Of a stretch of DNA of 64,000 nucleotides, positions 1 to 64,000 are shown in pieces. Within the stretch, counting starts at the first letter, position 1. The number at the start of each line of letters is the position of its first letter. Source of the DNA: Octopus vulgaris (Eukaryota); NCBI GenBank assembly GCA_951406725.2, contig OX597831.1:7564001-7628000 (forward strand). The letters run 5' to 3'. Below the pieces are notes generated by a model. The model was not told the DNA's origin. It worked only from the letters and a program-made list of their open reading frames with translations, and ran no database searches. A program made the translations under genes and the position numbers.

Positions 1-1625
1 GGGTTAAGGTTTCAAAAGCCAGTCATAGTCCCATAAGAGCTGTGTGGGGGCAGCTTCTTTTCAGGTAGCAACTATGCTGGGTATCTTTCGGCAAGTCCTT
101 TTCTTCTAGAAACATTATCTGTTTCCTTCTGACAATTCATTCCATAACTTTACTGAAATGAGAAGACAGATAGAGATGGACCTGCAGTTTTTAGCTTCTG
201 CTCTGTTCCTACCTTTATGGATAGGGAATATAATTTGTTTTAGCTTTTGAGGAAGTTTACCATTTGTAAGCGAACTCTGGAAAAGTATCTGAAGTAGTTT
301 TGCTAAAGCCTACTTATACAACTTCAAGCAAACAACTAAGAAACCCTTGGAACCACTTGCTGAGTTTAAGCTCTTTTCATCTTTGGCTATTGTTGGTTAC
401 ATCTGCCTTTTCATCTTTGTCTATTGTTGGTTACATCTGCCTTTTAATCTTTGGCTATTGTTACTTACATCTGCCTCTTCAATGTCAATGCAACTGATGC
501 TTGCTGCCTTCTTTTGTAGAACAATAATATCAAAGAACTCAGCCAGATTATTTGCATTGGGGAAGTGAAGACACTTTTGAATTGTTCACTGAGCACTTCA
601 CTTACCGTTTTGTGGTCCACAGTCAGTGAACCATTCCCTTGGAACAATGCTCTTATTTTGTAGGGAACTGTGGCAGTTTCCTTTGCAAATTTATAGAAAG
701 ATTTAGGGTTTGTTTTTACACTTTCCACAGCTCTGTTCTCTCTTTTTCACCTGAGAATTTGATTCTAATTTCAATTTCCATCAGTGTCTGTCTTATTTTT
801 GACTTTTCACCATTCTTCAGGCTTTAGTTCTGTGTCTTCAAAGGATTTTCCTATCTCTGGGGATTTTATTTTTGGGCCAAGCTGGCCTTTTTCCCTGGGG
901 CATATTTAGTGCATATAGCTTACATCATTAATATAAACTTCAAGTCGTCGTCTTGCATAGAAGACAGACTGCCACACCAATTTCATTTGTAGATCTCTTT
1001 GCTGATAGATTTCCATTCTGCTTTATGAAAATTCAAGTTGCATACAACTTTGGTCCTTCTAATAGAATCGATGCCAGTAGCTTGCCTTGGACCATACATT
1101 GTTAGCTTTACACTGTTGTGGTCTGAGAGTGCTGTCGGTGTCACCTTCCCATTATGGATAAGATCCATGTTATTTGTGAAGCAGAGATCCAAGATGTCAT
1201 TACCCCTGGTTGGCTGGAGTATCCCTCGTTCCATGAACAGCATATTACAAAGTTCTAGTAGTGATTCTATTTGCCTTTGTTCATGCAGTGACAACCCAAA
1301 GAGGATTCGGTCTTCAGGCCATTTCCCATTTGTGGGGTTGAAGTCACCCAGGAAGAGTATATTGATCAATCCCTCTTCCATGCATCTGAGGTTGTCTTTC
1401 AGTTGACCATCATGTTTCAAAGCATTTGGTGGATGATACCATGTGTACATCACCACTTCGAGTTACTTTAAGTACACTATGAATGTGTCACAAACCAAGT
1501 TCAATGGTGTGACATCTCCACAGATGTACAACACAATCCACCAAGCTCTTTCCCTTGTCTTTGGAAAACAGAACACATTGGGATGTGCATCTCTGCATAA
1601 TTTACATCTGCAGACCAAAGTGTTT
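1..1625 (-). mobile_element. Decayed CR1/Jockey-like LINE (APE endonuclease to start of RT)
   Basis: ORF 983..1456 has LGDFN, PTRGNDILDL and LSDH APE motifs. ORF 465..728 has KTNPKSFYKF. Bases 1-330 give frameshifted RT-like PIHKG..R..AKNCRSIS and KVME.IV. Confidence 0.85.
373..474. repeat. 34-bp tandem repeat x3 inside the LINE remnant
   Basis: cttttcatctttggctattgttggttacatctgc occurs three times with few substitutions. Confidence 0.9.
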
Positions 1626-3159
1626 CTCTAAGTGTGTGTGTGTGTGTGTGTGTACACACGAGACTAGACAAATTCAGTGGTTAGTCTAGTTTTACTCTGC
1701 CTGAGGAAAAGATAGGATGGTCATTGTTGGAGTGTCACAGTTTCAATCCACAACTGTACAACTTAAATCTGATTCAAAACATGAAACTTATCTCACACAC
1801 GCATATTTTGCTCTATTTTCACACAGTTCTTGTGACTCGATGAAAGAAGGTCACACGAATATCAAAATAGCCACCAACAACATTGCTAATTGATATTATC
1901 ATAAATTACAATACAATTAAGATAATGAAAGCTGATTATAATTGTTTGTGACATAAGCAAGAAGCCAGAAATTGTTAAAAGTGGGGAGAAGTCGATTCAA
2001 TTCGCCCTCACTCCACACTGTTTTATCAAACTCAGAGGAATGAAAGTCAAACGTTAGCTTCCATGGGGTGTGAACACAGAGCAACACAGAAGCCAGAAGA
2101 AATATTAAAGACAGGTAATCTGGTGCTGCCAATCCACCCTCCTAAAAAACCACTTTAAACTATTATTTTTACCCAGGTTACAAGTGAGCTTCTGACACTC
2201 AACAACCAAATTAATAAGGAAAAAAAAAAAAAAAAAGGTTGATCGCACAAGGGAGGTAACTCGTATAAGTAGTTTGCAATTCGGAGAGAATTAAGCTTCG
2301 ATGTTTTTAGATTAGAAAAATAATTCTGAGACTTGATCGATGTTATTTAGTTGGATATCAACTCTGCTTCAGCAAAAATCATCAGAGTTTTTTTTTTCTT
2401 TTTAATGGCAGGAAGAACTTCTGATGATTTGAGTAAGATTTCAACCTAAATTCCTACAAATTCTGAAATACTTAAATACATCACAAGACTGTACAAGACA
2501 CCTAGCTGCCCGTGGACGTGACATAATGAGAAAGTTCTTTTAAAAATAATAATAATAAAAAATTATTGTATACAGTGATCAGGTGCACCACAACTTGTCA
2601 GAAAGTGCGTATAAAGTATATCCTTTATAATCCTTTTAGAAAATTTTGGTGTGTCACAGTCGTCTGTTCTAGTTTCTTTTGCAATTTACTTTCTTTTTTT
2701 TAGGGGAACTTACTTTCACTTTTTTTTTTATGACGGTAAACAATATGCAAAGCAAATTGTTGCTGTTTAGCCCCAGGGCAGCCCTCACTGAACAGACTTG
2801 GAACCACTTGTACAAATGGTTCAGTTTGCATGCATTTGACCCTCAACAATTCACTTGATAATACTTCCATTGAAACCCCACCTACAAAAGCCATGTAGCT
2901 TCTACAGTTGCTCGACCTGGTAGAAACAGCAGCCAAATCTCTCTCAAGAAATCTTAGAACTTATCTTATTATGTTCCTTTACAATTAACTTTAAATTACA
3001 ATTAATTTTAATTCCCAGTTCCTATTTAATCAATCCCCAGGGTCAACCCAAAGAAAGAAAACCTGAACTTGGGGAGGACCAAAACAGAAAAGTGCAAGAA
3101 TTTGTTGAAATTTGAAGGACAATCTTTTGAAAAGCAAACAAACAAAAAAAAGCACTTAC

Positions 3160-3414
3160 TTTGAAATGTTATACGTAGTTGTGTATTCTTTGTTGAGCAC
3201 CTCTACCAGACTTCATCTACAGATCTTGTGGGAGCGCCCTTCAATAAGTTCCTCAACACAAGTTTTGCACCATATGAGTGGTACTATTTGTGTGTGTGTG
3301 CACACATGAATCATGTGTGAAACTGCAGCAGAGACATAACATAGACTGGATTGTTTTAACAACTTCTATACTTTTTAGCTGTGAGAACCGTCTTGAAGCC
3401 AAGTTTCCAGGACA
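3160..3414 (-). other. Candidate internal non-coding or 5'UTR exon
   Basis: Acceptor ttttctactttgttgttccacag and donor AAA/gtaagt. Unique sequence with stops in all frames. Confidence 0.45.
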
Positions 3415-3816
3415 CTGTGGAACAACAAAGTAGAAAATTATTTTAAAACTCATTTAAGTTTTGGTTATAGTATAGTAATTGGTGTCAAATAGAGAAGAAA
3501 AAAAAGAACTTATTTACAAAATAAAGTTAATTAAAAACTTTAATTATATAAAAGAATTTTTAAAATAGTAACTTCAAAAAAATATTTTTTAAAAATTTCT
3601 TATGAGTTGATTAACAATCAGACAAATCACATTTTTCAGGAAATGTTTTTTTTAAACTTACACCAGAATCTTTCAATATTTTGTGGTGGGGGAACATTTA
3701 TATCCAATCACAAAAAAAAAAAAAAGTTATATTAAATTAATTATTTACTTTAAAATGCTCAAAATACATATCACAAAAAATTTTCACCAATAATCTCTCT
3801 TTTTTTAGAACATACC

Positions 3817-4049
3817 TATTTCTTTACTACCTACAAGGGGCTAAACACAGAGGGGACAAACAAGGACAGACAAACGGATCAAGTCGATTATATCGACCCC
3901 AGTGCGTAACTGGTACTTATTTAATCGACCCCGAAAGGATGAAAGGCAAAGTCGACCTCGGCGGAATTTGAACTCAGAACGTAGCGGTAGACGAAATACC
4001 GCTAAGCATTTCGCCTGGCGAGTTAGCGTTTCTCCCAGCTCGCCACCTT
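3817..4049 (-). mobile_element. tRNA-headed SINE, family A (~230 bp)
   Basis: Head ggcgagctgg..gaaacg, B box gagttcaaattcc, core gcctttcatcctttcggggtcgat, tail gtagtaaagaaata. Many near-identical copies in the window. Confidence 0.9.
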
Positions 4050-4459
4050 TTCAGAATATACCATTAATGAAGGATTGCCAACAACACATTTTGAAAAGGG
4101 GGAAAAAGCCAGACACTACTGCATAAAAGAATGGCTAACTAATTTCTGTTGGTCAAGATTCAAGAGAAATGAAAGAGGTTTTGATTTATGATCCAGAAAG
4201 TGAAAGTTCTAAAGTCAGCAGAGATTCTAATTTGTCAGAAATTTTGCAGTGATACCAAAAGTGAAAAAACTGTTTTTTCTTTGAAATGAAATAAAAGTTA
4301 AACAAAACCTGATGAAACAAAATGGTTATTGTAAAATCTGTTTGTAAATTGTGTTGGATTAATTTTATTATAATTTTCAGACTAATAAACTAAAATATAC
4401 AAATTAGACCAGATAATACTGCATAAGGCATTTAAATTACTGCCTATTAGAGTGAACTA

Positions 4460-4870
4460 TGGCTCCGGTTACTTATCCCCTCAGTTCTGGAGCCAGTAGG
4501 ATTATTCAGAAGCGATGGGAAGGGACCAGATGATCTTACTCTCTGTCCCTGGGTAAGAGATAAGCGCCTCATCTGGGACATCACCGTCTGTGACTCTTTT
4601 GTTCCTTCCTACATCCTGGATGCTATGGTAACTAGGAGGATTCACTGGTTCCTTAACCAAATGGAACAAAACCCTGAAGTATCGGGACCTATCTCTTCCA
4701 ACCTGTGGCATTTGAGATGTTCAGAGGGGCTGGGCCACTAACAGCAAAGTTCTTGTCTTACCGAGGTGTCAGGTGATGTCTATGAGGGTGCTTGGCTTTT
4801 CCAACACTTTAGCCTTGTCATCACCCATGGTAACACTGTGAGCAGGTTGGCTTGCTTCAGTAGGTTCTGT
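4460..4870 (+). mobile_element. CRE-like non-LTR remnant (restriction-like endonuclease end)
   Basis: Translates LEPVGLFRSDGKGPDDLTLCPWVRDKRLIWDITVCDS…KYRDL…WLFQHFSLVITHGN. This resembles the RPDG.TL.PW…WD.TV.D…QRLS…RGN pattern. Confidence 0.7.
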
Positions 4871-5019
4871 TGAACCTTATGGTGTGTGACCAATTGAAGC
4901 ACCTGGGACTGCAATGATGTTTTTTTTATTTTTTTTGGTCTTTTTGTTCTTTTTCTTTCTTTGTTCCTCTTTTTCCATTTTTTCTCCCAATTTTGGATTT
5001 GTATTTTTACTGTGGTTTT

Positions 5020-6398
5020 GTGACCTTGCTCTAATAGCTGAGTCACTATCAGAACTAGAGGAGAAGCTTCAGGTGAAGAAGCAAGGCCTAGAATCAAAGG
5101 GCCCAAGGGTCATCCTAGCAAAAACCAAAGTCCTAATAAGTAGGAAGGCAGACAAACCACAAATATTTTCAGGTAGATGGCCCTGCTTGATTTGTAGAAA
5201 AGGTGTAATTAGAAACTCCATAAGATGTACCAGTGTAAGCTATGGACACATAAGAGGTGCAGCAATATCAAAGGAAGGCTAACTGGGAATATAGTTTTTG
5301 TGTGTGGTAAATGCACAGAGGCAATAAACACTGAAAATGTGCAGAGAACAGCTTCGGTCGCATTCCAGAGAAAAAAAACTACAAGTAGTTGATAGCTTCT
5401 GTTACCAAGGTGACCAAGTCAGTAGCAGGGGTGGATGCTCTGAAAGTGTAGCTGCTAGAATAAGAATAATCTGGGCAAAGTTCAGAGAGCTCCTACCTCT
5501 GCTGGAAACAAAGGGCCTCTCACTCAGAGTAAAAGGTAGACTGTATGACACGTGTGCGAACAGCTATGCTACATGGCAGTGAAACATGGGCTGTGACTGC
5601 TGAAGGCATGCGTAAGCTTGCAAGGAATGAAGCCAGTATGCTTCGATGGATGTGTAATGTCAGTGTGCATAAACAACAGAGTGTAAGTGCCCTGAGAGAA
5701 AAGTTGGACTTAAGAAGCATCAGATGAGACAACTGTGCTGGTATGGTCATGTGTTGCTAATGGATGAGGACAGCTGTGTGAAAAGGTGTCACACCCTAGC
5801 AGTAGAGAAAACTTGTGGAAGAGGTAGACCCAGGAAGACCTGGGATGAGATGGTGAAGCATGACCTTTGAACACTGGGCCTCACCGAGGCAATGACAAGC
5901 AACCAAGACCTTTGGAGATATGCTGTGCTTGAGAAGACCCAGCAAGCCAAGTCAGACTGTAGCCATGGCCTATGCCAGTGCAGCATAACCAGCCCATTTA
6001 AGACTACCCTTTAATCATTGGGCAATAAACTGCACTTACGAAGACCTGTTGAGGCAAGTGAAATCGTTGTCATGGCTGATGACAGTACTCCCTGATTGGC
6101 ACCCATGTCAGTAGCACGTTAAAGCACCATTCGAGTGTGATCATTGCCAGTGCCGCTTGACTGGCTCCTGTGCTGGTGGCACGTAACAAGCACCATTTGA
6201 GCTTGGTCGATGATAGTGCTGCCTGACTGGCCCTCATGCCAGTGGCACGTAAAAAGCACCCATTACATTCTCAGAGTGGTTGGCATTAGGAAGGGAATCC
6301 AGCTGTAGAAACTTTGTCAGATCAGATTGGAGCCTGGTGCAGCCATCTGGTTCGCCAGCATGGAAAGTGGACGTTAAACAACGATGATGGTGATGATG
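5020..6398 (+). mobile_element. 5'-truncated RTE-clade LINE with 3'UTR and (GAT)n tail
   Basis: Frameshifted ORFs 4914..5282, 5337..5582 and 5545..5727 give RT C-terminal motifs (KTKVL, VVDSFCY.GD, AMLHGSETW, WYGHV, GRGRPRKTW). The UTR ends gttaaacaacgatgatg. Confidence 0.9.
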
Positions 6399-6708
6399 TA
6401 TCATTTACATACGTGTTACATTCCAATAAAAATAAACTTTTTCTCACCAGTTAAAAAAGTAACTTATATCAAACATTGTGGAGCATTATTAAAATGACTT
6501 GCTGCTCTTTGGAAAATGAATTTTCGATTTTTACCATTCACACAATTATTGTATGGCAATGGTGTTGTTTGGAAAAATTCAGGAACACATTAATATAGTA
6601 TTAAGAAATGTGAATTTAATTAAGGTCGGTCCTTTGCGATGCTATCTAAACAGTTTCTAAAAAGTACCGATTCTAGATGTGGCGAGTTGTCTTCAGCAGA
6701 CAAAATCC

Positions 6709-7425
6709 AGCGTATCTACATAAATGTGACCCCCACCGACTTTGTTTCCTTGTAATTTCCAGAAAAATAGATATTTTTTAATGAAATTTTCTACAAAATA
6801 TGCTTCAGATGGCGCAGATTCCGATTATATCGGAATTTGTGGTGAAAAAACATTTTTTCCCCCCGAGGCTGGAGTGAAGAGTTACAGATAATTCACACGA
6901 ACTGGCTTTGTCTCCACATATTTTTGGGGAAAAATGGGTATTTTTTCAATGAAGTTTACTACAAATACCTTTTAGAGTGTGTAAATTACGATTATATCGT
7001 TGTTTAATAGGAAAAAGAAAAGCAGTGGATTTGTACACATACACACATACTGACAAACGTTGGTTATTTTGTCGAAATTTTAAGTTTCATTTTGTATGAA
7101 GTGTTTCAGTATACGAACCCACCAAAAACAGGGGTTTTTTTTGGCTTTTTCAAATTAAATAACGATATAATCATAATTTACGCATTTTGAAAGGTATTTG
7201 TAGGAAATTTCGTTACAAAAAATATCCAATTTTCTGAAAGTTATAAGGAAACAAAACCAACTCGTGTCAATTTTCCGAAATTCCTCTTTCCACTTTCGGA
7301 AACTTTTTTCTTTTCTTTTTCATCCCATCTGAAGCGTATTTATAGAAAATTTCATTTAAAAATATCCATTTTTCAGAAAGTTATGAGGAAACAAAGTCGG
7401 TGGGTCACATTTGTGTTGATATGCT
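6709..7425. mobile_element. Foldback MITE (~717 bp) with long modular TIRs
   Basis: 6709-6812 is the inverted complement of 7324-7425, with a second inverted pair at ~6900-7010 / 7155-7265. Flanks are caaaatcc / caaaatct (8-bp TSD, 7/8 match). Confidence 0.85.
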
Positions 7426-7925
7426 CAAAATCTATGGATTAAATAAAGAAAAACCAGAGGAGTTTAGTTTTGGAGATTTTGCTCGAAATAAAATCCTTTT
7501 TCTTTTTTTAATGAAAGATTGTCAAATGCGTTAAAAAACAGTTTTAAATCTAATAACTGGTTTATGTAATGAAGTTCCCAATAGCAACACGATTATAGAA
7601 ATAGGTTATTTAATTTAGCCTTTCTAATAAATGTTACAATTCTGTTGAATTAAAGCTCAAGCTGGAAGCTAAAATGATTAAAGTGGCATAAATGATTGGG
7701 TTTTGTGAGGTTTTCGAAAACCTTTCGATAATAGATTTGCCAACACAGGCGAAAAGGAAAATAATAAAAAAGTAGTCATTCACCAATTATCCCGAACGAA
7801 ATTGCTAAGCACACAATAAATGGATAGTTATGATGAAAATTCGACATATATATATATATATAGAAATTCTGGTCTTTGGTTTAGGAAAGACTCAATAAAA
7901 TGGGAAATATTTAGAAAATATTTAC

Positions 7926-8560
7926 CTTGTCAGAAATTGGTGAAATTTTACCGATGAGTGTAAAAGAAAGAAAATGACTCTCCCCAGAAATTGGTGATTT
8001 CTTCGTCAAAAAAGTGAAGACATTTCGGTACTAGTAGCGTAGACTGGACCCGGTTTGCGCACGAACGAAAAATGGAAATTTGATGTAATTTCTTTTTAAA
8101 TACAAATTAAAGTTATTAAATGGATTTAATAACTTCAATTAATGGTTCAGATACATTGCATTGCCATCAACGTCCACGGTGACCAACACCACCGAATGGA
8201 ACTGGTTTTTGACTAACGAAATACTTTGAGGCTGTAACGTGGTAGTAATTATTCCGGTTGATATTCAAATGCCGTTATTTTCCCGTTTGCCAGGCCATAA
8301 ACCGCCCCCCAAAAAACCACGAGGACAATGACAGGCAGAAAAGCTCGCTTATCCTAGAAAAATAAATATCTTTTCGAAAAATGAGTTGTGACATTTTGAC
8401 AGTTCGTCACTTGAATGGTGAGAGTTTGCTGGGAGATTTATTTAATCACAACAATCCCGACAGAGTTGGATGCGACGAAGACCGTAATTTTACACAGAAT
8501 TGTCTCGAGTATTTACAGCTAATCGTTCTCCCTTCTGTGGAATTCCGGTCGAATAGAGTT
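7926..8560 (-). promoter_or_regulatory. CpG-enriched unique segment; candidate promoter and first exon
   Basis: Local CpG excess (e.g. gacccggtttgcgcacgaacg), no repeat homology, and a minus-strand donor AAG/gtaaat at 7926/7925. Confidence 0.45.
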
Positions 8561-8849
8561 GGACATTATCAAGGGTGCCTAAAACTGTAATTTCTTTGGA
8601 TTTGTATGCTTTAAGCATCACAGATTACAGTTCTGTAAATACTTACACACAAACGGGAGATTTTTGTTTTTACCCCCCCTCCCTATCTTCTCAGTAAATT
8701 TTAAGTTTTCATTTTTTATGAAAAGTTTTTATTTTTTCAGATTGCCGTTGGACATGATTTTGAAGTCTGATAATTTCAATTCTGAAAACAAATTTCAAAA
8801 TGAATTCCAAACTGAAAAATGACAGAAAAGGAAGGCGGAGGTTCAAATC

Positions 8850-10290
8850 TCACCCCAATCTTGAAGATTCGTAATTTACGAGGCTTAAAATATACAGACT
8901 CAAAGAAATTATGGTTTTTGGTTAGTAAAATATTCTGGAAACCCTCTTCCATACCTGTTGTTAAGAGTTTGGCTGGGGTTCTTTTCTCGACAGAGAACAG
9001 CATCTTTGAGAGGTGCAGAGAATATTTTGCTGATTTCCAAAATCCAGTTCCAATAATATATTCTGGTGGGGGTGCATCTAGGGGTGAAGACTAATCTCAC
9101 AGACTGGAATCTTAAAAGCAATTAAAACACTCGAATATAGCAAGGCCACCAGGGAGGAGGAAATTTGGTCTGAGATGTTAAAAACTTTAAACAGAGAAAG
9201 TATTTTCTGCCTGACTTATGCATATCAGGTAGCTTGGAGCTCTGGGAAAGAAACAAAACAATGGTAATAGCCCCAATTTTTAAAGAGAAGGGAGTCAGGA
9301 GAGAGAGAGCACCCTAATTATAGAGGAATCTCCTTGTTGAGCTTCCCCAGTAAAGTCTAATCTAGGTGTCTAGAAAGGAGATTTAGGGAAATTGCCAAGC
9401 GGAAGAATAGTGTGGATTCCACCCTGGACATAGCACAACCAGAGAGATATTCACTCAGAGGCAGGTCTTTGATAAATTGCAGGAATATTGCCAAGACTTG
9501 CATAGCTTACTTAGTAGTTCTCAAAAAGGCATATGACTGCATGCCATGCAAATTCCAGTTGCCTTGAAATCTCTTTAAGAATGCTCAGATGTTAGCATTC
9601 GAGTAAATGATGCCAAGTTGAAACTTTTTAATGTGGGTGTTGGATTTTGGCAGTTCACCTTCTTTCATCATCATCATCATTGTTCGACCGTGGTCGAGAC
9701 AATGGAATTTACTATGTTACGCCAGACCTCACGGTCCATCAAAGCATTGCGGAGGTCCTGTTGCTGGATGCCTGTATCCCTGGAGATTACATCAGGGTAG
9801 GAGAGTGTGCGCCCTCTGGTATCGCAAGCAGATGGCTTCCAGAGGAGAAGAGTAGAAATTACCTCATTTTCAGCTCTACAACAATGTCCAGCAAACTGGA
9901 CTCTTATACCTTTCACAAGAGCTGGTACATAATGGATTGACATTCACAGCCATTGTGGAAGAAATGACAATCAGTGAGGGTAGGATCGGTCGGGTGACAT
10001 TTGCAGACAACATGGTGCCACTTGGCTTGTCAGAAGATGATCTTCAACATGGACTGAATGGTTTCTCTGCTGAATGCTGCAAGGCAGGAATGAGAGTGAG
10101 TGTTGCCAAGACTGGAACATTGGTTCTCTCAAGAAAGTCTTGTCAGTGCATTCTGCTTGTTAGTGAAACATCACTGAGACGAGTGGAGAAGTTTAAGTGT
10201 CTTAGGGCTGTATCCATAAGTGGTAGGAAGCAGAAGATGGACGGACGGACGGACAGATGCACGGATGGATGGTGCACTAAATTTCCAACT
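8850..10290 (+). mobile_element. Decayed RTE-clade LINE RT fragment interrupted by a nested insertion
   Basis: ERCREYF, NYRGISLLS, CGFHPGHSTT, LKKAYD, TFADNMV and VEKFKCL motifs across broken frames. Confidence 0.8.
9664..9937 (-). mobile_element. 3' end of a younger RTE-like LINE with (TGA)n tail
   Basis: ORF 9677..9943 (RVQFAGHCCRAE…DREVWR) is nearly identical to the copy at 63300-63578. Confidence 0.85.
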
Positions 10291-12129
10291 CTATTCCACA
10301 GGAATACTTTCTTCTATTAACATTGTATATTCTTCAGTAGACAATGGCCAGGTTTTACTCCCATTAATTATAAATGCAATCGCAAAATAATGGTAATGAA
10401 TAACCCCCCCCCCACTCGTATGACAATGTTGCTTGTTCACAACCATCGTGTGGTGTTGAGAAAAGGATACACACACACACACTCATATATCAGGCTTCTT
10501 TCAGTTTCCATCTACTGAATCCATTGACAAGGCTTTTGGTCAGCCCTGGGGCTATAGCAGAAGACACTTGGGCCATGGTACCACATGGTGAGATTGAACC
10601 TGAGAGCACATGGTTGGCAAGCAAACTTCTTAACCGCAGTCACACCAAGCAAATATTATTTGTTCTTTTGTTGTTTTGTGATCATTGTTTGTTTGTTTTT
10701 TTTTTTTCTTGCTGGAGAAACAAATGGTTTGCAACTGGACGTTCTTTCTGGTCAATGAGAAGCAAGAAATAAGTTTATCCCGTCCGGCAGATTGAAGCAA
10801 ATCTCATTTAAGTGATTTTACTCACAAAGCAGCAGAAGTCAGAATTTAACTCCTGACTTTATGCTAAGTAATCCAGCAAACTTAACCGCCAAGCACATGA
10901 TTCTTCAAATAATTGTTTCACTACATTCGAAATAATCAATTCAACAAGATTCTTCTTGCATAATTTGTCTGTTTCTGCTGTGGTTTGTTTACAGCTAAAA
11001 CATTGTTGCCAAGAATTTGACAAAGACTAAACATTTGAAGAAAATAACAATGTAGAACTTAAACCTGCAGGGAGAGAGACAGAGAGAGAGACAGAGAGAG
11101 AGAGAGAGACACAGAGAGAGAGAGACAGAGAGAGAGAGAGTAGTGGTGGTGGTATTTTTAATTTGAAATAAGAATTCAATGAATCAAATGTTTTGCCATG
11201 TTTGCATTTAAAAACGAGACACTCGAAGCTACACCAAGTCATAAAAAATGTCTTTTCAACACCATTTGTCACTAAGTTGGCACCATTTAACTGGAGAAGT
11301 GAAATGTTATTTTGTTATGCTGTAACCCTGCCATGATCCATAATGGATTAAATGTATTCTGCTCAAAGAATTGGTGTTTCTTTTGTGTTGGTGAAATAAG
11401 GATTCTGGGGAATTTTCTGAATGTTTAGCATGTAGAAATTTTGTGTATAATTCCAAATAGGTCTGTTTTGTTTCTTTCTACTGGTTTCAGTCATTGCATT
11501 AAGGCCATGCTGGAGCACTGCCTTGAAAAGTTTATATTTTTTTTAGTTGGTTATAACACTCAAGTTCTTTGATTCATATTTTGTGGATGACATTTTGGCC
11601 ATTTCGGTGCCGCCTACTTGGCATCACTGACTCAGCATCGACTAACTTGACATCAGACGGTTTAGTGTTTCCCTCACTTCCTCTCGCTTTATCTGTGTCT
11701 ATGTGGAATGTTTCATTCTATCTCTATATGTGTGTTTCTGTGTGTACTTGTGTGTGTGTGTGTTATTTTTGCCTCTTGTGCCAAAAAGTTAGTCACCAGA
11801 ACAGGCCGGATGTCCAAACAGCTGTGCCAAATCATCCCATTTCCTTTACTTTATCGATCTTGTGAGAAACGAAAGGCAAACCATTCTTTTGGTAAATCCT
11901 GTAAACTATTCCTGTTTCACAAATTGGTTTTGCTCACTCGATGCTGACATTTATGTAAGTATGGCCTTCCATACAGCTTGTTTACCAAATTCCAATCATA
12001 TGTCACTGGTCAACCTGAGCTCATAGCAGGGGACAATTTCCCAAAATGTCACACAGCAGGATTGAACCTGGAACCATGTGGTTGTGAAGTAAACTTTTTC
12101 ACCACCCATCCATGTGTGTGTGTGTGATA

Positions 12130-13055
12130 TATTTACATTGCTGATTGGGCTGTCAGTGACTAGACTGACACCCCTACCGACCCTGCTTGGCAAGGTCTTT
12201 ATTGAACACTCTGCAGACAAAAAACAAAACCTGTCAAAGTTCAGATAAATTCTACAGCCATCCAACATCTGGGAGCAAGAGACTCCTAGTTTTTGTCTGC
12301 AACACCAGCAACTTTGTGTCCTGTAATATGGATTAGTTCTTCTTTTGTGACGAACGTATGCACTGTTTACAGAATGGAGTCGACCCTGTGCAAAGTTTTT
12401 GCTCACTTGAAAAAACTTCAAGCGCAGGTAAGTCCATCTGCTACTGAGCAGATTATGATTATTTAAGCATAGGCTACAGGTGTCAACCTAAAAAGAAAAC
12501 CAAGAGAGGATTCGTCCCTACAGGTAGTAGGATGGTTATGGCTCCCTGTGACAAACTCCTGCATCCAGAACTTCTCTGTTGTCTTGATTTTGTCTGGTGG
12601 CCAGATACCAGAAGAGCAGAAACAGAGGATTGTGGTAGATGCTCAGCAATTCTACCTCACCTTAAAAATCTTGCACAAGTCAGTACAGCTTTAATGGGGG
12701 TTTTTTGGGTTGGATGGGGAGCAATGACAGTAGAGCTGGAAGGTTGGGAACTGTCAGTCATAAATTCACACCCCAAAAGGCTCAGAGTATTTGGTTGTTT
12801 CTTGCAAACAAAGCAGCACTGAGCTCCAATAGGCCCCTGTTCAGGAACACATTGCTCACCTCCTTAGAACAAGAAAGGGGCTAGAAAAAGGTGTCTCCTA
12901 AAACTGCTACTTTATTCCTTCCTGGCTAGCAGACCGAGGCTGACAGGATGCAGACATAACATAGGCCGTTGGTGCATGGAATGTATGCATTTTGCTTGGT
13001 AACAACCAAGGAGAAAGACCAGCAAGATTAGCCCTTGTTGGTAAAGAATTATGAA
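12130..13055 (+). mobile_element. RTE LINE 5'UTR and start of APE domain, truncated
   Basis: 12968-13053 translates VGAWNVCILLGNNQGERPARLALVGKEL*, matching the RTE motif GTWNVRTL…RPERRTALVAREL. The 5' boundary is approximate. Confidence 0.65.
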
Positions 13056-14302
13056 GGGATCACTGGGATACAGTAGAATCACAAGAAGGCTAACTGTGAA
13101 GGCAAGCTATAAATGTGGCAAATGCAGTGGAACAATATAAAAGAACAATGTGGGGGTGGATTCTTTTAAAATGCTTGGCTGGCTCACTTGAAGTAGTTGA
13201 TAGCTTCTACTACCTGGGCAACACAATTATTTTGTTCATGTCAACAACTGCAATACACACACACACACACACATAATGTTGTTAAATCAGGAAGTGAATT
13301 GTCTTTAGTTCAACAGCAGCTGATGTAGTGAACAGTCCCTGAAGGCCTCCTTGTTGGTTAGTTCTGACATACCTGGTCCATAACTTAATATTCTATTGGA
13401 TTCTTAATTTTTAAAAATTAGGATTTCAATGCCTCAACAATTCCATTCTCTCCCTCACCAAATTCTTTCTCCTTTTGGCAGAAGCTTCTTTTGTACTTCA
13501 ACACAGTTTTGCCAGGAATAAAACCATAGCAACAAATGTTTTCAAATATTTTGTTCCTCAAATTTCCTTTTTAGTCTTAAAATGGACAAAAAAAAAATAG
13601 ACCCACATCATATTCTTTAGTTTAGCAATCATGGTAGTGATTTTGGGAATGGAATAAACAGTCAATATGTATTCTTATAAATCTAGCATTCAACATTTTC
13701 CAGCTGCGTTTTAAAGTGTTGCTGCTTTTAAACCAAATTTCCGACCCATCAACACGAACTGCTTCAGGGGAAATATTTTTCCAATCAAACGTTTGCAGTT
13801 TACATCATTGATTTCTCTTTCTTCAAGTTTAGATCGATTAACCAAAGCTAAAAGTAAAACTGCCAAAGGAATGGGGGTGATTTACACAAATTGACAGGGA
13901 AGGATTTTTTTTATCTTTCTTTGAAGGATTTCAGTTTTTTTTTTTTTTTACTCCATAGTTTAACACGTCCATCTCATCATTCTGAGACATTGTTTTTGTA
14001 CAAAGATTCCTTGTATTTGGAATATTTGTTTTGAGAAAATTTTACAGGTGAAAATGCTAGAGAACTTGAATCAAAAATCAATTTTTCACATCCCAACTCA
14101 ATTCAAGATTCCCATGTTAAGGATTTAGATTCCTTGTAAATCCCAGACAATACAAACTGGCAGAGTGAATTACGGTGCTGCAGAGATCTACCATTTCTTT
14201 TCTGAAGCAACAAATGAAATTTTTCAAATTCAATTAACTTATTTCTCATCAACTCATCAAAGCAAAATAATGCATGATTCAGCCCTGTAGCTCCTATCAA
14301 AC

Positions 14303-14513
14303 CTATTTCTTTACTACCCAGAAGGGGCTAAACACAGAGAGGACAAACGGATTATATCGACCCTAGTGCGTAACTGGTATTTATTTAATCGACCCCAAAA
14401 GGATGAAAGGCAAAGTCGACCTCAGCGGAATTTGGACTTAGAACGTAACGGCAGACGAAATACCGCTAAGCATTTCGCCCGGCATGCTAACGATTCTGCC
14501 AGCTCCCTGCCTT
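14303..14513 (-). mobile_element. SINE family A copy
   Basis: Homologous to 3817-4049. Confidence 0.9.
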
Positions 14514-14781
14514 AAAACCATCTAGCTCCGATCAAACCATCCAACCCATGCCAGCAGGAGAAACCAACATTAATGATGATGATGATTACCACAATGACAA
14601 GGAGGTCATTGGTGGAATGGCTGTGGCGTTTAGAAAGTTCTTTTGCCACCACATCGTTTTGGGTTCGCCCCCACAGCGTAACATCAAGAACATCAACTAT
14701 AACCTTTGGGCCAATCAATGCTTTTTGAGTGAATTTGGTAGGCGGAAACTGTGATGAAGCCCATTGTATATTTTATATACA

Positions 14782-15171
14782 TGTTGGTGAAAAATTCAGA
14801 GTGAGGTACTACGCAGTGGTAGATATAAAATAAGTAAAGAGGCTACATTTATTGAAAAATACAACCCAGAATTTAACATGAATATATAATGAACTTTACA
14901 AATAAACCAAAACCAGAAAAAAGATTTACCTCCCCTTAGCTAAGAAATATTATATCCACTGATTATCCCTTTAGCTAAAAAACATTATATTCATTGATTA
15001 TCCCCCTTGAGCTATACTCTCTTGTATAACAGCAAAACTATCATGCCTCCTTTGACACAAAATTAAATCAAAAACTTGTAATTTCATAACATTGAGTCAT
15101 GATTAGCAAAGCGAAACCGGTTGACTCTATACATATTGTAATAGGTTAAATTATCTTTATCTACTCAAACA
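14782..15171 (-). mobile_element. Possible solo LTR inserted into a family B SINE
   Basis: TGTT…AACA termini, ~390 bp, minus-strand AATAAA, and it splits SINE halves at 14620-14780 and 15175-15405. No clear TSD. Confidence 0.35.
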
Positions 15172-17567
15172 AGGTTTGTGTGCTTTTTCACCTTAAATCT
15201 TATTTTATAAGTGCATTTGCTTGTTTCCCTGCACTCACCACTTCACAATAGCTATTGGTTTGTTTACATCCTGTAACTGACAAATAGAATAAGTACCAGG
15301 CTTTAAAAGTAAGTGCTGATGTTGTTCTGTTCAAGTAAAACTGCTTAAGGCGGTGCCCCAGCATGGCTACAGACCAAAGTCTGAAACGAATGAAATGTAA
15401 AAGATGAATCACTGAGGCAACCAGATTTGAAAACATTGAGTGGATAAGAACTGTTTTTGCCCAGTTACCATTTTGTGGCGCCAAAAGAGAAATCAATTCT
15501 ACTGGTTCCTCACCATCGTTGTTTGATTCATATATTTTTATGTAAGATTCTCCTGGTAACTCTACCCAGCGGAATCTGGTATAAGTTTCTCTTAAAAAAA
15601 ATAGTCAATGGGAAATGATAATTCTTCAGCAATATGGAATTTTGCTAAATGAAGAGAATGGTAAATACATTTTATGAGAATTGAATTTAGATTCTCTAAT
15701 TCCATTAAAGTGCAAAGAGAATTATTAAAGCTACAAAACTTGAAGATCCATCTATTGTAAAAAGGGCGAAAATGTTTCTATTTATTTCCAGATGATGATG
15801 ATGAGGAGGAGGAGGAGGATGAGCTCAAAAACTTTGCCAAAAAGATTTTGGGATTGGATTCAACTCTAAAAACAAGCATCCAATTTTATTTTGCCATTTA
15901 TGATAATATTTAACAAACACATACAAATCATCATCATCGTCATCATTGTTTAAATATTCACTTTTCTATGTTTGTATGTATCAGATGGAATTTGGTTGAG
16001 GCAGATTTTCTGTGGCTGGATGCCCTTCCTGTCACTAACCCTTATCTATTTCCAAACAAAATGATATTTCCTCAAGGCCGGATATATGTTGGAAGATTGG
16101 AAATAAACGATGGGATTCTTTCAGTTTCTATCTGCCAAATCCATCCAAAAGACTATAGAAGGCACATTCCCAAGGTGCCACACAGTGGAACTGAACCTGG
16201 AACCATGCCATTGGGTAGCAAACTTCTAAACCACACATCCACATCTGTCCCTCAACCCACACCTTTCCAGAATCAAAAAGGACAGATTACTTTATCGCTT
16301 ATGCCTTCAATTTGTTTCTTCAGTAAAGCTGGAGCAATAATATTTTTCATAGAAATGCTGTTTATAATGAAGAAATTCCCTTCGTTAACAAAAGCTCTTT
16401 AATGATTCACATTAGAAACAGTTAAAGATCAAGCTACAAATTCTGCTAATTAGTTCTAATTTTGTTACTTTACTAATTAAAAGGGAAAAAAAAAACTGCT
16501 TTGATAGTTTCTCGCAAATTTTATTCCAGCAAAAGAAGCCCACTTTATTCAATCAGGTTTAGGGTCTTCTACTTCCAACGGGTCTTGCCCTGGTCCTCAC
16601 TCAATTTCACAACTGTGCATCCATTAGCTAGGATATCTACTTTTGATTGTTTCACTCACTGGACTGTGGCCATGCTGCAGCACCACCTTAAAGCATTTAG
16701 CCAATCAAACTGTTCCTAACAACTTATTCCTTTTTTAAGTATGGTACACACTCAATTGTTCTCTTTTGCTGAACCACTAAGTTACAGAGAAGTATCAGGT
16801 GGTGGGTGCAAGGGGGAGGACACACACACATGATATCTACAAAGCCTTAAGTCAGTCCAGGGCCATAGTAGAAGACACTTGCCCAAGGTGCCATACATAG
16901 GACTGAACCTGAAATCCCATGGTTGCAAAGCAAGCTTCTTCACCACATAGCCGTCCTTGCATCCCTGTGAAACATTTTATCATATTTTAGCCATTTGCTC
17001 TTTTCCGAAATGGTTAAGTTTTGGAATAATGAAGATTTGGTAAAAGAAATCATTTGTTCAGACTTCTACTACATGACTGATTAACTGTAGCTAATAACTT
17101 CTGGTTCACTTTATTATATCAAGAAGCCTCCATGTGACTGCTTGATATGCTAGAAATAGCTGTCAAATATCCTTCAATTCAATCCTTATCATTCTAAATA
17201 AAGAGGAAAAGGCTGAAAACATTGGATAATCCTGCTTAGGAGTTAGCAATTGTATAGATTTGTTAATAAATCTCTCTTTTTCTCCACAACTGGCAAAGAT
17301 TATCCCTAGAGGTAAAGTGTTACTAAACAATACCATCGACAGAACCTGCCTGTCAATGATTCAATCCAGAATTCAATAATTCTGTGAAATACATTAATTA
17401 ACTTTAATTATCAAAATATTTTGAGTTTGAAATTAATTTTATGCAATTTTGATATTTTGCATTGAATTTAGGATGAAAATATATACGATATTAACAAATA
17501 TATAATGATCGGTTAAGAGTGTGTGATGTAATAACAATTACATGGTGAAATCAGCAACAGCAGTAAG

Positions 17568-17916
17568 TGGAGGCGCAATGGCCCAATGGTTAGGGCAGCA
17601 GACTTGCAGTCGGAGGATCGCGGTTTCAATTCCCAGACCAGGCGTTGTGTGTTTACTGAGTGAAAACACTTAAAGCTCCGCGAGGCTCCGGCAGGGGGTG
17701 GTGGCGACCCCTACTGTACTCTTTCGCCCCAACTTTCTCTCACTCTTTCTTGTCCCTTACTTCCTACGCAAGCGCTGAGCCTGGATGCGCATTCATCCAT
17801 CCGTCGATGCTCTCGGTGTCAGGGGTTGACCTGCTTTCTCTTCTGCGGGTCTTGTGAATAGCAAAGGACCACGTTTCGGACTTCTCCCACTAAAGGGACG
17901 AAGACCATTCGCTCAA
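17568..17916 (+). mobile_element. tRNA-headed SINE family C with 16-bp TSD
   Basis: A box tggcccaatgg, B-box-like ggtttcaattcc, and cagcaacagcagtaag duplicated at 17552-17567 and 17917-17932. Confidence 0.9.
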
Positions 17917-18539
17917 CAGCAACAGCAGTAAGAACTGAAGAATTGGAGAAGGAATGAATATGCAGCACAATGGTACACAAGAGAGCCCTTGGGTGGGGCC
18001 TTGGAAAAGGAACTGCGAAACTTATATAACATTGTGTCTTAAATGAGAATAGCAATGATGATGATGATGATCATCATCATCGTTTAATGTCCGCTTTCCC
18101 TGCTAGCATGGGTTGGACGAATGACTGAGGGCTGACGAACCAAATGGCCGCACCAGGTTTCAATCTTGATCTGGCAGAGTTTCTACAGCTGGATGCCCTT
18201 CCTAACACCAATCACTCCGATGATGATGTCAGATAAGTTCAGTTAAACCCAGCAAGTGGCCTCAAAACGATCAAAACCCACTGAAATCCCTGCTTGCTTT
18301 AAATTGTCATTGTTTTGAGCCAAAGTTAAAAAATCTTCAAACTGTGTCTTATGAATGCGAGAGTTAATCTGTTCCAAGATCATCTGATTGTCAAAGATTT
18401 ATGTATTTGAAATGATGGCCTCATGGGCCCAGCCCTTATAAAACAGCAGATAAACTGGTATCAAAAATATTCTTTAATTTCATTCACTAACACACAAGTG
18501 GTTGGGTGCAAAAAAAGCTTTGGATTCACAACATCAATT

Positions 18540-18848
18540 GTGCTGGTGGCATGTGAAACATTCGAGCGAGGTTGTCGCCAGTGCCGCTGGACTAGCTCCT
18601 GTGCAGGTGGTACATAAAAGGCACCATTTGGGTGTGGCCATTGCCAGTACCACCAAACTGGCCATCATGCTGGTGGCACGTAAAAACACCCTCTACACTC
18701 TCGGAGTGGTTGGCATTAGGAAGGGCATCCAGCTGTAGAAACTCTGCCAGATCAGATTGGAGCCTGGTTCGCCAAACCTCAGTCAAATCGTCCAACCCAT
18801 GCTAGCATGGAAAGCAGACGTTAAATGATGATGATGATGATGATGATG
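18540..18848 (+). mobile_element. RTE 3'-end copy; an opposite-strand copy lies at ~18070-18220
   Basis: Matches the 3'UTR of 5020-6398 and ends in (GAT)n. Confidence 0.85.
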
Positions 18849-20122
18849 AATTGGCAGCTGTTGCAGATAATTATTGAAAGATAATAAACAAAGGAGGATC
18901 TCTGGTGTAATGTTACAAAGATTGAAGATTAGGGAGTCTCTAGTACTACAGACATGAGGTTAGAATGCCACAAGAAAGGATTCTAAGACAGATTCTTGAA
19001 GCTGAGCTGCCAACCAGCAGGAGACTGATGGTCAGATAATATCCCTAGTTTCAGCTGGAATCTCGAAGGGAAGTGTAATAATGGTTGTTGCTGATAGAAC
19101 TCTATGGACAGAGGTGACTTAGGTCTCTAAACCCCATGACCCTCCCAGGAATAATGGGCAACAATGGATGGATAGGCACATACTGGGATTTTGTCCTAAA
19201 CTTCCATACAGATTCATGATGGTATTACATAGCAACAAGTTTAAATCCATCATTTATAATTCCTTGATTACTCTGGTCGGAAACCATCTTTTGTTAGAAT
19301 TGACAAATATCAATTAAATGTTAATCTTTGTTCATAGATCTGGCTGAACCTGATCAATCAACTCAATATTCTGAGGCATTTCAGCTGTTACCACCTCATC
19401 ATATTTTTCAGGCATAGTACATAGCACCCACTACACTCTCAGGGTGGTTGGCGTTAGGAAGGGCATCCAGCTGTAGAAATATTGCCAGATCAAACTGGAG
19501 CCCGGTGCAGTATCCTGGCTTTCCAGACCCCAGTTGAACCATCCAACCCATGCCATCATGGAAAATGGACATTAAATGATGATGATGATCAAAAGGGTAT
19601 GATTTGTGGGGAATTTGGCTGCCATATCTAGCAGACTGAATAACCACCTCAAGATTCCATTGTTGGCTGAGCAATGCTGGATAGAATTGTGATGTCTGTT
19701 CCAATGTGTGCTGAAGTCAAAACAACTGAATTTAAATATTGCCTTGAGAGTTAATGTTGAAAACAAAAAAAATCAGAGAATGTCTGAAAAAAATTATGAA
19801 AGTTTCAGAATTGTAATAAAAAGATAATAAAAAGATGATAAATATAAACTGGAAAAGTTTAGGAGAAAATTTTTGTTTTTCCTTTTTTTCACAATGAATT
19901 ATTATAATCATGTTTTGAACATGCCATGCTTGAGAGAGGAGCTGCTATGTGTGTGTGTGTGTGTGCTTATATATATATAAATTAATATAAGCAGCAAGGT
20001 GCAATATAATACCATAAAAGAAAAATTTAATTGTCACTAAGTGTCGCTGCCAAAGCACCTATACTGCAAGAAATAGAGTTAAAAACTCTTAATGCTATAC
20101 ATACATACATACATATACACAC

Positions 20123-20176
<54 letters not shown>

Positions 20177-20432
20177 AAGGCGGCGAGCTGGCAAGAAATG
20201 TTAGCACGCCGGGCGAAATGCTTTCGTCTGCCGTTACGTTCTGGGTTCAAATTCCGCTGAGGTCGACTTTGCCTTTCATCCTTTCGGGGTCGATAAATTA
20301 AGTACCAGTTACGCACTGGGGTCGATGTAATCGACTTAATCCATTTGTCTGTCCTTGTTTGTCCCCTCTATGTTTGGCCCCTTGTGGGTATGCTAGCATG
20401 GAAAGCGGACGTTAAACGATGATGATGATGAT
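20177..20432 (+). mobile_element. SINE family A joined to an RTE 3' tail
   Basis: Family A body to 20390, then tgctagcatggaaagcggacgttaaacgatgatg. Confidence 0.8.
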
Positions 20433-20463
20433 ATATATTTGTATTTATGTGCCCATCTGGTAT

Positions 20464-20522
20464 ATTCAACTGATGAAGGCAGAGCTTATTTGAAGCAAAG
20501 CCAGAAATCCAGGATCTTGAAT
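20464..20522 (+). ncRNA. Minimal type I hammerhead ribozyme motif (Penelope-type), core intact
   Basis: Stem I ATTCAA/TTGAAT; CTGATGA 20470-20476; stem II GGC/GCC; GAAA 20504-20507; stem III ATCC-A-GGAT; AUC cleavage triplet. Confidence 0.65.
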
Positions 20523-21081
20523 TATCCAGTAAAATCTTTTTTCGTTAGTTTATTTTGTCTCTCTGTCTTATCACATGGCGCAATATGAACATTTAAGGTG
20601 GTTTTTAGGATCAGGGTTTTGATTGCTATTTTGGCATGGTGGTGTCTCTCAGATACCCTTATTAATAGTTTTAAATAATCATTACCTTTTTATGATATTT
20701 ATTCCCATGCTGGCCACTTGATAAGATCGATATTATCCTTATTTATAAATATAGATATATATACATGATGATGATGATTGCTTCATCTTGAGAGATGATA
20801 GCTGTCCCATCAACACACACACCTACCCCATCATACAGCACAATCCCTCCGTTGATGAGCCCTTAAATGACTTTTAAGACCAGCTGCTGACTGACAGGGT
20901 TTAAAACACAAGAGACAGATATTATTTAAGTATGTTGCATATCTTTGCCATTTGGAATCTGATTCTCAAGCAATTTTTTTGTGAACTAGCATGTCTATTT
21001 AAGTCCAGATAATGTCTTCTGTGCTAACACGGAAAACGGACGTTAAACGATGATGATGATGATGATATATATACACATATA

Positions 21082-21495
21082 AAGGTGGCGAGTTGGTAGA
21101 AACGTTAGCACGCCAGGCAAAATACGTAGCTGTATTTCGTCTGCCGCCACATTCTGAGTTCAAATTCCGCCGAGGTCGACTTTTCCTTTCATCCTTTCGG
21201 GTCGATAAATTAAGTACCAGTTATGCACTGGGGTCGATGTAATTGACTTAATCTGTTTGCCTGTCCTTGTTTGTCCCCTCTGCGTTCAGCCCTTGTTGGT
21301 AGTAAAGAAATAGGTATTTCGTCTGCGGTTACGTTCTGAGTTCAAATTCCGCCGAGGTCGACTTTGCCTTTCATCCTTTCAGGGTCGATAAATTAAGTAC
21401 CAGTTAAGCACTGGGATTGATATAATCGACTTAATCTGTTTGTCTGTCCTTGTTTGTCCCCTGTATTTAGCTCCTTGTTGGTAGTAAAGAGATAG
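21082..21495 (+). mobile_element. SINE family A tandem dimer
   Basis: A full copy is followed by a second copy that starts internally at gtatttcgtctg. Confidence 0.9.
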
Positions 21496-21689
21496 ATATA
21501 TATATATACACACATTGTGTGTATGTGAGTAAAGAGATAGATATATATATACACACATTGTGTGTATGTGAGTAAATGGATAGATTGATTGATAAACAGT
21601 TGTTCAAAAATCCATTATAGATCTTCAAGTAGTACAACTAAATGTTTTCTTTAAGAAACACACACACACACACAAACACATCTACCTGT

Positions 21690-22065
21690 GTTACATGTAC
21701 GACTCCACCATTATATTAGAACTTTATAGAATTGCAAGTTGGCAGTTCTCCAATAACTGTGATATTGATGAGACATTCAGGCTCTTGTTGTTAAGGGAAG
21801 CACCAAAGGACAGGAAATATATTTACATTACAAAATCTTCCAAAAACCAATCACCAGAAATATTGATAATGATCCGAGTGTTTTTAACTTTTTCGCTAAT
21901 GACAATGATGTGTGTCTTTATGCAACAGTTACAGGTTATAATGAGGATAATCAGAAAACGGTAAGCCCCACAACAATAGAGGAATATATAATTCGAAGAG
22001 ATGGAGACTTGGTCAATGTAAAATCACGTCTCACCAGGGCACAGCAGCCATTTACTTTATTCAAA
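21690..22065 (+). mobile_element. Old RTE RT remnant
   Basis: FANDNDVCL and IIRRDGDLVNVKSRLTRAQQPFTL resemble FADD and I..DG…DVK.RI.KA..AF..L. Confidence 0.5.
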
Positions 22066-23064
22066 AGACAGGCAAAGACATGGCTGTGTGGTAAGAAGCT
22101 TGCTTTTTCAACCAACCACATGGTTCTGGGTTCAGTTCTACTGCTTGACACCTTGGGCAAGTGTCTTCTGCTATAGCCTTGGGCCCACCAAAGCCTTGTG
22201 AGTGGATTTGGTAGACGGAAACTGAAAGAAACCAGGGCTACAGTAGAAGACACTTGTCCAAAGTGCTGCACAGTGAGATTGATCCAAGACCACAAGGTTG
22301 GGAAGCCATCCCTTTGCCTATTATGGACATAAAACCCTGAAAAACGCTTAGAAGCTAGTGTTTAGCTCTTGAGTCCCAGCTATGTAGCATCGTTATTTTA
22401 CATCTTCTCTCAATGGCTAGGATGGATAGAAGCAATCCTAACTGGGTCTTATTTGTAGTTACAACCCTCCTAGATGTGTTAGAGAGCCAGATCTCACTTG
22501 TACATTTGTCCTATGGCTGGGTGCCCTTCCTTCACACAGTATGTGGATTGGATGTATTTTATTGTAATACTAACACTAAAGAGGTTGTCATGTTATTGAC
22601 AAGACAAGAATAAAGAATTGTCTTGACTCCTTATCATTTCCTTAAACAGGCATCACAGAGAAATGATCTGCTCTGTTCCTGGAAGTCAGATGAACTGAGT
22701 CAGTGAAGAGTAAAATGGTAAGGTTGGTGCTGACATTTTTAATGGAGTGGACCAAGAAATTTTAATTCATTTGAATTATACTGTTGGGAGAAGAAAGGAG
22801 ATGACCCTAGAATTTTAATTAATTAGAGTTGAAAGTCAGTAATGGTGTGCTGAGTAAGTAGGACCTAGCAAATTGTGGGTTTGAACTTATTACCTCTATG
22901 TTGGCATTTCAATAGTTTATCCCCTTGACCAGTTCCTTCGTACCAATCTGTAAATCAACAACTAATATCATAACTCAGTAGATTTAAAAACCTTTGCGGT
23001 GACATTATAGAATGAACTCTCAAGGTTTGGTCACCAAATAAGTCATGGTCTCATATCCTAATAA

Positions 23065-23227
23065 TTTATTTTGAAAAATAATACTGTAAGCTCTTGTTTG
23101 TTTGTGTGTTTGTAAACACACACACACACACACACACACATCACACAAAAGACAAAAAATGTGATAGAAATCACCATCATGTCGATATCTAAAAATATCC
23201 AATAAATCATTAACAGGTGGATTTATT
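23065..23227 (-). promoter_or_regulatory. Candidate AATAAA polyadenylation signals for the COR-Death-TIR gene
   Basis: tttatt on the + strand at 23222-23227 and 23065-23070, about 60 and 215 nt after the stop. The hexamer is common in AT-rich DNA. Confidence 0.35.
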
Positions 23228-23283
23228 AGTGTGATATATAACAGGTGGATTAGAGACATTCAAACATAATTCTTAATACATTA

Positions 23284-23639
23284 TTATAATACATTACATA
23301 GACCACATCTCCAACGAGATGTCGCCCTGGCCACATTAGTTCTGGACAGAGTCCTTGCATGGTTGCTGTTATGCGTGGTCAATTGTTCGTTCATTTCTTG
23401 GTGAGGATTCAATGAACCTACATGATGTTCCTCATGTGTTGTTTCTAAAGATGGAGCGACTTCGTTAACTTCATTACTAGTTTGATTGGGTTTTACAGAA
23501 CTGGGAACAAATGATTTGGATTCTGTTGTACTTTTGCTATTCTCATCGTTAATAAAATAATGTGAAATTCGGTGGATAATCTCCTTGTATTTATCCGCCA
23601 AGTCAGCAGTCATACCTGAGCTTCCGTGTCCCCCAATAC
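23284..23639 (-). CDS. Terminal coding exon: GIGGHGSSGMTADLADKYKEIIHRISHYF…low-complexity…SRWRCGLCNVL* (CaaX)
   Basis: Acceptor cgttttgcag, phase 1, 356 nt to tandem TAA TAA. In frame with ORF 23284..23613. Confidence 0.85.
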
Positions 23640-24004
23640 CTGCAAAACGATGAAGATTATTGGTAAGTTAAAAGATAAATGCTAGACAAGATGGTTTGGG
23701 TCAGATTAACCAAGAAACAAGTTTAACAAATGCTCTGAGCCCTATACTTTCATCAATGATAATCAATGAATTTCAGAATCAATCGGTGATTGAACAGTAG
23801 GCCTGTTCTTCCCAACTGATCAGTTTGTGCTGCACAAGTATATGGAGTTCCATCAACAACAGATTGTTCCAGATATAGAAACAATTTCACAAAAATGTCA
23901 CAAAAATTCTGTACATCGAAGTTTGCCACTTGTTAAAACATATTTCTCAACTTTTATATCCTCCAAATATTTTAATTTAGATAAACTTGTTTATAGACAA
24001 ACGT

Positions 24005-24499
24005 GGGAAGACCAGGCAGGACAAGTGAGATCATAACCCGTGGCCTCTACCTGGGAAGTAGCCAGTCCACTTATGCATACCTTTCCTTCTTGTGACACAA
24101 ACCCTACTTGTGAAGACCTGTTGAGGCAAGTGAGAATCAAAATCGAAATCGATCAACATCAATGGAAATTGTAGCTGTAATACCAGTGCCGGTGGCACGT
24201 AAGAGAACCATCCGAACATGGCCGTTGCCAGCGCCACCCCGACTGGCCTCTGTGCCATTGGCACATAAAAAGCACCATCCGATCGTGGCCATTTGCCAGC
24301 CTCACCTGGCACCTGTGCAGGTGGCACATAAAAAGCACCCACTACACTCACGGAGTGGTTGGTGTTAGGAAGGGCATCCAGTTGTAGAAACACTGCCAGA
24401 TCAGACTGGGCCTGGTGCAGCCATCTGGTTCACTAGTCCTCAGTCAAATCGTCCAACCCATGCTAGCATGGAAAACGGACGTTAAACAATGATGATGAT
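24005..24499 (+). mobile_element. RTE 3'-end copy with full hairpin-repeat UTR
   Basis: Homologous to 5930-6398. Confidence 0.85.
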
Positions 24500-25300
24500 A
24501 TTTTAGAACTTGTTTATTTGTATTGACATTGTTTTTTTCTTTAATTTCTCCTCATCTCCTGGTCATCATGAAAACTATTGGCTCTCATCACAATGAGAAT
24601 TATCTGGATTGCTAAAATTACTGGTATCCTGGCTAAATTTGTTTCTTACTGGCAAAACATAGAAGCACTCAATTAAATATAGGAGACAAGTCATAGCTAC
24701 CAAAAGCAACATGTAAGGAAATTTATCTAATTCGATCCGATATGGTGGATCACATTCTCTGTGAAATGAAGAAACATAAATATCATTGTTTACAGGCAAC
24801 ACAAGTAGTATTTCGTGAAGACAACTGTCTGTGAATCATACTTTATGGAAATAGGCTGTGGATAGGCAAATTAACTGCAGTGTTCATCCAGAGATAACAT
24901 CACTTATGGACAGACAGAGTTTAAAAACAAATATTTTAATCTAATACTGCTCTTGTTACACATAACAAACTTTTATTTGGCTGAGTGGCTAAATGCAACA
25001 TCAGTAATTCTTTAATCCCTGTTTTCTTATATCAGTGATGTCAGATTTTGTCTTAGGTTGCGGTCAACAGTTGGTACATTCTACTAACCAAATCCAAAAC
25101 AGGCAGGAATGCACATTTACCATTCTCACTGCCACTGCTGGGCATGTTTTGTCTACTACTGATATAGATTTGCTTTTATGAAGAACATGTCCGTAAAAGA
25201 TATCATATCCTAACAAATGCTGCAGTTAATTTGCCTTTCAACTATGTACATGCATTAAGATATACAGACAGCTAAATATCATTCTCTTTCATTGGTTTCT

Positions 25301-25670
25301 CATCATCATCATTGTTTAACATCCGCTTTCCATGCTAGCATGGGTTGGATGAATGTGAGGGCTGGTGAACCAGATGGCTGCACCAGGCTTCAATCTTGAT
25401 CTGGCAGAGTTTCTACAGCTGGATGCCCTTCATAACGCCAACCACTCCGAGAGTGTAGTGGGTGCTTTTACGTGCCAGTCAGGCAGTACTGGCAACGACC
25501 TCGCTCAAATCTTTTACACATGCCACCGGCACAGGTGCCAGTAATTTCGATGCTGGTAACGATCACACTCGAATGGTGCCTTTTAAGTGCCACTGGCACG
25601 GAAGCCGGTTAGCCACACTTGTATGGTGCTCTTTGCACCCTGCTAGCACAGACACCATTCATCGAATTTG
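25301..25670 (-). mobile_element. RTE 3'-end copy
   Basis: (CAT)n tail followed by the reverse complement of the UTR. Confidence 0.85.
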
Positions 25671-25735
25671 ACTTGGGGTCACTAGACTTTGCCGCCACCA
25701 AATTATAAACCATATTAATTGTTTATTAAACTAAC

Positions 25736-25913
25736 CGTTCATGTCAATATATACAAGGTTGGAAAAGATGAGTGCCATGCCACCCGGTGGAGGCCAGACG
25801 ATACTTTCAAACATCACAGGGAGGATAGGTTTCCGCAGACCATCAGCTAAGCTCAGTTCACGGTTGCAGAGATGAGATATGACATACTTGGGTGTAACGC
25901 AGGCCAATATAAT
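25736..25913 (-). CDS. Exon 10, TIR C-half: IILACVTPKYVISHLCNRELSLADGLRKPILPVMFESIVWPPPGGMALIFSNLVYIDMN
   Basis: Acceptor tttcgttttag, donor ACG/gttagt, 178 nt, phase 0-1. Carries Y..S..C..E and KPILPV motifs. Absent from the ORF track. Confidence 0.95.
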
Positions 25914-26189
25914 CTAAAACGAAATGAGAGAAGAAAGTTATGACAGCCACTTAAAACACACACACACACACACATATATTTGATAACAGTTTCACCTGGC
26001 ACCAAGCAACTTAGAGGTTCACAGACTCATAAAACAAACCTGTTTTGTCAGACTTGCAGTGACTGAATGAGACAACCCCAAGGTGGCTTCTAGACAGTGG
26101 GCCACGATTGGTCAATGCAGGTCACATGGTGTTAATGATATGGCAGCAACATCAATCCAATTCTTTATTCCTAGGACCACATGCAAGAC

Positions 26190-27250
26190 AGGTTACTTAT
26201 TTTGGATATTCTAAAGGGAGCACACACACACACACATAGTTTGGCTCTGTAGAGGGAGAACAGTCTGGCAAACACAAGCCATGCCATGGACAAGTCCAGG
26301 AAGGAACTGATGGAGATCTTCAAAGAATTCATCCTATCTATAATAGTCTTTAACAATTTGACAAAGGTTAACTTCCTGGACATAACCATAGACTTGAAAA
26401 TGGACAAATATTATCCATACAGGAGGCTCAACAAGGAAACAGGTTACGTCCACAAAAACTCTAAGCACCCCCCACACACTTTAATTAGAAACCTAGTCAC
26501 AGGCATAGGTAAAAGAATCACTAAATTTTCAGCAGAGTTCTTCAATGGCCCCCAACCTCAATTATAACTAGGTATTAGAAGAGTGGATTCACTGAGAAGT
26601 TAATATATGGAAGACATCCCACTCCTGCACCCAATAAGAGTCAGAAAAAGAAGATAATCTGGTTCAATCCTTCATCTAACCTAGAAGTTTCAACCAATAT
26701 AGCTAAGAGCTTCCTGATGCTTATTAACAGACATTTTTCTAACACCTATAAGTAAACATTATAAACTTTTCATCCCCCACATTAAGGTCAGTTAATCCTG
26801 CTTATACAATATTGCTTCTAACATCACACATTACAATAGACACAAGCACACACCTACACAGCCTGTAGCCTATATTCCAACCTGTAACTGTCAAAATACT
26901 ACCTACTGCCCACTGGGAGGATCTTACCTGACAAGAGTTGTGGCCCATACGGTCTTGTGCACACTATCCAATGGTATCACAAGACACTACACAACATATG
27001 AACTCCTTCAGGTGCAGGGATAGAGGCAACTGTACCTCCCTGTCCTGCTTTATCTGCAGACTTTGCAACCATCAGAAGTGTGTCCCCCAATATTGAATGG
27101 AATATCAACAGGACTCTACTTTACTCACCTGGAACTTGCAATTGCCAACTCTGCCTCAACGAGAGACTATATATTTTCCACCAACAGAAACAATTAACTA
27201 CCTCATTGTTGCCACGACAGGTAAATCTTGCTAATGCACTTCAAGCCACT
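26190..27250 (+). mobile_element. Decayed Penelope-like element (RT C-terminus, Cys linker, GIY-YIG region)
   Basis: ORF 26286..26567 (VNFLDITIDL, HPP), then KIIWFNPS, TNIAKSFL, CNCQ….CPLGG, HMNSF and C.LCLNE across broken frames. Confidence 0.85.
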
Positions 27251-27559
27251 GGCTGCTGACAATCCAAACATACTACCATAGGCCTGCCTCTTCTGTTCAC
27301 AAGGACAGAGTATGTAACCTCTGCTGCCTGTATAAACCACAGCCTCATCATCCTACAGAAACACTGTTGCCACTGCATGGCCTCTATGGTAACACACTAA
27401 CACATCAGTATACACACACACACACACACACACCATATCTGGTGAACTGGTAAAAATCATTAGCATGTCAGACAAAATGCTTAGTGACATTTCTTCTGAC
27501 TTCATGTTCCAAGTTCAAATTCTGCTGAGGCCAAATAAAAACATGCATATATCTACTAT

Positions 27560-27840
27560 TGTGTCTTTTAAAGACATTTGAGGTGAGTCCTGTATAAACC
27601 TTCTGCAAATCACTGGGCAGAGAGAGTATTGGCCTTAAAAAAGCAATGTCCTCTCTTAGTGAACAAATAACTTGGGTCTTAGTAATTTCAGGTGGGTTGT
27701 ATGAACGCAGAAGGCAGGGAGCACAAAACAATAAAAGACAACATAGGATGGACAAGTTTTAACAAATGTATTAGTTTAATGCTTAAAGAAAAAAGGGGAA
27801 GAGTCTTGACGTTTTGGACACAGGTCCCTCATCAGAAGAA
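27560..27840 (-). mobile_element. Penelope-like fragment: decayed hammerhead plus GIY-YIG-like remnant
   Basis: The minus strand reads TTCTT CTGATGA G GGAC-CTGT-GTCC AAAAC GTC AAGA. ORF 27468..27755 contains KVYTGLTSNVFKRH. Confidence 0.6.
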
Positions 27841-29267
27841 AAAGTGAGAATAAAAATAAAAAGAGGAAAAGCAGTTGAATAAAAAATGAATGAGAAAAGG
27901 GAGTTGGGGAAAGAAGGGATTAGGGGCCAGGTGGGTATATGGTTCTGAGGGGGGATAGGAAGAGAGGAGGAGGTGAAGTGATGTGTGTGTAGTGGCATGG
28001 GGATAGTGGGGGGTGGGGGTGAGAGGAAGGCATAGAGGGGTGGAGGAGGAGGTGGCAGGGAGAAAAGTGAGGTGAAAGGGAAGGTAAGAAGGTATTTAAG
28101 AAAAAAAAACTGATGAAAAAGTGATATAAATAGTAAAATTAATAATTGTTGGCAGAGACAGAAAAAACAAAAGGGAAAACTATTTGCGGTCAATTGCAGG
28201 AGGATGGAGGCAATTTTTTAATATATGTAAAAGAGAAATATATCTATTGTGAGAGCAATGAAGAGGTAAAAACTGTAACCATCATCATCCTCATTGCAGA
28301 ATAGTGGAGTAAATTTAGTTTCAATTTTCTAGTTCAAATCCCAATTTTTGTTGACTTTGTATTTCAACTGTTGAAGGATTTTGATAAAGAAATTACAGAA
28401 ATGTGTTAAGAACAATTCAACAGTTTGTATTGCTTATCTTTAAATGTGTGTCGTGCCAAAGTAAATAACTATTGTGAAGACCGTATGAGAAATGAAAGAA
28501 GTCACACAGTGATACAAAGACTGACAGTACGGACGACGTTGGAAACATCTATTGAATTTTAGCAGAAGAGAAACGATAGCGAAAGTTCTTTTGATGAAGC
28601 TTTCTAATAGAAGGAATCTCATTGAATTCCACAAATATCAATTTGTTACATTGGCACAGGGTCTGAGATTTGCAAGGAAAGTGGCAAGGCGTTTGTGTGT
28701 GATGCTTGTCTCTCTAATGATATCAGAAGTAAATGGCAGGTTGTGTGTGAGGCATGTTTCAGACGTTTGATACTTTTCGGTAACGTAACATTGCTCTACA
28801 AAAGGAAGAAGCAACACACACACACAAGACAAGAAAGCAACGCTGTCGATATAATGAGCTGGATGGGAATATAATAGAACGACGATTTGTGTTCAGCCAT
28901 AACCCAGTAAACGATTCCAATAGAAACGAATCAATTTTATAATATTTTTATTTCTTTTTCCACGAGAGAAGGTTGCGATGAGAAGACAATGTGATAATAA
29001 CAAATGGAGAAGAAGAAGAAGAAGAATAAAAAAAAAAGGTTAATATGCTATTGTTATACAATCTTCCTTGAACAGCACGGATTAGAGTAATCAGGAGAAG
29101 GAAAGAGAACGAAGAAGTGCATCAATGCGATAACGGAGGAGGAGGGAGAAGAGGAAGAAGAGCATCCATTAAAATCTGTTCAATAGAAGTAGCTGCATTA
29201 AACTAATCAGATTCTGAACATGGAAAACTTACTATTTAGGTTTTCTTCTTCTTTTTTGTTTTTTCAG

Positions 29268-29340
<73 letters not shown>

Positions 29341-30024
29341 AATATTTAATACTATTATTTTAATAATGCCTTAGAGTATGCAAATAGAAAAACACAAAAT
29401 TTTCCAGGTGTAAATAATATGGAAGATCAGAATTTCTTTAAAAGAGTAACTGGATTGTGATGGTTGTTCTTCACCCCAAGTCTACCCAGATTGAGCAGAC
29501 CTAGGGTCAAAGCTGTTCCGACCATGACCTTCACTTTTCTTTTGTCTTCTGTCACAGGACTGCATTCTTCTCTGTGTCTTGCTTTGCTTGAAACAGTAAG
29601 CTGCAATTTAAGGAATATTTGGCTGCCATTTCTAGCAGAGTGAGCAACACCGTAGTCTTCTTGTAGCCTTGAAAATGGTTTGGCATTTATAAATGGTTCT
29701 GTATTTCAGGCATGGAGGTAGAGTGATGGTGCACAAATAGTTTACTTTTTTGAAATCCAAGAATGCAGCTACGACACATGTAAGAAGAGGCAAGTTTTTA
29801 AAGAATTTCTCTGAAGAATTTTGCATTCAAAACATTATAAGAATTTGCTAAAACTGATTGTTAAAACATTGCTATACAATGTGTGCGTGTGTGTGTGTGT
29901 AGGGGGGGGTCTTTTGAGCATTGGGAAGCGCCTTGCCAAATTTGTTCCAGCTGTTTTCATTCTGAGTTCAGATCCCACTCAGGTCAGCTTCACCTTTCAT
30001 CCTTCTGGGACTCAATAAAGTACC

Positions 30025-30435
30025 TATTTCTTTACTACCCACAAGGGGCTAAACACAGAGAGGACAAACAAGGACAGACAAACGGATTAAGTCGATTATA
30101 TCAACCCCAGTGCGTAATTGGTACTTATTTAATCGACCCCGAAAGGATGAAAGGCAAAGCTGAACTCTACGGAATTTGAACTCAGAACGTAGTGCCAGAC
30201 GAAATACCTATTTCTTTACAACCCACAAGGGGCTAAACACAGAGAGGATAAACAAGGACAGACAAATGGATTAAGTCGATTATATCGACTTCAGTGCGTA
30301 ACTGGTACTTATTTAATCAACCCCAAAAGGATGAAAGGCAAAGTCGACCTCGGCGGAATTTGAACTCAGAACGTAAAGACAGACGAAATACCGCTAAGCA
30401 TACCATCCGGCATGCCAACGTTTCTGCCAGCTCGC
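30025..30435 (-). mobile_element. SINE family A tandem dimer
   Basis: Same structure as 21082-21495. Confidence 0.9.
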
Positions 30436-30867
30436 GTGAAATAGAAGTGCATACAATAGAACAAAGTACCAGTCATGTACTGAGGTTTAATCACCTCCCC
30501 TTTGACACCTAAATCAAGAAACCATTATTAATTAACAAAAGAAGTTGACTTGATAGAATCAAGATTTATGGAACAAACGAATGGGAAAAAGTGTTCTTTG
30601 GTTTGTTCTTTTGCTCTTTACTGCATTCAAATGGATCATGGGTGTCTTCATTTCGAATACCTGCATGTGCTTTTGGAAATGTTTGGGATGAAGGCAACCT
30701 CTTATGACTGCTTAGCAGAGAAATTGGTGAAGTTCTCGTATTTTTGTGTATTTTCTGGAATTGTTGTTTTTCTAGCGAGTGAGAGTTAAATTCGAAAAGA
30801 TATTTTCTGCTGAATGTCAAAGTTTATCTTTATAGATATAAAAATCAGATCTGAGATGCACCTATTT

Positions 30868-30871
<4 letters not shown>

Positions 30872-30909
<38 letters not shown>

Positions 30910-31098
30910 CAGCATCTAATGTCAGCTTCCCATGCTGGTATGGGCTATGTACACACACACACACACGTGTATCACCATCATCATCATCATCATCATCATC
31001 ATCACCACAACCACCACCATCATCAATAGCAGCAGCAGCATTTCACACATATTTGCCATGCTGGCATGGGTTTTATATATATATACATATATAAACAC

Positions 31099-31149
<51 letters not shown>

Positions 31150-31183
31150 ACACACATATATATATATATATATATACATACAC

Positions 31184-31236
<53 letters not shown>

Positions 31237-31320
31237 CACACACGTATATATATACACATATATATATATATATATATACATATATATATACACATATATA
31301 TATTATACACATATATATAT

Positions 31321-31415
<95 letters not shown>

Positions 31416-31432
31416 CACACACACACACACAT

Positions 31433-31482
<50 letters not shown>
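30872..31482. repeat. Compound (AT)n/(AC)n/(CAT)n microsatellite
   Basis: Directly visible. It is the source of the spurious YI/HT/CV ORFs. Confidence 0.95.
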
Positions 31483-31484
<2 letters not shown>

Positions 31485-31932
31485 TTTATTTAAAGCAGCA
31501 GAAAATTCTACAAAACCTGTTTCCCAATATCACTCCTACTACTTATACAACACCGAGACACCAAAGGTCACTGGTGAACAATGAAAGAAAAAACAAAAAC
31601 AGAAAAACAAAGAGACTTGCAAGAAGCAAATATTTTTACTTTATGTAAAAAAAGAAAAAATTCCAATAAAATAAAATAAGCAGTAAATATTGGTAAATCT
31701 TGTAAAGAGTTCACTGAGAGCAGAATTGGAAGATAGTGTCTTGGGAGCAAAATAGCAGACTATGCTGTCAAGTTACTCAGGGAAGCCATCTGCTTGAAAA
31801 AACAATAGTTAGTCTTCTAATTACAATTATGTTGAGATGTAAAAAATGCTTTATAGGATTATTAAAATGATTCCAGTAATTAATTCTAAATTAATGAAAG
31901 GCAGAGGAGAGAATATAAACACTCTTAGTGGT

Positions 31933-32474
31933 CATCATCATCATCATCATCATCATTTAGCGTCCGCTTTCCATGCTAGCATGGGTTGGACGGTTCAACT
32001 GGGGTCTGTGAAGCTGGAAGGCTTCGTCAGGCCCAGTCAGATCTGGCAGTGTTTCTACGGCTGGATGCCCTTCCTAACGCCAACCACTCCGTGAGTGTAG
32101 TGGGTGCTTTTTACATGCCACCCGCACAGGTGCCAGACAGAGCTGGCGTCAAGAAAAAAAAAAAACATTCATGTGAGGTCGTTGCCAGTGCCGCTGGACT
32201 GGCTCCTGTAAAGGTGGCACATAAAAAGCACCATTTGAGCGTGGCCGTTGCCAGTACTGCCTGACTGGCCCTCGTGCCGGTGGCACGTAAAAGCACCCAC
32301 TACACTCTCAGAGTGGTTGGTGTTAGGAAGGGCATCCAGCTGTAGAAACTCTGCCAGATCAAGATTGGAGCCTGGTGCAGCCATCTGGTTTGCCAGTCCT
32401 CAGTCAAATCATCCAACCCATACTAGCATGGAAAACAGACGTTAAACGATGATGATGATGATGATGATGATGAT
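31933..32474. mobile_element. Head-to-head pair of RTE 3' ends (minus 31933-32145, plus 32168-32474)
   Basis: (CAT)n at the left end and (GAT)n at the right end, with mutually complementary UTR sequences. Confidence 0.85.
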
Positions 32475-33327
32475 AATTAAGCAATGACGGAGAGGACATT
32501 GAAACCATGTAAGTTATTGGTTAATATTAGTTTATTTAAGAAGGGAGATAATCCTAGACATGTTTTGATTTTATTACAGTTTCATCAGTATAACATAAAC
32601 TTTACCATACTTACTGAAGCAGTGATGAGAGAAACAGTAAATAAATATACAAACATGTACGCTAGTTGGTGTAGAAAACTAGAATTGTCTGATATAAATT
32701 ACTCAGGGTTACCATCTGCATGAAAATTAATAATTAGTGTTAACATACTCAATGCAAAGATAGTAAAGTCTGTTTCACTGATGAGGTCATAATAATACTG
32801 AATCAAGTATGGAATGGCTTCTCGCCTTGTCAAAATAATAAATATGATATTAATGACTACTATTGTCTTTCCCTCACTACATAATTATTTCTAACCAGCT
32901 TTCTTTAAGGTCCTTGCATGAAATATGCTCAACTTTTTGTTACCATACACCTAGCACGAGTGTTTCAATTAATTTTTAAAATAATTAAGAATTTGAACAG
33001 ATTTTGTAAAATGTTTAGCTTTTTTTATTATTTAGTTGATGTTTGGAAACCCAACTTGATAAAATAATTGTTAAATAAAATTATAATAAAAAGATTAAAT
33101 TCAAATATAATCCCTGTAAAATGTAAGATTTGTATTCTCGAACCAGAGTCTGTTTCTAGTGGTTGATAGCAAAACTGTATTGACAAATGTGTTGGTGATT
33201 AAAGCTTCTGATTTTAAAGCCAGCTAAATCTGGCTTAAAACAACAACAATTCCAGAGGCACAAAAGATGAATTAACAGAACTCAATAATTTGATTGGAAA
33301 CTGAATTACTGTACGCACTCATCTATA

Positions 33328-33690
33328 TGTTGCACATTAGTGCAACATATAGTGCATAAGTTGCATATAGTGCATAAGGTGCATATAGTTCATAAGCTGC
33401 ACATAGTGCATAAGTTGCACATATTGCACAAGTTGCACATGTTGTATAAGTTACATATATTGCATAAGTTGCACATAGCGCATAAGTTGCATATAGTGCA
33501 TAAGTTACATGAGTTTCACATAGTGCATAAGTTGCATATAGTTCATAAGTTACATATAGTGCATAAGTTGCACATATTGCACAAGTTGCACATATTGCAC
33601 AAGTTGCATATATTGCACAAGTTGCATATAATGCACAAGTTGCATATATTGCATAAGTTGTACAAGTTTCACATAGTGCACAAGTTGCAT
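33328..33690. repeat. 18-bp minisatellite, ~20 units (catatagtgcataagttg)
   Basis: Directly visible. Translates as (HKLHIV)n and (CATYAL)n. Confidence 0.95.
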
Positions 33691-34654
33691 CTGATAGCTT
33701 GCATGGAAAACTGGATGTAAAATTATTAATGTGGTTAAAATTATTAAAATTATTAATGTGGTTAAAAAGCTTGCTTAGCAACCATGTGGTTTTAGGTTCA
33801 GTCCCACTGTGCAACACCTAGGGCAAATGTCTTCTATTATAGCCCAGGATTACCCAATGCCTCAAGAGTGAATTTGCTTGATGGAAACTGAAAGAAGCCT
33901 TTCATATATATGTGCATTTTGTGTATGTCTCTTTGTTGTTGTTCTCCCACTACTGGTGTTGGTTTGTTTACATTCTCTAAACATTTTGACAAAAGGGAAC
34001 AACAGAATAAGTACCAGACTTTAAAAGAAACAAGGTGGTGCCCCAGCATGGCCACAGCCCAATGACTGAAACAAGCAAAAGATAAAAGGTAAACAGAAGG
34101 AGACGAGACTCAAAAAGCCAAGGAATATGGAGCTTGACAATTAAATGAGTCGTCAAGCTGAACACATTTATTAACGAAGATAAATTACACAAATGGTTGT
34201 GGCATAAGCTAAGTGCTGCTGCATACGATGCAACACGTGAGTAGACCATCGTTAAAAGAGCCATGGAAGCAAACGAAATACAAAGAAGATATCAAAGAAC
34301 ATTTCAGATTAAGCACAATTATGAAATTATCAATTAATGACGAAAGATTATTAATTACAACTTAAAAGAATTAAACTGAATTCAATTTCAAAGCAATCAA
34401 AGTTAGATTCTTCGTTAGCAACAAAACAGAATCGTCCATTTTGCCACTTCTCAAACATGATGGCTCTGGAAGCATCTCCATGCAAAGATTGCTTTGCACT
34501 TGACTCTGCACTTCTAAGTAAATTTCTTTCAAAACTTACCAATTCCACTCCACCATGAAATTCATCATCATCATCATCATTATCATCATCATCATTTAAT
34601 GACTGCTTTTAATGTTCACTTTTCCATACTTGTATGGGTCAGATGGAATTTGTT

Positions 34655-35216
<562 letters not shown>

Positions 35217-35218
<2 letters not shown>

Positions 35219-35716
35219 GCCCTGGTGCAGTACCAGGCAGTGGCTCTTGTGGCTTCTGATCTTAACTGATTGGAAGTGTTATCATGTACATTGTTTTGTC
35301 TTGGTATAAAAGATGGGCTACAGCAAATATTCTGCTCAATTCCACAGATTTTCTTGTCACTTGCTTGTCCTTAACCAGTTGAGCATGTCCCTTAGTGGCT
35401 GATGAGATGTGCATCTCTGATCACGACCAGAAGTAGTGGGGGAACATCATAGCCGTGTGTTGAGAGGAATTCTTTGGTGTTCGAAGAATTTTACCTCTAG
35501 AAATATGGATGTTTCATTCAATATTCAGGGACCTTCTGCAAGGTCACGCTCTGTTTATCTTGATATAAAATCACCATGTCACGCACATATGGTTGTGATG
35601 TATGTGCCTGGTGTACCCTTATCAGACGAGTAGTCATAATGGGTATCCTGGGCTTCATATATTTTACCCCAGTGTCACTTTGATGGCATGTGCTGTTCTC
35701 TCACTCAATAATAATA
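35217..35716 (+). mobile_element. Non-coding repeat embedded in (AAT)n; partial second copy at 39857-39973
   Basis: Both copies start gccctg.tgcagta.caggcagtggct directly after an (AAT)n array. This copy ends tcactcaataataata. Confidence 0.7.
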
Positions 35717-35717
35717 G

Positions 35718-36115
35718 GGCTTCCCCATAAAGAATCACCATCCTATTGAAGAAAGGGGTCAGGTATGATTGTAGAAGACAAAACAGACAAACCATGTAAG
35801 AAGACAGACTTGGCAATACCATTCGAAAGCAAAATGGATGGGAAAGAAATGGGAAAAATTGAGGAATAACAGGATCTGGCCAGAGAGAGGAGAAGATTGT
35901 GGAAGACTAAGGCAACAATTATATCTGCGGTAAATTGGTGCTGTTGGCCCAAGAGCCAAAGAACTACTTGAGAGGTTGAAGGTTATACTGGAAATGAGAC
36001 TTGCATTGTCAACCTGCAGAAATGTACCATCCTACATTCTGCAAGGATCCTAAGAACGATTCTTGAAGATTTGAGGAGACTTGTTGAAACCAAACCTCAA
36101 GATAAGATGTCTGCT
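35718..36115 (+). mobile_element. R4/Dong-like non-LTR remnant (restriction-like endonuclease end)
   Basis: MIVEDKTDKPCKKTDLAIPFESKMDGKEMGKIEE*QDLARERRRLWK…IGAVG…LQKCTILHSARILRTIL resembles PD…D.A.P.D…KE.EK..KY.DL..E..RLW…IGALG…LQK. Confidence 0.8.
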
Positions 36116-36882
36116 AACTAATATGGTGTATAACAGTTAAAACAAGAACAACAACAACAACAACAACAATAATAAAAATAATAATAATAATGATTTCTTT
36201 ATTAACCAGAATGGCTAAGAAAAAGATTGAGGACAATACAGGTTGATACAGTGAGAGATTATATAAAAACAATTGTAAACAAGGGAAATAGCAAAAAAAA
36301 AATAAATAAACAGCAGCAGCAGCAACAACAATGACAACAAAAAAAACAATAACAATCCTTTCTAATATAGGCACAAGGCCTGAAATGTGGGGGAGGGGGT
36401 TAGATGATTACATCAACCCCAGTGTTTCGCTGGTACTTAATTTATCGACCCCCAAAAGGATGAAAGGCAAAGTTGACCTCGACAGAATTTATACTCAGAA
36501 TATAAAGAGACGAAATAAATAATAATAATAATAATAATAATAACAACAACAACAATCCTTTCTACAAAAGGCACAGGACTTGAAATTTTGAGGGGAGGGG
36601 GACTAGTTGATTTCATCAACCCCAATGTTTCACTGGTACTTAATTTTATCGACCCTGAAAGGATGAACAAATGCCCTTTATATAGCAGAAGGCATTTCAT
36701 CTGCTGCTCCGGGAATACTGTCAAAGCCTTATCCAGTCGTCTCTGCCTCAAAGAATTGTTTCTAACAAAAGCTGAAGTCTTGGAATTTGGAAGAGGGGTA
36801 CGTTATAGATACTATGTCCCCCCTCCACCCCCCACCCCCAACATACACACAATTCAAAATGTCAAGTAGAAGGGTGTCTCAC

Positions 36883-37058
36883 CTTGCAATTCCGAATTCC
36901 TTGTTCGATCTTGCTGTAGAGCTGGTCACCACCACCCATCTGGCCAATGTCCATCCAACAAGAGATCCCAGCTCTTTCCAGCCTGTCCCACAGGGCCTTC
37001 ACTGCATCTTGACTGTCCCACTGGTAACTGATGAACACTTGTGGGCAGTGGGATTGTT
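36883..37058 (-). CDS. Exon 9, TIR N-half: EQSHCPQVFISYQWDSQDAVKALWDRLERAGISCWMDIGQMGGGDQLYSKIEQGIRNCK
   Basis: Acceptor tttttccag, donor AAG/gtgaga, 176 nt, phase 1-0. VFISY box 1 and G..CW.D motifs of TIR_2. Confidence 0.95.
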
Positions 37059-37189
37059 CTGGAAAAACAAAACACACACTTGCTATTGTAAATTATCTAA
37101 ACGATAGAAATTAGTAATCGCTAATATAATTATAATATTTTTTAGACAATTAACCTCATCAGAAGGGGGAGGGTAAGAGAAGAACAGTA

Positions 37190-37190
37190 A

Positions 37191-37228
<38 letters not shown>

Positions 37229-37293
37229 TACTTCTACTACTACTACTACGACTTCTACTAATACTACTACTACTACCACTACTTCTACTTCTT

Positions 37294-37360
<67 letters not shown>
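37190..37360. repeat. (CTA)n/(CTG)n microsatellite in the Death-TIR intron
   Basis: Directly visible. Confidence 0.95.
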
Positions 37361-37361
<1 letters not shown>

Positions 37362-37568
37362 TCCAAAGTATACACAGAGCCTAATCAAATAAATGCTTTT
37401 AGTCTAAAAGTCCTGACATGATTTTGCTAATCTGCTACTTTGAAAGATTTAATTAAATATATTAATATCACATTATTAAAACAATACCTTTATTTATTTA
37501 CATTTTATCTACTTATTTTTTTAAATTTTATCTATTCTATTTTTTTGTTTGTTTGCTTGTTTACTTAC

Positions 37569-37742
37569 CTCTGCTCTGTTTCAGAAGATCTATGATGTCA
37601 TACCTGGACATTTTCTCCAAGAAGGTGTGCAATACATCCACAGACACCTGTGTGTTGCCGCTGCCAAGAATCCAGTCAGTGAGCAGAGCAAGTGATGGAT
37701 TTAAATCATTATTAAATTTATCGATTTTCGGTTTCTTATAAC
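37569..37742 (-). CDS. Exon 8, Death domain C-half: GYKKPKIDKFNNDLNPSLALLTDWILGSGNTQVSVDVLHTFLEKMSRYDIIDLLKQSR
   Basis: Acceptor aattcag, donor GAG/gtaagt, 174 nt, phase 1-1. Matches the P...LL..W......V..L...L..M.R.D...LL Death pattern. Confidence 0.9.
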
Positions 37743-37868
37743 CTGAATTGACAACAAATTTAGGAGGCTGTGAATTTAACAGCATTTTTTTTTTACACTT
37801 AACATAAAATGTTTAATTACAAAATAATTACATAATACAGGGTGACGGCACTAATCAGTAACAGGTAC

Positions 37869-38628
37869 AAATACAAACTCGTTACCGATTCAAACATGCT
37901 TGAGAAATATTTAAACCCATAAAAACAACATTAACTGTAAGAAAATTACTATTTGTAAATCTCACAATGAGAGATATTCAGCAACAGTACTTTGTAGTAA
38001 AGATTGTTTGCCAACATAACATGGCAGTCCTGGTTTAGGACGAATGTTGCTGTAATTTAGCCCCAGGAGACATCGTCTCCAGCTGGCTATATGACACGAT
38101 CTGTGTCCTTATATTTTCGAACAAGGCAAACAATCTTTACTCCAAAGTACTGTTGCTGAATATCTCTCGTTGTGAGATTTAAAAATAGTAATTTTCTAAT
38201 TTATAAATCAGTGTCACTGAAAACTATATATTTCGAACGGGAATTTGGCAGCACCACCTCTAGCCGAACAATTATTCTGTGTTGATGAAGGGAAATAACC
38301 TGGAAATCATGATACACAGATATTGTTTTGAGCTGAGTGGGGATGCTAGATTCCCTCGTTTGAAGATATAAGGACACAGATTGTGTTGTATAGCCAGCTG
38401 GAGACGATGTCTCTTGGGGCTAAATTACAGCAACATTCATCCTAAACCAGGACTGCCATGTTATGTTGGCAAACATTCTTTACAACTTTCACTGTATTTT
38501 GTAATGGAGAAAATTTCTCCAATTTTCCTTTGTGAGAAATTTTTCTCCATAACAAAATACGGTCAATGGCTTTTTTCATGGTTCAAATATTCCTCAAGCC
38601 TATTTGAATTGGTAACGAGTTAGTATTT
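37869..38628. repeat. Nested and overlapping inverted repeats with a hammerhead-like motif
   Basis: Outer pair 37869-37925/38572-38628; A 37940-38012 / A' 38125-38197; B 38005-38122 / B' 38358-38475; hammerhead-like 38276-38320. Confidence 0.85.
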
Positions 38629-38724
38629 ATACTCATTATATAATGTCGTTATATAATTTTAATTTGTAATTATGTGTTTCAAAACAAGTGAAAAGGTAGG
38701 CGGTAGGTGAGATAGCAAATATAT

Positions 38725-38970
38725 GGAACAGTGAGGCAGTGAACATGTGGTGGTTTGGTAATGAAGCAGTGAAAAGTGTCTGTACAGCAGTGAACATGTG
38801 GTAACCATGATTCAGTGAACAGCAGCCATGAATCAATGAACATGTGGTACAGTAACCATGAATTAGTGAACATGTTTAACAGTAGCTATGAACCAATGAA
38901 CATGTGGTACAGTAGCTGTGAAACAGTGAACATGTGGTACAACAACCCTTGGTCAGCAAACATGGTGCAG
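38725..38970. repeat. ~30-bp degenerate minisatellite (cagtgaacatgtggtacagtaaccatgaat)
   Basis: gaacatgtgg recurs about every 30 bp. Confidence 0.85.
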
Positions 38971-39393
38971 TGTCCATAATCAAGTGGATATATTGCTTAT
39001 GATTACTACATGTTTACTACCACATGGGTACTATATCATCATCATCATTTTGACCATTTTTCCATGCTTGTACCCATCAAACAGAGCTTACTGAGACAGA
39101 TTTTCTAATAGCTGGATGTCTTTCCCCCATGGTCAGACATGCTTTTGCAGAAGATTGGAAATGAATGACAGTCATTTACAATAAACATGTAAAATCAAAA
39201 CAAGGACACACACACATACATGGCAGGCTTTGGTCAATTTCTGATTACCAAATCGACTCACAAGTAACCATGTGGTAGTGAACATGTAGCAAACTGAAGT
39301 TAGACAATCAATTACAGAGCAAAAGAAATCAAATTTTTCTCCAAGTATCAGACACATCCAACAACAACAACAACAATTCTCTTGTGTTCTTAC

Positions 39394-39552
39394 CCAAATA
39401 ATTGGCCAAACAGACCCAGTCTAGGTTTTCCACTCCATTATTTAATAACTTGGCAGCACTTTTGATCCAATAAGGCAAATCTGCAATTTCTTTCTCAAAG
39501 TTGCCTTTTGTTGATTCTAATAAACTGTTGGAAAGGATTGTCTTCTTCAAGG
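39394..39552 (-). CDS. Exon 7, Death domain N-half: ALKKTILSNSLLESTKGNFEKEIADLPYWIKSAAKLLNNGVENLDWVCLANYL(G)
   Basis: AAG acceptor after a T-tract, donor TGG/gtaaga, 159 nt, phase 1-1. DW..LA..LG is the Death-domain helix motif. Confidence 0.85.
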
Positions 39553-39704
39553 CTTTTACAATAAAAAAAACCCCAAACAAAATAATAATTACAATTAATA
39601 AAGCTTACAGCAATTACCAACATGAAGCTAATTATTGGGTGTGATTACTTTAGTCCTTCACTGGTTTTGGTCACTGAGACTGTGGCATACAGGAGCACCA
39701 TTTA

Positions 39705-39778
<74 letters not shown>

Positions 39779-40613
39779 TAATAATAATAATAATGATGAT
39801 GATGATGATAATAATAATAATAATGATGATGATGATGATAATAATGATAATAATAATGCCCTGATGCAGTATCAGGCAGTGGCTTTCATGGCTTCTGATC
39901 TTAACTGATTGGAAGTGTTATCATGTACATTGTTTTGTCTTGGTATAAAAGATGGGCTGTAGCAAATATTCTGAACCCGGAACCATGTGGTTGGTAAGCA
40001 AGCTACTTTCCACACAGCCACACATATATATGTATATATCATCATCATTTAATGCCTGCTGTCCATGCTGGCATGGGTTGGATGGTTTGACCAGAGCTGG
40101 TAAGCTGCACCAGGCTCCAGTTTGTTCTGGCATGGTTTTTTACAGCTGGATGCCCTTCCTAACACCAACCACTTTACAAAGTGTGCACTGGGTGCTTTTA
40201 TGTGCCACTGCATGCACACTCTTACATGGCACTGCACAGGCACTTTTGTGTGGCACAACACAGGTGCTTTTACATGGTGCCATCTATTAAATTTCACTTA
40301 GAGGTCATTAATCGGTCTGAGTGCTACAAAAGAAGATTCTTGCCTAAGATGCCATGCAATAAGATTTAGACAGGCCAGGTTTCGATTGGTTGCCAAGTAA
40401 ACAGTTTAACAACACAGCCATGTTTGACCTCCTTTTGTAGACTGCACCTCTCCATATTTGGTCCACATTTAAGGGCCCATACCTTCCCGTCTTAGTTGAA
40501 GTATAAAACATTTAAGTCTACCAATTTAGTTAATTGTGTTTCACTTTAACAAGTAAATAATATAAACAATTAAAACATTTTTTTACTCAGAAACATGAGA
40601 AATAAGCACTCAC

Positions 40614-40686
40614 CAACTGTGTGGTGGGGAGGGAACCATTTCTGAACGAATGTCGTCTTCATCCGGCGATGGCCACAACAAATGAC
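40614..40686 (-). CDS. Exon 6: VICCGHRRMKTTFVQKWFPPHHTV
   Basis: Acceptor ccttaaacag, donor TTG/gtgagt, 73 nt, phase 0-1. Confidence 0.85.
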
Positions 40687-41070
40687 CTGTTTAAGGAAAA
40701 AGTAGTAAAAAAAAAATAGAGACAATTTAAAAAAGTGTATGTGTAAAGGTGACAAGTTCAAATCTGTCTCAAGAAGTAAATTTTATTTGTGAGTGGGACA
40801 CTTTACTCAACATTATCTCAGTTCAACTGTTATGGCCACCATCAATTGAGAATGTAACTAACAGAGGAATTATCTCTCACCATCTGTTTCACACCATGAA
40901 AAAAAATCATCCAAGTTAACAATTAACTCCCTCCAGAAACTTCATGTGACTTTTTGTTGATATGTTATATTTTTTTCTCGATAAAAAGACTCTTTAACGA
41001 ACGTAGACTTTTGATATTCACATCTCTCATTCATTTTCTATTATTTATTTTTCCTTCCTTTTTTTTTTTT

Positions 41071-41395
41071 TAGATAAATACTTTCTCTTATTCTATACAT
41101 AAATGTTGAAATTATTCCAAGTTTTCAACCTCTAAAGAAAATTTCACTGTTAAGATATTTATATGCAGGTTTTCTGTATATTTTACTGGTAAGATAAATA
41201 CTATTATCTGTTTGAGAGCTTCTCTGTATATTTCAGTACTAAGATAAATACTATTATCTTAAAGGGTTTTTTTCTCTACATTTTAGCAGTGAGATAAATA
41301 CTCTTCTCTTTTTGTAGGTTTTTCAATATATTTAAGTGCTGAGATAAATTACTATTTCCCTGTGTGTCAATGTTTTTCTCTATATATTTCAACAG
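41071..41395. repeat. 50-bp period degenerate tandem array with AGATAAATACTATTATCT core
   Basis: Cores at 41191, 41241, 41291 and 41341, with outliers at 41071 and 41767. Confidence 0.8.
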
Positions 41396-41692
41396 GAATA
41401 TAGCATCCTCTCTACTGTCACTAGCCACAATAAAATGCACCCAGCACATTTTATAAAGTGGATGGTGACAAGAAGGGCATCGAGGCATAAAAACCAAGAG
41501 AAAGATGAAAGATAAAGGTGTTTCCCCTCTGACCCATCTGGGAGAGCAGTAATTCTAAATAAGAACTGACTCAGACCCTGCAGTAACCTATCCAACCCAT
41601 GCCAGCAAGGAAAACTTCTTCTTCTTCTTGATGATGATGATGATGATGATGATGATTCATAATGATGGTGATGGTGAAGAAGGTGGTGCTGT

Positions 41693-41724
<32 letters not shown>

Positions 41725-41849
41725 GTGAAATAAATATTGTGTGGGTTTTTCATACGTCCCACAGTTGAGGTAAATACTATTATCTCTGTGTAGGAGGTGT
41801 TCTGTGTATATAAATATTTGAAGCAGAGCTCCACCACGGCTAATATTAC

Positions 41850-42200
41850 AATGGTTTTTAGATAACTAGATGATTATTAGTACAGCAATTATAGTAATCA
41901 CGCTGTCACTAGTTATATTAATTGATGTGTCTGGGAGAGTGGGTCAGTCTTTGCTAATTGTCTCTCATGCAAAATTAGATTCTGCGCTGTTGGACATTTT
42001 CGTAACAACAAATAAACTCTGTGGAATTCTTACATTCTTACAAAAGTATCAGCGACATATTTCTTGTAGATTGATGTTGGTTCACCGAAAAATTTAATTG
42101 CTTTCTGTGTCCATGGCTTTCATGACTGCATCTTCAATGAAACCTGATGCAGATGGTGCATAAAATAGCTCCCTACTCATAGGAAATGGGAAGCACTTGA
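41850..42200 (-). mobile_element. Highly decayed Penelope-like RT core
   Basis: Broken frames give FPFPMS…GFIEDAVMKAM and PTSIYKKYVADTFV (compare MGS…FME…RYVDDTF). Confidence 0.55.
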
Positions 42201-42216
42201 CCAACAGCAAAAGCAG

Positions 42217-42588
42217 TGGAGGCGCAATGGCCCAGTGGTTAGGGCAGTGGACTCGTGGTTCGATTCCCAGACCGGGCGTTGTGTGTATTTATTAAGTGAA
42301 AACATCTAAAAGCTCCACGAGGCTCTGGCAGGGGGTGGTGGCGACCCCTGTTGTACTCTGTCGCCCCAACTTTCTCTCACTCTTTCTTCCTGTTTCTTGT
42401 CCCCGACTTCCTACGCAACCGCTGAGCCTGGATGCGCATTCATCCATCCGTCGATTCTCTCGGTGTCGGGGGTTGACCTGCTTTCTCTTCTGCGGGTCTT
42501 ACGAATAGCAAAGGACCACGTTTCGGACTTCTCCCATCTTGCGAGCTCTGGGACAAAGACCGTTTGCTCAACAGTAACAGCAACAGCA
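42217..42588 (+). mobile_element. SINE family C copy
   Basis: Homologous to 17568-17916, with an (AACAGC)-type tail. Confidence 0.9.
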
Positions 42589-43573
42589 TTCATGGGGAAT
42601 AAAGAGGGGGCAGCAACACAAAATGACCAGCCCTATAGAATTTGCTTAAGCTAAAAAAAAAAAGAAATTAAAAAAAGAGCCAAATAGACAAGAGGAATCA
42701 GAGAAATGTAAAAGACAGCAATAAAAAGAAGGAAACGATTCTGTAAAATGGAAATAAAATAAAAAGGTAAAATTATTGAGGTGAAGATAAACAAAGAAAG
42801 ATTTCAGCTATTAGAAGATATCTATCAAAATGAAATGTAAGCCTTCCCTAAATTATTGATATCAGAGGCAGGGAGGAGGTGGAGGGGGGAGGATTGGGTT
42901 AGTAGGCGAGATAATTGTTTGTGTCTAGTGTTACAGGTGTCCTTATTGAAAATGCCTTTTATACATAGTTTACCAAATAGTTTTAATGATGCTCTCCATT
43001 GAAATGTATAATTTACCATTTGTCTTCAAGTTGTTTCCTGCAAATTATAAGTAGAGTCTCTCCTGGTAAACTTGGCCAAAGAATCTTCACATTGAAGTCG
43101 ACCAGAATTCCATTTCCTTTTTACTTTTTTCTTTTTTTTCTTTCTTTCTTTCTGTCATTGAAAACAAACAAGATCTCTTGAAGTCTTGCTATAATGGTCT
43201 TTCAAGTAAATATGCTGTTGATTTCCAGACACCGATTATACTTATTATGTCTGTATTTATTCACCCTTTGTCGTCAATTATTTCTCAGAAAGCTTTCTCA
43301 AAGCAGTCTAAACTAGTTTCTTTACACATTCAAAATGATTATACAGTTAACACATTGCTGGACAATTGATGACAGTACCACAAGATCAAAACCTCCTTCA
43401 GCTGTTGAATTAGATACAAATAATTCAACCCATTGCACTTTGTTTGCTCCACAATAAACATCGGCTTCAAGTATGGCTGTTTGGTAAAGTGGTTCACTTT
43501 GCAACTGCATCCTTTCAGGTTCAATCCCAGTGTATGAGACCAACTGAGTAAGTGTCTTCTACTAAAGCCTTAA

Positions 43574-43783
43574 CCCTTTCGTTACTGTATTTATTTTGAG
43601 ATGCTCTGTGTTTCTTTCAATTACTTTAAATATAACAAAGAATTTAGTAAAAGAATTTAGTTTTCATTAAGCTAGTGTTAGGAACATAAATTGTGACTAA
43701 GGACATTTGTACTCAGGACATTAAAAACAGGACATTTGTACTCAGAACCAGAGCCGGTTTCAGCCGGGTTGGTGACGAAAGGG
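43574..43783. mobile_element. piggyBac-type MITE (~210 bp) inside a family B SINE
   Basis: TTAA|CCCTTTCGTTAC … GTGACGAAAGGG|ATAA termini. Confidence 0.75.
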
Positions 43784-44734
43784 ATAAACCAACAAAACCT
43801 TGATGAATAAAATTTAGTCGAGAGAATCAGAGTAGAAGCATGGCAGTGAGGCCATTCCTGTTCTTAGACAGATCACTTAATCCAGTACCTGAATAACACC
43901 ACTACCACCTGGCCATTTAAATACCTTAAATGCTGCTGTGAGTATTTAATCCAGGTTTCTAATCCTTCCTTCTTCCCACCAATTTCAGTGACCCTGAAAT
44001 TAGTCCTTCCTTTGGCGATGCCATTACAAAAAGAAATTCTCACCATTATTCCAGTCAACATGGCTATCAGGAACCGGTGAATCAATAACAACATGGAGTT
44101 GTTCCCTTTCCTACTTCCCCACCACCCTCTCTTCTTACTTACCATCTCTTATCCTTCCACCTCGAATCCTCACCTGCTCTCTCTTTTCTCCTTCAGTTAT
44201 AGGGGCCACTTTAAGCCCTTAGCCTTGCAATTTATGAAGTGATCCTCACTAGTGTTGGTAGCACAAAGAAATAAAAAAAGCACTCGTTGCACTCTGTTAA
44301 AATGGCAAATGTGAGGAAGGGCACCCAGCCGTGAAGATCATGCCAAAGCAAACACTGGAACATGAAGTGGTCCTTTGACTTGTCAGATCCTGTCAAAATG
44401 TCCAATCCATGACAGTATGGATGTCAGAAAGAAAACCACATGTTTTCTTCTATGTTGAGTCTGACTGTGTGGAATCTTGGACAGGAATCTTCCATAGCCT
44501 CACATTGAACAATGTTTCAAGAGTGAAATTTCTGAGACAGAAACTCTGCAGAAGCCAACATAATTAATAACTGCAATTGTGATAATAGATCAATACATGA
44601 TATCTGAGATCCTGTTACAAAGATATTTCACAACCAAACCCTATTATTTCTAGAGAGGCCCATCTCATATTCCAAGCAGACGGCATTTTTGATAAACTAC
44701 AATGGTTGTTAAAAACATATTCTTGTGACTTACT

Positions 44735-44894
44735 CATGTGGTAAGTAGCTTGCTTACAAACCACATGGTTCCAGGTTCAGTCCCACTGCGTGGCACCTTG
44801 GGCAAGTGTCTTCTACTATAGCCTCGGGCCGACCAAAGCTTTGTGAGTGGATTTGGTAGACGGAAACTGAAAGAAGCCCGTTGTATATATGTAT

Positions 44895-44936
<42 letters not shown>

Positions 44937-45158
44937 AGTGTGTATATGTTTGTGTGTCTGTGTTTGTCCCCCCAACATCGCTTGACAACCGATGCTGGTG
45001 TGTTTACGGCCCCCTAACTTAGCCGTTCGGCAAAAGACACCAATAGAATAAGTACTAGGCTTACAAAGAATAAGTCCTGGGGTTGATTTGCTCAACTAAA
45101 GGCGGTGCTCCAGCATGGCCACAGTCACATGATTGAAACAAGTAAAAGAGTAAAAGAG
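44735..45158 (+). mobile_element. tRNA-headed CORE-like SINE family B, near full length
   Basis: Head gtggtaagtagcttgc, ggttcagtccc, and CORE-like ccttgggcaagtg. Other copies at ~10490-10650, 16110-16250, 22070-22230, 33755-34085, 47190-47340, 50900-51060 and 61305-61685. Confidence 0.85.
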
Positions 45159-45199
45159 ACGGTATATGACCTGAGAACAATTTAAATCTTCAGCCAGGC

Positions 45200-47100
45200 A
45201 GAAAATACGGTTCTCTTTGCCCAGGTTTCCTCTTCTCAGTATTTAGATATCTTGTTTTAGATGTGGTTAATGTTTCTGACAAACACCATCCAAGGTAGTT
45301 TTCCTTGTCTTATAGCTGCTTTTTCATTTACATCAACTTTTGACACAACTTCTTTTGTGAAATCATTAATCTGAACCAATGGCTATGATGATTGCGTCAG
45401 TTTTTATCTGCTTAGTTGAGTTTTGTTGAAGGATTCTTCACAAAACTAGGACACTAATTTTACAAAGTGATTCCAAGCGGTGATATGTGATCTGAATAAT
45501 GGTCATTAAATCTTCCATAGATATTAACCAAGTCTGAGAAAAGATTCTAATAGCTTCTCGTCGTTTGTCAGTTTTCATGTCTATAATTCTTGCAGCTAAA
45601 TGATAATCTGGTGATGTATGTCTTCATCTGTCAGACAATATCCAAGGAAAGACAATTCACCAATCTCTAACACAGATCTCAACTCATTTGATCACCAGGC
45701 CTGAGAATTTCAACTTTTTATGATTGTACATAATCATTATCATCGTTTAACGTCCGTTTTCCGTGCTAGCACAGGTTGGACGGTTCGACCAGGGTCTGGG
45801 AAGCCAGGAGGCTGCACCAGGCTCCAGTCTGATCTGGCAGTGTTTCTACAGCTGGATGCCCTTCCTAACGCCAACCACTCCATGAATGTTGTGGGTGCTT
45901 TTTACATGCCACCGGCACAGGTGCCAGGGGAGGCTGGTAGCGGCCACAATCAGTTGGTGCTTTTTACATGTTTCAAAGTTTGGTACAAGGCCGTCAGTTT
46001 CAGGAGAGAGGGGCAAGTCAATTACATCAACCCCAGTACAAAACTGGTACTTATTTTATCAACCCTGAAAGAATGAAAGGCAAAGATCAATCTTGGTAGA
46101 ATTTGAACTCAAAACACAAAGACAGACGAAATTATCCATGTTCCAACAGTATGTTCTATTACCCTCCAAAATGTAGATCTTCCTGTTTTAATTCCATATT
46201 GGAAACATGTTCACCTTAAAACAATCTTGGGTGTATTTAATGTAGTAACATCTCTTTCTTGAAAATACATTTCAATTTGTTGATATGCTTCCTTTAAATC
46301 CATTTTGGCAAAATAATTCTTCACTTGAAAACAACAAAACTCAATCCAGTATTTAGGGAATGGATAAGATCCTGAACAAATTCTTTCCTTTGCATCTAAT
46401 TTATAGTTCCCTCATATTCCGAGATCTCTTTATCCATCTTTCGCACACTAACTAAATCAGAGATCCATTTATTCCTTCCAGGAAGAACTTTCTTAAAATC
46501 TTTTATTAATTAATTTCCTTACTTTAACAAGTATTGATAATGGTTTTTGCCTCAAAATAGCATGGTTTCATATCACCTTTGAGAAGGATGTTAAGCCATG
46601 AAACCTCTTAATCTCTCAAATCGTCTTGGGGTTTCAATCTCAAGAATTAATGTTGAACAATCAACATTCATTCTTCGTGTTCAGATCAACAACCTATTAT
46701 TATTTTTTTCATCCTACAACAATGACACTCACAATCTCACTATTCTCCTTGCCAATTACCATTAATGCATCAGACTCTCTCAGAATCTCAAAGACTGATC
46801 CATCAAATTGTTTTAGTTGGAAATCACATTTTCTTAATTTTGCTTTATTCAAATCCATCCAGGAATTCTCAGCTTTTGCAGTTACTTGGCTGTCAATGTG
46901 GCTGGCACTTTAATGTTAACATTATCGAGTTTCGCAATCATCATTCCATATTTTTTATTCCAATTTCACAAATACTTGCAGAATCTTCATTTTCAATTTC
47001 TTCAATTCCCTCAACCATTTCCTTAAATTATATATTGTCCTCAAAATGATTCTTTTTTCTCCCCACATTTAATACATATTTGAGCAAATACAGGATATTC
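45200..47100 (-). mobile_element. Decayed Ty3/gypsy pol (RT to RNase H) split by later insertions at ~45735-46130
   Basis: KWISDLVSVRK, SYPFP, KNYFAKMDLKEAYQQI, TTLNTPK, FQYGIK, ELSFLGY, LLESFL and NIYGRFNDHYSDHISPL across stops and frameshifts. Confidence 0.8.
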
Positions 47101-47699
47101 AGAGGATGCGTGTTTAGATCCGCAAAAGAAATATTAAGACTTAGATATTTGTTTCTTTAAGGCACTGACATGGGGGGTTGGTGTGCTTATGTAGCACACA
47201 TATAAGAAGTTTGCTATGCAATCCCAGGGTCCTGGATTCAGTCTCACAGTGCAGCACCTTGGGCAAATTACCTTCTCTAAAACCCCAGGCCAACCAAAGA
47301 GGATTCGGGAGAGGGGAAACTAAAAGAAGCCTATTATATGTGTGCATGTGTTCATGGCTTGTTTTGATGTCACATGATAATCGTAAACAACATCACCATG
47401 ATACAAGCTTTCTACCATTAAAAACATTTCCTACTAAGGTGCTGTCTGTGTTCAAAGGTTAATGGGAAAATATTATTTTGATGAAAAATAGGTGAGGGTT
47501 GGTGACAGGAAAAGCATCTGGCCATGAAAAGAAATCTGCCACATCAACTTTCATTTGACCCATTCAAGCACGGAAAAGTGGACATTAAACTGATGATGAT
47601 GATGATGGTGGTGGTTGTGGTGATGATGATGATGATGATGATGATGCCAAACAACAGAGAGATCTTAGATCTTGGGATTGAAAATTTCTACTAATTACC

Positions 47700-47911
47700 A
47701 ACTTATAAGTGGATGTTTCATCAAGAAAATGTGGACAGAACTAAAGGTAAGAGTTCATCAGAAGAATCCATGCAATCTTGAAGATCTGTGGGTGCTCAGC
47801 TACAGAGAATGGCATCTCATACCTGTGAAGATGGTGAAGGATTTGTATGCATCTCTTTCCAGGTGTATTGAAGCAATTATCCAAGCTAAGGGAAGCCACA
47901 CGAAATATTAA
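47700..47911 (+). mobile_element. Tc1/mariner transposase C-terminal remnant
   Basis: MWTELKVRVHQKNPCNLEDLW…EWHLIP…LYASLSRCIEAIIQAKGSHTKY* is the canonical Tc1 C-terminus. Confidence 0.85.
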
Positions 47912-48047
47912 CAATGTACAGTAACTTCTTGAAATGAACATTATGTAATAAATTTTCATGATAGACATTTTTCTGTTTTAAAACACTGTATCTTGATTGG
48001 TTTATGTGAGGTGGCTGAAAACTTTTGCATGGCCATTTTTGGTGGTC

Positions 48048-48324
48048 GATACCAGTGCCACCTCGACTGGCTTCCGTGCCGGTGGCACGTAAAATGCACC
48101 AATCCGACCGTGGCCGTTGCCAGCCTCGCCTGGCACCTGTGCAGGTGGCACGTAAAAAGCACCCACTACACTCACGGAGTGGTTGGCATTAGGAAGGGCA
48201 TCCAGCTGTAGAAACATTGCCAGATAAGACTGGAGCCTGGTGCAGCCTTCTGGCTTCCCAGATCCCCGGTCGAACCGTCCAACCCATGCTAGCATGGAAA
48301 GCGGATGCTAAATGATGATGATGA
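48048..48324 (+). mobile_element. RTE 3'-end copy flanked by a 61-bp target-site duplication
   Basis: 47987-48047 matches 48325-48385 with 2 mismatches. Confidence 0.9.
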
Positions 48325-48724
48325 TGTATCTTGATTGGTTTTTGTGAGGTGGCAGAAAACTTTTGCATGGCCATTTTTGGTGGTCATCTCACATCTTCCC
48401 CTGTCATTCAGAACCCCTACTACAAAATACAATGATTAGGTATGGAAATGACTCCAACAGGGCCAATGTTTCATCTGTAAAAAAACACAATGCGAAACAT
48501 ACACTTACAAGTTGGTAATTAGTAGAAATTTACAATAGTTTAAAGTGGCTGAAGTCTTTTGCTCGGTATTATGTAAAATTTCAAACCCTTGCATTAAAAT
48601 TCGAATCACAAATTTCAAATTGATAAAAATTGATATGGGACTAGCCAGAGTTTTATCTTTGACTTGTTTCAGGCATTCAACTGCGACCATGCTGGGGCAC
48701 CACCTTGGAGGGATTAGTGAAACA

Positions 48725-48957
48725 AATTTCTTTACTACCCACAAGGGTCTACACACAGAGGGGACAAACAACAACAGACAAAGGTATTCAGTCAATTACA
48801 TCGCCCCCAGTGCGTAACTGGTACTTAATTTATCGACCCCGAAAGGATGAAAGGCAAAGTCGACCTCAGTGGAATTTGAACTCAGAACGTAACGGCAGAC
48901 GAAATATGGCGACACATTTCGCCCGGCGTGCTAACGTTTCTGCCAGCTCACCGCCTT
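48725..48957 (-). mobile_element. SINE family A copy
   Basis: Homologous to 3817-4049. Confidence 0.9.
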
Positions 48958-49191
48958 ATACTTATACCATCGGTCTCTTTTGTCAAGCAGCTAAGTTAAG
49001 GGGACATAAACAAACCACTTGCCCAAGGTCTCACATAGTGCAAGTTTCTTAACTACACAACCATGATTAAGACCTAGGAAAATGTTGTCTCAGAATGGTC
49101 ACAGTCCAATGATTGAAACCAGTAAATGGAGAGAAAAATGTAAAAAGAAGAAAGGACGGGGTGCCAAGAACATGGAATAAAGGAGACTAAC

Positions 49192-49371
49192 CTTTTTGCT
49201 AAGGCATTCATCAAGATCAAGAAAATGAAGACAAATTTCAGCCGTACAACCACTGATATGATGAAAATCACATAACTGACCACATGGACAACTGACGCTG
49301 GTGCTGTAGGAGATACGCTTCATCCATACTTCCCGCAGTCGAAGAAGTGTTGTGTCCAAAAAATTACGGAC
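49192..49371 (-). CDS. Exon 5, end of COR plus Cys/His cluster: VRNFLDTTLLRLREVWMKRISYSTSVSCPCGQLCDFHHISGCTAEICLHFLDLDECLSKK
   Basis: Acceptor tttcaacag, donor AAG/gttagt, 180 nt, phase 0-0. Overlaps ORF 49099..49359. Confidence 0.9.
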
Positions 49372-49466
49372 CTGTTGAAATAGAAAATGGCTTTTTTTTT
49401 TAAACCCTTAATTTAAAATTTTTTTAAATAAAAAATAGCAATCCTTTCATGAGATAATATTCTATT

Positions 49467-50121
49467 GAAGAAAGAAAGAAGGAAGGAAGAGAAGAAAGAA
49501 AGAAAGAAGGAAGGAAGGAAAGAAAGAAAAAAAGAAAGAAGGCAGGAAAGAAGGAAGGAAGGAAAGAAAGAAAGAAAGAAGGCAGGAAAGAAGGAAGGAA
49601 GGAAGGAAAGAAAGAAAGAAAGAAGGCAGGAAAGAAGAAAGGAAGGAAGGAAAGAAAGAAGGAAGGAAAGAAGGAAGGAAGGAAGGAAGGAAGGAAGGAA
49701 GGAAAGAAAGGAAGGAAGGAAGGAAAGAAAGAAGGCAGGAAAGAAGGAAGGAAGGAAAGAAGGAAGGAAAGAAGGAAGGAAGGAAGGAAAGAAAGAAGGC
49801 AGGAAGGAAGGAAGGAAGGAAGGAAGGAAAGAAAGCAGGAAGGAAGGAAGGAAGGAAAGAAGGAAGGAAGGAAAGAAAGAAAGCAGGAAAGAAGGAAGGA
49901 AGGAAAGAAAGAAGGCAGGAAAGAAGGAAGGAAGGAAAGGAAGGAAAGAAAGAAAGAAGGAAGGAAGGAAAGAAAGGAAAGAAAGAAAGAAGGCAGGAAA
50001 GAAGGAAGGAAGGAAAGAAAGAAAGAAAGAAGGCAGGAAAGAAGGAAGGAAAGAAAGAAAGAAAGAAGGCAGGAAAGAAGGAAGGAAGGAAGGAAGGAAA
50101 GAAGGAAGGAAGGAAAGAAAG
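49467..50121. repeat. ~650-bp (GGAA/GAAA)n polypurine satellite
   Basis: Directly visible; almost pure purine with periodic GGCAGG variants. Confidence 0.97.
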
Positions 50122-51488
50122 ACACTCTTCAATGCTTTGAATGAATTTTGGAAATGAGATTTAAGGATTTAGTGAAATAGCTTTTCTGTTAAGAGGCTGG
50201 GTATTTTGGAACATAATTTAAGAATAAGCAAAACTAGGACCAGGGTATTCAGTACCTTAGGACAGACCAACAATGTGTGACCCCTTTTTCCAACAAGAAC
50301 CCCATCTCTGATTTTGTCTTCAACATTCTCTATGCATTGAATTTATTACCTTTGCTGGAAAATGCATGCACACACACAATGTACAACAGGCTTCTTTCAG
50401 TTTCCATCAACTCCCAAGGATTTGGTCAACCCAGGGCTACAACAGAAGACACTTGACTGAACCCAGAACCATGTGGTCGGAATACAAGCTACTTGACCAC
50501 ACGGCCATTCAGTCACATGACAAAGACAAAACTGATTAACAGAAAACAAAATAAACCTTAATTATTTATATTCATTAAGCTACATTATTTAAATGAAAGT
50601 GCATGGCTTAGTGGACACATCATTGTCAGGTTGAGGGTTCAATTCTTGAATAGAGTGGTACATTCTGTCCTTGAGCAAGGCACTTCATTACTCTTTACAC
50701 CAGTGCATTAACCCTGTAATGTATTGGTGTCCTGCTCAGGGGCAAGTCTTGTATTTTCAGTCACTAAACATCTCAGATATTCAGATAAGCCCTTCTGGCT
50801 CAAAGCCAATTTTTAATATTATTTAAACTAAATTGGATTTTGTCTTCAATGCTCTGTTTTTTTTTCTTTTTTTAGTTCAGTTGCTTTATTAAGAGACACA
50901 AGCATGGTTGTGTGGTTAAGAAGCTTCCTTCCCAGCCATATGGTTTTGGGTTCAGTTCCACTCCATGGCACCTTGGTCAAATGTCTTCTACTCTACTGCC
51001 AGATCAATCAAAGACTCTATTGGCTAGATGGAAACTGAAAGAATCTTTTATCATGTTGCACTTGTGTGTCTGTGTGTTTATGTGTACCCTTGTCTTGACA
51101 TCACATCTAGCCATGGGGAAATATTACTTCACTAGGATACAGGTAAGGATTGGTGACAGGAAGGGCATCCAGTTGTGGAAAAATCTCACCAAATTCTGTC
51201 TCCACTTGCAAGCAAGGAAAAGTGGACATTAAATGATGATGATGATTAAAACTAAACTAGGGTAAGTCTTAATTACACCCTTCTCTCCACCCCACACCCC
51301 TATTCAAAATAATAGAATTCAATTAATAATTTGGTTGGCTATTTCTAAAAACAATCTTCATTTTGAATCCACAGTCCCTGATGATGATGATGATGATAAT
51401 GAGTCCCTGTAACATCTCAGTGATACAGATCAGATTTGTAAGCTTAGGTTCCCTTTGATAGGAGAATATTATTAACACAAATGAATAC

Positions 51489-51590
51489 CTTAGCAACTGC
51501 TTGGGGGCTCGTTACAAGAGGAGCTTTCTGTCCATTGTCGCTAATATAAACATCCTCTTCTCTGGCTTCGGCAACACGCATCACAACAAC
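51489..51590 (-). CDS. Exon 4: VVVMRVAEAREEDVYISDNGQKAPLVTSPQAVAK
   Basis: Acceptor ttgtttgcag, donor AAG/gtattc, 102 nt, phase 0-0, open frame. Confidence 0.8.
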
Positions 51591-52319
51591 CTGCAAACAA
51601 ACAGATTACAACAAACAATACAGTCTTTCACTTCCGATACAATAAAATTAGAAGTGCTTTTCTTCTTGTTTATCAATCATTACAGATAATGGTATGGAAC
51701 TACTGAAATCTGTATGCGTTACATAATTAATTTTACAAATTTCCAAATCCTTTGATAGGATAGAACACCTGGAGACAGTAGTAATTACTAATAAATAAAC
51801 CCAGGTGAAGACTTAGAAATAACACCAACATGTTAGAGAAGTCATATACGTACAGAGATGAGAGGAATTTAGGTGGAATTCCTAGCTTTGAAATCATTTT
51901 ATCATTATCATATTTTAGTATTCGGAAAATAAAAGATATTTTATCAACGTTTTAACCGAGTTCTTGGATAAGTTCAATAACTTTTCTTCAGAGAATAATC
52001 TAATAGAATTCCAAGATTAATTGAAGCTGAAAATAAACAGTATTTGAGGTTTATATAAACATGGTGGCTAAATATTGAAGCCAGGCATTCTCGTTAGAAG
52101 AGTAGATCTTTTTTTTTGATAGTAGGAGCAGATAATTAAGATCTTTTACTTAATTAACTTAAATGTTCAATGGCATGAGGGTGTTAAATTTTGTTCTCTC
52201 TCTAACTGATAGCAGCTAATTTATTAACTGAAGTGCTTATACACATGTTGCATCATTGCTGCTTTATCATTGATGTCTCCATTACTGTACTGCATGGACG
52301 GACACACGGACACACACTC

Positions 52320-52590
52320 TTTTCTACTCTAGGCACAAAGCCTGAAAGTTTTTTGGGGGGGATGGGGGTAGTCAATCAGATCGACTCCAGTACGCAACTG
52401 GTAGTTAATTTATTGACCCCCAAAAGGATGAAAGGCAAAGTCAACCTTGGTGGAATTTGAACTCAGAACATAAAGACAGACAAAATACCGTTAAGCATTT
52501 TGCCCAATGTGCTAACGTTTCTGCCAGCTCACCCCCCCCCCCCCCCACACATATATATATATATGTAGATATTTGGTCAGTTATGTTGCA

Positions 52591-52622
<32 letters not shown>

Positions 52623-52623
52623 G

Positions 52624-52663
<40 letters not shown>

Positions 52664-52899
52664 AACCACTACTAGTATTATTATTATTAAGGAGGTGAGC
52701 TGGCAGAACCATTAGCACACTGGGCAAAATTCTTAGTGGCATTTCATCCACCTTTATTTATGTTCTGTGTTGAAATTCTGCCAAGGTCAACTTTGCCTTT
52801 CATCCTTTCAAGGTTTATAAAAGAAGGACCAGTTGAGTACTGGGGTAATCAATTTACCCCCTCCTTCAAAATTGCTGGCCTTGTGCCAAAATTTGAAAC

Positions 52900-52965
<66 letters not shown>
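52320..52965. mobile_element. Divergent pair of family A-variant SINEs around triplet microsatellites
   Basis: Minus copy 52320-52535 and plus copy 52689-52900, followed by (ATT)n. Confidence 0.8.
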
Positions 52966-53631
52966 GGGTGTGGATTAACAGAATCATTAAAGCATTACCT
53001 GTGTCAGAAAAAATGTCCTTTCAATACAAGTGTACACACACACACAATATATTTGTCTATTGTATATTAATGTAATGGTCTGTTTGTAAACCTAAATGTG
53101 CTTTGATATACGTAGCTTTTGTATATTGAGTTGAAGGATGTAAACATTGACAAGAAGACTGAAAAACTAGAGTTTTTGTGAACAAAGTCCCTTGAGACAT
53201 TTGTTCTGCACCAAGTTACACAGACACTTCCCTATCACTTTCACCGTTGTAACCGACAAAGCTTTCATTGATAAAATATGATACAAAATTTTCAAATCAA
53301 AACATTTTGAGCTTAGTTGCAGCCGTTTTAATAGTCAAATCCGGCCGATGGAATTGGCTCATTTGTGGAACTGTCACAAATTCCATCCTTCTACAGATTA
53401 ATAAAAAAAAAAAAGAAAGAAAAAAGATCACACCCATCTGGCTGTTATACTACACCTAACATAATCAGAAATGGGGTGGGTGGCAGTGCAATGTTGTCTT
53501 GGATTAGATTTAAGCCTAACGTTCATTTGTTTTTATGTTTGTCTGAGTGGTTGCCAACCATCTTTTGCCCTTTGATTTCCCCTAATAAACATTTGATATT
53601 CAAAAAAATTCTTTTATATCTTTATAATTAA

Positions 53632-53863
53632 ATAATGTAAAGTATAGAAGCCATCTTATCATGGCTAACCACATTGGGGAGGGGGTGTTACTGTAGCTTT
53701 ATAGCCCCAAGAGATCTAGCTGGCTTTAGACACACTCCAAGGACACTGATATTGTGTCTAAAGCCAGCTAGAGACAAAGATCTCTTGGGGCTATAAAGCT
53801 ACAGTAACACCCCCTCCCTAATGTGGTTAGCCATGATAAGATGGCTTCTATACTTTACATTAT
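53632..53863. repeat. Near-perfect palindrome (~103-bp arms, 18-nt loop)
   Basis: 53632-53734 is the reverse complement of 53753-53863 apart from a short indel and a substitution. Confidence 0.95.
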
Positions 53864-54063
53864 CGAGCGATTACTGTTTCAATCTCATTCTGAGATTTAA
53901 TTATGCCTAATTAAATATTATTGTATAGAAAAAATATATATATATACCAAAAATTAATTTATGAAAGTGTCATTAATTCTATTATTATCCAATGTAACTA
54001 TTTTAAAAATGATAATAACAGAATCAATGACACAGGCGATAGCAGGCCCCAAAATAGCATTAA

Positions 54064-54484
54064 ATAGCCAAGGGATTAAAATTAATCAAAGGACATACTA
54101 GGTATGTCTACTTGCTTGAAATAACAGTCAAAACTCTTATTAAATCGCCAAAAATACACTGATGAAAACTACAGAAATCAAACGAAGGCAAAATCAGGTT
54201 AAGACAATCTACTAACATACATTTAAGTATTTGGACTCATGTGGACCGGTTTCTGCATTGGTAAAATAAACCTTAGCTTCTTCAGCATGCGTTACCATAA
54301 TTAGGAGTCTCTAATCATGTATGTACAAAATGCATGTTAGTAGATTGCCTTAACCTGATTTTGCCTTCGTTTGATTTCTGTAGTTTTCATCAGTGTATTT
54401 TTGGTGATTTAATAAGAGTTTTGACTGTTATTTCAAGCAGGTAGACATACTTAGTATGTCCTTTGATTAATTTTAATCCCCCGG

Positions 54485-54488
<4 letters not shown>
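54064..54488. repeat. Foldback element, 161-bp arms, hammerhead-like motif in loop
   Basis: 54064-54224 pairs with 54328-54488. The loop on the minus strand reads CTGAAGA A GC…GC A GAAAC CG GTC. Confidence 0.9.
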
Positions 54489-54547
<59 letters not shown>

Positions 54548-54824
54548 TATTGTGTGTTTCTAAAAACATAAGCAATTTATTGCAGAAAAATTTTAACAGC
54601 AAATCATTATGTCCTTTGCCCACTAAATTGCTGGTTTTGAACCCTGCAATGAACTGGGATCCCCTTCAGGGGAAATGCTGTGACCTTGGTCATTTGGTTG
54701 CCATGGAAACAGGGTAACCAGCCTGAGGAGTCCTAGGACTCAAGAAAAACAAACAGAAGAGACTGTAACGATGTGCTGAAAATTAGTAACACAACAATAA
54801 ACATTTATGCTTTGATATTTATAG

Positions 54825-55490
54825 AATCAGAGTTCAAATTCCACCGAGGTCGATTTTGCCTTTCCTTTCAGGGTCGAAAAATGAAGTACCAGTTGCATAC
54901 AGGGTTCGATCTAATCGACTGGCCTCCTCCTCTCCCAAAATTTTGGGCCTTGTGCCTAGAGTAGAAAAGGGTATTTAAAGAATCAATAAAATGGCAGGCA
55001 AGCAGAATTATCAGCAACCCAGGCAAAGTGTTTGGCAGCGTTTCGTCTGTCTTTATGTTCTGAGTTTGAATTCTGCCGAGGTGAACTTTGCCTTTCATCC
55101 TTTAAGGGTCGATAAAAATAAGTACCAGCTGATCAATGGGGTTGATGTAACTGACTCGGCCCCTCCCCCCAAAATTGCTGGCTTTGTGCCAAAATTTGAA
55201 ACCGATTATTTGTAGAACCAATGAAAGAAAAAATTGATATAGAAATAATTTAGAAGGCGGCGAGCTGGCAGAAACGTTAGCATGCCACTGTGAAATGTAC
55301 AGCGGCATTTCGTCTGTCTTTACATTCCCAGTTCAAATTCTGCCAAGGTCGACTTTGCCTTTCATCCTTTTGGGGTTGATAAATTAAGTACCAGTAATGC
55401 ACTGGGGTCGATGTAATCGACTTGATCCCTTTGTCTATCCTTGTTTGTCCCCTCTGTGTTTAGCCCCTTGCAGGCAATAAAGAAATAAGA
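54825..55490 (+). mobile_element. Cluster of three family A / A-variant SINEs
   Basis: The gagttcaaattc…gcctttcatcc core recurs at ~54830, 55060 and 55330. Confidence 0.85.
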
Positions 55491-55608
55491 AATAAGAAAT
55501 AATTTAATAAAAAAAAGTTTTACGACAAAATTTAAAGATAAATAAAATAATTGGTAAATATAAAACAATGAGTAAATACGGTGAATAATTAGTGAATATA
55601 TTTGTTAC

Positions 55609-55766
55609 CTTGATCTTTGCGTATGAACTTGGTAACATTTCTAATATAAAATCATGTTCAGAATCAAGAAAAAGTCGAGCTACTCGGTAGTAAAGATATG
55701 GCTCAGAGCCACCACATTCCTGAGACCAATGGATGGTGTGTGCTAATATGCGGTGAAATAATGCTT
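55609..55766 (-). CDS. Exon 3, COR-B: EALFHRILAHTIHWSQECGGSEPYLYYRVARLFLDSEHDFILEMLPSSYAKIK
   Basis: Acceptor tttttcag, donor AAG/gtaaca, 158 nt, phase 1-0. Completes the FLPEALFHRIL motif across the junction. Confidence 0.9.
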
Positions 55767-57272
55767 CTGAAAAATAGAATAAATCTCATCTCAATAGTTT
55801 TGTAATGGATGTAAACAGTTGAGAATAGTTGTTTATGAAATATCTTAATTCAGTAAGAATGATGGACAAAGTCTGGTGATAGTAAATACGGCCAGGGTAA
55901 ATGGAAATATTATGATGTTAATTTGAAAATAGAGTTAAACCAAAACATTTTAATCCCTGTCTCTTAAGAGCTTAACAATCTCTTGTCTCTATGAGCTTTC
56001 TTTCAACAAAAATCATATAACCATTTCCAAGCAAGCAAACTGGAGTTCACCAGTCAAAACGGAGATGTAGATATTCAAGTGGTCATCAGTCCTGCCAGAA
56101 ATAGCAGCTGAATTGACTTTAAATCCAAACTGAAGCACCTTAAAAAGAAAAAGGACACACTCGATACTGTACTCCAAGATATACAATGTCACAAAAAAAT
56201 AAACAAGGTAATTGTGACAGGAATGCCTGTGATTGTAGACTAGCTTGATGAAGGTTGATCATAGGCTAAACCAGAATAACATCTTTCCTTATAAACGAAA
56301 TCCAATTTAAAGATTCCTCAACATTGAAAGCATCAGAATTATCTTCATCGTAATACGCTTTCTTGGCTTGGTGTCATGCATAAAGTCAAAAGCTAATTTA
56401 ATGTTATTTAGCTTCTGCCTTTATCCAAAACTGCAATCTCCTCCTCAACTATGAAAGAGGTTCTTTCTCTATATAGACTGGTGCTCATATCTTAAACCAC
56501 CAAGACTTTCAAATACATTCATATGGATAATTGTTAAGGTAACACTTCCGAATGACTCCATCCTTCAGCTCATCAACTGTACCTGTCTTTTGTTTTCATC
56601 TTGGTTATCGACAATAACTTCTGATCACCAGAACAGTTTGATACCATCTTAAGCATATATTAACCTTTATATATCACACAACGATTTCCTTCTTTTTATT
56701 ACACCTTTTTCATGAATTTCATTGTTCCCCTATCGTGCCATCGTAATATGCCTACTGGTTGTATACTTCACATTCAAAACAGCTCTAACACACACACACA
56801 CACACACGTATGTATGTATATGTGTGTGTGCACATATAATATATATCGTGTCTATAACAGGATCCAGGAAAATGTGAGGTTAAAATGGATGCGATCTATA
56901 AAGCGAAGCAAGTACAGTGTGAAGAAAAAGTATTAAGCATGGTTTGCTCGTTTCGTTTTTGCTTTACACTGAATTGAATCATGTCACCACAGATGATTAC
57001 CAGGATTCTGTCATTTTGCATCAAACCGTTTCTACCTGGAATCCATGCACTGAATACCCTCCAACAATATTTCGTTTTTCCTCCACCCACCCCAAAATAA
57101 CATTTTTCCTAATTCTTTTTTCATTGTATTTTCTAATGATGTTCAACTGAAAATGAATTTAAATGAAATTACATAAATTTTCAAGTACACACAAACACAC
57201 ACACACACACAATAAAATTGTATACTGGCAATTACAATGTTTCCATCACATAAAAATTAGACAAGAGTGGAA

Positions 57273-57497
57273 TGTGGTGGTGGTGGTGGTGGAGGTGTTG
57301 CTGATAAAGGTGGTGGTGATTGATAAAGGTAGTAGTGATGGTGGTGGTGGTGGTGGTGGCTGTGGTGATGTTAGTGGTGGTGACAGTGATGATAATGGTG
57401 GTGGTGGAGGTGGTGGTGGTGGTGGTGGTGGCTGTGATGATGTTGACGGCAGTGGTGATAATGGTGATGTTGGTGATGGTGATGTTGATGGTGGTGG
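57273..57497. repeat. (GGT/GAT)n degenerate triplet repeat next to the exon 2 donor
   Basis: Directly visible. Confidence 0.9.
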
Positions 57498-57522
57498 GAA
57501 TGAAGATATTTGTGTTAATTAC

Positions 57523-57652
57523 CTGGAAGGAATCCATGAAAATTTAAATAAAAGGTGACAACATCTGAATTTCCCGGATGAAGTTTCTTGTTATCTCTCG
57601 GTAGATGAAACATCGAAGGTACATAATAACTAGCTCCTTTGCTGTTATCCAC
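57523..57652 (-). CDS. Exon 2, COR: VDNSKGASYYVPSMFHLPRDNKKLHPGNSDVVTFYLNFHGFLP
   Basis: Acceptor ccaattag, donor CAG/gtaatt, 130 nt, phase 0-1. Carries YYVPSM and F.GFLP COR motifs. This frame is not in the ORF track. Confidence 0.9.
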
Positions 57653-58006
57653 CTAATTGGCAGGAAAGAAATACAGGAAAAAAAAAAAAGGTAATAAAAA
57701 AAAAGAAGACAAACAAACAAAAAAATGAAACCAGATATCCTCGATTCAACATTTATTTGCATTACCTTTTAACAGGCTTAATTTGTTGCTATGGGAGATA
57801 AGATCTGAAGAAGAGAATGTTTTTGAAATATTTTAATTAAAAATATCGTGGATAGACAGAGTAAATGCCATCTTAAAATACTGAAGCAATTTCTGGCAGA
57901 TGACTGCCAGATATCAGTCGAGTCTAAATAACCAAATTATCAGGAAATCTGAAGATCGATTTTAGATTTTTTTACAAATATATTTATATGGGCATACGTG
58001 TTTGTT

Positions 58007-58392
<386 letters not shown>

Positions 58393-58748
58393 GTAAGGTA
58401 ACGTAAAGGGTAAAGACCCCTTTCGGTCATCAACAACTAAGGGATTGCACTGAGAAAGTTCCCCTCTGAGGCACGAGTCCAGACAAGGTTGTTTTATGGA
58501 AGGCCAGCAGTCACCCATGCATACCAGCCTCCCCTCTACACACTACTGATGTTGCCCAAGGGAAAGGCAAAGGGGCCGATTCAGCTTGGCTTCAGTGATG
58601 CCACAACTCATTTCTACATCTGAGTGAAATAGAGCAATGTGAAATGGAGTGTCTTGCTCAAGAACACAACACACAGCCTGGTCCAGGAATCAAACTCACA
58701 ACCACACAATAGTAAGCCCAATGCTCTACCTACTGAACCATGTGCTTT
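58393..58748 (-). mobile_element. tRNA-headed SINE family D
   Basis: Minus-strand head ggttcagtaggtagagca…gagtttgattcc, core tgtgttcttgagcaagacac, tail gtctttaccctttac. Confidence 0.7.
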
Positions 58749-58906
58749 CACTGCGTATGCATATGTATGTTTGTGTGTGTGTGTGTGTATAAAAGTATAT
58801 ATAACTACACACACACAAACACATCTATACATATATATATATATACATAAATACATACATATGTATATGTAAATATTTATATTTATATGCACACACACAT
58901 ATATAT

Positions 58907-58941
<35 letters not shown>

Positions 58942-59190
58942 TGTTTAATGTCCGTTTTCCATGCTGTCATGGGTTAGATAGTTTGAGTGAGGTCTGGAGA
59001 GCCAGTCGTTGCACCAGGCTCCAATCTGATCTGGCAATGTTTCTACAGCTGGATGCCCTTCCTAATGCCAACCACTCCAGAAGTGTAGTGGGTGCTTTTT
59101 ACGTGCCACTGGAACAGGAGCCAGTCAAGCGGGCCTGGCATCGATCATGTTCGGATAGTGCTTTTTACATGCCACCGGCACGGGAGCCAG
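58907..59190 (-). mobile_element. RTE 3'-end copy
   Basis: (CAT)n tail plus the reverse complement of the UTR. Confidence 0.85.
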
Positions 59191-60118
59191 ACTTGTAAAG
59201 TAATGTGGAATGTGCATCAGATAGGTGTAGCCATCAGCTGAGTCCGTTATCAAGACCACCTGACTATTCTTGTGGCTGGGAAGAGCAGGCAGTTTTCTTG
59301 ACTTGGTGGTTATGAGGAAAGTGAACATCATTACAAAGAATAAAGAGAGAAAGTTTCCTTCTTGGCCCTCATTGACTTTGGCAAGTTTCACTTGAAGAGA
59401 AAGATGAAGGGGAAGCCGGAGATGCTGTTCTCCAGTGAATTTGATAAATGGTGGATGAGAACAGAGGGAATGGCTTCAGTGATTGGGCCTAGCCTCAACA
59501 TGCACCTGTAAGCTGGAGAACAAGGGATGGTAATCACAGTAATTCAGGACCTGTGAGGGATCCTTGATTGGTTCTAGGTGATTCCTGTCCATTTGGGGGA
59601 CACTTTCATCATTGCTATTCAATTGTTGTTTACTTTTTATTTAATCACAATTCCTCCTGTATCATATTCCATCTCAACATCTTAGGCTATTGTGATCAAT
59701 AAAGAAAAGATTATTATTATTATTATTATTATTGTGTATTGAACCACCCACCCCCACTCCTACTAGATGTGAGTAGCCCTGCAGATCCCTCTGCAAAAAC
59801 CTTTTCTACCCACCTCCCCTCATATTAATCCCCCATCCCCTAGCATGGAGCTGACCAACCCACCTCCCCAGGAGCTCATAACCCTATGAACTGCATGGAA
59901 ACCTCAATAGTGCAGGTGGCACAAAAAAAAAAGAAAAAGCACCCAGTTAATGCTGAAAAGAGGTTGACATAAGGAAGGATATCCAGACATTGAAACCATA
60001 TCAAAGCAGACATTGGAACTTGGTGTAGTCCTTGGACACATCGGATCCAATCAAACCCTACCAGAATAGAACATGGACATTAAATGATGATGACGATGAT
60101 GAAATAAAAGTGTCCTAC

Positions 60119-60277
60119 CTTTGAAGGAATGCGTTTACAGATGAGATCAAACTTTTGCAACAACCCCAACAGGGCTGCCTTATGTTCAAGTTCATCATTC
60201 CATAAATAATTTATCAGTTGCTCATCCAGAAGCCCATATTTCTCCAGTTGCTGTCTCTTCTCAACATAAACACTGTC
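60119..60277 (-). CDS. Exon 1 in window, COR domain: DSVYVEKRQQLEKYGLLDEQLINYLWNDELEHKAALLGLLQKFDLICKRIPSK
   Basis: Acceptor ttcttacag, donor AAG/gtagga, 159 nt, phase 0-0. The G.L...L...LW......LL.L.KFDL pattern is typical of Roco COR domains. Confidence 0.9.
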
Positions 60278-60342
60278 CTGTAAGAAAACTGACTTTTGTA
60301 AGAATACAAAATGACTGAATAAGAAAAGGAATTCAAGTATAC

Positions 60343-60567
60343 CTATTTCTTTACTACCCACAAGGGGCTAAACATAGAGTGGACAAACAAGGACAGACGG
60401 ATTAAGTTGATTACATCGACCCCAGTGCGTAACTGGTACTTAATTTATCAACCCCGAAAGGATGAAAGGCAAAGTCAACCTCGGCGGAATTTGAACTCAG
60501 AACATAACGGCAGACGAAATATGGCTACGCATTTCGCCCGGCGTGCTAACGTTTCTGCCAGCTCGCC

Positions 60568-60568
<1 letters not shown>
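60343..60568 (-). mobile_element. SINE family A copy 66 bp upstream of the exon 1 acceptor
   Basis: Homologous to 3817-4049. Confidence 0.9.
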
Positions 60569-60649
<81 letters not shown>

Positions 60650-60859
60650 AACATTCATATATGCATGCATATCTACCTCCGTATGTATGTATGCTGCTAC
60701 GTGTGAACACATATGCATATGTGTGTGTGTGTGTGTGTGTTATTCTAGCACTTTGATTATGTAGCTGAATGTTATTTATTTCTGCTAATTTTCTTCCTCT
60801 CTCTCTTTTTGTCTTCGTCTTCTCTTTCTGTTGTTGTAAAATTCACTTCGGCTGGCTCT

Positions 60860-61250
60860 GGCCCACGTCTGAAATCTCGTGTCTATGTTTATACATTTAC
60901 TAATTTCATCAGCTGCTCATTACAAGTGACTCCACTTGCTTCTCTTCCCTTGTGGTGCTTTAAACCTTCCATACACAAGAGACTGTTGATTGTTTCGCCA
61001 TTGCAAATATAATTACATGGAGCTTCATTCAACAAGTCTTTTAACAATGTCAGTGCCAGACAAATGAATAAAGGTGAATAACGAAGCTTCTTTCAATACA
61101 CCTCTGTTATAGACCTCCTCAGTCAAACCCCACTCCCACAGGAATTGAATAATTGTAGCAGTAGATGTCTCTTTTCCATTTGTTTATAAATTTTCTCAGC
61201 TTTTTGGTTTTCCTTTGTCTGGCTGACGTAACTCCTTAATTTTGGGGGGT
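60860..61250 (-). mobile_element. Decayed R4/Dong-like RT fragment
   Basis: PLFICLALTLLKDLLNEA…INSLLCMEGLK resembles SPLLFCLAL.PLS.LLN…INHLLYMDDLK. Confidence 0.6.
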
Positions 61251-62896
61251 CACCTTACTTCCTTACTTTCTGGGATTGCTAATAAAGTATTTCTTCTATA
61301 GTGACAGGCATGGCTGTGTGGTTAAGAAGCTTGCTTCCCAACTATGTTGTCTCGAGTTCACTCCCTCTGTGCAGCACCTTGGATGAATGTCTTTTCCTAT
61401 AACCCTGAGTTGACCAATGTCATGTGAGTAAATTTAGCAGACAGAGACTGTGTGGAAGCCTATTGTGTGTGTGTATATATATATATATGTGCATGTGTAT
61501 TTGTGCATGTATCTTTGCATTTATGTTTGTCCCTTCCCCGTTGCTTGACCACCAGTGTATGCCCCTATGACTTAGTGGTTCAGCAGAAAAATCTGATAGC
61601 ATAAATACTGGGATTGATTTGTTCAAACCCTTCAAGGCAGTACTCCAGCATGACCACAGGCCAATAACTGAAACAAATAAAAGGTCAATGTCCAGAGACA
61701 CACCTTAGTCAAAATTAACCATGTATCTAAGTCTGTATATTCAGACCTGGACAAGATTTCTTTTATTCCTTTTTGTGGACGACCGACGGTCAGTCAGTCA
61801 TGGATGAAAGACTCCTCTCTGTGTCACCAGTGCTATCCAAGAGAAAGGCTGCACCACTTTCGGGCCAGTGTGGCATGGTACCAGCGTTGCCACAGACATT
61901 ACTGCCAGAAGGAAAAAGATTGGAACTGAAACCAGAAAGCATCTGCTGCAACAGTTTCACCAATCACTCTTTGCTTTATTGACCCCTTGAAAGGATGAAA
62001 AGTAAAATTGACATCAGCAGGAATTGAACCCAGAATGCAGAGTATTACAACAAATACCACGAGGTATTCTATTTAATGTCTTATCAACTTTGTCAAACCT
62101 TGCCATCCATATATATGTTTTTCGTTCTTCTATTATCTTCTGACACTGTTAAGGAGGAGTTGGTCCTCACATCTCTGGACTCCTATGCAAGATCATTTCG
62201 GCCAATATTGTATCATTCTAAGTATAGATTATTATTATTATTTTAGATGAGTTGCCAGAACAATGGAGTACCAGGGTTAGTCTTGGGAAGGTTGGTATCA
62301 AAAGGGTTAAGATAACAGGGTGTGATTTGAGGGAAATTTGGCTGATATTTCTAGCATGCCATGTGACTGCATAGCAGCTTGGCATATTTCAAGCTTATTC
62401 TCATCATTTTCAATATTATCAACACAACAGAATTTGTAGCATCTGTCAATTCTATTTCCTAAAAACCTTTCTGATAACAAACGTTCATTCTCTCATATAT
62501 CTTTTAATTAATTCTTAAGATGCTAAGCTGACAGGATTGTGAACACATCAGACAAAATGCTTTGCAACATTTCTTCTGGCACTTTACATTCAGAGTTCAA
62601 ATTCTGCTGCGGTCATCTTTGCTTTTCATCCTTTTGGGGGTGGATAAAATAAATACCAGTTGAACACTGGGGGGTGTCAATGTAATCAACTGAACTCTTC
62701 CCACAAAAACTGCCGGCATGGTGCCAACATTTGAAGCCATTATTTAATCAGGGGAAGGGCAGCACCTAAGAGCATATGTAGTCCCCCCTAACTGGTGAGA
62801 CAAATGTTGCCAATGTCCAATTAAAGCGGCTGCTTTCCTACCACAATTCCAAGAAAGCATTGCAAGTAAAAGGTATCCACAATCATATTAAAATAA

Positions 62897-63128
62897 TATT
62901 TCTTTATTGCCCACAGGGGCTAAACACAGAGGGGACAAACAAGGACAGACAAGGGGATTAAGTCGATTGTATCGAGCCCAGTGCATAACTGGTATTTATT
63001 TAATCGATCCCGAAAGGATGTAAAGCAAAATTGACCTCGGCAGGAATTGAACGCAGAATGTAAAGGCAGACAAAATAGCGCTAAGCATTTCGCCAGTGTG
63101 CTAATGATTCTGCCAGCTCGTTGCCCTT
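62897..63128 (-). mobile_element. SINE family A copy
   Basis: Homologous to 3817-4049. Confidence 0.85.
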
Positions 63129-63299
63129 AATTAAAATAATATTCAAAATGGTATAAAAATATAAGTTTAAATGTTCTATTTAATTGATACATTAAAGAAT
63201 TTGATATTGCTGTGGTTAACTTTACTCTTCAATCTTTTGGGATTAATAAAATAAAATACTGGTTGAGTACTGGAGTTTGACCACAAATTGTGGCCTTAT

Positions 63300-63578
63300 A
63301 CCAATTGAGGTCCACAATAAAGTACCTTGTGAAAGGTAGGAGAGTCCAGTTTACTGGACATTGTTGTAGAGCTGAAAAAGAGGTAATTTCTACTCTCCTC
63401 CTCTGGAAGCCATCTACTCGCAATGCCAGAGGGCGCACACTCTCCTACCCTGATGTAATCTCCAGGGATACAGGCATCCAGCAACAGGACCTCCGTAATG
63501 CCATGATGGACCGTGAAGTCTGGCGTAGCATAGTAAATTCGATTGTCTCGACCACAGTCGAACAATGATGATGATGAA
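63300..63578 (+). mobile_element. 3' end of an RTE-like LINE with (TGA)n tail
   Basis: ORF 63290..63568; sister copy of 9664-9937. Confidence 0.85.
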
Positions 63579-64000
63579 AGTATTTTACTTTCTGTTGTTG
63601 AGTCAAAGGAGGGCTGTTGCCAGAGTTTGGTGGAAGAAGGAGCATCTCCTAATTCCAAAAGGTGAAAGGACGAGCGGAATTATTGTGGTTTAAAACACAA
63701 GACTTGAAGAATTAACATTGAAATGCTTAACTAATGGTTAACAGATTGCACCATGAACTGATGGAGTGTGAGTCTAAGTCAGCAGAAGACACTGCTTCAG
63801 CTGGGCTGGCCATTGGGTATGAGAGAGACTGAACGTGTTTTTTTAGTTTTGTTTTATTTTATCTTTGTGTTTGATTTGTTTCTGTGATGAAAATGTAACT
63901 GGAAACACAGAAACACAGCAGGAAGCAGAAAGAAAAGAAACAAACAGAAATGTCTAGTGTGTGTGTGTGTTCATGTGTGTGTGTGTATGCATGTCTCTGT

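Follow-up and report, generated by a model that had tools for sequence, protein, structure and literature searches.

A predicted lipid anchor behind the Death-TIR module of an octopus NHR-ROC-COR protein and its invertebrate relatives

Introduction

Can a large TIR-domain protein be tethered to membranes by the kind of lipid signal that is found at the end of Ras proteins? The question is raised by a minus-strand reading frame in the window, i.e. the stretch of 64,000 nucleotides of Octopus vulgaris DNA analysed here. An earlier note on this DNA had proposed that the frame belongs to a Roco/TIR protein that carries a CaaX box of the geranylgeranyltransferase-I (GGTase-I) type, a second membrane signal and a flexible linker. 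TIR adaptors reach membranes by other routes as well: TRAM by myristoylation, TIRAP and fly MyD88 by PIP2 binding.

The literature searched, in which coverage of invertebrate TIR surveys is incomplete, yielded no natural CaaX-bearing TIR or Roco protein, and no paper was found that joins neuralized, PATS1 and TIR. The architecture as such is already in print, Neuralized-Roc-COR-Death-TIR_2 having been noted in Strigamia and Crassostrea (accessible part of PMC5094078). The accounts for Strigamia, Crassostrea and Aplysia describe architecture and, in their accessible parts, mention neither a CaaX box nor a function (PMC5094078, PMC9334734). The Strigamia protein and a Saccoglossus protein that carries the database name 'neuralized PATS1' have the same domain order as the octopus protein, fall into the orthologue set described below and end in CTICAVL and CTVCSIL, respectively. 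What appears to be new is the lipid-anchor signal on such a carrier, and its extension to a second family; the lipid chemistry is that of the textbook. The term ecTIR-DC covers conserved TIR families of invertebrates (accessible part of PMC6321704), to which the proteins described here plausibly belong.

Gene architecture

The octopus TIR exon is 100% identical to protein P0001 of Octopus bimaculoides (1,264 aa), in which Pfam places Neuralized (residues 3-154), Roc, COR-A (555-715), Death (958-1026) and TIR_2 (1036-1146); bit scores are 42.5 for PF08477 and 65.6 for PF16095. ROC is followed directly by COR in P0001 according to Pfam, and the matching exons were mapped in the octopus genome. 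By tblastn, 20 coding segments extend over the window and ~47.5 kb past its right end, and TIR exon 1, searched against the genome, matched once. A 21st exon, encoding ROC, is absent from the database model P0001 and was found via other cephalopod-like orthologues. This exon, VFLSSRAVYIIVFNICDDLS, lies at ~81550-81657 on the extended scale, where the P0001 model has an intron read-through instead. The ROC-COR and TIR parts proposed earlier are present, but the N-terminal Neuralized domain (NHR) and the Death domain had been missed. Eleven exons of this NHR-ROC-COR-Death-TIR gene lie within the window. The last is treated in the next section; the others, and those further upstream, are as follows.

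25736..25913, minus strand: TIR exon 2 with the invariant Glu (CNREL); tblastn, alignment
36883..37058, minus strand: TIR exon 1 (VFISYQW...WMDIGQMGGGD); genome search, Pfam, tblastn
37569..37742, minus strand: Death domain exon 2; Pfam, tblastn
39394..39552, minus strand: Death domain exon 1; Pfam, tblastn
40614..40686, minus strand: exon at the end of the COR region; tblastn
49192..49371, minus strand: COR-region exon with a Cys/His cluster (CPCGQLC...C...C); tblastn
51489..51590, minus strand: COR-region exon; tblastn
55609..55766, minus strand: COR-region exon; tblastn
57523..57652, minus strand: COR-region exon; tblastn
60119..60277, minus strand: COR-A exon; tblastn
up to ~47.5 kb beyond the right end of the window, minus strand: ten further coding exons (NHR, ROC, start of COR)

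The end of the COR region is rich in Cys and His. This stretch (CPCGQLC...HH...C...C.HFL; CCGHRR) spans 49192-49371 and 40614-40686 on the minus strand, is largely kept in the orthologues inspected for it and could possibly be a zinc site. Many introns hold high-copy short repeats, e.g. at 24020-24500 and 25300-25600, and at 424-1462 (minus strand) there are broken frames that resemble, by eye, a LINE endonuclease/reverse transcriptase.

The last exon and its terminal motif

The minus-strand frame 23667-23284 has a translation that ends in ...ARATSRWRCGLCNVL, followed by two stops. The protein thus terminates in CGLCNVL, i.e. a CaaX box CNVL with an upstream Cys, then TAA TAA, and translation confirms what had been read from the letters. 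The range given earlier, 23284..23330, places the motif correctly, but the 15-mer quoted with it begins at 23331, one base outside.

23284..23639, minus strand: last coding exon, with the end of TIR (GHG loop, last helix), linker and CxxCaaL; splice sites and spliced contigs
23308..23555 (boundary approximate), minus strand: linker of ~85 aa, poorly conserved, predicted disordered; pLDDT ~50, no secondary structure
23305..23307, minus strand: upstream Cys at -7, candidate S-acylation site; conserved Cys in orthologues
23284..23298, minus strand: CaaX box C-N-V-L and stop, predicted geranylgeranylation site; Cys codon 23298-23296, Cys invariant in a 45-row alignment
23286-23284 and 23283-23281, minus strand: stops TAA TAA
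23222..23227, minus strand: weak candidate poly(A) signal AATAAA; transcript contigs end at 23155-23244

Is this exon used? The segment 23284-23639 (minus strand) is a real spliced last exon, because its splice sites are in phase and spliced contigs run through the stop. The acceptor TTTTGCAG|GT at 23639 is in phase with the donor AACG|GTTAG at 25736. In 4/4 transcript-type runs, from four studies, a single contig joins exon 25734-25915 to 23637 and continues past the stop; none of the runs is on record as RNA, and the transcript reading rests on these spliced joins and not on labels. A fifth run has the upstream exon as a loose end at the join of the 23284-23639 exon. Contigs drop rare variants, and minor alternative last exons could be missed. 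Splicing into the exon and through the stop had been named beforehand as a test of the gene end, which came out in its favour.

A single CaaX end is modest evidence, because 12 of 2141 stop-terminated frames of at least 20 aa in the window (0.56%) end in C-x-[VILM]-[LFIVM]; it is conservation that lifts the motif above chance. The second TAA is supplied by a 10-nt direct repeat, TAATGTATTA, at 23296-23287 and 23283-23274 (minus strand; 13-nt period), which spans the stop codon, and the doubled TAA therefore needs no special meaning. The motif is unchanged in 4/4 runs of close-relative reads, which at ~99% identity to the window are uninformative on selection. AlphaFold2, applied to the C-terminal 335 aa, gave a confident Death domain and TIR, followed by ~85 residues at pLDDT ~50, in agreement with the flexible linker of ~85 aa that had been proposed behind the Roco/TIR body.

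Conservation of the CaaX end

Proteins were called orthologous if they have a Roc or COR domain, or at least 53% identity over Death-TIR. This gave 56 proteins among the matches listed, from molluscs, annelids, nemerteans, a flatworm, a rotifer, myriapods, echinoderms and hemichordates; additional searches gave further members from amphioxus, ticks, spiders and mites. Orthologues, and the sister proteins described below, come partly from a search with the best 120 of 156 matches. The TIRs of the NHR-ROC-COR-Death-TIR family form one group (100/97). No vertebrate, insect or nematode is among the named matches, which is weak evidence of loss.

Cys is found at -4 in 53 of the 56 orthologues listed, and since the rows are related these 53 are not 53 independent events. 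Of the three proteins without it, one is an alternative Mya model, whose sister model does have the motif, one a fused model from a flatworm and one a partial model from a rotifer. Position a1 of the 53 holds eight different residues (T15 V10 S8 A7 I6 N5 C1 L1), a2 is aliphatic or Met (I39 L7 V5 M2) and X is L52 F1. Over 45 pairs from 10 species, the last seven residues are as similar as the TIR domain (62% identity each); the linker has 21.8% identity, vs 20.5% after shuffling. Its length ranges from 54 to 128 aa across these 53 orthologues, the last Cys always lying exactly four residues from the end; that the motif stays at the very terminus although the linker before it cannot be aligned is a sign of selection. 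Retention of the terminal motif in orthologues in spite of linker divergence had likewise been set as a test, and it is what these figures describe.

Recognition by GGTase-I

The octopus motif has a non-polar a2 (V) and a hydrophobic X (L). Much of what can be said about its recognition comes from the accessible part of a yeast screen of all 8,000 CXXX sequences, where the canonical geranylgeranylation profile is Cx[V/I/L][L/F/I/M/V] (PMC11304957); the termini of the octopus family match this profile. The evidence for CNVL concerns yeast GGTase-I acting on reporter proteins, a stand-in for the octopus enzyme. In the Rho1-CXXX screen, CNVL belongs to the variants by which FTase-null yeast was rescued (list of Fig. 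S4a), and all 117 retested hits grew; the screen was permissive, in that its 112 unique clones held 94 distinct motifs and ~20% lacked a consensus X (PMC11304957). In the Ydj1 screen of the same paper, CNVL has an E-score of 0 at 37 C and 0.09 at 42 C, similar to Rho5 CVIL and Rsr1 CTIL, and at 37 C CSVL scores 0.01 and CNLL 0.18 (PMC11304957). Recovery of CNVL in the GGTase-I-dependent screen agrees with the assignment made earlier, that a CaaX box with X=Leu is a GGTase-I-type motif.

A human protein offers a parallel. GBP2, which ends in CNIL, is prenylated in cells, mevalonate label being incorporated via the CaaX box; which compartment GBP1 or GBP2 went to was not determined by the prenyl signal alone, and GBP2 without CNIL looked like the wild type by microscopy (accessible part of PMC2998424). 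As to the enzyme, the octopus genome has separate beta genes for GGTase-I, FTase and RabGGTase, with a GGTase-I beta exon on C6 (E 3e-27 vs 2e-07 for the next class). FTase beta is one 447-codon intronless open frame (G000:C5:115892149-115893144), and the beta genes of GGTase-I and RabGGTase are split into exons; the FTase beta gene is possibly a retrocopy. Taken from the sequence, the CaaX Cys is very probably prenylated.

The second membrane signal

CaaX proteins have two classical second signals, a palmitoyl Cys or a polybasic stretch. Which of these does the octopus family have? The upstream Cys is present in all 53 orthologues that have the CaaX Cys: 47 have it at -7, and six, which are oyster and pearl-oyster proteins, at -6, with C-x-C instead of C-x-x-C. 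More distant members have it at -5 (C-C) or 8-11 residues further up. With spacing this loose, S-acylation is a better fit than metal binding by a CxxC, and this Cys is likely to be S-acylated, as far as sequence can indicate.

Charge behaves otherwise. The octopus tail has three scattered Arg in the 15 residues before the CaaX box, but net charge over these 15 residues is zero or negative in 18/53 orthologues listed and at least +3 in only 4/53 (mean +1.1), and a polybasic second signal of the K-Ras4B type is rejected for the octopus family. The second signal had been described as Cys plus Arg residues: the Cys part is borne out across the family, whereas the Arg residues are an octopus detail.

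The conservation reaches further than the two Cys. Residues -14 to -5 are conserved in most orthologues listed, with Val at -10 in 48/53 and an E-Q-V-H-like stretch conserved outside cephalopods; that part is lost in octopus. Such conservation exceeds the needs of a lipid anchor, and lipidation alone does not account for it.

Association of the predicted anchor with the Death-TIR module

Does the anchor belong to the GTPase or to the TIR end? A profile search with ROC-COR-Death-TIR gave 132 new proteins among the best 150 matches, 92 without a Death-TIR-type TIR and 40 with TIR. Cys at -4 is found in 0/92 of the TIR-less ROC-COR relatives, many of which are fragments or rough gene models, vs 29/40 of those with TIR. 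The idea that the CaaX box is a Roco feature is rejected on this count, and the predicted anchor is tied to the Death-TIR module and not to the GTPase. The proposal of an anchor on a Roco/TIR protein holds in that the signal is there, but its association is with Death-TIR and not with Roco.

A sister family of 64 long proteins (P0047-P0122) among the matches listed has a helical N-terminus, a coiled coil, Death, TIR and TIR. It includes the S. purpuratus 'MyD88-like protein L1' and amphioxus, mollusc, rotifer and flatworm proteins, and is multi-copy in amphioxus, crinoids, abalone and clams. Cys at -4 occurs in 56/64 of the proteins listed, typically as KKKSKTCSIL; these 56 have Lys at -8 in 37 cases, a net charge of at least +3 in 29 and an upstream Cys in only six. 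Glu is kept in both TIRs of most proteins listed. The two families share a Death-TIR module of ~40% identity, a long variable linker and the CaaX box. The sister family differs in having no NHR or ROC-COR, two TIRs, a Lys-rich second signal and TIRs of separate clades. That one paralogous family uses Cys and the other a polybasic signal is the strongest sequence argument for a membrane-binding purpose.

A complete family-type TIR was present in 38 of 116 new short matches, and 30 of these 38 have a CaaX end. That every TIR of the clade is prenylated is rejected: an Actinia protein and six amphioxus proteins have a closely related TIR and no CaaX. In P0311 (Actinia) and P0312 the TIR, ~60% identical to that of the octopus family, lies behind carbohydrate-binding-type domains (PF02018 in P0312), and there is no CaaX box. 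The sister family was not found among the 20 TIR_2 loci examined of 23 octopus-genome matches (best candidates scored). The octopus genome also has TIR-bearing open frames of ~690-710 codons, a cluster of seven at G000:C3:22.89-23.16 Mb and one on C29, which are probably intronless Toll-like receptors.

TIR domain: enzyme or adaptor

By sequence, the best PDB match of the TIR is the bacterial AbTir (E 2.5e-05), followed by two other bacterial TIRs, and those of the Death domain are p75NTR and NRADD; no MyD88 is among the 18 PDB sequence matches (E up to 1). The Pfam score is 84 bits for TIR_2 and only 18, below the cut-off, for TIR (PF01582). TIR_2 membership does not define the subtype, and Dictyostelium TirB and TirD are without NADase activity in vitro. 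The Glu of CNREL aligns with the Glu of AbTir NYELD, which we take to be the catalytic residue, on helix C. It is invariant in a 45-row alignment, whose rows were chosen with complete ends, and present in 53/53 orthologues listed. A conserved Glu does not prove NADase activity. In Foldseek, SARM1/TIR-1 rank first, with plant, Hydra and MyD88 TIRs close behind and MyD88 mid-list; SARM1 and these three differ at most 100-fold in E-value, and enzyme and scaffold are therefore not separated.

Enzymatic TIRs (AbTir, BtTir, SARM1/TIR-1, Dictyostelium TirC) resemble the octopus family in their TIR_2-type domain and in a Glu at the same place. They differ in that fold matches have 15-23% identity and that the octopus family lacks the SAM and ARM of SARM1. 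TirC is also membrane-targeted, but via an N-terminal helix, and the octopus family via a predicted lipid anchor. The protein has 1,264 aa, vs the short Death-TIR adaptor that is MyD88, and has no TLR-clade TIR. There is about an even chance that the TIR of the octopus family is enzymatic, i.e. would cleave NAD+.

ROC-COR part

The octopus ROC has G1 (GKDRVGKT) and G3 (WDFAG) intact, and these were found in 48/53 and 50/53 orthologues listed, respectively. G4 reads GTHRN in octopus (exon at ~72.8 kb, extended scale). The Asp of G4 is the guanine-specifying residue; it is present in only 14/49 scored orthologues, with Asn in 27, octopus included, and G, A, S, K, E or H in the others. With this Asp mostly replaced, it is not certain that the family has a GTP switch. 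Relative to other Roco proteins it may differ in nucleotide specificity or in switching, whether through relaxed specificity or as a pseudo-GTPase.

The family resembles Roco proteins (LRRK2, DAPK1, bacterial Roco) in having ROC and COR-A over Pfam cut-offs, with PDB matches 4wnr and 3dpu; the order ROC-COR-Death is that of DAPK1, and LRRK2 too associates with membranes. Unlike these, the octopus family has no kinase or LRR, and it has NHR in front, TIR and CaaX behind and a G4 Asp that is often replaced. NEURL4, an NHR protein, is reported to bind the ROC domain of LRRK2 (accessible part of PMC4565672). The fusion of NHR directly before ROC (N-terminus at ~111 kb, extended scale) parallels this binding.

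Proposed mechanism and alternatives

The best reading, with a probability of about 0.8, is that of a protein on a flexible membrane tether, which would have geranylgeranyl on the CaaX Cys, a probable S-acyl group on the upstream Cys and a TIR that is probably an enzyme. By the standard CaaX pathway, GGTase-I would add a C20 lipid to the last Cys, aaX would be cleaved and the Cys methylated. The upstream Cys would then be acylated, as a second signal of the H-Ras/N-Ras type, and the linker would act as a leash that holds the protein at the cytoplasmic face of the membrane. Less surely, the anchor might concentrate the Death-TIR end on membranes, self-association of ROC-COR and Death might cluster the TIRs and turn NAD+ cleavage on, and NHR might be the input or partner-binding end. 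H-Ras, N-Ras and K-Ras4A likewise pair the CaaX box with a Cys shortly before it that gives the second membrane signal; the octopus signal differs in being on a multidomain protein of ~1,250 aa, after a TIR and ~800 residues past the G domain. As 0/92 TIR-less Roco relatives have the CaaX box, the likeness to small GTPases is one of signal type, not of descent.

What else might the terminal sequence be? A chance motif or a wrong last exon has a negligible probability: although 0.56% of window frames end so and the stop sits in an AT-rich 10-nt repeat, this is refuted by the spliced transcripts and by conservation from molluscs to amphioxus and chelicerates. It is also very improbable that the end carries no lipid and instead serves as a PDZ ligand or, through C-x-x-C, as a zinc knuckle or redox pair. 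The CxxC spacing of 47/53 orthologues listed would suit zinc or redox chemistry, K-C-x-[VI]-C resembles the first knuckle of a RING finger, Neuralized proteins end in RING and Ser/Thr-x-hydrophobic ends are PDZ-like. A last Cys exactly four from the end at any linker length is at odds with all of these; the C-x-C of the six oyster and pearl-oyster proteins, the C-C or far-upstream Cys of distant members and a sister family that keeps CaaX without the first Cys speak against zinc or redox, and Ser/Thr at -3 in only 23/53 orthologues listed against PDZ.

The remaining alternatives accept the lipid and differ on what it serves. In one, which is possible and the less favoured, the lipid anchors the protein to the membrane, while the Death-TIR end has no enzymatic activity and acts as an adaptor like MyD88 or as an inhibitor of Toll signalling. 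Death precedes TIR as in MyD88, a sister-family protein is named MyD88-like L1, a ROCO-bearing MyD88-like protein occurs in Aplysia (accessible part of PMC9334734), and amphioxus bbtTIRC inhibits MyD88 signalling (PMC6043800). The bacterial TIRs and p75NTR/NRADD among the best PDB sequence matches, with no MyD88, the excess of TIR_2 over TIR (84 vs 18 bits) and the invariant Glu argue the other way. In another, which we regard as doubtful, the lipid of the prenylated tail is hidden in the protein or a chaperone and released on nucleotide binding or dimerisation of ROC-COR, as a switch and not a standing tether. The model would be GBP1, GBP2 and GBP5, which are large immune GTPases with a C-terminal CaaX box, prenylated in cells, whose membrane association requires prenylation and dimerisation (accessible part of PMC2998424); they differ in having a dynamin-type GTPase, no TIR, Death or NHR and no palmitoyl Cys, and homology, which was not expected, was not found. 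Nucleotide-dependent dimerisation has been discussed as a role of ROC-COR (PMC4104024), a linker of 54-128 aa could reach back to the protein body and the conserved strand at -14 to -5 might serve in docking. Such a switch sits poorly with a sister family that has CaaX without any GTPase and with the degenerate G4. A second acylated Cys, moreover, usually fixes proteins on membranes. The GBP-like switch is compatible with the prenylation part of the best reading, the tethered protein described above.

Significance

A bolder proposal, which we hold tentatively and consider improbable as it stands, is that these proteins represent an undescribed class of prenylated TIR enzymes in bilaterian invertebrates. 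An ancient Death-TIR-CaaX output module would have been combined with two sensors, NHR-ROC-COR or a helical repeat, and with two second signals. The Roco version would join nucleotide-switched lipid exposure to TIR clustering, as a GTPase-gated, NAD-cleaving signalosome on membranes, separate from SARM1 and from Toll/MyD88.

A recent atlas counts several of the TIR clades that are frequent in non-model molluscs, arthropods and cnidarians among the uncharacterised ones (bioRxiv 10.64898/2026.04.30.722052), and animal TIR enzymes besides SARM1 are almost unstudied. Two widespread invertebrate families gain testable properties: a cell location, by way of the predicted lipid anchor, and a candidate activity, Glu-dependent NAD+ cleavage.
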